A DNA stretch of 64,000 bases from Pecten maximus (taxonomy: Eukaryota), in assembly GCF_902652985.1 (NCBI RefSeq), contig NC_047022.1, positions 17,794,001 to 17,858,000 of the forward strand, given 5' to 3'. Positions 1 to 64,000 of this stretch are shown in pieces. Every line of letters begins with the position of its first letter. Positions within the stretch are counted from its first letter, which is position 1. The translations under genes and the position numbers were made by a program. Below the pieces are notes generated by a model, which saw nothing but the letters and a program-made list of their open reading frames with translations, was not told where the DNA came from and searched no databases.

Positions 1-1575
1 GATAAATCTGAGTTACAAATTTCTGGTTCAAATTTTCTAAAACTTCGGCCCTTTAGCTTACTCCTTGACAAGCAAAGAGCTGTACCTAACAATTACGTTT
101 TCTTGAATGATCTGCTGAAAACATGCAATGTCGAGCGGGGACACGTTCGACTGAATTTATCTGAAGAACATTTTCAAACGGATTGATGTAGCTCAATGTG
201 AAATTTGATTGAATTTAGACCACGTAACTAAAATTTATGCTAGAAAACCCGAACTTGCGTTTATTTTTTCCGCTAGATATTTACACTTTTCTGCTTTAAC
301 AGAGACAAGGAGGTTTTGAAAGTCCCTATCTAACAGCATATCACCCGAAGCTCCCTAGAGGCAAATTGTTCTTTACAAAAAAAACCCAACAAGATAACAT
401 AAGGAACAAAATAACTGAACGATTGCCACGGTAAATATAATGTGGTTAGGGAGCCTCCTATCTACACGAGAGATATAAATATGCCCCGTGCAACAACATC
501 CGTTTAAAACAATCTGCATTGAATCTAGATAAATAGATAAAAATATATCGTGCTAAAATCTCTTGTCTACCGGATCATGTCTGCTCGGTTTTTTTTGAGA
601 AAATACTCATTTACTATACCTATCCAGCGAATTCCGAATCCATATGGTTTGTTTCGCCCTGGACTGACATTGTGGTGGTGGTTCCTTTTGGAAGCTATCG
701 TCCATTTTACCAAATTTGGGATCAGTAAGATCCCTGAGATCACTCGTAGTTTCCAAAGTATATACAGGTTCAACAGCAGTAATCTTAATCGCGGTGACTT
801 CTGTATCTATAGCTGTTGGCACAGAGGTGGGTCGCTTTCTGGTTCTACAGCGTGATAGGCTCCTAACCAGTATCAGAGTCCCAGGAACTCGATGATTCTG
901 GGGGAGTGGTCGTGAGCACGAGTGATGGCTCTTGATGACCTTGCTTTGCAGCGAGTCTCTTTAATGGGAACATCTGCTAATATAGCATTGGAATACATCA
1001 GGGTATTCCGATGTCAGGTCCGTTTACGTCCCTTTTCGGTCTCCAATTGTACTTCCTATAAGGCATTATCTCTATTGGGTATGTAAGTGACCCTATTGGG
1101 TTCCTATTCCTTACAAGGTCTCCAACTTTAATCTTTGTCTCACGGACTGGCCTGTCGTAGCGAGCTTTGTTGTGTGCCGTTACTTTGGCAGCCTTAGTAC
1201 ACCAGCAACCTTATAAAGATATCCCTTCCTACTTAAAGTTTGCTAACTTAAGGGTTGTGATCTGCTGTCCTATGTTTACAAGGGCTCGTCCCTAAGACAG
1301 TGTCCACAGAAAGGCGGGAATATTAGACAAACATTAAGTATGCGGAGAAAATCCGGTGGCATCACTTTTTTGAGACATTGTAAGCTTGAACTATTGGAGC
1401 AACAGAGGACGTACAATCCACCTTTTCCTCGTGTGTAGCAAGAAAACCCAAGAGAGTGCGATTAAATTATTTCACAGACCTGTTCTGGTCTCCTGAAGTA
1501 GGATTTTTTACAGAGAGTTCTTTCAAAACCTTACCTTCAACCTATCTACCCTGATCGTTGAAGGTAACACTTTAA
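1..1575 (-). mobile_element. Decayed Gypsy LTR retrotransposon 3' part (integrase remnant, possible PPT and start of 3' LTR near 285)
   Basis: Minus-strand translation with stops and frameshifts gives DQGR*VEGKVLKEL, SVK*FNRTLLGFLA...VAPIVQAYN and HNKARYDRPVRETKIKVGDLV, matching Gypsy integrase core and C-terminal motifs. A purine run AAAGCAGAAAAG followed by TGTAA at about 285 may be the PPT/LTR start. Confidence 0.7.
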
Positions 1576-1580
1576 CAACA

Positions 1581-2620
1581 GTGATGGCCGAGAAAGGAAC
1601 AGGGATGGTATATATTGGTGTAGTGATGGTAGAGAAAGGAACATGGATGGTAGCGACAGGAGAAGGGATGGTAGCGACAGGAGAAGTGATGTTAGAGACA
1701 GGAGCAATGATGGTAGAGATTAGGACAGTGATAGTAGAGAAAGGAACATGGATGGTAGCGACAGGAGAAGGGATGGTAGATACAGGAACAGTGATGATAG
1801 AGACAGAAGCAATGATGGTAGAGACAGGAGCGAGCAGGGATGGAAGAGATAGGGACATTGATGGTAGAGATAGGGGCAGGGATGGTAGAGATAGGGACAG
1901 GGATGGTAGAGATAGGGGCAGGGATGGTAGAGACAGGAGCGAGCAGGGATGGAAGAGATAGGGGCAGTGATGGTAGAGATAGGGACAGTGATGGTAGAGA
2001 TAGGGGCAGTGATGGTAGAGATAGGGACAGTGATGGTAGAGATAGGGACAGTGATGGTAGAGATAGGGACAGGGATGGTAGAGATAGGGGCAGGGATGGT
2101 AGAGACAGGAACAGTGATGGTAAAGATAGGAGCAGTGATGGTAGAGACAGGAACAGGGATGGTAGAGACAGGAACAGGGATGGTAGAGACAGGAACAGTG
2201 ATGGTAAAGATAGGGGCAGTGATGGTAGAAATAGGGACAGTGATGGTAGAGATAGGGGCAGGGATGGTAGAGATAGGGGCAGGGATGGTAGAGACAGGAA
2301 CAGTGATGGTAGAGACGGGAGCAATGATGGTAGCGACAGGAGCATTAATGGTAGAGATAGGAACAGGGATGGTAGAGAGAGGGACAGGGATGGTAGAGAC
2401 AGGAACAGGGATGGTAGAGAGAGAAAGGATGATAGAGATAGGAGCAGGGATGGTAGTGAGGAACAGGAGTGGTAGAGAGAGGGACAGGGATGGTAGAGAC
2501 GGGAGCAGGGATGGTAGAGAGAGATAGGGATGATAGAGAGCGGAACAGGGATGATAGAGAGAGGAGTAGGGATGGTAGAGAGAGGGGCAGGAAAGTTCAC
2601 GGTTGAGACAGGAGGGGGAA
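1581..2620. repeat. Purine-rich 21-bp minisatellite (GATGGTAGAGAYAGGRRCAGK-like unit)
   Basis: Dozens of visible 21-nt units. They produce the 7-aa periodic ORFs in the track (DGRDRDS, MVEIGTV, LPSLFLS). Confidence 0.95.
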
Positions 2621-3969
2621 AAAGCGGGATGGTGGGACGATCGGAAAAAATTGCGGAAGACGGAATAGATGTAGGTGAAAGAGCTTGCTCATTCAAGATC
2701 GGTGCGGTCGGAAACGAACGCAATGGAGATGGCATATTGGTGTCGTTTTCATCGTGGCTGGATACATCAACAAGCAGCAATGTCTTGGCGAAGGGCTTCG
2801 AGACCTACAAAATCATAAAATTATTTTTTATTAACTTTTAATGAATAAATAATTTTATGAGTACATACACCTGAATGTAAAACACAATAATCATCTATAA
2901 AATGATAAACGATGTTTGATTATCCAGACTCATTTTTAAATGCAAAACATAACATTTCTGTTATTAAACATGACTTAATTCTAGACTGATTGAGAACTTT
3001 TTAAAATATTGACTTATCAATCGAATATGGAAGATGAACATCCAATCGGATCTGTATTTTTTACAACCAGAACAAAATTAGAGACGACCAACATATATCA
3101 TCAAACAGAAAAAAATAGTTCTCAATATTTTAATGAAAGACCCAGTTAATTCAAATTTAATACTCATTTAGATTTGTAAGTACATGTATGCATGTATAAT
3201 GTCATGTATGTAAATCTCTACACTGTATATGTTAATGACAATAATATTGTCATTTTCGCTACCCTGATAAGTCAACAAACAAATCATATGAAAGGTTCAG
3301 GTAAGACAACCAAAAGATCAGGCACGGACCTGATGAGTATGACGACACCTGTGACAGCTCGTTAGCAGGCACACCATGTGGGTCGGGTAAAGTCAGACGC
3401 CAGACCATAGCCCGGGGTGTTCACCTGTTACTTTTTTCTATCTGAGATGAAAGTACACTTACATGTACACTTGTCATTAACTGATTAAGAACTTAAAGAC
3501 AAACGACTAAACTCACTTTAGAGGCCCTTAAAAAGAAACAGTTTACTTCTTATTATAAAGTGATGATCGTAAAACAAAATGATACCAGTAACATACGCAG
3601 ATATTAATATTCAAAAAGCCCAAAGTTACTCAATATGAGTATGTACGTTTCTTTTATCCTACACTAAAGGAAGAACTTTTAAAAGTAGACAAAGTTCGGC
3701 ACATAACATACTATATTGTGTATGTCATTGTAATATCACCTCAGTATGATTTTAGTGAAATGCACTTTTTATACGATAAATGATATTTATATTTTTAAAT
3801 AGATATATGATAATAACATTAATGATTGTTTATTGACTGATTCATTTTTTTTTTTATTAAAAGTTATCTCGAATTGATGGTGGCGACTGAATGTCTATTT
3901 GTATCCAGTGGCAGAGAAAGCGACACAAATACATTATTACATCCGAAGGTAACTAGTGTGATATCGACT

Positions 3970-5050
3970 ATGACCCTTCATATCAACTTCTCGAAGGCGT
4001 GGCAAGGCGCTACACGAAGAAAAATGGAAAATTATTGAAAAACACAAGCAAGGATGGAAATCTTTCGCGATCCCTAAAGAGATGCAGCAGCCTGACAGAC
4101 AAGTTACAGTTCAAAATATCCGATATGCCATACATGCCTACCAAACAAGTGCATTATCTGTTGTCACTTCATATGAAGAACGCGTTAAGACACTTGAAAC
4201 TCTAAATACGGGCCACTTACAACAAATTAAAGATACTCTAATCAACGACCCCACCTCCTCTAGTGCCGACGTCAGAAATAATATCGCGGAAGATGGTAAT
4301 ACTGTAAGTACAGTGAGGAGAGCGATTAAGACAGCAGGATGTAAAGCTGCACAACCCCGATACTGTCAAATGATACAAAATGTGAACAAGGTCAAGCGTT
4401 TGGACTTTTGTAATGAACTGTAGACTAGTAATGAAGGCTTTGATAACGCGATCTTCACGGATGAATCAACCACTCAGATGCATGGCATTAAAACTGTATG
4501 CTACAGACCCATTAGTGAACGCGCGCCGAATCATTGTAAGCCAAAGCACCCGCTCAAAATTTATTTTTAGGGAGGTATCAGTCGCAAAGGAAAAACTCCG
4601 CTTATGATTTTCGAAGGGATTATGGAGAAAAAGTTATACCCGGATAAAATTTTAAAGGCGCCCTTCTACCGTTCATACAGCGAAATGTCTCCTGATGGAC
4701 ATAGATTCGTACATGAGAATGACCCAAAACACAATTCCATCTACGCAAGAGATTTTATGACGAAGAATCAAATAAATTGGTCGAAGTTACCCGCGGAAAG
4801 TTGTGATCTGAATCCAATTTAAATGGTATGGAATATGTTAAAGAGAAATGTGTCTAAACGAGAACCTACAACCAAAGAAGAACTCATAGGATTTGTCAGG
4901 GATTTTGTGGAGATCATGTTTACAAAGTCATCCCAGTTGTGATGGGGTTAAAAGGGAGGGCCTCTGCAGATCTACCAAATAAACTGTTCCGTGAATCGCC
5001 GAGACACAAGAGCATAGCTGAAGCTACGAAGTGAAGAGTTTCGCCGACAA
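3970..5050 (+). mobile_element. Tc1-like DD34E transposase, inactivated
   Basis: Motifs VSTVRRAI, PRYCQMI, IFTDES, KPKHPLK, GGISRKG, HENDPKH and PAESCDLNPI*MVWNMLK. There are 34 residues between the second acidic position and the catalytic E codon, which is now TAA. TIRs not identified. Confidence 0.9.
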
Positions 5051-5063
5051 CTTGACATGTGCA

Positions 5064-5515
5064 GGGACCACGGAACCAAATGATTTCCAATAGACGGTAA
5101 TGTTAACGTTTATCACTGTACTGCTTAAATGGAGTTTTCAACACTGGTCCAGTAGCAATAATTTTGAAGTATGTCATCTCGGAAACCTCTAAATGGAATT
5201 ATAAAAAATTCTACCAATTTGAACTTTTTTTATATGGGGGCCGCCATCTTGTATTGAAATCAGCACCATAAATTCATATAAATTAACAACAAAATACACA
5301 CTTACTTACCTCCCCCTGACAAAAACAGGCTAGCAAAAAAATAACTGTTTTTCTATATATTTTACATCTATATGTATTGCCCGACCCACATATTAAAACT
5401 TTGGAAACTTCTCTCACCTTAATATCCAATCAGTAGGCCCCGATGTATTCACCTTCCTATTAAATCCCAAACGGGGAAAACCCACATTCTATTTTTGATT
5501 TGGTTCCGTGGTCCC
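5064..5515 (+). mobile_element. MITE of about 450 bp, TIR GGGACCACGGAACCAAA, 4-bp TSD TGCA (possibly Sola2-like)
   Basis: Perfect terminal inverted repeats, with TGCA at 5060-5063 and 5516-5519. A second copy lies at 57985-58401. Confidence 0.9.
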
Positions 5516-8500
5516 TGCACTGCATGATAAATTTATGTGCACGTATAAACGGCATTAACTGTAGTTTAATCCTGTAGTCTCATCATAATGGAAATTGCCC
5601 GTTTACTGAGAAGAAATTACCATAGACATGTGACGCAAGTATAATCTTTTTTAATTTAAAAGGGATTTTAGTTTCAACTGTATATGTACAAATTGTACAT
5701 GTTGTATGCTACGAATTTTGATACCTAAAATTGTTATAACATTACCAGTAATTACCTGAAATGTAATTTCATATGAAACGGGTTACATAGCAACTGTACA
5801 CGTGATATGCAAGAAACTGTGATAATATTATAAAAGAATTAATTACCTAAAGCAAATTGTACATCTTTGGTATTGATTAACATAAACGTACGGGGTACAT
5901 ATTTAAACTTTGTCTGTATTCATTTACATGTACATGAAGTGTAGAATTATTATTCAGAAACAAATGATACAATTTCAACATAAAGACGTTAAATGCATAC
6001 AAACATATTTCAAATATTTACCCCAGACCTAAGTTCGGAAGTTAATAAAGATAAGTCAGATTGAAAGTCATGGAAAATGCGATACATAAATATTCAGTTT
6101 ATGTAAATGAAATTCGGAAATACCTTAAATACAAGTATATAAATGCTGTGGATCCTCGGTAAAAGTTTACATCTTCGTTTATATTAATATATTTCAGAAA
6201 ATACGTTAAGCCACGTACTTGTATTATACAAATTGAGACGGGTCGTTTTTTGGTCATACATAATGTTATTAGTTATTTTACAAGATATTTAACATACCAA
6301 ACTTACAATTCACTTTTGTGACTTAAATTCTAAACAAGGATTTTATTATTGGGGCGAAGCAACAGAGCGAACGAGATTTAGCGCGAACCTGATAGACCTA
6401 CAGTATCATGTACTGTAAATGTATCTGGCTTAAACTGAAATCGAAGAAATGTCATGTAAAATCCACACAAAACATTGTCTTAAACAGAGGTATGACAAGT
6501 TCAATATAATTCAATTTTTGAAATATTTCGATCGGTATATGGAAAAACGAGAGTATATATTATATTAAATATCAAACCTTTATACACCAATGTGCTGTGG
6601 CTAGAACATGGGTGTACATGTACAGTGATACATTAAAGTGGGCTTACCTCATTCTTTTTATATCGTTTGGAAGACTCTCTAATGTCTTTTAAGCGCTGGT
6701 TAAGTTTTGGAACTCTCCAGTTTCTATTACGACAGCATCTGACACTTCTGTCTTTTTATATCCCCATTGAACACTATACACCTGGCCTATCGTAACACTA
6801 CCATAACACAGAATCCTTGATCTCGGAACAACTAAACTAGTATCGTCCTCATGAAATGTAACTAAAACGTTTGAACATTCTTTCGTAGCATTCCGAAGTG
6901 GCATATTGAACAGAAAATATGGTATCGAGTGTGTCGTCTTCACGTACATGTAACTAATTGCAATATGACAGTTTGAGTATAAGTACAGTTTCGAAGTAGT
7001 TTTTCTGAATGTTAAATAAACAAAGAGTCGTCATGGTAGCACTATGAAAACTTGACGGAAGCCACATTTACCTCTCGCTTGATCATGGCCACATGTTTAC
7101 TACAGAACGCTAATTATATAATTAAAGGTGCTACACCTTCAACAGATAGTATTTTTTATCAATTAAAAACGCGAATAGACTCGTATGTATTTTTCTTCAA
7201 GAATAAAAGTTGCACACTTGACATTATTTCCACCCCCGGAAAGTTTCATCTTCTTATTTATCTTTAATTTAAAATAGAATAAAATAATTAATTGCGTCCC
7301 AAAGAAATTCCATTTCGTTTCGCCACCATAATGACTGAGATACTGATTGCGCTTGCGCCGAACACAGAAACACAAACGAGTATAGGAACCACATGGTGAA
7401 CCGAGAAAAGGCAACATGTGTTAGCCTAACATCTCCAGAGGGAAGGAAGCATACATTAGACTATGAAAGAGAACGAAGAAAGTGAAGGGTTTCAATCGGA
7501 GACTGCACAGACCGGTGGAATTATAAACGACAATGGAATCGGAACTCATACGGAAATGACACAGTTGAGTTTTTGTTGGAGAGGCAATGTGTAATGTACA
7601 CACGTACGTATAGTGTAACGTTCGGTCTGTTGTCTTTTTTACTGAAAACTCTAAGTATATGATGCGATTGAATCAATGGTTAGGATTTCTTTTGTGATAT
7701 GTAGTGATGGCAGATTCACTATTTATAGTTCACCAGCTAAAACCTATTGATAAATCGGGGTGTTCTCTGAACGCCAACATTTTTTTTAACAATAGGTAGG
7801 TTTGAATTTTTTTAGGATCACTTTAATGGCTTAGCAACTAATCCTGACCCGTCTAATAATGACCAGCAGCATACAATGTACTTATTTACATGTTGATATG
7901 GAATATAGATATCTGTTTTTGGAATTTGACCTGATGAAATTAATAGTTCTATCACAGTGTTGACAGTCTATATAATAATAATCTAATATATAACAAAACG
8001 TAATAGAACTGCTTTGAGTATAATACGTTGATCAGCACATCCTCTGAATATTTAAACTATCGATATAAGTAAACGTCTGTGTAGAGTTTGCAACTCTGGT
8101 GACATAGAAGATGAATATCGCTCTTTGTAATTTGTCAAATTTTCAAGTCCTGTATTGAGAGGTAGTCAATACCATGCGACCAATGTAGCAATTAATATTA
8201 ATTAAATGTGTACCTTGTTGTACAATAGAACATACAAGTGTTGGGGAAATATATTTACATGTATATTGCTGTTTGCGCAGACTTAAATATATATGTTTAG
8301 ATGCATATATTATCATCAATAGAACAAAACTTCCCAAAGCAGTGAAATTATATATATCTTTAGTCTCAATTAATTCGAATTAACCATATGTCTATATGGT
8401 AATTAATGTGGCAATGAGAGAGTAAATTTACTCTATTTATTTAAATATATATATCTTTTAAATAAGTAAAAATGATTTTCTAAGACTTTGATAAGATAAA

Positions 8501-8667
8501 ATCAATTGATAATTTTGAACATAAAGATAATTCTCATGCATAAAATATTGCATTGTCGTTTTAAATTAGAACATAGATATCAAATAAAATAAATATTTTT
8601 GATGTACATGTAAATACATGATGTTTAATTATAAATTCCTAAATTTCACCTACAGGTAGTGTTAACA

Positions 8668-10995
8668 AATCGTTTTATAAGCATTTTTCAAAAAGGAAGA
8701 GTCAAAATGTAGGTAATTTATGCCTGGACCAGTTTTATGATTATTTTAAAGGTATCGCTAATAATACAGTTGAGGGTTCTGAAGTAAATTTGGATCAAAT
8801 AAGATATTATCAGTGTATATATCCTGAACTTGACAATGCTTTTAGCCTTGAAGAATTATTAGCTGCAATTAAGGGGTTGTCTAGAGGTAAGTCTCCGGGG
8901 CTAGACGGGATCCTTAATGAATATCTCATTGAGTACAGTGATGTTTTTGCACCAGTTTTATTGAAACTATTTAATACGATTTTACACGTTGGTTATTTTC
9001 CTAAAGCTTGGTCTGAAGGAGTTATCATCCCTTTGCACAAGAAAGGAGATAAAAATGACGTTAATAATTATAGGGGCATCACTTTGATTAGTCATATAGC
9101 AAAACTATTTACATCACTTTTGAATAAGCGTCTGTTAGAGTGGAGTAAGAGTGAGGGCGTCATAACTGATGCTCAATTCGGGTTTAAGCCAGGAAGTGGT
9201 ACCAGAGACGCCATTTTTGTCCTTAATAGTTTAATAACTAAAACATTACAGAGCAATAAAAGATTGTATTGTGTATTCGTTGATTACAAAAAAGCGTTTG
9301 ATAGTATATCACATGGTAATTTATGGCTAAAGCTTTGGAAATCTGGGGTGAGAGGACGTTTGTTAAATGTTATTAAATCTGTATATAATAGTATCAAATC
9401 TTGTGTAAAATTACATGGCGAGATATCTCCTATGTATGACCTAGAGGTCGGTTTATTACAAGGAGAATCTTTGTCGCCGATAATGTTTTCCCTGTTTGTA
9501 AACGATATGGAATCAGAACTTATTGAATCTAATTGTCAAAGTTATCAAATACAGATGCTTAACCTTTTCTTGATCATGTACGCAGACGATACTATTTTGT
9601 TCTCTGAGGATATTGATGACCTTCAAAATATGCTTGACTTCTTGAAACGATATTCTGATCGATGGAATTTGTCCGTCAATGTAGATAAAACAAAGATTGT
9701 GGTATTTAGAAAAAATAAGCGTTTGTTTCCGAATGAACAATGGATATATGATGGTAAAGTTATTGAGATAGTAGACCAGTTTTGTTATTTGGGTTTAGTT
9801 TTTAATTACAATGGTAAGTTTACAATAGCACAAAATAATATTGCTATACAAGGCAGAAAATCATATTATCTTCTTAATCGTAAAATGAAAAAGTTTATAT
9901 TAAATGAAAATACAAAACTGTCATTGTTTGATACATACGTATCATGTATTCTGAATTACGCTTGTGAAGTGTGGGGCTATAACACTGCGCCACAGGTTGA
10001 AAAACTACACTTGATGGTTTTAAAGTCGATTTTGGGCGTTAAAAGATCTGTTAACAATTCTATGGTGTATTTTGAACTAGGACGTTTTCCTTTTTATATA
10101 ACGAGAAAGATGTTTATTGTTAAATATTGGCTACAACTATTGAATACTGAAAACTGTATATTGAGGGCTTGCTATAATGAGTTATTCGAACTTAACATTA
10201 AAAAGCCTAATAGCAAAGCAAATTGGGTTCATCATTTGAAAAATGACTTATGTTCACTTGGTTTTGGCGATGTATGGTATGCACAGAACGTACCAAATAA
10301 AAACATATTTTTGTTATTGTATAAACAACGGTTACAAGATATTTTTATCCAAGAAACGAGAGCTAGTTTAGAAAGCTCTTCTAAGTGCACCATATATAAA
10401 CACATCGTTGATACGTTTATCATACAGGACTATCTCAGTAAACCATTAACTTTCAAAATAAAACGAATAATATCCAAATACAGATTAAATGCTCATTCGT
10501 TGAATATTGAAATTGGTAGGTACAGTGGTATCCCTAGACACCAAAGGCTGTGTACTTTGTGTGATAATCATGAAGTTGAGGATGAAGTCCATTTTATTTT
10601 GTTATGTCCAAAGTATTTGGATTTAAGGGTGAAGTATTTAAAACCATATTTTTATCGCCGTCCATCTGTTTTCAAAATGACTGAATTGTTCTGTAGTACC
10701 AATGTAAAAACTTTAAGAAATTTTGGAAAATATTTCATTCAGGCGATGGCCAAAAGGAAGTCACTGCTACTTAGTTAATAAGTATTTATGTGTTTGATTA
10801 ATAGTAAATTAATTAGTAATTGCACAATAGTTTTTTCTTTATCAGAACCTCCTAGAGAAAATATGTCTAGGAATATAATTTCAATTATGTGATTGTCTTT
10901 TTATGTCTTAAAAATTCGTGTAGTTTAAAATTGCAATTGTAATATTGTAATTGTATGATATACACTTTTTGTGAAGGCAAAAAAAAAAAAAAAAA
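8668..10995 (+). mobile_element. 5'-truncated non-LTR retrotransposon (RTE-X-like LINE) with poly(A) tail
   Basis: The frame stays open from about 8661 to 10778. Poly(A) at 10979-10995. Possible TSD TGTTAACA/TATTAACA. Confidence 0.9.
8790..10778 (+). CDS. LINE ORF2 reverse transcriptase with C-terminal CCHC-type zinc finger (endonuclease lost by 5' truncation)
   Basis: KSPGLDG, NYRGITL, QFGFKPG, FVDYKKAFDS, GLLQGESLSP, MYADD and RLCTLCDNHEVEDEVHFILLC, uninterrupted over 662 aa. Confidence 0.9.
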   Translation: MDQIRYYQCIYPELDNAFSLEELLAAIKGLSRGKSPGLDGILNEYLIEYSDVFAPVLLKLFNTILHVGYFPKAWSEGVIIPLHKKGDKNDVNNYRGITLISHIAKLFTSLLNKRLLEWSKSEGVITDAQFGFKPGSGTRDAIFVLNSLITKTLQSNKRLYCVFVDYKKAFDSISHGNLWLKLWKSGVRGRLLNVIKSVYNSIKSCVKLHGEISPMYDLEVGLLQGESLSPIMFSLFVNDMESELIESNCQSYQIQMLNLFLIMYADDTILFSEDIDDLQNMLDFLKRYSDRWNLSVNVDKTKIVVFRKNKRLFPNEQWIYDGKVIEIVDQFCYLGLVFNYNGKFTIAQNNIAIQGRKSYYLLNRKMKKFILNENTKLSLFDTYVSCILNYACEVWGYNTAPQVEKLHLMVLKSILGVKRSVNNSMVYFELGRFPFYITRKMFIVKYWLQLLNTENCILRACYNELFELNIKKPNSKANWVHHLKNDLCSLGFGDVWYAQNVPNKNIFLLLYKQRLQDIFIQETRASLESSSKCTIYKHIVDTFIIQDYLSKPLTFKIKRIISKYRLNAHSLNIEIGRYSGIPRHQRLCTLCDNHEVEDEVHFILLCPKYLDLRVKYLKPYFYRRPSVFKMTELFCSTNVKTLRNFGKYFIQAMAKRKSLLLS

Positions 10996-13900
10996 TATTA
11001 ACACATGCTTTATTGAAATGTATAATACTTGGTGTTACATTGGCTGTGTTCTCCGCCGTCTTTCGCAAATGTAAATTGTTGTCATGTGTATGTATATTGT
11101 GATCCTATATGCTATTTGCATACGGAATAAAAATAATTGAATTGAAAAAAAAAAAAAAATTGAATTGAACAGGTAACTTTTACAGGTAAATTTACCTGTT
11201 GGCATTAAGACTCCTTTTAGGAAAAAGACTATAATCACTATAAAAACAAACTGCCCTACAGGTAAATTCAAAATGTTGGCATTCAGAGATACACCCGATA
11301 AATCACACCTGTATCAATCCAGCGAAATAGGGCCGAAGGGGGTAACGCTAAGAAAGTGTTTCAGTTCGTTGGCGACAACAGGCACATGATCGTGATTTTT
11401 CGCAACGGATAATATTGAAATGTTTATTTAGTTTTTATTTCCTGTTTGCATTAAAACCTCGCAATTAAATGTTGTAGTTATGTTAGGCAACAGGGAATAT
11501 ATATAGTTGTCCCAGCTGAATAAAGATAAGTCCACCATATTTGTTTTCTTCTGTATATAAATCTCTCCCAAAATGCACTGCGATCAAGGTCAAGTGTATA
11601 CAAAGTAGATTAAAATGTTCAAAAGTTCGAAGCTTCTTGGCTTCATTCCGACAATTTTTGACGTTATCAAATTATTATTTTTTATTTGTAGGTCTTAAAT
11701 AGGCATATATATATATATATATATATACTAAATGTCATTTATTGTCAAATTAATAACAATCTATAACACTCTGTCGGAGGTATAACATCTTTAATATATT
11801 AACCCAAGCCAGACAGGACCGCGGCTCTATCACACGCCTCAGTTAACTTTAATGTACAGGTAGATATAATGTACATGTATAATGACGAGATAAAATATAT
11901 TTTGACAAAATACAAATTGTACTACCTTGTCATTAATTTTTTTTCTTTGTTTATAAGATAAAAAGTGGAATATGTACAATTAAATACAAACTAAAAACAC
12001 AAACGATACTTTTTGTTAGCTAGGGATGCATACATAACTAGATACATATCGTTGTGATACAATACGGAATACAAACTTAAATATTTACATTTGAGCTGTA
12101 TTGTCGCTATATAAACCATATAAAGTCTTATTCGTCATGAACCGAAATGAGTATTGATATGAACGTGCGATGAATGTAAACAAAAAATGTCTCGGATGAT
12201 AATAATTTTCTGGCTACGGGTGCCTAAAATAAATATATACGTAAAAAAAATTATGTTTGCCGATATAATAGAATGTGAAGTACAGGACTCAAAATGGTAC
12301 GTACATGTAATATACTATTTCAGAAACATACATATGTTATAAAGGGTCAAGTAAGTAATAACGACGGTATGGTTCAATAGAGGTACTGGATACTAACAGA
12401 GACATATATATCACATAAGAGATTGATGGATGCGTATTATCAGAAATAGATCATTTGTCAAGTACTAATAACGACGGTACAGACAAGTAAATTGTAGAAT
12501 TTTCGACAGGCAATCTTCCCCTTTATTAAGACACAAGTATGTTTCTAGCTAAATGTGTTTAATATTTACACGTGTCGATCTGTCACAAGTGCATTGTACC
12601 GTGACTATAGAGGTACGTGTCGCTCTGATGCGTTGATTGACACTCACTGCACCATTTGTGGGCGTAGCTTTAGAATTATGGATTGTGATTGGTTCGTAAC
12701 TTTGGCAGTATTACTCGTGTTAGCGATCAAATGTTTAAAACATATGGTTACACAATTCAAATCAATACCATTTACCTGTTCACCCTTAAACCGATATACA
12801 CATTCTTTATAACATTACATGTACATATGTTAATGGTCTATAGTTTGTATTGCAAGACGAGGTTCAGGTGTTTTTGTGTGGCGTGATGCGATGGAGACAT
12901 GGACAACTCTGTGAGTTAGTGCTTATTTTGAAAACACCAGAAATATATGCATTTGTCTAAGTTTATAATCATCCCATGCACTGATGCTTGACTAGGTATA
13001 GACGTTTTGCATATTACGCCGCCATTTTGGGGTCAGAGGTCAAGCGGTTAAACTTTTGTAAACAAAGCATGGCGGCGCCTACAGCCCTCACAGCTTTCCG
13101 TCGTTGAATTCGTCATTTTGAGGATACTTTTGTGAAAATCGAACGTTATTATTAATGGGAAAATTACTCGGATATCATGTTCTACATATTGTGTCGTTTG
13201 CAGCTGAAATGCTACATTCTAATCACTAGAAACATCAAAGTTTAATACCGCGGCATATTCCAATTCCCGTGAAATGTTTACAAACGCTCACGGGAAAAGT
13301 TAACGAAACGTCAACGAACTGAACGTTCCTGGTATTGTATTTATTCATATCATCAGCATCAAATTTGTGAAAATTATGATATATATACATGTACATGCTA
13401 ATATCGTTGTAAAGAATACAAATAGAAAATGTCCAGATCCATCGGTAGCAAATTTACCAACGATGCTAAAGTATGGCGTTGGTCCTCACATCTTATATTC
13501 AAACATTATCACCAGCAGCTGTATATCTATAATCATAGGATGATGCTTCGTGTGCAATTGACTAACCCAACAGGTACAGGTAAAAGCTTAGGTTTTAAAT
13601 ATTTCAATAAACAGATTTCACATTTCTGCGTCTCCTAAATGCCACACACATGTGCTATATAGTAGCCAGAATTCCCCTGTAATGCATTTATATATATAAT
13701 GACCAGTTGCCAACAAATTAAATTTGACCAATGGTTATTCATGTATTTCATGGAGGTACACCTCCAAAGGGCATAAACATCCTGAGTGGTGTCCTAAAGA
13801 CTAGCATTACCTTCTTTGAAATATTTCTTGAATTTCAAAAAAAAAAAAAAAAAACAACAAAAAAAAACAAAAAAAACAACAACAACAACAACAAATAAAC

Positions 13901-14332
13901 AGAAACAAAACAAGCATTTTGTCTCATTTGTACCCTTCTTATCTACACCTAACTGATCTCTTTATCCACAACTTTGCTACAAGTTTTATGTCACATATTA
14001 TATAACATTAAAGTCATTGTTTATATTTCTTTTCAAATAAGAATATAGAATATATCTAAACACATGATAATGAAGTTGATGATAGTGATCAATATCATTT
14101 ACAACTGATACTGAACTAAAAAGTTGTTATCAACAGTTTCTGATATGCTATTATCACATAGGTCTCATATTTAAACTGTTTAAAACACTGATTCGTTGAA
14201 ATACATTGGTCCTCCAGGTGTGATCAGAGTATGTGTCTCTTGTGTGATGAAACATAGATTTGTTTAAGTCAATTTCAGGTCACTTAGAACTTAATGAACC
14301 TACATTTGTATGACCAGTACAACATCCAGACT

Positions 14333-14500
14333 TGGGTGGCGGGGTGGCATAGTGGTAGTACACTTGCATTTTACCAAAGTGGTCAGGGGTTTGATTCCCA
14401 ATTGGATGTGAAAATGTGTGGGATTGCCTGCCCTACCACATTGGGTTTTCTCCAAATGCTGCTTTCCCCGACAGTAGAACCCCTTGCACGCTTCCAATGG
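14333..14500 (+). mobile_element. Degenerate tRNA-derived SINE
   Basis: A-box-like GTGGCATAGTGG and B-box-like GGTTTGATTCCC, then a GGGTTTTCTCC...CTTTCCCC core. Confidence 0.6.
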
Positions 14501-15411
14501 GGCCACACGAGCAATTGATATAAGTTGGTATATCTTGTTTTGCAATTATTGTAACATGAATAAAGTTCACGTTTTTCAATATCAAGACTTAAAGCAACAT
14601 CCAGACTTCAAGCATAGGGATGTATTATCAAGCTTACCATATTCATGGCTGGTATATGGATATGTTCCCCATGATAACAAATTAAAATGTAGAAACGCTA
14701 TATTTATCAATATCTGACATAATTATATGACAAAGCAAGTAAATATAGAGCAGACAGGGAAAATATATTCTAGTATTGCAAAGGAGGCAGCAGACATTCG
14801 ACAATGACATAGGTGTAGTATGGTAAAGTAAATATCATAGTTAAGTGAACTGCAGATCACTACCATTATGGTGAAGTGAACCCCATATGGTGAAATTAAA
14901 TTGCCTTATATTTTGTTTTCAACTAATTTTTCTTTATTAATTTTTATTCACTTTATTATTTTCTTTCACAAAAAAATACGAAAAGTATGGATCAGGATTT
15001 ATGGTGGGGCACAGGGATTCACTTTACCATTGTAGTAATGTAAAACATGTTTACTTTTTCTTACTTCATGGGCCTCTTGTTTCACCTTATTAACTTTTTC
15101 ACCAATCCATAATCTAATGATTGGTGAAAACATTCATTAGTAAGAAAATAGAAAAATGCTTTATTTTACCAATAACGCATCACCTTAAATTGCCTGGCCC
15201 TGGACATATTTTTTGCTGTGTTTGTGTTCAAAGGAATGAATCATGTACATGTACATGTGTAATCTAGAAAATAGTTGGTGAAAAAAAAGTTAATTTGTAA
15301 GGAAATACAGTAGACAGGAAAGAAAGGAAAACTATGCCACAAAATTGATGCAAAGTTGATGATAACCAGATGGAATTCAACATCGACAAATCATAGATTT
15401 TAATCAAGGGA

Positions 15412-15620
15412 TTTGTTTGCTTGCTGCATTTATTGTCCTGTGAACAGCCAGGGTCATTTTAAGGTGGAGTCTCCTTGTTGTAGTTGGTGACTACATCCTT
15501 GTTGTAGTTGGCAACTACCTTACAGAACAACATACAGGAGGCCTGTCGCATGCCATCAAGAGCATGCAGTTATAGAGTGAAGTGTCTTGCGCAAGGACAC
15601 AACCATGACAGCCCAGACCA
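15412..15620 (-). mobile_element. CORE-type SINE fragment
   Basis: Minus strand GTGTCCTTGCGCAAGACACTTCAC (CORE-like) and tail AAAATGACCCTGGCTGTT. Same family as 40345-40480. Confidence 0.6.
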
Positions 15621-18499
15621 GACTTTTGAGCATCTAATGATTAGAATTACATTATGTTGCACTTGATACAGTGATTACCTACCTCTTTGTTCCACATACA
15701 AGATTTTCAATTACCAGGTATATATCTTTCTATTCATACAATGCCACCTTAGTTTACATGTTGATGAAACAAATTACAATACAACTGTTATAGAACATGT
15801 CAGTCTCATTATCATTAATCAATCAAATACATATCATTGATGATTATAAAACATGTCGAAAAATTATGAAGTTGTGGTCAATAGTACTTTGACATTAGGG
15901 TATAAATTGATTTCTTTCATAAACTAGATTTTACATGTGTATTCTTATTAATTACAATGAATAACATCCCAAAAATAGGCAATGGCTTGGTCAATATTAT
16001 ATTCCATCTTCATTTTCCATCATTTGCATAAGATTATCTCTGTCACTAAGCTTAAATAAATTATTCATATTTGGGGATGGTATTTAGAAAAAAAAACCCA
16101 GACATTATAGAAATAAAGTGATATAATCTACAGATTTACCTGTACATGTATATTATGGTTTTGGGGAACAAAGGACATTGCTTTTTAGGAACTATCCTCT
16201 CAAACAAGCACAACAGGAAAGGAAAAATACAACTAGACATGGACTTGAACTCATAATCAGGACCTCTGAACTTGAGCTAAATGATGCCAGCGTTGAAGAT
16301 TTCAAGATCATATTGGTCATTCAGAGGTGTGTAACAAAAGGTCAAATAAACTGGTATTCAGCAAGTTTTAAACTAGTCTGGAACACAGTAACAGCAATAT
16401 ATAATTTCACATGAATCAATTTAAATCTGATCTGCAATTTGTTTTCTTCAAACCTAGAAAATGAACATTACACAAGAAATAAGACATTTTATTTTTGCAC
16501 TACTAGGATAATGTACAGGATAATTTGAAATGTATAATAATGTCAAATTTGGCATATTGATTCAAGCTTACAAATAGATAAATAGATAAGTAATGATATT
16601 CGTTGCATGTTAATACCTCGGAATACATCGAAAGGATAGATTATTTCATGACAAGCTATACCAGTCCTTTGTCATGTTCAACTTGATATACAAGATCTAA
16701 AAATATTTTTGCTGTCTCTTTAATTTGAGAGTGCTCTTAAGTTAAAAATTAGATTTTAAAAAATGAGTATGGTATGATAATGACGGGCTTTAAAAGGACA
16801 AAATAAGTATCAATACAAATTACCCTGTTTTCGAATTCAATTTTATTAGCTCTATTATAATTAGAAGTGTAATTTGATGGTGAATCATTAACAACAGAAA
16901 TAACAATAATAATGTATACATAGGTTAACATTATATATTTAACCACAAAATGCTAAATTAATACAGTAGTAAAAACCATGTGTTGATAATCAGGTGGTCA
17001 ACTGATAAAAGTTTATGTAAATACAGTATATATTAATTTGTATCAATTTCAATTAGACATGAAATTGAATGATGAAGGCCAGCTCAAGATTCTGTAAATG
17101 CTGCATGTCAGCACATTTACCAAGGCCTGTCGTGTTACGTTCGTTTTTGTATTCTTAAAAATGATACACGTTTTAAAAATAACATATTGGTTTAAGTTTC
17201 TTGCTTGAAATCGATTATATAGTTTCCCCCCCATAAAGCTGCCAGCTACATATTCTATATCGCAAATGGACAGCTGAAACCTACCAGTGGTAACGGCTGA
17301 TGTAGGACCTATATCAGATACATTCATTGCTAAAATAAACGGTGACATGGGAAAAAGATGTTAGTATGAGTATCTCTGATGACAAACAGCAAGATTTAGG
17401 CATGTAAAACTTACTGTCATTTTTTCTAAACGGAGAAAACACTGCTAAAACTTTCACCTCCGTAGTGTTCCAGTGTTGTTGCGGGGAAAACTTTAACCGC
17501 TTGACCTTTGACCTGTGGCAAATGACCCGGATCAAAGATGGCAGAGGGGAATTATGCAAAACGTCTATACTTGTGATAATTGACGTCCGTGAGAGAAATA
17601 GCAGGGCCCGAGGTCTTAGCCAATTATGAACATGGTGAAACAATCACAACAGGTAAAAGTGGGAGGTCGCAAAACTCTGACCATGACCACGTCTCCAGCT
17701 GCGAGTCTTCACACCTTTTTCTTCGATCTTAATCCTTTACACTCGCCAGGCTCCGGCCGGTGGTGGCCGGTGGAATAACCCGATTTGAAATACGGGGCGG
17801 ACTTAGTCCCTTACACTCGATTGACACTCGAAATCCTGAGGGTGAAAGAAAACCATAACAACTGACGCGTACTGTAAGCTTCGTTCCCATCTATGTTTTA
17901 CTTGTGATTGTAATTTATGAAAATGAGTTGATTTATATTGGCTATATACAAGATACGCATAAGATACAAGAAGCTTTATTTCACGTCGAATATGGCAATT
18001 GGTAACTACGCTCTCAAGAGCTTGTACTTTGACAAACATATATAATTATACTGCAAACATAACAATATATATAAAGCATATTACATGATGCAAAGCATAC
18101 GGACAATAAATACAAGCACAGAAAATCATTAGGAAATATAGTATTAAGTATTAGAAAAACAAAGACTGACATATCATTAATTCATTGTTAAGAAATTGAT
18201 GGTTAAGAATGATCACATGCATTTCTGAGACACAGTGTTACTAGAGGTAAAGTTAAAGCACTCCCAGAGCAAAAGTGTAATACACATATTCTAATATAGC
18301 AAACGGTAAAAAATTCTAGAATAAAAATTAATATCGTGTGAGTTAAAAGAAACCTTACTGGATAGTAAAACGTTTTTGCCATAGTATATATGATATGATA
18401 AATAATGGATGCAGACAATATGCCTCTATATCTATATCTCAATTATTGAATTAAAATGTTAATGTTTCTTCCGGATGTTGTGTTATAACCAACATCTAA

Positions 18500-18950
18500 T
18501 AGATATCAAGTTAGATTTCAAAGTCTTTTATCGTGGTAGAAACAACAACACGTTTGGAAAGACTGTTCCAGATGTCCACGATTCTAAACTGAACTAATGT
18601 TTTCTGTCCTCGCGCTTGCAGTATTTCTTCCTAATCTTCAATGTATGTCCTGTTGTTCGGTTTGATTTTTCAATTTCAAAAATGTCCTTGTATATAATTT
18701 AAAAAAAAAAACCAACATTTATGGTGTGCCCTCTTTATCGCCGATAGGGCAACGTCGAGAGTCCTAGCTGTTTGAGTCTATCGCTGTATGGTTACTCCTT
18801 AAATCCTCGAATTAACTTAGTCGCTCTCCTTTACACATTTTCCAATGTTTCGATATCTGTTATTTTATAGGGACACCATACCATAGCATCGTATTCGATA
18901 ATGTGGTCTAACCAAAGCCTTGAATAACTGCTTGGATGTTATATGGAGGA
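18500..18950 (-). mobile_element. CR1-clade LINE 3' fragment, decayed
   Basis: Minus-strand LVRPH..EY...VWCPY, LENV*RRATKLI, YSDRLKQLGLSTLPYRR and RIVDIWNSL motifs. Confidence 0.8.
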
Positions 18951-20651
18951 CTTCTCTAACATTCGGTAATCATTGTGTAACCCTTGATTATCAAAGGTCT
19001 CTGAAAAATGGAAGTGTTTTGTTTCAGTTTTCAGTCAATTTGCATTGTTATGATATTTTGGCAGTTTTTGACGCCGTTTGATTGATGTGTGGGAAGTTAT
19101 TAAAGCCACTTACATTTAATTTGTGGACAAGTATTGACGCCCTCTGTTGTTTGGACACTTATTGACGCCCACTCAGCTAAACAAACAAAACAAAACATGG
19201 CCACCACTATCAGCTTTGTGTTGGGGATGTTTTATTCAATAATCCAGCTTCGTTACTATATTATTAATAATCAAACACACCCGTGAAAAATAAGCCAGCT
19301 TTTTACTTATATCAAAAAACAGATACACATTCTCCTTTCCTAAGCGACCGAGAATATGAAATAGTTTTTTTTAACATATATAAAATTTCATATCTACTCT
19401 TTCCATCAACAGCAGTGAAACTAAACCAGTTTTTACAATATAAAAGGTAAAAATTACAATTACTCCTTTCATCAACATCTGTAAAAATATAAAGCTCTTT
19501 TACTCTAGTAATAAAAAAGTAGAACGATTTCGTTCATCAACAATATTGAAAATAAACCAGCATTATTATAATATAGATAAACAAAAAGAACAACGATAAT
19601 GTAAAAACTTGTGAAAAGGAAACCAACTTTATTACTGTATTGTATATCCATAAAATGTACAACGACTCATTTCATAAGCAACCTGTGAAAATAATCCAGA
19701 TTTATTACTACTATACCCCATTGTTAATCTGGGCTGCATATATGAATACATCGATCACTTGATATCATTGTTACGCCAAGTGTACGGTTATGTGAATATG
19801 TGCCAGTTAAACAATTTGAGTAAAAAATAGAGGATGATTGAACGGTATTATTAAGACTAAAATACAAGTATGTATGTCACACATTTGCCATCAAACAATC
19901 TGACTTTTGAATTTGAATTTGAATTTTTTTTTAAATCTGAATAAAACAATAATGACTAGGCTGTGTTCTTCGGTTATCTCCGGCTTCAATTCGAACTGGA
20001 TAGTCAGACATCTATACAAAATATGAGCTGGTTGTGGCCGTGTGTGGTATGTGAGTCGTGGATAATTTAAACAGAGCCTGTTTGATATTACTAAAGCAAT
20101 ACCATCATCTGAAATCATAAAATTGTGAACAGCATTAAGACTGTGAAATTGAGTATTTACCCAGAAGTCATTGTGTCAGGGTTGATAATTTTTTTTAAAT
20201 ATATGTCATCAGAATGCATGAATTCAGTATCGAGCACCTAAATCAGCTGATCATGATTGCGTAAAAATGCTGAACCCTTTAGCCGACACAAAAGGACCTA
20301 TATGTTGTTATTAAATCTTTAAATTAATTGAAAACCTCATATGAGTCTTCAAAGTGATATAAATGGAAAAAGCAACATTGCAACATTTCTCTTCTTTCCA
20401 TAGTAGTCCTAAACCTTTCTCCAAATCTGAAAGCTATACTGCAGCCGACGAACGGACGGATACAAGGACGAACGGCCCCAAAATGTATCTTAAAGCGCTT
20501 TATCACATTCGATGAAAAATAAATAAAAAAAGAGATGCTACTGCAGATGGTAGTGTGCACAAAGTTGATAATAATAGATCACGGCATAATAAAAAATGTT
20601 TCATGCAAGGATGTTTAGTTGTATGATTAATGTTTTTGTTATAACAACAGC

Positions 20652-22007
20652 TTATATGTCGTTTGCTTCTTTACAAATACCATCACTGTGTGTGTCGTGG
20701 GATTTAGATAAGAACTTATTCAAATTTCCATACAGGCGTTTGTATCTGTCCTGATGATGTAAACGATGGCACATATCACAGTACACAGACTGTAACGAGT
20801 TAGTTAGAGTTCCAACGGTATAATTTCTCCTCCAATCAAAATACTTTAAGTACTGGTCAAAGTTTTCTGATAAGAAAATCATACGTTTAGCAAGCGATTT
20901 AATGTTTTCAAAATCTTTGGTATTAAGAGAGGATTGTGGCGGATGAAACAATGTTGGATTTGCACCATTTCTAACCACTGGTACAATTTGTTTACTTAAA
21001 ACATGGTGGAGAGACTTTTCGCTGACGTAATCTTCACATAAAGCATTTTCAAACGATAAATAAAATTTGTACTTTGTATTTAGTACTTTTAAGCAAGGAT
21101 CCGGATGAGTTTGTGTCACATTCCAAACATGCATCCATTTTGTTCTTCTATCCCCACCACATTTAAGGTTTCCACATTCGCCGTATATATCGATATCCAC
21201 TCCGTATGATCGAAGTTTACGTATAAATTCGTCCCGTTTTGAAGAAGCGTTACAGTGACTTATAAAGCCGACAGCTGTTTTTGATTTTGATCGCAATAAT
21301 TCATATTGCTCACTCACTTTGTAGCCTGTGTCGTGTTGAACGAACTCCCCATATGGCAATATGAAGTCCGAATCCCGCCTGTAACTGGCGGTCCAGTTGA
21401 TGTGTTTGAACTTAGGGATTTTTTGTTTTGACTGATACAGATCTGGTGCCTCCATTTCCAACAAAATCCAAACTTGACCTTGCTTCCGTTTTCTCATTTT
21501 TTTCCTCTCCCCCCAAGAAGTTGTCCAATTAAATATCACTGCATCCGCCTTATTGACCAATGAACGCTTTGTGGTCAGGATGCAGTTTTTAGATAATGGG
21601 CATGACTGAAATACGGTAGATGGGTCCAGTTTAGAACTGATCCACTCGTTCATCCATCGGGAGCGACTATATGCAAGAATAGTAATTGTAGGTAGGAAAT
21701 TTACTGTTTTTTTGTTTATTGCACGAAACTCTTCATCTTTGGTCGTATTTATCCCTGTAGACCCGACTCTGATATGTCTAGGTAGCAGCGTTTTGTAGAG
21801 TTGTGTATCAATTGTGGATAAGAAGTTGACTGATTTGTTGTTTACTGTCCGAAAATCCTTCTCTAATGTTGTATTTATCTCCGTAGTCTTGACCCTATTA
21901 TATGTGGTTTTGTGGTGTTGTATATACAGTACCGTAGATATTAACACAGACAAGAGACAGACTGCGAAAAATAAACGGTATATCGATAGCGATCGTCGTA
22001 ATTCCAT
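20652..22007 (-). CDS. Alpha-1,3-fucosyltransferase (GT10 family), copy 1, 451 aa
   Basis: N-terminal transmembrane helix (type II Golgi topology), NWTASYRRDSD, SHCNASSKR, DIYGECG, and the GT10 signature YKFYLSFENALCEDYVSEK, YLKYFDWR. Single coding exon preceded by acceptor TTTCAG|GTTTAAAAAATG. Confidence 0.95.
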   Translation of the reverse strand: MELRRSLSIYRLFFAVCLLSVLISTVLYIQHHKTTYNRVKTTEINTTLEKDFRTVNNKSVNFLSTIDTQLYKTLLPRHIRVGSTGINTTKDEEFRAINKKTVNFLPTITILAYSRSRWMNEWISSKLDPSTVFQSCPLSKNCILTTKRSLVNKADAVIFNWTTSWGERKKMRKRKQGQVWILLEMEAPDLYQSKQKIPKFKHINWTASYRRDSDFILPYGEFVQHDTGYKVSEQYELLRSKSKTAVGFISHCNASSKRDEFIRKLRSYGVDIDIYGECGNLKCGGDRRTKWMHVWNVTQTHPDPCLKVLNTKYKFYLSFENALCEDYVSEKSLHHVLSKQIVPVVRNGANPTLFHPPQSSLNTKDFENIKSLAKRMIFLSENFDQYLKYFDWRRNYTVGTLTNSLQSVYCDMCHRLHHQDRYKRLYGNLNKFLSKSHDTHSDGICKEANDI

Positions 22008-22016
22008 TTTTTAAAC

Positions 22017-22423
22017 CTGAAATGACACGAAAGTAAAGTTTGGCACGGTGAAACGTCTTAGTCTAAACACCATTATGAAAACTTTAAACAGATAATGTAT
22101 AACCTAAGATAAAATATTAACTTGATTTCAACTTATATAAATAGAGCTTGTTGTGATTTGTCTCAGTATTGGAGGAAATCGGAAAACTCGGGGGAAATCC
22201 GCGTGGTCGGGTAGATGACCGTAGATGACGGGGAAATGAATCGGGAGCAACTTTGAATGATCTGTGCCCTTAAATGACTACTACGATTGTGTTCAAAATA
22301 CAACCGGAAAGTAGAGCTATACTAAATCTATTATACGCTTATGTTCTTAAGGTGCGTATAGATCAATTGTTTAAAAAAAACTACTATATTAACACGAACA
22401 TTGTAGATTTCAGATGTACTTAC
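22017..22423 (-). other. 5'-UTR intron of FucT copy 1 (short non-coding exon upstream)
   Basis: Donor TAG|GTAAGT and acceptor TTTCAG| are conserved at equivalent positions in all three copies. Confidence 0.75.
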
Positions 22424-24819
22424 CTATAGTGTGTAACAGCGTGTTGGGTCTTCACAGGTAGCTTGATGTACTGTTTACAAGAAACCCGCTTATACAATAT
22501 CTTTCGGCTTTACAGCAATCATTAGCATTACAAATATGTAAATTGCCTTTTCTTGTCATATATTTGCCCATCAGCATTGCATTATCGGTATCAGAAATCT
22601 TTTAAAAGTATTCATTGTGTTTTTGATGTTTTCATTTTAAGAACTAAGGAGGGGTATTTGATGTATACATACTTAAAGATAGGATACTTACAATATCTAC
22701 CTTTGTAGCCAATACAAATTCCTTCCAATGAAACTAAATCACATATCGCCAGAATGAAAATATACAGTATGCATTGCATAAAGAGCATAATTGTCGATGA
22801 TAACACACTGCATGTTTCTCTGACTCGGCTATCGTTGCATTTACTTCGTATACAACAAATATTGACAAGAAACACACACCGCCAGAATAACAATATATAT
22901 GAACTGTCCTTGAAAAGACTCCTATCGTCTTTGAAAAAACCTATTGAAACATAATTTGTATATCTGTCCTCCATTTAATGTACTTTCCAACCAATCCATC
23001 TAAAAAGACAACTCTCGTACAAGTGTACAAGTAGGGGATTTATCCATAGCAACGTATTGCAAATCCAGCTTCATAGAACTCGTATCTACAATTTTACAAA
23101 CATACGATGTTATTTGTAAACCGTCTCACCCAAAGGCCACTTAAAGCATTTTAATTTATGCGCGATTTGCACCTGTCGATCTACTGCTGATCAGCAAACT
23201 GAGAACTCACAGTGATTGAGGGTTTTTCGGCTGTGACGTCAAGAGTTCAATCAACGGCAGCCAGTATGGTAGTGTGATGGTTGTATGTGGTCAAGTTTTT
23301 AATTGAACACGGATTTTAAGGAATTTGGTTAGGGTGAGGATGATTGGAATGAAAGTCATATAAAGTAATACAGAAGATAGGTGTGCTCGATTTGCGTGTC
23401 AGTTACGATCCGCCTTATACTGGTTTCGGTTTATTTTTTGAATAAGTCTTATAGCAACAACAAATGGTTACATGTTATAGTTTTTTTCTGATGCACAGTT
23501 ATCCAGTTATTGTGTGTTTGTTTTGAGTACCGTTCTTTATCGTGGCAATCTTAGTTGCATGCCAGCCACGTTTAATCTGATAATGAGTGTCAAATTGAAT
23601 GTGAACATGATACAATTAAAGACTAATCATCTAATGAATACTCCCGTATTATCAATGCAGAAAATACAGTAATCATAATATTTGAGAGTTTATATAACCA
23701 CGAACCAGGAACATTCATCTATGTACCCTATCACGTATTTTTGGTCGTGGTAATTCCTCGAGTAAGAGAAGTTTCCTGATAAATATCACATTTTGTACTT
23801 CACGTACTTTAATATCAAATAAATGTGTTTGATAGAATGTAAGTCGTTGTTCGATTTTACCACATCAAAGGTATGCTGATACATTGGGGCCGCAGGGTGA
23901 ACGAGCTTTACAGGAGGTTGGATTTGGAGAAGTCGTAAAGACTTACTTTTAAGGTATGAACTGCCCTCATTAAGTATTTGGAACACAATAGGAACATTTC
24001 ATCTGTATTCAACTATTACATGAACTTTATGAAATATTTTGAAACATTGACAATTTTAATGGTAGCGCGTGTACGTTGAACTACTTTCCAAGCAAGAAAT
24101 TTCTAAAACCTTAGACTGCTTCTACTAACGAATGTTTAACTACTTTTAAGCCAAAAATAAACATCCCGGTTAATTTTGCTTTTTTGCTTATGTTTGGTAT
24201 TAAATACGTCACTGAGTTGGTTATTTTTGTTTAATTTTTGAGTCAGGCTCTTACCTTTTACAACTTCTGTTAAATTATGAAGTAGAATATGACCTTTACA
24301 TAATGCATGTGTCCTCATACATGTAGCAGTGCCTTACTCTCGTATGTTTCATAGATTCATTTACTGAATATACTTCTTGCTCGAAATTGAACTACACCTT
24401 GCATTTGACATAATTTAACAAATATTATACAATGCAAAGGAGCAAATGTTTTTAAAAATTAATTGATTAAAGTCAAATATTTTTACATGAATCCCCACAA
24501 TTACACTTGCAATGTCCAACGGGTTTTTTTCTCTAAAACATCATAACTTAGAAAAGCTTTCTTTCTCCAAGGAAAGATGATGCGTCTTTTCGTAAATAGA
24601 CAATTGAGAAATAGCTGTCTTAAGTGTTGATTCGGGTATAGTTAGGATTTTTAATCACAGTCTAACCCAATCCTTGGGAGAAAAATTCATCGTAGGAAGG
24701 ATGGATTTATACTGGAAACCTTCTGATTTTGGAACGATGAAATCGTCTGTATTTCTAAGAAAGTAAGGATTATTTGAAGCAACGTTCGGGGGTAAAATAT
24801 CACATAACTCAACTCTTTG

Positions 24820-25165
24820 TTTATTGGCTACAGGAGTAGATTGTGTAAGTATCTTAATTTTTAAGTTTGTACACATCAATACACTCTCCTCAGTTCTTAA
24901 AATAAAAACGTGAAAAAATGCACATTTTTAAAAGCTTTTTGATAAAGATAACGTAATAGGTCGTCAAGAATGACTTTGACCAATGCAGATTTTCCTTGTC
25001 GTGGAGACACGTTTCCCACAAACACTTACATACTAGAGCAAATTTATGACAAAAACAGAAACAACAATGTTCAGATCTCTAATATCTCCGACTTTGTAAT
25101 ACTAATGATCGGTGTAAAAACGAAACAATATTAAAAAGGTGGGCTTCTTGTAAAGAATGAAGTGT
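24820..25165 (+). promoter_or_regulatory. Orphan diverged copy of the FucT upstream/promoter region (partner gene lost)
   Basis: Collinear similarity to 51085-51375, for example TATTGGCTAC...GTAAGTATC...AGTTCTTAAAAT...AAAAGCTTT...ACTTTGTAAT. Confidence 0.6.
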
Positions 25166-27288
25166 AGTAAGGGGCGATAACTCTGTTATTGTTCCTTACG
25201 GAACGTAATGATAGTGTGAGCTTATTTGCGATATTTGCCGTCTATTGTAGCGATTTTGGGGGAGAACAAAATGCACATACAATTTGGCCGATGTTTTGCA
25301 ACATTGTAAAAGTCGGTGCGATCTAGGTCTGGGTGTATCTATGAGCTATTTTGTGTCAAACATGCCAAAATCGTCATTTTGACCAAGAGGTTCTGTTTAA
25401 ATCGCCCTCAAAAGTAAAAAAAAATCGAGAAACATATATAATGCAAATATAAATAGATGAATGTTTCCTGAAGAAAATGTTCTGGTTAGTTTTTTCGATA
25501 TCTTTAACATAACGGTCACAAGATTGTTTTGAAAATGGCCTATTTTGTTTACAGACTGTTTTGATGACGTAAGACGCATTTCCTTCCGTTTAGCACGGTT
25601 GAACAGATGGACCGGATCGGCATACATAGTTATCAGCATTAAAATCATGATGGATCAACTAGTTTTATATTTGTTTTGGGCGAGTCATCTTGGTGATGTC
25701 TTTCAAAGCCTGCATTAACATCAACAGGTCAGTTAAAATTGATGTTTTAAGTTTATACGTAATAGAAATTATTAACACAAGTGGTTTGGTCGGCTTGTCT
25801 ATAAAGGAAAACTATAGTTAAAGTCATCCTGAACACATCGGGTATTGTCACTGAAATGATTCCCCTAGGAGTTCCGGATGGAATAACACCGGGGACTTTA
25901 CGCCGCTTACTCGTTCAATTCAAGGCTTTAGCTGTATTCTAAGTGAGTTGTATTACATTTTCCCGTCATGACCAGGACTAGGAGAGTATAGCTTTTCTAC
26001 CATGACCACATTTGTGGTTGACAGGACCAGCGTTCAATTCGATAACAAGCTTAGAGTAGGCCTTTTGTTAATGTTATACGTGTTCATTAACGTTTTAGAG
26101 ACAGACGCCGTTTCAACATGTAATATTTATTTTCTTTATTGTTTGTTTGTTTAATGACATTACTGTTTCGTTAGGCTAGTTGATGCATGTTTATGTTTTG
26201 ATATCTTGATCAGCTGATATTTGTTTATGTCGAGGAGCAACGTTTCGAAAATCATATCAACTACATATTAGCTTTCGATGACACGAATTTTCAAGTATGA
26301 AGTACTTGAAAATTCGTGTACACACTTGCAGGATATTGAATAATTTGTTTTCAATAATAGAAGTTTTTTTTCTCTCAAATTTTTAATGAAATATTTATAT
26401 TCAAATGCTTTAAATTTTGAAATAAAAGTCTCCGATCTGCCCTTTTTTCAGATTGTTCTTAGGACATTGTCAAATTATATCATCTTTTGCATTAAGAAAT
26501 AAATGAAGTAAAATTTCAAATATATTTGCCCCAAATACTATACAACATATGTAAACCTTTCATTTTATGCACCGAAGAAAATAATAGGCCAGAAAGCTTT
26601 TCTTAAAAATTTAGGCTAGAATATTGTCAATTATCATGTCACATTAAGTAAAATTCATTTACTTTGGGTGTAGAAAGATGTCATGTATTTTTTTTATCTT
26701 TTGAAATTAAATTAATTTCAACTTGTTACAAAAAAGCATAAGATGGAAAATTATTTGACAAAATCAAAGAGTTACACCAGGTTTAAGCTATCAATTAAAA
26801 TTTGTTCAAATATCTATAAGTTGCTTTATTATCAATTTCATATCAACATTTTAACCATTTGCTTACATGTGCCAAAGAAAACCAAGTGTGAGAAATCTGT
26901 TCTGGCAAATCTTTACTAAAATTATGTCAATTGTTATATCACATTAAGTTAATTAACTAATTTAGGGTGTGGAATCATCTTGTATTTTTATTTTATCTTT
27001 TGAATTTTAATCAGTTTATTACAAAATGTATTTACTTGCCAAAATTAAAGAATTACCAATATTTCATTATTACTATTTTACAAAGTCGTTTTTCTTCAAA
27101 ATATCATCTACACACAGTTAGCAATTATGAATTTTTAAAATATCTTTGCTTTAAATACTGTAACAAAGTTACTCTGACCAAAGGCCAGCCTAAATAAATT
27201 TGATCTGTGTGTATCAAATTTGGGCTATTAGGTCATCCCCTCTACAGAGCTAGAAGAGTTCAGGGGCTATTCACTCCAGACTGACCAC

Positions 27289-28038
27289 TGTCTGGATATA
27301 AATAGCGAGCTCTACGTCATAAACATGGGGGGGACAGAATAGCCACGTGCTGCTGAGGTAGTCTCCTCCTCATCCGGGACCCAAAACCCACGGGACCCAA
27401 TTTGATTGGTCAATTAGCAAATAGGTGTTAATGACGGTCATATAAAAGGAGGTGCGCGCCTCCTTAGCACTTGTTGAGATAAGGAGATTGATAAGAGGTG
27501 GACACACGGATTTTTAATATGATTGTGATACAGCTTTGATAAGGATTATTGAGGTACATACCCATCATTAGCAGTGATACATCACAGGAGATGACAAGCT
27601 GTGTTATCAGGCTGTTGGGTAAATACATCATTTTATTCTGTAACTTGCTCTAAGGATCACCAATTAATATAGATTGATCTTATATTATAATAAGTGCACT
27701 TATTGAGAATTTTTGATAACTTTGTATTTCATACAGCATGGTGTTCGTTATATAAGGGTATCACTAACCATGGTTAGTCACTAACAAACCCCCTTTATCA
27801 ATTAACTAAACTAACTGTGTGTAGTTGTTAACTCCTTATCTCATCCTCAGGCATGAAGGGGGGTGATTTTAAGCTGCAGTGTCAGTGGTCACAGGAGTGA
27901 CAGCAGTGATAATAAAATCACCACTTTGCCATGCCTGATTATTAGAACAACATACAGGAGACCATCTGAAAATTGATAACCCATAGAAAGAACATCAGCA
28001 GATTGGGATTCACTAATTTACTTAAATGTGGAGGGACA
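27289..28038 (+). mobile_element. Solo LTR of about 750 bp (possibly BEL/Pao)
   Basis: TGTC...GACA termini, flanks GACCAC/GACTAC, internal TATAAAAGG (about 27442) and AATAAA (about 27911). Confidence 0.65.
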
Positions 28039-28044
28039 GACTAC

Positions 28045-28829
28045 CGTGTATTGCTATTGTGCTATGGATGAGGGATTCATGTGCTTAATGTGCAGTGCTA
28101 TTGTGCTATATTCATGAAGGATTTATGTGCTTACTCTGCAGTGTTATTGTGTTACATTCACGAGGGATTTATGTGATTATTGTGCAGTGTTTTGTGTTAT
28201 ATTCATGAGGGACTTACGTGCTTACTGTGCAGTGCTATTGTGTTATATTCATGAGAGATTTATGTGCTTACTGTGCAGTGCTATTGTGTTATTGACGAGG
28301 GATTTATGTGATTACTTGGCATTGCTATTGTGTTATTGACGAAGGATTTATGTGATTTCTGTGCAAAGATATTCATGAGGGATTTATATGACTACTGTGC
28401 AGTGCTATTGTGTCATATTAATGAGGGATTTATGTGCTTACTTTGCAGTGTTATTGTGTTATTCACGAGGGATTTATGTGCTTACTGTGCAGTGTTATTG
28501 TGTTATTGACGAGTGATTAATGTGATTTCTGTACAGTTCTATTGTGTCATATTCATGAGGGAGTTATGTGACTACTTTGCAGTGATATTTTGTTATTGAT
28601 GAGGGATTTATGTGCTTACTGTGCAGTGTTTTGTGTTATGTTCATGAAGGATTTATGTGCAAACTGTGCAGTGCTATTGTGTCATATTCATGAGGGATTT
28701 CTGTGCTTACTGTGCAGTGCTATTGTGTTATATTCATGAGGGATTGATGTGCTAACTGTGCAGTGCTATTGTGTTATATTCATGAGGGATTTATGTGCTT
28801 ACTGTGCAGTGCTATTGTGTTATTGACGA
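28045..28829 (+). repeat. 44-46-bp minisatellite (CTGTGCAGTGCTATTGTGTTATATTCATGAGGGATTTATGTGCTTA)
   Basis: About 17 visible tandem units. Confidence 0.95.
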
Positions 28830-31549
28830 TCCCAAATAGAAAGAACTTGCAAGAACACTGAATTGGATAATGAAATATTATTTGAAAATATGTAGAGCTA
28901 CATCAAACTATCAGCATCGCCAACATGTAATCCCACATGAACATATATCACAAGAAAACAGGTCTGCACATGGGGTTAGTTGAGGTGCCTCCAAGGTCAA
29001 TAGCTTGACCACTCATTTGCAAAGGGTCATTAATCTCCATCGGCTCCAACACTCAAAGAAGCGTCTCCCCGAGATTGTTTTTGTCTGCCTGTTGACATGC
29101 ATTAGCTGTAGCGGTACTAATCCAATTGGTCATGACCACCACTGCTCTGGCCAGTCCAGTTTCATCAGCCAAACACTGTACAGACTCCCACATGACTGAA
29201 CTATGAGTCCCATCACTTTACCAAATGTCGTAATTTCACAGCAGGGAGGCATGCTCACTGCTTCACTTGTCACAACAGTGCACCTCTGTTCACTTGCATG
29301 CGTACATTTCGTGTCAATGGGCATGTTGTCCCGTAAATCTAGGCCTTGAATCTCCTGTAACTTAATATCTGCTACACACACCAAGTGAATAACGGCACAG
29401 CCCCCGAGTTCCATAGGTAGAACATATCGCCCGAAAATGTGGACGCGTCGCCTGTAGCCGTAATTAGTTGGGTATGCACCGATTCCAACTCTGGCCTCAT
29501 CATCTCTGATATCCTATCAAATACGTAAGGACTGGGCAACGTAATTGTTGCTCCGGTATCTACTAAGATATTAACACACACACTGTGTATATACACATCC
29601 ACAAAAAAATCCTTCCTCACATGACAACGCGGATATGGGCCTAGCAGCCACACCTAAACCCCGGCCCTCGGACTTAGTGTGTTCTCTTTTGCCTTGGAAT
29701 GTCTGTTTGTATTCCCATTGAAATTCCTGAGGTATTTTTGACTGTGACAAATTAAGTGTTTGATTTAATGTTTTTTGATAACTGTCGCAATTCACTTGAC
29801 AAATTAGACAACTCATCCTGGAACTTTGTAGTTCCGGCTGCCACTCATTCTTGTCCTATGAATCACTTCCTCGGACATGAGGTACATTCGCCTTTTCTCG
29901 ACCATTTTGCACTACCCTCATCCGTCTACCACACTGGCGATCTGCGAGTCTATGTGTCTCAAGTCGTACCGCCAAAGTTTCAGCTTCAGCTATGGTTTTA
30001 GGCTGAGCGTCTCGAATTTAAAACCGCATATCTTCATCTGGTAATGCATCAATAAAATGGTCCAATGCCAGAATCTCCGTAAGTGTTTAAACAGCTGAAG
30101 GATACGCTTGTCTTGTAAGCTTTTTAACCGCATGTGCAAGCTCCAGCAGGGACTCATCCCTTCCTTTAGTCCTGGTTTGTAACCTAGCCCTGAACATTTC
30201 AACCCTGTTCACAGACCCAAACCGACTATTTAACGCCTTACGAAGACTGTGGAAATCGCGTCTCTTGTCCCGTGCGAGCTCATTCAACACTGCCCTAGCT
30301 TGACCTTTGATACTACCTGCAAGATATAGTGACTTTGTAGCATAGTCCCACTTGTTTATCTCAGAAACAATTTCAAACTGGGTAAGATATTCCTCCCAAT
30401 CATAGTGACCATCATAATACTGAGCCTACTGAGATCTTTGGAGAATTGGGCCACGCTCCGGATATATTACATGTTTCATTCGGCCTCGGTGTTGTATTGG
30501 TGACAGTAGCATACACATCGTCTGTCGTCGGAGTAAACCTGACACTAGGTGAACCCAAGGTGGATCCATGTGTACCACGTAGAGAGTCCATACTATCTCT
30601 GGTACCCTCAGGGGTACTGAACAAAATATCACTCCCATGGAATCCCTCAGCACCGGCCGTCCTAGCACACACTGGTGATACATTATCAATGGGATTCCTT
30701 GACTGAAGGGAGAATGTGGGCGATTTTGGGGTAGACTCCCCGAGAGCACTAAAAACGCTTTCATTTCTCAGCTTCGTAACAGGGTCTCGGTAACCAGTGG
30801 AGCCCCCTTTCGTTCCTTTTGAACAGTCTCTGGGAACAGCTCTAAGGCTGTCGCCAAAGCCACGATTCTTTAATAGATGATCCATCCTTGTAAGTTCCTC
30901 ACAGACAGTCTGGACTTGTCCCGCATGACAGAATCCTGACTGCTAAAATATTGCCTCTGTTCCTCAAGCTCATTGCGAATCATCCTTTGGTTCGTTCCTA
31001 TATGATCAAAACACTTTGAAAACATGTACTCCATACGATGAGAAAGGTCACGTATTTCACCTGCTAAGGAGCTAAACTGATTTTGTGACGTAGGTGTATC
31101 ATTCAATTCGACTTTCGGAAACACTAGTTATGGTCCTTTTTCAGCTCAATCCTTTCCCTCCTCTTTTACTGTTTCATCAATAATATCCGAGTTATTCGAA
31201 GAGTCATCTTTACATGATCCAAACACAATGATATTGGAATCATCCATTTTGGTAGCCACTCACACTTCGATCACGATATAGACGAACTCACAAAAACAGT
31301 GTGCTTCAGTCAAAACTCACTGAATATAACACAATTACACGACTTTGTTCCACGAGAACACAATTCTGTTGTTTCCACGAAGGCAACACTTCCAGCACAA
31401 AAAGTAAACAATTTTATCGCAAAAACAATATTATCGAATCATGGTAATCGTACTGGAATCGCTACTATAGAACTCTATTATTCTAACATTATAACATCAG
31501 TATAACATCATCATTTTATCATTTTATATCACACCGCTGCCACCACTTG
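28830..31549 (-). mobile_element. Gypsy LTR retrotransposon 5' half (PBS, gag, protease), decayed and truncated before RT
   Basis: PBS TGGTGGCAGCGGT (31533-31545, tRNA-Leu type) lies 2 nt after an LTR end ...TCACA. Gag reads YDGHYDWEEYLTQFEIVSEINKW...KALNSRFG, and the protease reads LVDTGATITL. Confidence 0.9.
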
Positions 31550-31556
31550 TGACGAA

Positions 31557-31565
31557 TCCCCCCCC

Positions 31566-31607
<42 letters not shown>
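31557..31607. repeat. Poly-C followed by (CT)n microsatellite
   Basis: Directly visible in the sequence. Confidence 0.9.
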
Positions 31608-31610
<3 letters not shown>

Positions 31611-32991
31611 ATAACATACACACAGCCTCCAGTTGCTTGTCGTTTGCTTTTGTCGAAAGTCTAGACCTGTAGTCGTTAAGTGATGATCATTGAATGTTTA
31701 TAACTCTGTAATCAGAGTAGTAGTACCGCTGTCACCATATGAGCGTGACGATTGATAAGCTAAACTATACCTGCCTTGTTGAATGACTCTTGACCGGTCC
31801 CATGTATCCATGTATTGATAACTGAGACTGGTGCAATGAGCCAAGGCTTGATTTGACAGGCCGTCACTTAAGTTTATAAAAGACTTTACTGGTTTTATGG
31901 TTCAATGATAACGTGTTACGAGCCCTTAACGTAAACGATTCCAGTACCTTTATTAATGGGATTTATTTAATAATAAATAAATCTGTTTATCAGAGTACAA
32001 TATACTAGGCCTTTTGGTGTCTTGTTACCGGATTAAGAGTTGTCGCCCTTTTGTCAATTGTGTGCTTTTGAATTATCTCCCCTTAGCACTTGAAAATTCT
32101 AGACTGCCGGAACGCTGTTTGAGCAGTTGATTTATCACCAGATTATTGCATTTTTGCGTCGGTTTGCACCACGCTGCATAGGACAGGTTTGATATGGGTG
32201 TCATGAATTTCTGATATGGTTTCATTTTACGTTCTTGAATTTAAGTTAGTTGCTTAAAGTCAGTATTTTCGGATATATCTTGATCTTGTCAGCGTCTTTC
32301 GTACTCCCGCTCCCCACGTCTTAGCAGGAGCGGGGAAACCTATGTTATCAGTTATGGTCACCTTCATTTGATCCCATGCATTCATGAATTTAAGTAAAAA
32401 GAAATTCGAAAGTCGTAGCAAATTTGGTCTCTGTGAATATCTAACTTAATTCGAACTTTGTTAAGTAGGCAAGTTGTGAAATTCATTTTAGAATGGGGGG
32501 GGGGGGGGGGGGGGGGGTCATCTCGGTAACGATTTGACTGCTCGTAGTATTGCTTAACGCTACATTTTTGAATGGGCTTTATTTATCAAGCATTAGAGGT
32601 TCTGGTGCACTATTAAGTATTTTTTATTAGTTAATGCACAAATATTTATAATCTTTCATTCAGCAGTGTGCTCGTAAGGGCTGTCTGGATTGGAACGATG
32701 AACACCTCAATTTCACGGTGCCCGGGCCCGGGGGTCGTCTCGGCAACATTTCCATACAATACAGTCGTATAATAGGCGATTTGTTTTTAAATCTTCTAAG
32801 ATGTTTTGGTAGTTTTTATAATATTGAAGTTTATTTACATTCGATATAAGTAATTTGTGATATAATCTGTACTAATTATAAGTAATTCAGCAGATTGACC
32901 AAGTTATTGTTGCTGGTAACACTGGTTGAATTGCAATATTTATTTTTATATTTATCGTTAACAGTTTGGCTTTTATATGTTTCTATCAAGT

Positions 32992-34032
32992 ATGCCTAGA
33001 GGAAAAGGAGTACAGCCAAAGAGGCTAAGTCAGAGGGAAAAACGGAAGCGTCTCCCCTATGACCCCAGTGACCCTCACGATGCGGACCAAACGCAGCATG
33101 CAGTTAACACCCCTGTCCAGTCTGACCAGATACTGATGTCGAGAACTCAGTTGGAGCAAAATGATTGCTGACAAAATTGAGGAGAGAATGGACCGGAGCA
33201 CTCAGATTGCTACATTAATAACAACATCTAGTGAGGCTCCAAATAATGCAGGTAATGTCCCTCCTACCAACACACAGGAATTGGACACTTACCAGGTTGC
33301 CAGTGTGCATAACACATTGGGGGCAAATATTCCACTTAATATAAGGCAAAAAAAAAAAAAAATGGGGAAAATGTGGATTTAAAAACCATGCTGGTCACCC
33401 CAGGGAACATTAATGAACCATCTAAGAAAATTGGTTTGGTGGATGGGGAGATCAAAATTATTAATAGGGAGTTGGGTAAGACAATTACTGACATTCAGGC
33501 ATGGACAGATGCATTCTTAATTTTTATGGCAATATACTTTTTCGCTCATCAGGATGAAGCCCCAGCCATGCTCAAATATATAAGTACAGTAAGGTTAGGG
33601 GCAGGTAGAGGCAGTGGAAATAGTTGGCTGGAATATGACCAACAATTCCGTTTAAGAAAAGCAAGAGATCTTGCTGTTTCATGGGTTGTGGTTGATCAGG
33701 AACTCTGGCTCATCTACATGCACAAGGGTGCTAGTGTTAGTAATTCGCATAAACCTATGGGTGTTAGACAGGATCAAAATTTGAAATGTTATGATTACAA
33801 TTATCAGAGGGTATGTAACAGGGCAAATTGTTTTTACATTCATCGTTGTTTGAAGTGTTCAGGAAGGCATCCAAGTGTCAGTTGTTTTACAAAGGGCACA
33901 CAGAGTAATTCTGGTAATTTCCATTTTAGACCTGGTTCTGGGAGAGGAAACAATTTCGGTGCCCAATCATCCTCTTCTCAGCATCCTGCCCAATCATCGC
34001 GATTTAACAACAATCGCCCAGTCACCAATTAA
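32992..34032 (+). pseudogene. Ngaro gag-like ORF (two slippage frameshifts)
   Basis: WTDAFLIFMAIY, WLEYDQQFRLRKA and the Cys/His cluster CYDYNYQRVCNRANCFYIHRCLKCSGRHPSVSC. Confidence 0.85.
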
Positions 34033-35608
34033 TTTAAGTTTACTTGAGGAATTACTGAGGGGTACCCTGATCGTGCTGTGGCGAGCGAACTGCTTCAAGG
34101 GTTTAAATATGGTTTTCAGCTTCAGTATTCTGGTCCTAGGTTAGCTTCTGACTGTAATAATCTTGCCTCAATTTTTGATCATGAATATGAGGCTGCTACT
34201 AAGGTGCTAAAGGAGGTCAACCTTGGCCGAATTGCTGGTCCATTCCATCACAGGCCCCTGGATAATTTACGGACTTCCCCAATTGGTCTTGTTCCTAAAA
34301 AAGATGGGTCCTGGAGATTAATTCAGCATTTATCACACCCTCAGGGGTCTAGTGTCAATGACTTCATTGACTCTGATTTATGTAAAGTTGAATATGCTTC
34401 TTTTGACACTGCTGTGGAGATGATCAGTAAGCTTGGTCAGGGTGCTTTGTTAGCAAAGATATAAGATCAGCTTTCAGGCTGCTACCAGTCCACCAACAAG
34501 ATTTTTAATTACTTGGTTTTAAATTGATGGGGATTTTTTTTGTTGATCGTTGTCTTCCTATGGGATGTTCAATTTCATGTTCATTGTTTGAGAAATTTGC
34601 AACTTTTTTAGAATGGGCTGTTATAAAGAACTCCAGTATCCCTAGTATAGTTTATTATTTGGATGATTTTTTGTGTGCTGGGGAGCTTGAAAGTACTAAT
34701 TGTAGAACCCGTATGCATGCGCTACAACAGATTTGTATAGAACTGGGGGTGCCATTGGCAAATGAAAAAACTGAAGGGCCTGTGCAAATTCTTGTATTTT
34801 TGGGCTTGGAAATCAATACACAGGATATGTCAGTTAGAATTCCCCAAGGCAAACTTCTAGAACTCAAAGAAAAACTGTTGGCTTTGTACAATTGTAGGAA
34901 AGCAACAGTAAAAGAGATTCAAGCATTGTCCGGCCTTTTAAACTTTTGCTCTAGCGCCATACCCTGTGCCAAAGCTTTCAATATACGTTTTTATGATTCA
35001 ATTTCTGGCATGGTAAACCCACGTCATCATGTGCGTTTAACCTGTGATTTGAAGGAGGATATTCAAGTTTGGCTAGTTTTCCTAGAATTTTTCAATGGAG
35101 TAACATATATACCAGATTTGGAGTGGACATCAGATACACAACTTGAACTTTTTACTGATAGTGCTGGGGGTAGTCAGCTTGGAGGGGGTGCTTACTTCCA
35201 GGGACATTGGGTGTTCTTTCCCTGGCCTCCCGCTTGGATTGGTACTGTGGTGCTTCCTGACATCACTTTTCTTGAGTTGGTCCCTGTAGTTCTGGCTTTT
35301 CACATTTGGGGTAGCTTCATGTCTAAGCGCAAGATAATCCTCCACATAGACAACAGTGCATTAGTGGCTTGCATCAATAAAAAGTCCTCGAAGTCTAAGG
35401 GAGTAATGCATTTGCTTCGACCCTTTGTACTGGATATCATGATCAACAACATTCAGTGTAAGGCAACTCATTTGGCTGGAACTAAAAACCTTATTGCTGA
35501 TGCAATTTCTCGTCTTCAGTTGACAAGATTCTGACACCTGGCACCTTCAGCAGACCAGGAACCAGCCAAAATTCCAAGATCATTCCAGGCATTAATCTCA
35601 ACTCTGAA
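34010..35608 (+). pseudogene. Ngaro reverse transcriptase / RNase H
   Basis: SPIGLVPKKDGSWRLIQHLS, LPMGCSISC, YYLDDFL, FTDSAG, ITFLELVP, HIDNSA and NLIADAISR. Confidence 0.92.
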
Positions 35609-36502
35609 GCTGTCCGATTGTTGAATGCATCTCTTTCTTCAAATACCAAAAAAGCATATGGACAGGCCTTGCTAGCTTTTGAGAGTTTTAGAAATAGTAG
35701 ATTCAGTTATAATGTTTGGCCACCTAGCTGTCAGCAGTTATAGACTTCATTGCCTTCAAATCAGCTGGTGGTTTTTCTCCAAGCACAGTGCAAACTTCAA
35801 TAGCTGCTATATCTTTTAAATGCAACAGCTTAATGGTACAGACAATTTTGTGGTTAAGCAAATGTTGCGGGGTATGTCACGCCTTAATAAGAAATCAGAC
35901 TCTCGTTTACCAATAACACCAGATATCCTTGTTAAAATTCTGAATTCCCTCCCTGCTGTATGTTTTTCTGTGTATGAGACCAAACTTTTTTCGGCCATTT
36001 TTTCCTTGGCCTATTTTGGGTTTTTCCGCATAGGGGAATTAGTAAAAACAAGTTTCACACCAGGCACTGGGATGCATGTTCTAAAAAGAGATAACGTTAG
36101 AATGTTGTACAATGATTCGTTGCTGCAGTTAGCATTACCTCATTCTAAGACTGATCAGGAAGGTAAAGGGGTTGTGCTGGAGTTTCCATCAGGTGCATCC
36201 CCCTGTCCTGTCAAACGAGTCAAGGATTACTTGGCAGTACGTCCTGCGCTTGGGGGTCTTTTTTTTGTCATTTTGGGGGGAAACCAGTCACTAGATACCA
36301 GTTTAATTCACTTTTGCATAAGAGTCTAACATTTTCAGGTTTTAAAACTGGTGATTTCAAATCTCATAGTTTTCGAATCGGAGCTGCAACAAATGCAAGT
36401 AGTGTAGGCATGTCAGAAACTGAAATCAAACAATATGGGAGATGGGGATCTCGTGCATACAAGTCTTATGAACGAATCCTAACAGTTAAGCTTGGGGATT
36501 AA
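35600..36502 (+). pseudogene. Ngaro tyrosine recombinase
   Basis: RLPIT, FGFFRIGEL, HSKTDQEGKG, CPV, SHSFRIGAAT and GRWGSRAYKSY (R-K-H-R-W-Y catalytic set). Confidence 0.92.
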
Positions 36503-36560
36503 CGGCCAATCGGTATTTTGAATTAAGTAGGCATTCGTCATTTGTCATGGCATCGTTGTA

Positions 36561-37219
36561 ATGGCAAATATTAAGTCTTTTTCAGATGACGAAAATCAAG
36601 TTTGGGTGCTGGGCTCCTCGATTATTAAGAGAGCTTTCATACAGGCCAGGTCCTCGGCAGAAGGGGTGCATCTAGGGCTGCAACGCTACAGAATTAGATT
36701 GTGGTGGCAGGGTAAGAGAATTAGATTGTGGTGGCAGGGTAAGAGTGGCATGCGTTAGAGTCAAGTTCCAAGCATGGTGAAGATAATGCTAAAGTATGAA
36801 TCCCCCCCCCCCCCCCCCCCAAAGCTTTGGTTATACACTGTGGTGGGAATGATGTGGGACAGTTTTCTTTGGGACATTTGAGGCATACAATTTTAGATAC
36901 ATTGGACACGCTTAGGGCTCAGCTACCAGAAACATTCATTATTTGGTCACAGATTCTACCAAGGAAGTGGAGATATGAAAGACCATTGGGTAATTTGAAT
37001 AGACACAGAGTAAGAATTAACAGTAAAGTTGCTACTGACAATTTATCGAAAGGTGGTGGGTATATTAAATACCCTGAGATTGTTTGTGGCAGCCCTGCAT
37101 TGTTTTTAGGGGATCAAGTGCATTTTTCAGACCTTGGGAATTTCTTTTTCCTACGTTATCTACAGCAAGGTCTTTTTTCCTATTTTAAGCTTGACCAGAG
37201 AGTGTTTCCCCAGCAATAA
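36561..37219 (+). pseudogene. SGNH/GDSL-type hydrolase ORF of the Ngaro element
   Basis: Block I WVLGSS, block II GKSGMR, block III IHCGGND and block V DQVH. Disrupted by a 27-bp tandem duplication, a stop and a poly-C run. Confidence 0.85.
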
Positions 37220-38548
37220 TACCAATTGAGTGGCTACATTGATGGACATTTCATTCATGGTGATTGTGGCATTGGCTGCTTCAGCTACCTTTATATCTCT
37301 ATTTAGAGACAGGGGTAATCTGGAGTAGTTCACGGCCGGGATTTTCCTGCTAATTTGATGAGTTTTGATTTATGTGCAGTGATTTTCCTGCAATTTTGAC
37401 AATTTGTCGTTAATTTTTGTGGGAGTGAGCAAGAATTTCTTGCTACGTAACTTGACCCTTTGAAGTGATATAAGTTTAAGATTGCTGGTATTGATTTGAT
37501 AGTTGAAGTCAATTTGAAATTTGTTTTGAATGTTATTACTGGTGGTGGTGTCAAGTACCGGGATAGAATTTAAGGGTCTGTAGTATGCTTTTTGCTATTT
37601 CTATCTGCGGTCCTTGCCATGTGGCGGGTTAGAGGTGGCCACCAGGATTAATAAGTATTTAGTTAATATTTCCCCTTAAATTACAGCTATTCAAAATGAC
37701 GGCTGACCACAGAGTCATTTCTGTATATAGCTTATTGACAGATCTTGTCACATATTTATCTATCTATTTGAAGTGGCCCCAAGCCCAATTTGGGTGATAA
37801 CCTCTTGGTGACGACGCCATGTCCACAATCGCCAAACATAACATAGCTGAAGGTATGATATATCACTTTAAGTTGATGGACTCTTGTATAGGCAAATGAA
37901 TATTGGGTTTGAGTATATGTAAATTTTACTCATGATTGCTTAATAAACAAAGTGAACATGATTATTGTTTGTTTGTTATCTCTGATAAATGAAAACCATG
38001 ATTCATTACATGCAATTATATACATTTAGTATGTGCCAAGTATTTACATAAAAGTTTGATATCCTGTGGTTCCGTTATCCAAAATATGGCCAAAATAATG
38101 GAGTCCAGTGTCCCAGATTTCCACAATGGGCCTGCCCGGGATAGCTAAACCCTACAGCTCCTTAGAGTGCGTCCTCTCCGTTGGGGCCTGCGCGCAGCTG
38201 GCGGTTAATCAACTACTCCCCCATATTGCCTGGGAGGGATCGTGTTTCACCCTGGGCGGTGATAACTTTTTGTCACTCCCGCTGATGAAACCTAATACAT
38301 TGGTCAACCGTAAGACTGTGATCACACGTACTTTTCTAATTGTTAATAATATAAAACTAAACTTTATAACTGCATTGTCGTTCAAGAAACGCGGGGAAAA
38401 CTTGATGTTGTAAACAATTTCAAAGTAGAATTCCTCTAAGGGTATAAGCACCGGAAATTTAGAATGGCATAACAATGACATAGTATGAAAATCCCTGTCT
38501 CCTTATCGGGTAATATTTCAAGATAACACAATATAAGACACCGTAAAC

Positions 38549-39385
38549 TCACTACACTGCACTGCACTACACTACACTACACTACACAATCACCAACTAA
38601 ATTATATACAGTCAACACATCAATCCTTTATGAATGCAATACACATCAAATACACAATAACAATGCACAGTAAACACATAAATCCCTCATCAATAACACA
38701 ATAACACTGCACAGTAGTCACATAAATCCCTCATGAATATAACACAATAGCACTGCACAGTATTCACCTAAATCCCTCGTCAATAACACAATAGCACGGC
38801 ACAGTAAGCACATACATCCTTCATGAATATAAAACAATAGCTCTGCACAGTAATCACATAAAGCCCTCATGAATATGACACAATAGCACTGCACAGTAAG
38901 CACATAAATCCCTCATGAATATAACACAAAACACTGCACAGTAAGCACATAAATCCCTCGTCAATAACACAATAACACTGCAAAGTAGTCACATAACTAC
39001 ACATAAGCACATAAATCCCTCATGAATATGACACAATAGCACTGCACAGAAATCAAACAAATCCCTTGTGAATGTAACACAATAACCCTGCACCGTAAGC
39101 ACATAAATCCTTCATGAATATAGCACAATAGCACTACACAGTAAGCACATGAATCCCTCATCAATAACACAATAGCACTGCACAGTAAGCACATAAATCC
39201 CTCATGAATATAACACAATAGCTCTGCACAGTAATCACATAAATCCCTCGTCAATGAAACAATAGCACTGCACAGTAATCTCATCAGTCCCTCATGAATA
39301 TAACACAATAGCTCTGCACAGTTATCACATAAATCCCTCGTCAATGAAACAATAACACTGCACAGTAAGCACATAAATCACTCAT
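38549..39385 (-). repeat. (CTACA)n microsatellite plus inverted copy of the 44-46-bp minisatellite
   Basis: The unit ACACAATAGCACTGCACAGTAAGCACATAAATCCCTCATGAATAT is the reverse complement of the 28045-28829 unit. Confidence 0.95.
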
Positions 39386-40029
39386 TAATGACAAACATAC
39401 TAACATAATTCAACCTTTCGCTTACAAAACCAATTCTGACAAATTTATACTAAAGGTTTTTTGAACTATTATGTATTTATTGTGTCGCACTAAGTTAAAT
39501 TCAATGGTGGGGAACCATGTAGTTTTTTTTTCTTGTATTTAAACTTAACTTGCCAGAGGTATTATAGAAGATTATTTAACAAATTCAAACAATGACCAGG
39601 ATTTATTGATAACAATTCTACAAAATAGTCTTCTTCGAAATGTCATCTACCCACAGGTAAAATACAGTAACACAGGGACTAGTGTAAATAGTTTATATGT
39701 TCTTTTTTTTAGGCCAACACCACCATATGCAAATATTTACATTAGAAAGCATGTTCTAAATTGCTTGACAAAGACTGCAGATAATTTCTTACTTTAAAAA
39801 CAAGAATTTTGAAACTTTACATAAAATTTGATTTTAATTTTGTATCGTAGAACTATACTCTCAATTTCAAAGTATTTTGATATTGGGATAACACCATTTT
39901 CACATCTTTTACAATTGTAACTGTGACAAATATTGTAGAACTATTCTGCCAATTTCAAGCCATTTAGATATAAAGAAAACACATTTTTCCATAATTTTCA
40001 CTTCTTTGGAACTGTTGCCATTGTGCCAT

Positions 40030-40242
40030 TGGCTACAGTGGCCAAGTGGTTAAGGTGTCCCGATACTTTATGACTAACCCTTCACCTCTGGGTTGCTAGT
40101 TCGAAACCTATGTTGGGCAGTTGTCTGGTACTGACCGTAGACCGGTTTGTTTTTCTCCGAGTACTCCGCTTTCCTCCACTTCCAAAACCAGGCACATCCT
40201 TAAATGACCCTGTCTGTTAATTGGACTTGAAACCAAATACAC
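40030..40242 (+). mobile_element. tRNA-derived SINE (older copy)
   Basis: GTGGCCAAGTGGTTAAGG A-box, GTTCGAAACC B-box and TTTCTCCGAGTACTCCGCTTTCCTCC core. Homologous to 54509-54742. Confidence 0.85.
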
Positions 40243-40344
40243 CCAAGTTTATGAATGTTTATTAATATATAAAAAGTATATGTAAGAAGTATTAGACAAG
40301 TTTGAACAATTATCCTACAGAAGAAAAGGGAAGCTGACAATCAG

Positions 40345-40480
40345 ACCGGTATGTGCTGCCGTGGTTGTGTCTTTGGGCAATAACCACTTTACCCTTATTG
40401 CTCTGGATGGCATGCAACGGGCCTCTTGTGTGTTGTTAAGTGAGGTAGTCACCAGCTACTACAAGGAGACTCTGCGTAGA
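40345..40480 (+). mobile_element. CORE-type SINE fragment
   Basis: Reverse-complement match to 15460-15610. Confidence 0.6.
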
Positions 40481-41980
40481 AACCTTACTGGACAAAATAT
40501 GAAAATCATTAAAAAAAAAAAGATAGCCAAGTAAAAATAGTAAAACGTTTTTACCATATGATATGATATGATAAATAATTGATGCAGGTAATATGCCTCT
40601 ATATCCATATCTCAATTATTGAATTAAAATGTTAGTGTTTCTTCCGGATATTGGGTTATAACCCGCCAAATGGTTGCTTCGCAAAGCACTACAGATGTAA
40701 CAAACAGAGCAAAATTGAGAGCAATTGTTTGTCTTTGACGCACTTTTGTCGCACCAGTGGTCATTACCAGGGCAATACTGTAAGATTGCTTGCGATTCCA
40801 TCACAGATATTATTTTGACTTTTGCCATTCTTTTATAATATCATCCAGGAAAATGAATACAGCTAGCTTGTATCTGTTAATGATAAACATAAGTAAATGT
40901 AAATAAAACAATTGAATGCTTGTTAGATTGTATTTGTTGTCAATATTTATGCAATCTTGGTGACATATAAACGTGCGCCATTCTATATATATATATATCC
41001 GCCATATTTATTTATATTCACAATAAATATAATCAATTGTCATTTAATCGTTTAATTATCAATAAGATAAAATAAAAAAAAAATCATTCCTTTTATCAAT
41101 ATCCGTGAAAATAATCAAGTTTTAGTTAAAAATTGAATGTTGCTTCGCAGTTTATATTGAACTCGTCTTATGATAATTTTTCTCAAGAGCAACTCAATAC
41201 ATCTTTCCATGAAGTCGACAGAAGCAGCAATATATCCTTATATTTTAGTCACATTCAACGTGTATTTTCTTATCTAAGTGTACGGTTACTAGAATATGTG
41301 CCAGTTAAATGATTTGTGTAAAAATAGAGGATGATTGAACGGTATTATTAAGACTAAAATACAAATATGTATGTCACACATTTACTATCAAACAATCTAA
41401 AGATAGCATGATTTAATTGAAATATACATTTTGTCTTTTGAATTTGAAAACTCTTATGAAAGACTCTAAACAGAAGAATAATCACTAGGTTGTGTTCTTC
41501 GGTTATCTCCGGCTTCAATTCAAACTGGACAGTCAGACATCTATACAAAAGATTAACTGGCTGTGACCGCGTGCACATGCGATATGTGAGTCGTGGATAA
41601 TTTAAACACAGCCTGTTTGATATTACTTAAACAATACCATCATCTAAAATTACTTCAATTTATTAAGTTTTCATAAAATTGTGAACAGCATTAAGACTGT
41701 GAAATTGAGTATTTACCCAGAAGTCATTTTGTCAGGGTTAATGAATTTTTAAATATATGTCTTCAGAATGTATGAATTCAGCATCGAACACCTAAATAAG
41801 CTGATCACCATGTCGTAAACATGTTAAACTCTTTTCCGGAACAAAAGGACCTAGATGATGTTATTAAATCGTAATATTCATTGGAAACCTCTCATCAAGG
41901 TGATATCAATGATAGAAACTATCATTGCAGCAGTTTTCTATCTTTATTTGTAAGATAAATGTTTGTGTCATAACACCAGC

Positions 41981-42367
41981 TTATAGGCCATTTGCCTCTG
42001 TAAATACCAGCACTATGTTTGTCGTGGGATTTAGATAAAAAAATCATTCAAATTTCTATACAGGCGTTTGTATTTCTTCTTCTGATGTAAACGATGGCAC
42101 ATATCACAGTACACAGACTGAAACGAGTTTGTTAGAGTTTAAACGGTATAATGCCTCCTCAAATCAAAATACTTCAAGTACTAGTCAAAGTTTTCTGATA
42201 AGATACGTTTAGCAAGCGATTGGATGTTTTCAAAATCTTAAGTATTAAAGAGAGAATTGTTGCCGATGAAACAGTGTTGGATTTGAACCACTTCTAACCA
42301 CTGGTACAATTTGTTTACTTAAAACATGGTGGAGAGACTTTTCGCTGACGTAATCTTCATATAAAGC
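41981..42367 (-). pseudogene. FucT 3' fragment pseudogene 1
   Basis: Aligns to 20652-21044 with indels and is truncated inside the GT10 motif. Confidence 0.9.
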
Positions 42368-45299
42368 CAATAAATATTCCTTCCAATGTAATAGTTGTTA
42401 TTTTCACCTATATAGTAAAGCTCAAAGCTGAGTTATGTGATATTTTACCCCCGAACGTTGCTTCTAACAATCATTACCTTCTTAGAAATAGAGACGATTT
42501 CATCGTTCCAAAATCGAGTATAAATCCATCCTTCCTACGATCAATTTTTCTCCCAAGGAATAGGTTAGACTCTGATAAAAAAAATCCCAACTATATCCGA
42601 ATCCACACTTAAGACAGCTATTTCTCAATTGTCTATTTACGAAAAGACATATCATCTTTCCTTGGGGAAAGAAAGCTTTTCTTAGTTATGATGTTTTAGA
42701 GAAAACCTCGTTGGACATTTCCAGTGTAATTGTGGGATTCCTGTAAACATATTTGACTTAAATCAATTAATTTTTCAAAACATTTGCTCGTTTGAATTGT
42801 ATAATATTTGTTAAAATATGTCAAATACAAGATGGAGTTCAATTTCGAGCAAGAAGTATATTCAGTAAATGCATTTATGAAACATACGAGGGTAAGGCAC
42901 TGCTTTATGTATGAAGTAACATGCATTCTGTAAATAATAATGTACTTGAAGTTGTAAAAAGTAAGAGCCTAACTCCCAAATTAAGCACAGATAACCAACT
43001 CAGTGACGTATTTCATACCAAACATAGACTCGTTAATTTTTAAAAGCAAAATTAGCCGGGATGTTTATTTTTTGGACTAAAAGTAGTTAAACATACGTTA
43101 GTAGAAGCAGTCTTAGGGTTTTAAAATTTCTTTGAAAGTACTTTAACGTACACGAGTTACAATTAAAATTGTCAGTGTTTCAAAATATTTGATAAAGTCA
43201 CGGAAAAGTTGAATACATATGAAATGTTCCTATTGTGTTCAAAACTCTTTATGAGGGCAGCTGATATCTTTTTGTTAGGTTCAAATAGATTTGATTTTTC
43301 TTAGTCGCAAGCATATACATCAATGTCCTCGTGTAAGAGGGCTATCATTCGCCATACTTCAATCATTCCTGTACATATAGGCATAATACTTTCTCCAATT
43401 CACACATCCATATATATCTCGCCCTTTCGCACAGCATTTACATCAATAACATACCATGTATATTATCATTACTAATCGCTCGTATAAAGTGTATAACGTA
43501 TGTATGTAGATATGCCTTAAAATTGACTTTAGAAATATGTTTGTTATAAATGTGTGTATATATTAGTGTAGTGCTACCTACAAATAAGGGAGGTAATTTT
43601 ATACCGGAAGTCTTGAATGAAAAGCAACACGTGGACGAAGCTGCACGGATCTCCCGGAGCTAAGCGAGTTGGATAGAGTCACCTGCTGTAGAGTAAGTTG
43701 TTTTAAATATCAGTTCATTGTTGACATATAACATATATATTCAGCATGCTCACGACATTTGGCATTAAATGTTGGAAATTGAATGTACCATTGCACATGC
43801 CGGCCACATTAATTGATAAAATATTACTATTAAAGTTTATACCTACAATATTTATTATTGACCATGATGTTTTAGTTATTTTTTTTTTTCTAATTTTTTT
43901 TTCAGAGTTGCTCGCTATTTGTTATGGTGAAACTTAAATAACATTGATAATGTACTAATGAAGTGTTTATATAAATTTCTTTACGTACATTTGTGTTAAT
44001 TTTGATATATTTTATTTGTTTGTTAAAAAAGTGCTATTATTTTTTCAGTGGTACATGCGGTCGTGAAGATTGGTGATTTGGTTGCAGCTCAAAGTATGGA
44101 TTGGAGATTATATACGTATGCATCATTTCCGAAGCAAAGTTATTAGCGGATATATTTTCTCAGCATTTATTTTGGATGTTCTTCTATCTGTTCTTCTAGT
44201 GATTTTCTTTCCTCTTCATTCCCATTATTTTCTGTCAAAAATTTTAAGTCATTTTCTAGTTTTGTAATTAAATTTTTTCTCAATCTTGCTTTTTGTTTAC
44301 CAAACTCTATAGACCGCTCACGTATTTCTATTTTACATAGATCCCAGATTATTTGTTTGGTTATTTCATCATTGCTTGGCATTTTATTATATTTGTTCAA
44401 GATTTGTATCATCATGTGTTCATATTTAACATCATTCATTATACTATTGTTGACTTTCCAGTATCCTGGACCTCTAACTATATTTTCCACATCTATAACC
44501 ATGGATACAGCTTGATGATCTGTGTATTTTATCAACACTGGGCGAATGTCTGTTGAAATAATTTTGTGAATTTCTTTTTGTGTTAAAAAATAATCTATTC
44601 TACTAGCTTCATTTTTCACATTTTTCCGTTTCCATGTAAATTGTTTCAAATAAGGGATTTTTTTCCTCCAAGGATCTACAAGTCATCCATCCTTTATCAA
44701 AAGTTTGAGAGAGTTTACTGCAGTTTTTGGTTTCGCCTTAGATAATCTGTCGATAGGGTATTGTATTTCATTCCAATCTCCTCCGATGATGATAAAGCCT
44801 AATGCGTATGTTTCTATGAAACTTTTTAGATCTTTATAATATTTTCCCCTTCATTTCCTGTCATTTGGTGCATAGATATTTACAATAGTATATATGTTGT
44901 CTTGATATTTATCAATAATATTCTGCCATCTCTGTCATTATGTGAATCTATAATTTCATAATTAATATTTCTACTTATATATGTAGTGACTCCACAGCTC
45001 TGTGTTGTACAGAAGGAGTGGAATGTATCCCCTTGCCATTCTGTTTTTATAATTGATGCTATTGAGTCTGTGAAATGTGTTTCTTGTGCTAGAATTATAT
45101 TTCCTTTTTGTTGTTTAGTCCATGCATACAATCTATCTCTTTTTTGCTTGTCACATAGACATTAAACGTTTATTGTTAAAATGTGTAATTTCTTTGTCAT
45201 TTATATAGGAATGATATGTGTTTGTTTCAAAGTAATGAATTATGTTTATATAGATATATAAAGTATTGGTAAATTAATAAATTCGATAATGAATAAGTA

Positions 45300-46640
45300 A
45301 TTGTACAATGTACTTAAATATACTCTCAATAGTCTGATCCATGTAGTTATACTTAAATATACTCTCAATAATCTGGTACAATATAATTTTTACAATGTAC
45401 TTAAATATACTCTCAATAGTACTAGTCTGATGAATGAAGTTATACTTAAATGTACTCTCAATAATTTGATACAATATAATATTTACAATGTACTTAAATA
45501 TACTCTCAATAGTCTGATAAATGTAGTTATACTTAAATGTACCCTCAATAATCTGATGGAATATAATATTTACAATGTACTTAAATATACTCTCAATTGT
45601 CTGATGAATGTAGTTATACTTAAATGTACTACCAATAATCTGATTTACAATGTACATACATATACTCTCAATAGTCTGATAAATGTAGTTATACTTAAAT
45701 GTACTCTCAATAATCTGATGGAATATAATATTTACAATGTACTTAAATATACTCTCAATTGTCTGATGAATGTAGTTATACTTAAATGTACTACCAATAA
45801 TCTGATTTACAATGTACATAAATATACTCTCAATAGTCTGATAAATGTAGTTATACTTAAATGTACTCTCAATAATCTGATACAATACAATATTTACAAT
45901 GTAGTTAAATATACTCTCAATAGTCTGATAAATGTAGTTATACTTAAATGTACTCTCAATAATCTGATACAATATAATATTTACAATGTACTTAAATATA
46001 CTCTCAATAGTCTGATAAATGTAGTTATACTTGAATGTACTCTCAATAATCTGATACAATATAATATTTACAATGTACTTAAATATACTCTCAATAGTGT
46101 AATAAATGTAGTTATACTTAAATGTACTCTCAATAATCTGATACAATATAATATTTACAATGTACTTAAATATACTCTCAATAGTCTGATAAATGTAGTT
46201 ATACTTGAATGTACTCTCAATAATCTGATACAATATAATATTTACAATGTACTTAAATATACTCTCAATAGTGTAATAAATGTAGTTATACTAAAATGTA
46301 ATCCCAATAATCTGATTTACAATGTACATAAATATACTCTCAATAGTCTGATGAATGTAGTTATACTTAAATGTACTCTCAATAATCTGATAAAATATAA
46401 TATTTACAATGTACTTAAATATACTCTCAATAGTCTGATGAATGAAGTTATGGTTAAATGTACTCTCAATAATCTGATACAATATAATATTTACAATGTA
46501 TTTAAATATACTCTCAATAGTGTAATAAATGTAGTTATACTTAAATGTACTCTGATCCATGTAGTCATACTTAAGTATAGTCTCAATAATCCAATAGTTG
46601 GATACATGTTGTCATAATTAAGTATACTCTCAATAATGTG
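45300..46640. repeat. AT-rich 87-bp dimeric minisatellite (75-bp variant) between L1 ORF1 and ORF2
   Basis: 29-aa periodicity in the ORF track (VLKYTLNSLINVVILKCTLNNLIQYNIYN), about 15 units. Confidence 0.95.
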
Positions 46641-46822
46641 ATAAATATTGTTATGTTTAAAAAAAAAATATCAAATGCTTAATTGTTTACATACATCAAT
46701 GTTAATGACATAGATATAAGTTTTGTAAAAGGTTATATTTCATTTTACAAATAAATTAAATAATCAACTATATACAGTCTAGGTAATGCAAAGAGTTGTA
46801 TTTTTTGTACTCACAGAACAAT

Positions 46823-47023
46823 TGTTTGTTTGTTTTTGTTTAACGTCCTATTAACAGCCAGGGTCATTAAATGACGTGCCAGGTTTTGGAGGTGGAGGAA
46901 AGCCGGAGTACCCGGAGAAAAACCACCGGCCTACGGTCAGTACCTGGCAACTGCCCCACGTAGGTTTCGAACTCGCAACCCAGAAGTGGAGGGCTAGTGT
47001 TAAAGTGTGAGGACACCTTAACC
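46823..47023 (-). mobile_element. tRNA-derived SINE, 5'-truncated, with 13-bp TSD
   Basis: TSD CTCACAGAACAAT at 46810-46822 and 47024-47036. Reverse complement of the 54509 family. Confidence 0.92.
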
Positions 47024-49251
47024 CTCACAGAACAATGTTTACCTCTTATTGTTATGTAAACTTGAGCAAACATATACTTGTATAAACTCTGGATACATTG
47101 TTGAAGTATACATCTATATTAAACATATTCTATATTAATATCATTATATTTTTTGCACACCTGTACCACACTTGTATATATGATAAATCACCCATTATTC
47201 GTAAGGAAAGGTAGAAAAAAGGTTTAATAATGTATAAATATTTAGACTACTTTTTTATTTTTTTATTTTTTTTTATTTTCATTGTTATTCACATAACTTT
47301 TTAGGAAGATTGTTAATTTCATCCGGCGGGGAACGAATGTCAGCACTTAATTGATTCGACTTTCTTGAAGGGTGTCTTTCATAAACGAATCAATTCGTCT
47401 TTGATTGTCTTCTTGAGTGCTGCCATTCTTCTGTCCGTCATTCGACTTGGATTTCGACGTCTTAGATTTCTCTGCTTTTGATTTATGATTTTTCGCGGTT
47501 GTCTTACTCCTCTGTTTGGGTTTAGTGAATCCACTCGAATTAGCGTTGAACACTTCAGACTCCTCTGGCTTGGAAGCTGCTGAATGTCCAATCTCGACTG
47601 TCTTCTTTGAGGCTAGTGCTGCTGATTGTGGCTCGTGATCGGCGGATGCCGACGGTACTTGATATTCATCATCTGTGGTCTCCTGGTTATCATCCTCGGG
47701 ACTTGAATTCGAATCGTGTTCAGAACCCGAAGATTCCGATTTCCACAGGATTGGACAGTTCGATTTTATATGCCCGGGTTTTTTGCATCCCCTGCATACC
47801 TTATCTTTTTCGCAGTCTCTAGCAAAAATGTCCGGTTTCAAGACAGTTGCTGCATGTCGCTTTGTCATTGGGCTGACCTCTATGTCGGATTACCGCCCTG
47901 TACCTGTTAGCGATTATCATCGTCGATGGTAATGGCGTTTCTAGCTTTTTTACTGTGACTATCCTGTCACCTGTCTCACAATTAGCAAGAAATCCGTCAA
48001 TTCTTAAACGTTCTCTGTACATATTTAAAACATCACATCCTCTCAGTTCTAAGTTCCGTTTGATTTGCCGATCAAACGCAGAGAGGGGTACATTCTTTAT
48101 CCGGACCGTTTTCGTGTCCTCATCCTCAGAAAATACATTTGGATTGGTCGCATATATCTTTACAGACTTAGCTCTGAGTGATATTCCTCTAGTAATCATG
48201 GCGCTTCGCGACTCCTGACTATCTAAATAAATCCTCCACATGCCCCGAACGCGCTGTAGGCCTGATAGTCTTTCAATGGGTATTGTATTGGATATGGCTC
48301 TATATATTTCCACATGGTTGAGCCATGATTCCCTCCGCACCATTCGTGTGCCAAATAGATCATTCTCTAGAAGAAATACTGGCTTCACTGTACGCGCGAC
48401 AGGGGTAGCCACACTCGCGTATGAAATGGCGCCATTTTCTCTATTCGGTCCCGTACTTGGTTGAGAATCCATCTCTTCAAATTGTCTTCTTTCTGTGAAT
48501 TTCCGCTTTTGGATAATGCTAATCTGACTCACTTAAGTCATATGTTAATCCATTTACACGTAGCTATTTTCTGGAAGCCGGTGATATATTAAAACGGCAA
48601 AGAAAATACGGAGCTAGAAATCAACCCTCTACCATGGTTCAAGGGCAGATCACTCTCTGGTGTAAGTAAGTCTTTCCGACTTCTCCCAGTCCAACCTCCT
48701 GTACAGCTCGTTCACCCTGGGGCTCCAATGCATCTGCATACCTTTGAAGTGGTAAAATCGAACTACGACTTACATTCTATGAAACACATTTATCTAATAT
48801 TAAAGTACGTGAAGTACGAAAAGTGATATTTTTCAGCAAACGTCTCGTACTCGAGAAAATACCAAGACCAAAAATACGTGATAGGGTACATAGATGAATG
48901 TTCCTGGTTCGTGGTTATATAAACTCTCAAATATTATGATTACTGTATTTTCTGCATTGATAATACGGGAGTATTCATTAGATGATTAGTCTTTAATTGT
49001 ATCATGTTCACATTCAATTTGACACTCATTATCAGATTAATCGTGGCTGGCATGCAACTAAGATTACCATGATAAAGAACGGTACTCAAAACAAACACAC
49101 AATAACTGGATAACTGTTCATTAGAAAAACTTTGACATACATGTATAACAATTTGTTAATGCTATACGACTGATTAAACAAATAAACCGAAACCATTATA
49201 AGGCGAACCGTAACTGATACGCAAATCGAGCACACCAATCTACTGTAATAC

Positions 49252-50492
49252 TTTTTATCATATGACTACCGTTATATACATCACATAAATCTTTATGACA
49301 CTAGTGTAATAACACCTTTCGCTACGCTGATTGGCTGGTTCCGTGAGAACTGTATTCATACGCGTGGGAACGACCTACTTCTTTTTACTACGACTCGTAA
49401 AAATGGCGACTAGTGCTTGTAAACTTTGAAAAAAAATCAACTGAACGACAAATTGGTCTATTAACATAACATATTGTACAATCAAAGATAAAATCCAAGA
49501 TGTAAACATCCTAAGTATTTTAATTATATTTATACTATAAGATGTTAAATTAGGCCTGGCAAACATCTATTTTATGACCCCTAGTAACATATTTCAACTC
49601 CGATAGAAAATTGCGCTTGCGTTGTCCGATGAGACATATCTAGTCTAGATTCTTTTCAAATAAACGAATACAAATGTAATAACATTATTTAATAAAATCC
49701 TCATGAAAAACGGCAATGTAGTTTGTTACAACTTGCTTTCAACGTTTACTCAGAATAACATGCTGACAATGTCGTCGACAAACACGTGTAATGTCAAAAC
49801 AAACAACACTGCCAACAAATCGGCATCCAAAGTCGCTTTTCACGGCAGTCTGAACACAATGTTCAGTGGGAATATTCACGGTGGAACATTTCACATCTCC
49901 ATAAACCCCCGCGAGGACGAGGATAAACACAAAGCAGTGAAAAGGCGCCGTACAATGGTTCTGTACGACAGCGACAGCGAATAGACATTTGTACAACGAA
50001 GCCTCAATTATCGCGCCAAGTGACGTCACGGCTTCGTCACATCAAAAACAGTCGCTCATGAACTTTCAAACTAAAATATTTTCCTCATTGTTTCAAACAC
50101 CAAGGACAATTTATCTATTATAGATTAAATGAAAAAATGCTGAAATTTTGTTTTGAGACGTGTATTTAATAAAATGAATCCTTTTTAAGAGTCAGTTGTG
50201 TTAGAACTATTTCTTCTCTCGTCGGTATAATTGACCTACTTCGAATGTTCGGGTGATTTGGTTGAGATGTGACGATTCAAGGCAAAAGAGAAAATCAGTT
50301 TTTGATGGGGAACGATGAAAGAAAACGTCATATGATAAAAAGAATCTGTCATTCGTTTCCCTTCATATTAGATTTATGATACTCGTTTAGAATTTTTTTA
50401 TTTTTGCTCGCCAGAGGCTCGCAAAAATAATAAAAATTCAAAACTCGTATCATCAATCTAATATGAAGGGAAACTCATGACAGATCCTTTAT
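49252..50492 (+). mobile_element. Non-autonomous Crypton-like (CryptonV-type) element
   Basis: Absent from the paralogous site at about 59840. TTTTATCATATGAC is mirrored by subterminal GTCATATGATAAAA and followed by a long terminal palindrome (50342-50487). The remnant MFSGNIHGGTFHISIN...KRRRTMVLYDSDSE* resembles Crypton/DUF3504 protein tails. Confidence 0.7.
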
Positions 50493-51344
50493 ATATGACT
50501 TTTCATTCCACTCATCCTCACCATAAGCAAATTCCTTAAAATCGCGCACTTTGGAGCAGAATATCTTGGTATTGAACAAACCGAATTTGATACTATTTTC
50601 AAATTCTTTGTGGGGAACAAATTCAATAAATCAAAATGCTTTAAGTGATCTTTGAATGAGATGGTTTACAGATAACATGGAGTGTTTGTAAAATCGTAGA
50701 TACGGGTTCTATGAAGCAGAATATGCAATACGTCGCTATGGATAAACCCCGACTTGTACACTTGTACCTGTACACGTGTTGTGTCTTTTTAGATGGGTTG
50801 GTTTGAAAGTAATTAAATGAGAGGACAGATATACAAATGATGTTTTAATAGTCTTTTTTCAAAGATGATTTGAGTCTTTTCTTTTGAAAGACAGTTCATA
50901 TATATTGTTATTCTGTCGTCGTGTGTTTCTTGTCAGAAGTTATGGTATTCGAAGTAAATGCAACGATAGCCGAGTCAGAGAAGCATGCAGTGTGTTATTA
51001 TCGGCAAGTATGTTCTTTATCTAATACATACTGTATATTTTCATTCTGGCGATATGTGATTTAATTTCATTGGAAGGAATTTGTATTGGCTACAAAGGTA
51101 GATATTGTAAGTATCCTATCTTTAAGCATGTATACATCAAATACCCCTTCTTAGTTCTTAAAATGAAAACATCAAAAGCACAACGAATACTTTTAAAAGC
51201 TTTCTGATACCGATAACGCAATAGGCCGTGACAGATGACTTCGAACAATGCCGATGGACACATTCTATGACAAGAAAAAGCCAAGCCATTTGTATAATTT
51301 CCCACTTTGTAATGTTAATGATTGCTGTATAGCCGATCGATTTT

Positions 51345-51351
51345 TATAAAA
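51345..51351 (+). promoter_or_regulatory. Putative TATA box of FucT copy 2
   Basis: TATAAAA about 70 nt upstream of the 5'-UTR exon donor (51418). Also present in copy 3 (60811-60817). Confidence 0.5.
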
Positions 51352-51417
51352 GCGGGTTTATTGTAAAAAGTACATGACGCTACCTGTGAAGACCAAACAC
51401 GCTGTTACACACTATAG

Positions 51418-51866
51418 GTAAGTACATCTGAAATCTACAATGTTCATGTTAATATAGTAGTTATTTTTAAAAAATAATTGATCTTAACGCACCTAAAGAA
51501 GTCCAGCGTATGCTGGTATTAGTAAAGCTCTCCTTGCTAGTTGTATTTTAACACAATCGTAGTAGTTATTTAAGAGTACATATCACACAATCGTAGTAGT
51601 TATTTAAGAGTACATATCATTCATAGTTGCTCCCGATTCAATTCCCCGATCGGACGTGAAAAAGTACGCGGACATCTACCCGACCACGTGGGTTTTCCCC
51701 GAGTATTCCGATTTCTTCCACTACCGAGACAAATCACAGCAAGCTCTGTTCATATAGGTTGAAATCAAGTTAATATTTTATCTTTGGCTGTGAGTTTAAA
51801 GTTTTAATAATGGTGTTAAGACTAAGAAATTTTACCAAGCCACACTTTACTTTCGTGTCATTTCAG
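51418..51866 (+). other. 5'-UTR intron of FucT copy 2
   Basis: TAG|GTAAGT donor and TTTCAG| acceptor, 9 nt before the ATG. Confidence 0.75.
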
Positions 51867-51875
51867 GTTTAAAAA

Positions 51876-53231
51876 ATGGAATTACGACGATCGCTAACGA
51901 CAGACCGGTTGTGTTTCGCAGTCTGTCTTTTGTATGCGTTAATACTTACGGTACTGTATATACAACTCCACAAAACCACATATAATAGGGTCAAGACTAC
52001 GGTGACAAATACAACATTCGAGAAGGATTTTCGGACAGTAAACAACAAATCAGTCAACTTCGTATTCAGAACTGATACACCACTCTACAAAACACTGCTA
52101 CCTAGACATATCAGTGTCGGGTCTACGGGGGTAAATACCACCAAAGATGAAGAGTTTACTGCAATAAACAAAAAATCGGTAGACTTCCTATCTACAATTA
52201 CTATTCTTGCATATAGTCGCTCTCGATGGATGACCGAGTGGATCAGTTCTAAACTGGACCCATCTTTCGTATTTCAGTCATGCCCATTATCTAAAAACTG
52301 CATTCTGACCACAAACCGTTCATTGGTCAATAAGGCGGATGCAGTGGTATTTAATTGGACAACTCTTTGGAGAGAAAAGAAAAAATTGAAAAAACGGAAG
52401 CCAGGTCAAGCTTGGATTTTGTTGGAAATGGAGGCACCAGATCGTTACCAGTCCCGTCATCAAACCACTAAGTTCAAACATATCAACTGGACCGCCAGTT
52501 ACAGACGGGATTCGGACTTCACATTGCCATATGGGGAGTTCGTTCAACACGACACAGGCTACAAAGTGAGTGAGCAATATGAATTATTGCGATCAAAATC
52601 AAAAACAGCTGTCGGCTTTATAAGTCATTGTAACGCTTCTTCAAAACGGGAGGAATTTATACGTAAACTTCGATCATACGGAGTGGATATCGATATATAC
52701 GGCGAATGTGGAAACCTTAAATGTGGTGGGAATAGAAAGACAAAATGGATGCATGTTTGGAATGTGACACAAACTCATCCGGATCCTTGCTTAAAAGTAC
52801 TAAATACAAAGTATAAATTTTATCTATCGTTTGAAAATGCTTTATGTGAAGATTACGTCAGCGAAAAGTCTCTCCACCATGTTTTAAGTAAACAAATTGT
52901 ACCAGTGGTTAGAAGTGGTGCAAATCCAACATTGTTTCATCCGCCACAATCCTCTCTTAATACCAAAGATTTTAAAAACATTAAATCACTTGCTAAACGT
53001 ATGATTTTTTTATCAGAAAACTTTGACCAGTACTTGAAGTATTTTGATTGGAGGAGGCATTATACCGTTGGAACTCTAACTAACTCGTTACAGTCTGTGT
53101 ACTGTGATATGTGTCATCGTTTACATCATCAGGACAGATACAAACGACTGTATGGAAATTTGAATAATTTTTTATCTAAATCTCACGACACAAATAGTGA
53201 TGGTATTTGTAAAGAGGCAAACGACCTATAA
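51876..53231 (+). CDS. Alpha-1,3-fucosyltransferase (GT10 family), copy 2, 451 aa
   Basis: Same motifs as copy 1; intact ORF. Confidence 0.95.
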   Translation: MELRRSLTTDRLCFAVCLLYALILTVLYIQLHKTTYNRVKTTVTNTTFEKDFRTVNNKSVNFVFRTDTPLYKTLLPRHISVGSTGVNTTKDEEFTAINKKSVDFLSTITILAYSRSRWMTEWISSKLDPSFVFQSCPLSKNCILTTNRSLVNKADAVVFNWTTLWREKKKLKKRKPGQAWILLEMEAPDRYQSRHQTTKFKHINWTASYRRDSDFTLPYGEFVQHDTGYKVSEQYELLRSKSKTAVGFISHCNASSKREEFIRKLRSYGVDIDIYGECGNLKCGGNRKTKWMHVWNVTQTHPDPCLKVLNTKYKFYLSFENALCEDYVSEKSLHHVLSKQIVPVVRSGANPTLFHPPQSSLNTKDFKNIKSLAKRMIFLSENFDQYLKYFDWRRHYTVGTLTNSLQSVYCDMCHRLHHQDRYKRLYGNLNNFLSKSHDTNSDGICKEANDL

Positions 53232-54508
53232 GCTGGTCTTATGGCAAAAAGCATTTCTATTGCAAATAAACATCTTTGTATGAACAATTTTGATTACGTC
53301 ATAATCACTTGTGTTCAACTTTTGTGTACAATACCCTCTGTAGTAGCTTGCTCTTTTTTCATTTTTTTTCATCGAATGTGATGAACTGGCTTTAAGATAC
53401 AAAGATTTTGACCAAGATTTAGGCTTACTACATGAAAATAAATAGTGCTGTAGTGATAATTTTATTTCACTTTGACTCGTATGAAGAATGAATTGAAATT
53501 ATCAAGAATTTTGCCATTCGATTTTTCATGTGGGTGAAATCCCAAAAGTTTTCCCCGCAGGAACAAATATCCTGGCCGTTCGTCTTTGTATCCGTCCGTT
53601 CGTCGGTCGCAGTGCAAGCTACAAATGTTCACAATTGATAAAGTTTTAAAAATGATGTGATTTTAGATGATGGTATTGCTTTAGTATTATCAAACAGGCT
53701 CTGTTTAAATTATCCTACGACTCACATATCACACGCGGTCACAACCAGCTCATATTTTGTATAGATGTCTGACTGTCCATTTCGAATTGAAGCCGGAGAT
53801 AACCAAGTACACAGCCTAGCCATTATTCTTCTGTTCAGAGTTTCTTCGTGATAATAATTTTCCGATTCAATCGACAAATGAATGTTTCAATTAAATCACA
53901 CTATCTTCAGATTGTTTGATGGTAAATGTACATACATATTTGTGTGCATAATCGTATTTTAGTCTTAATAATACCGTTCGATCATCATCTATTGATGGTT
54001 TAATCTTAACACAAACCCTTTGATTTGCACAAGTACTAATAACTGTAGACTTAGATAGAAAATACATGTTACATGTGACTAAAATATACTGATTAAATGT
54101 TGCTTTGGTCGAGTCCGAAGGATGATGAATTGAATCGCTCTTGTGAAAAATGTACATAAGACAAATTCAACATAAACTGCTAAATCGCGAACAACTCTTT
54201 TCATGAACCTATTAAATCGACAAAGGCAAAATTCAATTCTTAACTAAAGCTTGATTTTTGTAATGGATGTTGATAAAATAAGTCGTTGTACTTTTTAATC
54301 TAACTAATAATTAAACGCTTGCTTGATTATATTTATTGTCAATATCAATTACAATATGAGTGACATATAAATAGAATGGCGCACGTTTATATGTCACCAA
54401 GATTGTATAGATATTGGCAACAAATACAATCTAACAAGCGTTCGATTGTTATATTTACATTTACTTATGTTTATCACTTGCAGATACGTGTTATCTTTGT
54501 ATCTATGT

Positions 54509-54742
54509 GGGGCTGCGGTGGCCGAGTGGTTAAGGTGTCCCGACACTTTATCACTAGCCCTCCACCTCTGGGTTGCGAGTTCGAAACCTAACCTACGTGG
54601 GGCAGTTGCCAGGTACTGACTGTAGACCGGTGGTTTTTCTCCGGGCACTCCGGCTTTCCTCCACCTTCAAAACCTGGCACGTCCTTAAATGAACCAGGCT
54701 GTTAATAGGACGTTAAACAAAAACAAACCAAACCAAACCAAA
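54509..54742 (+). mobile_element. Full-length tRNA-derived SINE with V-domain-like core and (AAACC)n tail
   Basis: A and B boxes, GGTTTTTCTCCGGGCACTCCGGCTTTCCTCC core, TSD GTATCTATGT/GTATCTATAT. Confidence 0.92.
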
Positions 54743-55849
54743 GTATCTATATGAAAAATGGCATAGTTAGATCAAAATCATTTCTGTAATTAATTCGCAT
54801 GCAGTCTTACAACATTGCCCTGACATTAAAATTACGTCATCAAGACACAATTGTTCTTAATTTTGCTCCGTTTGTTACACCTGTAGTGTAATGCGGAGCA
54901 CCTACAAGACGTTGATCAAAATGTCGTAACAATCATACCACGTGATCTATGTGTTCATATATGCAGAATATCTTAACTTTTTTCAAAGGATGTTATTTAA
55001 GACATCAAAAGCGCAGTGTATCTTTATTTATATAACAATAAAGCTGTATTATTTTCCTTAATGTCGACGAAAGCAATCGTTGTAAATGTTTTGATATAAT
55101 TATAGAGCTGAATTATTTTCACTTGTGTTGATAAAAATTGTCCCTGTAATTTGTTTTTATTTGTATCGTAGTAGAAATATTTCACTGGTGTTGATGAAAG
55201 AATTGTTGATACTTAGATAAAGCAGGATTACTTCCACAGTAGTTGTACTTTTTATTGATATAGTAATAATGTTGGTTTTTGCAGGGTTTGGTGATAATTG
55301 TCGGTGTACTTTTTGTTCATTTATATTGTGATTATGCTGGATTATTTTCACTCCTGTTGATGAAAAAATCGTTCTACTTTTTTATTGATTCGATGGAAAG
55401 GCTTTATCATTTTCATTGGTGTTGAAGAAAGGGGTAATTGTGTTTTTTTTTTTTTATTTATATAGTAATAAAACTGGTTTTGATGGAAAGAGTTGTGTAT
55501 TTTTATATTTTGTTGATCAACGGAGACGGTGTAGCTTTTTTTCAATATAGCTACTTTATTGATATAGTATCGAATCTGGATCATTGAGTAAACAAAACAT
55601 AACAACAATGCCAAATGAGTGAAAATTGAAAGAAATAAATTTCATTGTTCAGAGACCTTTGATGATAAAGGGTTACAAAATTATTATCAAATATTAGAAA
55701 AGTCTGCCTTTGGTCCACTGAATTCGATTTATTTTCATGGGAACGAAACTAACATGGAAACCATCATGGCGAACAAAAGCTAACAGCATATAAAAAATCT
55801 AGCAGACGTTTAATGATAAGTGTGGTGATAATCTGTCGCCCCAAATAGG

Positions 55850-56500
55850 ATAGACACTATATTGCACCCCGTATACCATTGAGCACTATATCACTACAAA
55901 GATGTTTCTTGTCGTTGTCAAACTGTTCGTCTCTAAATAAATATTTACCTGGATATTTGATAGAGCCACCTTTAAATTCGCTACGCCCTTGTTCACACTA
56001 ATACTTCAACATTATGATGTGGAGATATCTCCTAACATCGCCCACCTTGACACTGCAGCATCTGTGACCAGTACCTTATAATATGTTTTCTCCATACAAA
56101 TCTGCTTCCTTAAATTTAGGGACCCAATTCCAACCAAATCATTGGTATCTAAAATGCAATTCAACATCGAGGGTTCCTGCTGTATATTAACCATATCCTG
56201 TACCTGCTCTGTGTTCTATGAAATGTAACCGATAAAATGAATTTTCATCTCTGGATTAGTCTTCAAGGAACTAAATCCTCTACCAGTGTAAGCCAATGAT
56301 TTGCAATTAGTTTTCTTTTAAACAGGGGCTATCATCTGTCAAGCATCAACTTAATGCTGTCATTATGACATTAGAATATCATGATTTTTTTTAAAGCAGA
56401 GCACACGAGTCATTAGACATATACTTTAACATTCAATGCCCCCTCTCACGCCTTTGTATATATATTGCAGCGCAAATGATAAAAAAAAAACATCCGTCAG
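55850..56500 (-). mobile_element. Possible highly decayed DIRS-like RT/RNase H remnant
   Basis: Weak minus-strand traces such as KIHFIGYI and VTDAAVSRWA. Confidence 0.3.
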
Positions 56501-56779
56501 AGCCTCTAATGATTCAATTGTGTTCTAAGTCCCTTTTTGTCTCAACTCAAGGAATATTTTCCCGTTTAATTTGACGAACACCTGGACAGGCTAGAATCAG
56601 TATTCTAGGATTTAGACTCACAGAGTCAGAATTTGACAAAGAAAGCGGGTAAGTCTAGTAAGGATGCAAAGTCCAAAGATAATAGAATTGCTAAGGGTAA
56701 AAAGTCGAAATGCACACAAACGACTTGAGTTAACATGAATGAGGCTCAGCAAACAGCGTTTTAAACTGTTAAAGATAGA

Positions 56780-57030
56780 GCGTCTCAATAGTGATCAGGG
56801 TAGATACGTTGAAGCTAAGATTATTAAAGAACTCTTTAAAATAACTTTAGTTTAGAAAACCAGAACAGGTCTGTGGAATAATTTAATCACACTCTCTTGG
56901 GTATGCTTGCTATTCTTGAGAAATATCAAAAGGCGGATTTGAAGTCCTATTTTACTCCATTAGTTCAAACTTACAATGTCTCAAAGAGTTATGCCATCGG
57001 ATTTCCCCCATATTAAGAAGTGTTTGGCTT
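56780..57030 (+). mobile_element. Decayed Gypsy integrase fragment
   Basis: SDQGRYVEAKIIKEL and SVE*FNHTLLGML...PLVQTYN...GFPPY. Inverted homologue of 1325-1560. Confidence 0.75.
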
Positions 57031-57960
57031 ATCTAAGTGTACTGTTACTAGAAAATGTGCAAGTTTAACGATTTGTGAAAAAATAAAGGATGATTGAACG
57101 TTATTATTAAGACTAAAATACAAGTATGTATGTCACACATGTGCCACCAAACAATCTGAAGATAGGATGATTCAATTCAAATATATATTTTGTCTTTTGA
57201 GTTTGAGAACTCTTATGAAAGACTCTGAACAGAAGAATAATGACTAGGTTGTGTTCTTCGGTTATCTCCGGCTTCAATTCAAACTGGACAGTCAGACATC
57301 TATACAAAAGATGAACTGGCTGTGACCGCGTGCACATGCGATATGTGAGTCGTGGATAATTTAAACAGAGCCTGTTTGATATTACTTAAACAATACCATC
57401 ATCTAAAATTACTTCAATTTATTAAGTTTTCATAAAATTGTGAACAGCATTAAGACTGTGAAATTGAGTATTTACGCAGAAGTCATTTTGTCAGGGTTGA
57501 TGAATTTTAAAATACATGTCTTCAGAATGCCTTAATTCAGCATCGAGCACCTAAATAAGCTGATCACCATGGCGTAAACATGTTCAACCCTTTTCCGGCA
57601 CAAAAGGGCCTAGATGATGTTATTAAATATTAATATTCATTGAAAACCTCTCCTCAAGGTGATATAAATGATAGAAACTATCATTGCAGCATTTTTCTTC
57701 TTTCCGTAGTAGTCCTGAATCTTTCTCCAAATCTGTACCCTATTCTGCGGCCGACGGACGGACGGATACAAGGACGAACGGCCCCAAAATGTATCATCAA
57801 GCGTTGTCATCACATTCGATGAAAAATAAATGAAAAAAAAGAAGCTGCTGCAGATGGCAGTGTGCACAAAGTTGATCATAATTGTACATTGCATAATAAA
57901 AAAAATGTTTCAAGTAAAGAGGTTTAATTGTAAGATAAATGTTTGTGTCATAACACCAGC

Positions 57961-58774
57961 TTATAGGTCGTTTGCCTCTTTACAGGGACCACAGAACCAA
58001 GTCAAAAATAGATTGCGGGTTTTTCCCGTTTGGGCAGAAGTTTCAATAGGAAGGTGAATGCTTCGGGGCCTACTGATTGGATATTTAGGTGAGAGAAGTT
58101 TCCAAAGTTTTATGTGTGGGCTGGGCAATACATGTAGATGAAATATATAGAGAAAAGGTGATCTTTTTCTAGTCTGTTTTTGTCAGGGGGAGTTAATTAA
58201 GTGTGTGTTTTGTTGTAAATTTAGGTGAATTTTTGGTGCTGAATTCAATACATGATGGTGGCCCCCATATAACAAAAGGTTTTCGAGATGACATTCTTCA
58301 AAATCATGGGTAGCGGACCAGTTTTGAAAACTTCATTTAAGCAGGACAGTGGTAAACGTTAACATCATCGTCTATGGGAAAACATTTGGTTCCGTGGTTC
58401 CTACAAATACTAGCACTATGTGTGTCGTGGTATTTAGATAAAAAAATATTCAAATTTCCATACAGGCGTTTGTATCTGTCCTGATGATGTAAACGATGGC
58501 ACATATTATAGTACACAGACTGTAACGAGTTAGTTAGAGTTTCAACGGTATAATGCGTCCTCCAATCAAAATACTTCAAGTACTGGTAAAAGTTTTCTGA
58601 TAAGAAAATCATACGTTTAGCAAGCGATTGGATGTTTTTAAAATCTTAAGTATTAAGAGATGATTGTGGCAGATGAAACAGTGTTGGATTTGAACCACTT
58701 CTAACTTCTGGTACAATTTGTTTACTTAAAAGATGGTGGAGAGACTTTTCGGTGACGTAATCTTCACATAAAGC
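57961..58774 (-). pseudogene. FucT 3' fragment pseudogene 2, interrupted by a MITE
   Basis: Same truncation point as pseudogene 1. ORF 58337-58612 matches the FucT C-terminus. Confidence 0.9.
57985..58401 (-). mobile_element. MITE, same family as 5064-5515, 4-bp TSD TACA
   Basis: The empty site CTTTACAAATAC is visible in the FucT paralogues. TACA is duplicated at 57981-57984 and 58402-58405. Confidence 0.92.
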
Positions 58775-60883
58775 CAAACAACATTCCTTCCAATGTAAGA
58801 GTTGTTGTTCTTATTTTCACTTATATACTAAAGCTCAAAGCTGAGTTATGCGATATCTTACCCCCGAACGTTGCTTCTAACATTCATTTCCTTCTTAGAA
58901 ATAGAGACGATTTCATCGTTCCGAAATCCAGTATAAATCCATCCTTCCTACGATAATTTTTTCTCCGAAGGAATAGGTTAGACTCTGATTAAAAATCCTT
59001 ACTATATCCGAATCCACAAGTGTAATTATGGGATTCATGTAAAACTATTTGACTTAAATCAATTAATTTTTCAAAACATTTGCTCGTTTGAATTGTATAA
59101 TATTTGTTAAATTATGTCAAATACAAGATGGAGTTCAATTTCGAGCAAGAAGTATATTCAGTAAATGCATTTTTGAAACATACGAGGGTAAGGCACCGCT
59201 TGATGTATAAAGTAACATGCATTCTGTAAATAATAATTTACTTGCAGTTGTAAAAAGTAAGAGCCTGACTCCAAAATTAGGCACAGATAACCAACTCAGT
59301 GACGTATTTTAAACCAAACATAGACTCGTGTATTTTTAGAAGCAAAATTAGCCGTGATGTTTATTTTTTGGATTAAAAGTATTTAATATTAAAGTCCGTG
59401 AAGTACGAAAAGTGATTTTCTTCAGCTAACGTCTCGTACTCGAGAACATACCAAGACCAAAATTGCGTGATAGGGTACATAGATGAATGTTCCTGGTTCG
59501 TGGTTATATAAACTCTCAAATATTATGATTACTGTATTTTCTGCATTGATAATACGGGATTATTCATTAGATGATTAGTCTTCAATTGTATCCTGTTCAC
59601 ATTCAATTTGACACTCATTATCAGATTAATCGTGGCTGGCATGCAACTAAGATTGCCACGATAAAGAACGGTACTCAAAACAAACACACAATAACTGGAT
59701 AACTGTTCATCAGAAAAACTTTGACATGCATGTATAACAATTTGTTAATGCTATACGACTGATTAAACAAATAAACCGAAACCATTATGAGGCGAACCGT
59801 AACTGATACGCAAATCGAGCACACCTATCTACTGTAATACTTTATATGACTTTTCATTCCACTCATCCTCACCATAAATCAAATTCCTTAAAATCCGTGT
59901 TCACTTAAAATATTGACCACGTATAACTATCACACTACCATACAGGCTGCCGTCGGTTGAACTTTTGACGTCACAGCAAAAAAGCTGATCAGCAATAGAT
60001 CGACAGGTGCAAATCGCGCACTTTGGAGCAGGATATCTTGGTATTGAACAAACCGAATTTGATACTATTTTCAAATTCTTTGTGGGGAACAAATTCAATA
60101 AATCAAAATGCTTTAAGTGATCTTTGAATGAGATGGTTTACAGATAACATGGAGTGTTTGTAAAATCGTAGATACGGGTTCTATGAAGTAGAATATGCAA
60201 TGCGTAGCTATGGATAAACCCCGACTTGTACACTTGTACCTGTACACGTGTTGTGTCTTTTTAGATGGGTTGGTTTGAAAGTAATTAAATGAGAGGACAG
60301 ATATACAAATGATGTTTTAATAGTCTTTTTTCAAAGATGATTGGAGTCTTTTGAAAGACAGTTCATATATATTGTTATTCTGTCGTCGTGTGTTTCTTGT
60401 CAGAAGTTATGGTATTCGAAGTAAATGCAACGATAGCCGAGTCAGAGAAGCATGCAGTGTGTTATTATCGGCAAGTATGTTCTTTATCTAATACATACTT
60501 TATATTTTCATTCTGGCGATATGTTATTTAGTTTCATTAGAAGGAATTTGTATTGGCTACAAAGGAAGATATTGTAAGTATCCTATCTTTAAGCATGTAT
60601 ACATCAAAACCCCTTCTTAGTTCTTAAAATGAAAACATCAAAAGCACAACGAATACTTTTAAAAGCTTTCTGATACCGATAACGCAATAGGCCGTGACAG
60701 ATGACTTCGAACAATGCCGATGGACACATTCTATGACAAGAAAAAGCCAAGCCATTTGTATAATTTCCCACTTTGTAATGTTAACGATTGCTGTATAGCC
60801 GATCGATTTTTATAAAAGCGGGTTTATTGTAAGAAGAACATGAAGCTACCTGTGAAGACCAAACACGCTGGCACACACTATAG

Positions 60884-61297
60884 GTAAGTACATCTGAAAT
60901 CTACAATGTTCATGTTAATATAGTAGTTATTTTTAAAAACAATTGATCTTAACGCACCTAAAGAAGTCCAGCGTATGCTGGTATTTGTAAAGTTCTCCTT
61001 GCTAGTTGTATTTTAACACAATCTTAGTAGTTATTTAAGAGTACATATCATTCATAGTTGCTCCCGATTAAATTCCCCGATCGGAAGTGAAAAAGTACGC
61101 GGACATCTATCCGACCACGTGGGTTTTCCCCGAGTATTCCGATTTCTTCCGCTACTGAGACAAATCACAGCAAGCTCTATTCATATAGGTTGAAATCAAG
61201 TTAATATTTTATCTTTGGCTGTGAGTTTAAAGTTTTAATAATGGTGTTAAGACTAAGAAATTTTACCAAGCCACACTTTACTTTCGTGTCATTTCAG
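60884..61297 (+). other. 5'-UTR intron of FucT copy 3
   Basis: Conserved donor and acceptor. Confidence 0.75.
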
Positions 61298-61306
61298 GTT
61301 TAAAAA

Positions 61307-62656
61307 ATGGAATTACGACGATCGATAACGACAGACCGGTTATTTATCGCAGTCTGTCTTTTGTATGCGTTAATACTTACGGTACTGTATATACAACTCC
61401 ACAAAACCACAAGGGTCAAGACTACGGTGACAAATACAACATTCGACAAGGATTTTCGGACAGTAAACAACAAATCAGTCAACTTCGTATTCAGAACTGA
61501 TACACAACTCTACAAAACACTACTACCTAGACATATCAGTGTCGGGTCTACGGGGGTAAATACGACCAAAGATGAAGAGTTTCGTGCAATAAACAAAACA
61601 TCGGTAAACTTCCTATCTACAATTACTATTCTTGCATATAGTCGCTCTCGATGGATGACCGAGTGGATCAGTTCTAAACTGGACCCATCTTTCGTATTTC
61701 AGTCATGCCCATTATCTAAAAACTGCATTCTGACCACAAACCGTTCATTGGTCAATAAGGCGGATGCAGTGGTATTTAATTGGACAACTCTTTGGAGAGA
61801 AAAGAAAAAATTGAAAAAACGGAAGCCAGGTCAAGCTTGGATTTTGTTGGAAATGGAGGCACCAGATCATTACCATTCCCGTCATCAAAACACTAAGTTC
61901 AAACATATCAACTGGACCGCCAGTTACAGACGGGATTCGGACTTCACATTGCCATATGGGGAGTTCGTTCAGCACGACACAGGCTACAAAGTGAGTGAGC
62001 AATATGAATTATTGCGATCAAAATCAAAAACAGCTGTCGGCTTTATAAGTCATTGTAACGCTTCTTCAAAACGGGAGGAATTTATACGTAAACTTCGATC
62101 ATACGGAGTGGATATCGATATATACGGCGAATGTGGAAACCTTAAATGTGGTGGGGATAGAAAGACAAAATGGATGCATGTTTGGAATGTGACACAAACT
62201 CATCCGGATCCTTGCTTAAAAGTACTAAATACAAAGTATAAATTTTATCTATCGTTTGAAAATGCTTTATGTGAAGATTACGTCAGCGAAAAGTCTCTCC
62301 ACCATGTTTTAAGTAAACAAATTGTACCAGTGGTTAGAAGTGGTGCAAATCCAACATTGTTTCATCCGCCACAATCCTCTCTTAATACCAAAGATTTTAA
62401 AAACATTAAATCACTTGCTAAACGTATGATATTTTTATCAGAAAACTTTGACCAGTACTTGAAGTATTTTGATTGGAGGAGGCATTATACCGTTGAAACT
62501 CTAACTAACTCGTTACAGTCTGTGTACTGTGATATGTGTCATCGTTTACATCATCAGGACAGATACAAACGACTGTATGGAAATTTGAATAATTTTTTAT
62601 CTAAATCTCACGACACAAATAGTGATGGTATTTGTAAAGAGGCAAACGACCTATAA
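61307..62656 (+). CDS. Alpha-1,3-fucosyltransferase (GT10 family), copy 3, 449 aa
   Basis: Intact ORF, nearly identical to copy 2 apart from a 6-bp in-frame deletion in the stem and scattered substitutions. Confidence 0.95.
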   Translation: MELRRSITTDRLFIAVCLLYALILTVLYIQLHKTTRVKTTVTNTTFDKDFRTVNNKSVNFVFRTDTQLYKTLLPRHISVGSTGVNTTKDEEFRAINKTSVNFLSTITILAYSRSRWMTEWISSKLDPSFVFQSCPLSKNCILTTNRSLVNKADAVVFNWTTLWREKKKLKKRKPGQAWILLEMEAPDHYHSRHQNTKFKHINWTASYRRDSDFTLPYGEFVQHDTGYKVSEQYELLRSKSKTAVGFISHCNASSKREEFIRKLRSYGVDIDIYGECGNLKCGGDRKTKWMHVWNVTQTHPDPCLKVLNTKYKFYLSFENALCEDYVSEKSLHHVLSKQIVPVVRSGANPTLFHPPQSSLNTKDFKNIKSLAKRMIFLSENFDQYLKYFDWRRHYTVETLTNSLQSVYCDMCHRLHHQDRYKRLYGNLNNFLSKSHDTNSDGICKEANDL

Positions 62657-63932
62657 GCTGGTCTTATGGCAAAAAGCATTTCTATTGCAAATAAACATCT
62701 TTGTATGAACAATTTTGATTACGTCATAATCACTTGTGTTCAACTTTTGTGTACAATACCCTCTGTAGTAGCTTGCTCTTTTTTCATTTTTTTTCATCGA
62801 ATGTGATGAACTGGCTTTAAGATACAAAGATTTTGACCAAGATTTAGGCTTACTACATGAAGATAAATAGTGCTGTAGTGATAATTTTATTTCACTTTGA
62901 CTCGTATGAAGAATGAATTGAAATTATCAAGAATTTTGCCATTCGATTTTTCATGTGGGTGAAATCCCAAAAGTTTTCCCCGCAAGAACAAATATCCTGG
63001 TCGTTCGTCTTTGTATCCGTCCGTTGGTCGGTCGCAGTACAAGCTACAAATGTTCACAATTGATAAAGTTTTAAAAATGACGTGCTTTTAGATGATGGTA
63101 TTGCTTTAGTATTATCAAACAGGCTCTGTTTAAATTACCTACGACTCACATATCACACGCGGTCACAACCAGCTCATATTTTGTATAGATGTCTGACTGT
63201 CCAGTTCGAATTGAAGCTGGAGATAACCAAGTACACAGTCTAGTCATTATTCTTCTGTTCAGAGTTTTTTCGTGATAATAATTTTCCGATTCAATCGACA
63301 AATGAATGTTTCAATTAAATCACACTATCTGCAGATTGTTTGATGGTAAATGTACATACATATTTGTGTGCATAATCGTATTTTAGTCTTAATAATACCG
63401 TTCGATCATCATCTATTGATGGTTTAATCTTAACACAAACCCTTTGATTTGCACAAGTACTAATAACTGTAGACTTAGATAGAAAATACATGTTACATGT
63501 GACTAAAATATACTGATTAAATGTTGCTTTGGTCGAGTCCGAAGGATGATGAATTGAATCGCTCTTGTGAAAAATCTACATAAGACAAATTCAACATAAA
63601 CTGCTAAATCGCGAACAACTCTTTTCATGAACCTATTAAATCGACAAAGGCAAAATTCAATTCTTAACTAAAGCTTGATTTTTGTAATGGATGTTGATAA
63701 AAGAAGTCGTTGTACTTTTTAATCTAACTAATAATTAAACGCTTGCTTGATTATATTTATTGTCAATATCAATTACAATATGAGTGACATATAAATAGAA
63801 TGGCGCACGTTTATATGTCACCCAGATTGTATAGATATTGGCAACAAATACAATCTAACAAGCGTTCGATTGTTATATTTACATTTACTTATGTTTATCA
63901 CTTGCAGATACGTGTTATCTTTGTATCTATGT

Positions 63933-64000
63933 GGGGCCGCGGTGGCCGAGCGGTTAAGGTGTCCTGACACTTTATCACTAGCCCTCCACCTCTGGGTTGC
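63933..64000 (+). mobile_element. tRNA-derived SINE 5' end (duplicated with the segment, cut by the window edge)
   Basis: Same flank and sequence as 54509. Confidence 0.9.

Follow-up and report, generated by a model that had tools for sequence, protein, structure and literature searches.

A shared gag splice donor may express pol, recombinase and esterase in a Ngaro retrotransposon of Pecten maximus

How the overlapping and mostly ATG-less reading frames of tyrosine-recombinase (YR) retrotransposons are translated is a question for which the guess in print, as far as the recombinase is concerned, is frameshifting. A 64,000-nucleotide stretch of Pecten maximus DNA (the window; positions 17,794,001 to 17,858,000 of NC_047022.1) raises this question with an element that, by its repeats, its domains and the arrangement of its open reading frames, is a Ngaro tyrosine-recombinase retrotransposon. 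An initial annotation of the locus had proposed that its distal SGNH-hydrolase frame is reached by splicing from gag, in the manner of an envelope message. An env-like add-on is too narrow a description, because one donor would serve several acceptors and what is at stake is a general expression plan. We put at roughly 0.8 the probability that, in the window's family, a single phase-1 gag donor is alternatively spliced to acceptors ahead of pol, YR and SGNH.

All features of the element lie on the forward strand. Its 5′ end is marked by the A1 split direct repeat (31954..32139), a 97% match to the internal A2 of three other copies (L001, L002 and L003), and a B1 repeat lies at 37623..37988; A2 and B2 are missing from the window copy, and B1-A2-B2 is present in those three copies. 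The split repeats of L002 run A1...B1-A2-B2, with A of 189 nt at 98.4% and B of 366 nt at 100%. Between A1 and B1, a shared coding exon part (32992..33251) holds the gag ATG, a basic patch (KRKR), a short predicted helix and a linker, and the remainder of gag (33252..34032) holds a conserved core and Cys/His fingers (about 33787–33885). Pol, comprising RT and RNase H (33930..35534), is in frame +1 relative to gag and lacks an ATG of its own in the window's family. The recombinase (35520..36502) is in frame −1 relative to pol and overlaps the end of RNase H in nearly all copies; in the window's family its first 110 codons contain no Met. Downstream of it lies the SGNH hydrolase exon (36586..37219), which is open in L001 and L002. 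Searches against Pfam gave RVT_1 on the window pol (E 2e-6) and Phage_integrase on one piece of the window YR (E 0.004), both below the curated cut-off, and no family for gag at E≤0.1; the intact YR of L002 matches many PF00589 proteins. No methyltransferase was matched in Pfam after RNase H, and pol ends ~40 codons past the ADAISR motif.

The window copy itself is decayed. The 1-nt slip that had been placed in the gag N-terminus is real: the ATG at 32992 and the reading frame that enters the donor are offset by one, and in the unbroken copies L002 and L011 the shared exon consists of 86 codons plus one base of the split codon. The rest of gag is broken by a frameshift at a poly-A run, pol carries frameshifts and an early stop, YR is in pieces, and the SGNH region has a 27-nt tandem duplication (36690–36743), a stop (TAG, 36756) and a shift of frame within a poly-C run. 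The four SGNH blocks of the initial annotation are all there (GSS 36612, GKSG 36738, GGND 36842, DQVH 37112) but not in one open frame, and as gag, pol and YR are broken too, the proposed product cannot come from this copy.

The splice sites, however decayed their surroundings, read as first described. The donor CAG|GTAATG (33249..33257) ends its exon at 33251, in phase 1 of the local frame, and the acceptor ahead of SGNH (36572..36585) consists of TAAG, a pyrimidine tract and a CAG ending at 36585, also in phase 1 of the local frame, which makes an intron of 3334 nt. Two more phase-1 acceptors had been overlooked. One, ahead of pol (33915..33929), is TTT AGA when the gag frame is followed; the other, ahead of YR (35497..35519), lies inside the RNase H end motif ADAISRLQ. 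In the proposed plan, unspliced RNA would yield Gag and presumably also serve as the genome, and splicing from 33251 to 33929, to 35519 or to 36585 would yield the Gag leader joined to pol, to the recombinase or to the SGNH esterase, respectively. With one donor for all acceptors, each of these proteins would carry the same 86-residue Gag leader, which would supply the start codon and whose basic patch would likely bring each enzyme to the RNA particle of the element. To judge from the sequence, the SGNH frame is very likely expressed in this way, as a spliced fusion to the Gag N-terminus.

Three genome copies, one from the window's family and two from related families, each lack exactly one predicted intron, in frame. 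L002, of the window's family, lacks exactly the nucleotides that correspond to window positions 33252–33929 (678 nt, GT..AG), so that its loss ends precisely at the acceptor ahead of pol; it has an open 662-codon frame of the Gag N-terminus and RT/RH with the joint at the 33251 donor. This copy is 99.7% like the unspliced L011 and L001, has complete A1...B1-A2-B2 repeats and occupies its own genomic site; that it is an allele or assembly artefact of either was ruled out, as the flanks differ. In another family, L130 differs from L128 (99.3–99.7%) by an exact 2235-nt GT..AG loss from the gag donor to the CAG at the RNase H end, with an open 525-codon frame and intact repeats. In yet another, L069 differs from L072 (96–98%) by an exact 3507-nt GT..AG loss from the gag donor to the SGNH acceptor, in phase 1. 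We infer that spliced RNA was reverse-transcribed to give these copies. A further copy, L131, with a 526-codon leader-plus-YR frame and no pol, fits a fourth but is not counted, its parent being absent from the loci compared. Nor is L079 counted, whose 5′ leader lacks 434 nt with GT..AG ends, the donor being weak and the joint free to slide by 4 nt. Across 386 placements, 4 of 92 two-block events have GT..AG ends, where roughly 1–2 would be expected by estimate; such ends alone are weak evidence, and the L079 event may be a chance product. Pattern searches of the window's family yielded 6 matches to the donor exon and 5 to the SGNH exon, none of them an intron-less gag-to-SGNH copy.

It is the conservation of the sites at the level of families, together with the three exact intron losses, that lifts the splice signals beyond chance. 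Within the window's family, the donor GT is kept in the window copy, L003, L011, L012 and L013, and the SGNH acceptor in the window copy, L001, L002 and L003, being lost in the decayed L006 and L008. Between families, both sites and their phase hold up: 18 of 23 families have their best SGNH acceptor in phase 1 (the other five in another phase), where control windows give 36% (p 5e-5), and for the best gag-N donor the count is 19 of 20, compared with 51% (p 3e-5). These p-values are optimistic because the families are related and the splice-site weights approximate. A branch-point CTRAY precedes the SGNH acceptor in 10/23 families versus 12%, a modest excess. At the RNase H end, 34 of 36 clusters have their first AG in phase 1, the Arg is written CGN in all 36 (background 0.40) and the Gln CAG in 33 (background 0.51); some families have a YR-frame stop just upstream of this CAG. 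A universal pol acceptor was ruled out, a strong one being present in only ~14 of 32 families.

Four of 24 listed runs were compared with the element, each in the form of shallow contigs. Joints to 36586 or 35520 were found in none of the four, and the 33251-to-36586 joint of the initial annotation is accordingly among those not seen; since contigs drop rare forms, such joints may exist all the same. X10, the one run registered as RNA, had no joint, and contigs of another (X1) cross both the SGNH and YR acceptors unspliced. The one RNA-type joint seen, gag to pol at 33251, comes from a single X1 contig whose letters equal those of L002 at 39/40 places; it may not be independent, with L002 as its source. 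A contig from X2 ends at 33251, a weak hint that L002 also explains. The idea that the distal SGNH frame is expressed by splicing draws support from the conserved phase and from the L069 joint, which belongs to another family.

In public predicted protein models from mussels and oysters, the same basic leader is found in front of SGNH or of the recombinase, with the junctions where the splice sites would place them. A 58-residue leader (55 identical) stands before YR in Mytilus XP_071146703.1 and before SGNH in P0335, and the YR and SGNH parts each begin at a predicted acceptor. In oysters, a 48-residue leader continues as Gag-like sequence in one predicted model and as YR in another. In four model pairs, the residues after the shared leaders have codons starting with G in 8 of 8 cases. 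Predicted models of a leader plus SGNH occur in oysters, a clam and a mussel-type element.

Other ways of making the distal proteins must be weighed against this. The SGNH frame could be translated from an in-frame ATG of its own (36561..36563, 25 nt upstream of the acceptor), either through reinitiation or on a transcript of internal origin; the acceptor would then be incidental. This ATG is present in the window and in 4/5 aligned loci in a fair context (purine at −3, G at +4), although its retention in the window's family means little where close copies are too alike. The contigs that are unspliced across the acceptor would suit such a start, as would a sister subgroup in which SGNH has its own ATG and is placed 5′ of gag. 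An in-frame Met, however, is found in only 7 of 23 families and absent in 16, with several having a stop 11–16 codons before GSS; L069 records a gag-to-SGNH splice, and the bivalve leader-plus-SGNH models point the same way, so we regard this start as unlikely. For the recombinase, the guess in print is a −1 ribosomal frameshift from pol (Poulter and Butler 2015, quoted in PMC13003380), under which the acceptor-like sequence would arise incidentally from the RNase H motif. The −1 overlap in nearly all copies agrees with it, and an open −1 frame alone would disfavour TCT AGA at the RNase H end. Yet inspection by eye shows no common slippery heptamer. In most copies the YR frame becomes open only close to the motif, at about −34 to +20 nt, and in some families at the CAG itself; for pol, CAA would encode the same residue as the preferred CAG. 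As L130 records a gag-to-YR splice and the YR part of the Mytilus model begins at that very residue, we consider frameshifting here highly improbable.

It might also be argued that the splices are cryptic or host-imposed dead ends, or that the losses are DNA deletions at 1–4 nt microhomologies, with no needed protein supplied. The joints can indeed slide by 1–4 nt, and many other internal deletions occur among the 142 loci. But all three losses fall on independently conserved sites with the frame kept, and for a random deletion the chance of hitting the donor together with any of the three acceptors is about 1.5e-6; together with the silent-site constraint at the RNase H end and the want of another start in most YR and SGNH frames, this leaves such an account very little room. 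A last alternative accepts the splicing as proposed but has the leader mainly co-polymerise with Gag through a shared helix, as the initial annotation had it. By eye, a helix-like stretch lies directly before the donor in the window's family and several others, and in ZfL2-1 it is a coiled coil that tethers the esterase (PMC3905857). The leaders are not conserved between families, though, and several are rich in Pro/Ser/Thr without evident helix, the common feature being the basic patch; the role is possible but doubtful. The predicted Gag-leader homodimer scored 0.06, a value that was counted neither for nor against this role. What remains across families of the basic, helical Gag N-terminus first described is the patch and a low-complexity linker, helical-looking in only some of them. 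Net charge is +5 or more in 19/20 leaders and an NLS-like pattern occurs in 16/20, counts that have no control set; by its sequence, the leader likely supplies a basic nuclear-import or RNA-binding patch.

In the hydrolase to which the alternatively spliced leader would be attached, the G/N/D/H residues of blocks I, II, III and V are invariant in 24 sequences and GS is near-invariant. The structure model of the L002 domain (pLDDT 95) is a single soluble domain of flavodoxin-like fold that resembles SGNH folds at TM about 0.7, a result that applies to L002 and not to the broken window copy. As modelled, the product would be a soluble domain behind a basic leader, unlike an envelope protein with its signal peptide and membrane anchor; the gag-to-SGNH joint that an env-type subgenomic message calls for is recorded as intron-less DNA in another family and was not seen for the window's family in the four runs. 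The best sequence match among solved structures is PDB 4c1b, the ZfL2-1 ORF1p esterase (E 2e-11), and by analogy with that lipid-binding enzyme the esterase of the element likely binds lipids.

For pol, splicing may be a local solution. Many other families have TTT CGN where the acceptor of the window's family reads TTT AGA, and TTTCG stands in the gag frame of the gag/pol overlap in 19 of 32 families, versus 2 of 32 in other frames. Influenza PA-X is made through a UUU_CGN +1 frameshift motif. A like motif in plant amalgaviruses, UUU_CGN (PMC5052127), resembles the TTT CGN that those 19 families have in the upstream frame of the +1 overlap; the window's family differs in that it lacks the motif, has TTT AG and probably splices. 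A +1 slip at UUU_CG before pol is likely in many families, as judged from the motif, and in many sister families pol would be reached by this slip at the very spot of the acceptor. We give about even odds to a wider reading in which animal Ngaro elements run a retrovirus-like programme from one RNA: a leader exon spliced to YR and esterase, pol obtained by a PA-X-type UUU_CG slip in most families or by a TTT AG acceptor, and spliced RNAs copied back in trans. On that same reading, since one spot holds either the slip or the acceptor, recoding and splicing would have replaced each other in evolution.

It is informative to set this plan beside known systems. The Xenopus elements DIRS-53_XT and DIRS-54_XT share the order gag, RT/RH, YR and SGNH, the A1...B1 A2 B2 repeats, the overlapping frames and the absence of a methyltransferase (PMC9210276). 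The available text of that source describes the SGNH of Ngaro-like elements as without proven function and does not mention splicing or introns; here, in contrast, a single donor links the frames, and intron-less copies support this. The model of Poulter and Butler has the same −1 YR start over the RNase H end, for which we would substitute a spliced Gag-leader/YR message. Downstream genes are expressed from spliced subgenomic RNA in the pol mRNA of foamy viruses (PMC3705302) and in the ORF3/env messages of LTR elements (PMC5408684), the bdelloid ones of which carry GDSL/SGNH ORF3s. Foamy Pol, as described there, has no Gag sequence, whereas each product here would keep a Gag leader of roughly 50–200 residues. 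ZfL2-1 ORF1p has the same fold and the same order of basic/helical N-terminus and esterase, within one ORF1 of the LINE (PMC3905857); here it would take splicing from the beginning of gag to bring the two parts together. A search of the literature found no description of this splicing, or of a UUU_CG +1 slip in a retrotransposon.

The alternative splicing of one gag leader would provide exact, testable joints for recombinase, pol and esterase and would redefine their real N-termini, and it would explain odd bivalve gene models as isoforms of the element. The motif before pol suggests what may be the first UUU_CG +1 slip in a retrotransposon, at a spot that in some families holds a splice acceptor.

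The element occupies about 31954–37988 of the window, in the order A1, gag, pol (+1 to gag), YR (tyrosine recombinase, −1 to pol), SGNH (the hydrolase/esterase ORF) and B1, and agrees with the Ngaro definition in the consulted part of PMC9210276; the complete B1-A2-B2 end is present in three loci of its family in the same genome (L001–L003). The initial annotation placed a donor, CAG|GTAATG (exon end 33251), inside gag (ATG at 32992) and an acceptor ending at 36585 ahead of SGNH. Both are found in the window sequence, both have the claimed phase 1, and the intron between them is 3334 nt. Because the window copy is decayed, with gag, pol and YR each fragmented and SGNH disrupted by a frameshift, a duplicated 27-nt stretch and the stop at 36756, the proposed fusion protein can be judged only via other copies. 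In L002 the SGNH catalytic blocks are kept, the predicted fold (pLDDT 95) resembles SGNH structures, and the best sequence match is the ZfL2-1 esterase (4c1b, E 2e-11); the nearest named relatives are mollusc proteins, for the most part from bivalves, which makes a bivalve the probable host. Directly downstream of the window element lies a minisatellite of alternating 44/46-nt units (38563–39435).

The element family is known and its expression plan undescribed: no account of splicing from one donor was found by literature search or in the parts consulted of PMC9210276, PMC6681497, PMC4157794, PMC3783388, PMC7192593, PMC9341512 and PMC5633606. DNA records directly support all three joints, from gag to pol, YR and SGNH. 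When 142 stretches of the same genome, picked by DNA, SGNH and YR searches, were screened for two-block alignments, 92 events were obtained (repeats and insertions included), four with GT..AG ends. Such ends by themselves are near chance (1–2 expected by our estimate from 386 placements), and the weight of the losses in L002, L069 and L130 therefore comes from their in-frame landing on independently conserved sites. L002 lacks exactly 33252–33929 of the window, from the window donor to the AG preceding pol; the joined frame is open over 662 codons. This copy lies between flanks of its own, has a full set of repeats and matches the unspliced L011/L001 at 99.7%. The donor proposed at 33251 is the exact start of this loss, joined here to pol and not to SGNH. 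In another family, the stretch missing from L069 but present in L072 measures 3507 nt and runs from a donor in gag (likewise GTAATG) to the SGNH acceptor in phase 1; the ends of L069 are not intact. L130, compared with L128, has lost 2235 nt between a gag donor and the RNase H-end CAG; its repeats are intact, and its frame, without pol, is open over 525 codons. L131 (G000:C3963), whose leader (the Gag N-part that the predicted splice products would share) and YR share a frame open over 526 codons without pol, is probably an additional intron-less copy, with no parent in the comparison set.

Several other loci deserve mention. The 5′ leader of L079 lacks 434 nt present in L026; the missing stretch has GT..AG ends and a weak donor, and possibly reflects a leader intron, or chance. 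This weak case was not counted as a fourth intron-less copy. L011 and L001, at contig ends, are halves of one young unspliced copy with a single type of 35-nt satellite on either side. Tandem amplification is seen in L090 (four 625-nt units covering the end of RNase H and the beginning of YR) and L121 (five 1232-nt units including partial SGNH). The clustered L015 and L017–L021 (contigs C14, C3596) contain a Gag-leader-like part alone, at about 70–75% DNA identity and without other element ORFs, possibly a non-autonomous family.

Across families with proteins about 30–60% identical to those of the window family, both sites, whose conservation the initial annotation had proposed to test, largely keep their phase. 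When the best-scoring acceptor no more than 60 nt from the GSS motif is taken for each family, 18 of 23 have it in phase 1, four in phase 0 and one in phase 2 (L069 left out), compared with phase 1 in 173/479 control windows. For the N-part of gag, the best GT has phase 1 in 19/20 families versus 105/205 control windows; p-values for these tests are optimistic, as the site weights are general background values and the families are related. The acceptor-to-GSS distance ranges from 11 to 44 nt with phase maintained, and SGNH has an in-frame Met in 7/23 families. AAG occurs 6–13 nt ahead of the acceptor in 17/23 families versus 10% of controls (window 36572–36576). In a subgroup (L128, L129, L138, L139; also L130, L131), SGNH is placed 5′ to gag and has an ATG of its own; for L128, L129 and L138 a phase-1 acceptor precedes a gag apparently lacking an ATG, and a conserved donor-like AAG|GTAA directly follows the SGNH stop.

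For YR, production by frameshifting has been considered probable (Poulter and Butler 2015, as quoted in the consulted part of PMC13003380). The first AG past the RNase H Asp, the putative YR acceptor (35519 in the window), is phase 1 in 34 of 36 clusters (84 loci), and the YR frame opens at the RNase H-end CAG or shortly upstream. At this end Arg is CGN and Ser TCN in all 36 clusters (background 0.40 and 0.76), and Gln is CAG in 33 (0.51). Ahead of pol, about 14/32 families have a strong acceptor of phase 1. TTT CG occurs in the gag frame of the gag/pol overlap in 19/32 versus 2/32 in other frames (L002 left out; background 62/31,394 codons). The motif UUU_CGN is known for +1 slipping (PMC5052127, in part), and such a slip at TTT CGN is a candidate route to pol. 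Six families, most of them decayed single copies, have neither feature; at the same spot (33925–33930 in the window; compared across L034–L142), the window family and two others have TTT AGA, a candidate acceptor in place of the slip. In RNA (4 of 24 runs, assembled contigs only, three of the four presumed to be RNA), the gag>pol joint, 33251>33930, occurs in one contig of run X1, whose letters agree with L002 at 39 of 40 places and with L001 at 38, so that it may derive from that intron-less copy. Contigs continue unspliced across the YR and SGNH acceptors, and no contig of these four runs contains the YR joint or the junction from 33251 to SGNH suggested for such a search. We put the predicted gag>SGNH joint (33251 to the 36585 acceptor) at a probability of about 0.8.

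Other species were compared through protein models, the DNA behind them unseen. A long N-extension is present in 18 of 93 scorable homologues, six of these joining a basic leader straight onto SGNH (oysters, a clam); in a second set, 15 of 87 scorable representatives (from 150) were flagged for the same architecture, two doubtfully. The homologue P0335 and Mytilus XP_071146703.1 have a common leader of 58 residues, 55 of them identical; SGNH comes next in the former and YR in the latter, each beginning where the acceptor lies in the genomic frame of record P0154. Likewise, oyster P0249 and XP_052720177.1 have 48 residues in common, then Gag-like sequence (judged by eye; BLAST at 1e-3 missed the match) or YR. 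In four model pairs, the codons of all eight first post-leader residues begin with G, which a phase-1 split requires. RefSeq isoforms are usually RNA-backed. A 384-residue leader+YR protein, the P0071 cluster, is called on several long contigs and may represent multi-copy intron-less elements of another organism.

These observations suggest a plan in which unspliced RNA would provide Gag and the template, and alternative 3′ splice choice would yield leader-Pol (in the window family), leader-YR and leader-SGNH. Spliced RNAs would retain the terminal repeats and could be copied in trans, which would explain L002 and L130; in DIRS-1 the RT reportedly acts in trans (PMC7192593, in part). The leader sequence is unconserved among families and its basic patch nearly always present, so that its likeliest roles would be to supply a start codon and to mediate nuclear import or the binding of RNA; co-assembly through a helix is possible. 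By analogy with the system described in the consulted part of PMC3905857, the esterase likely targets membranes.
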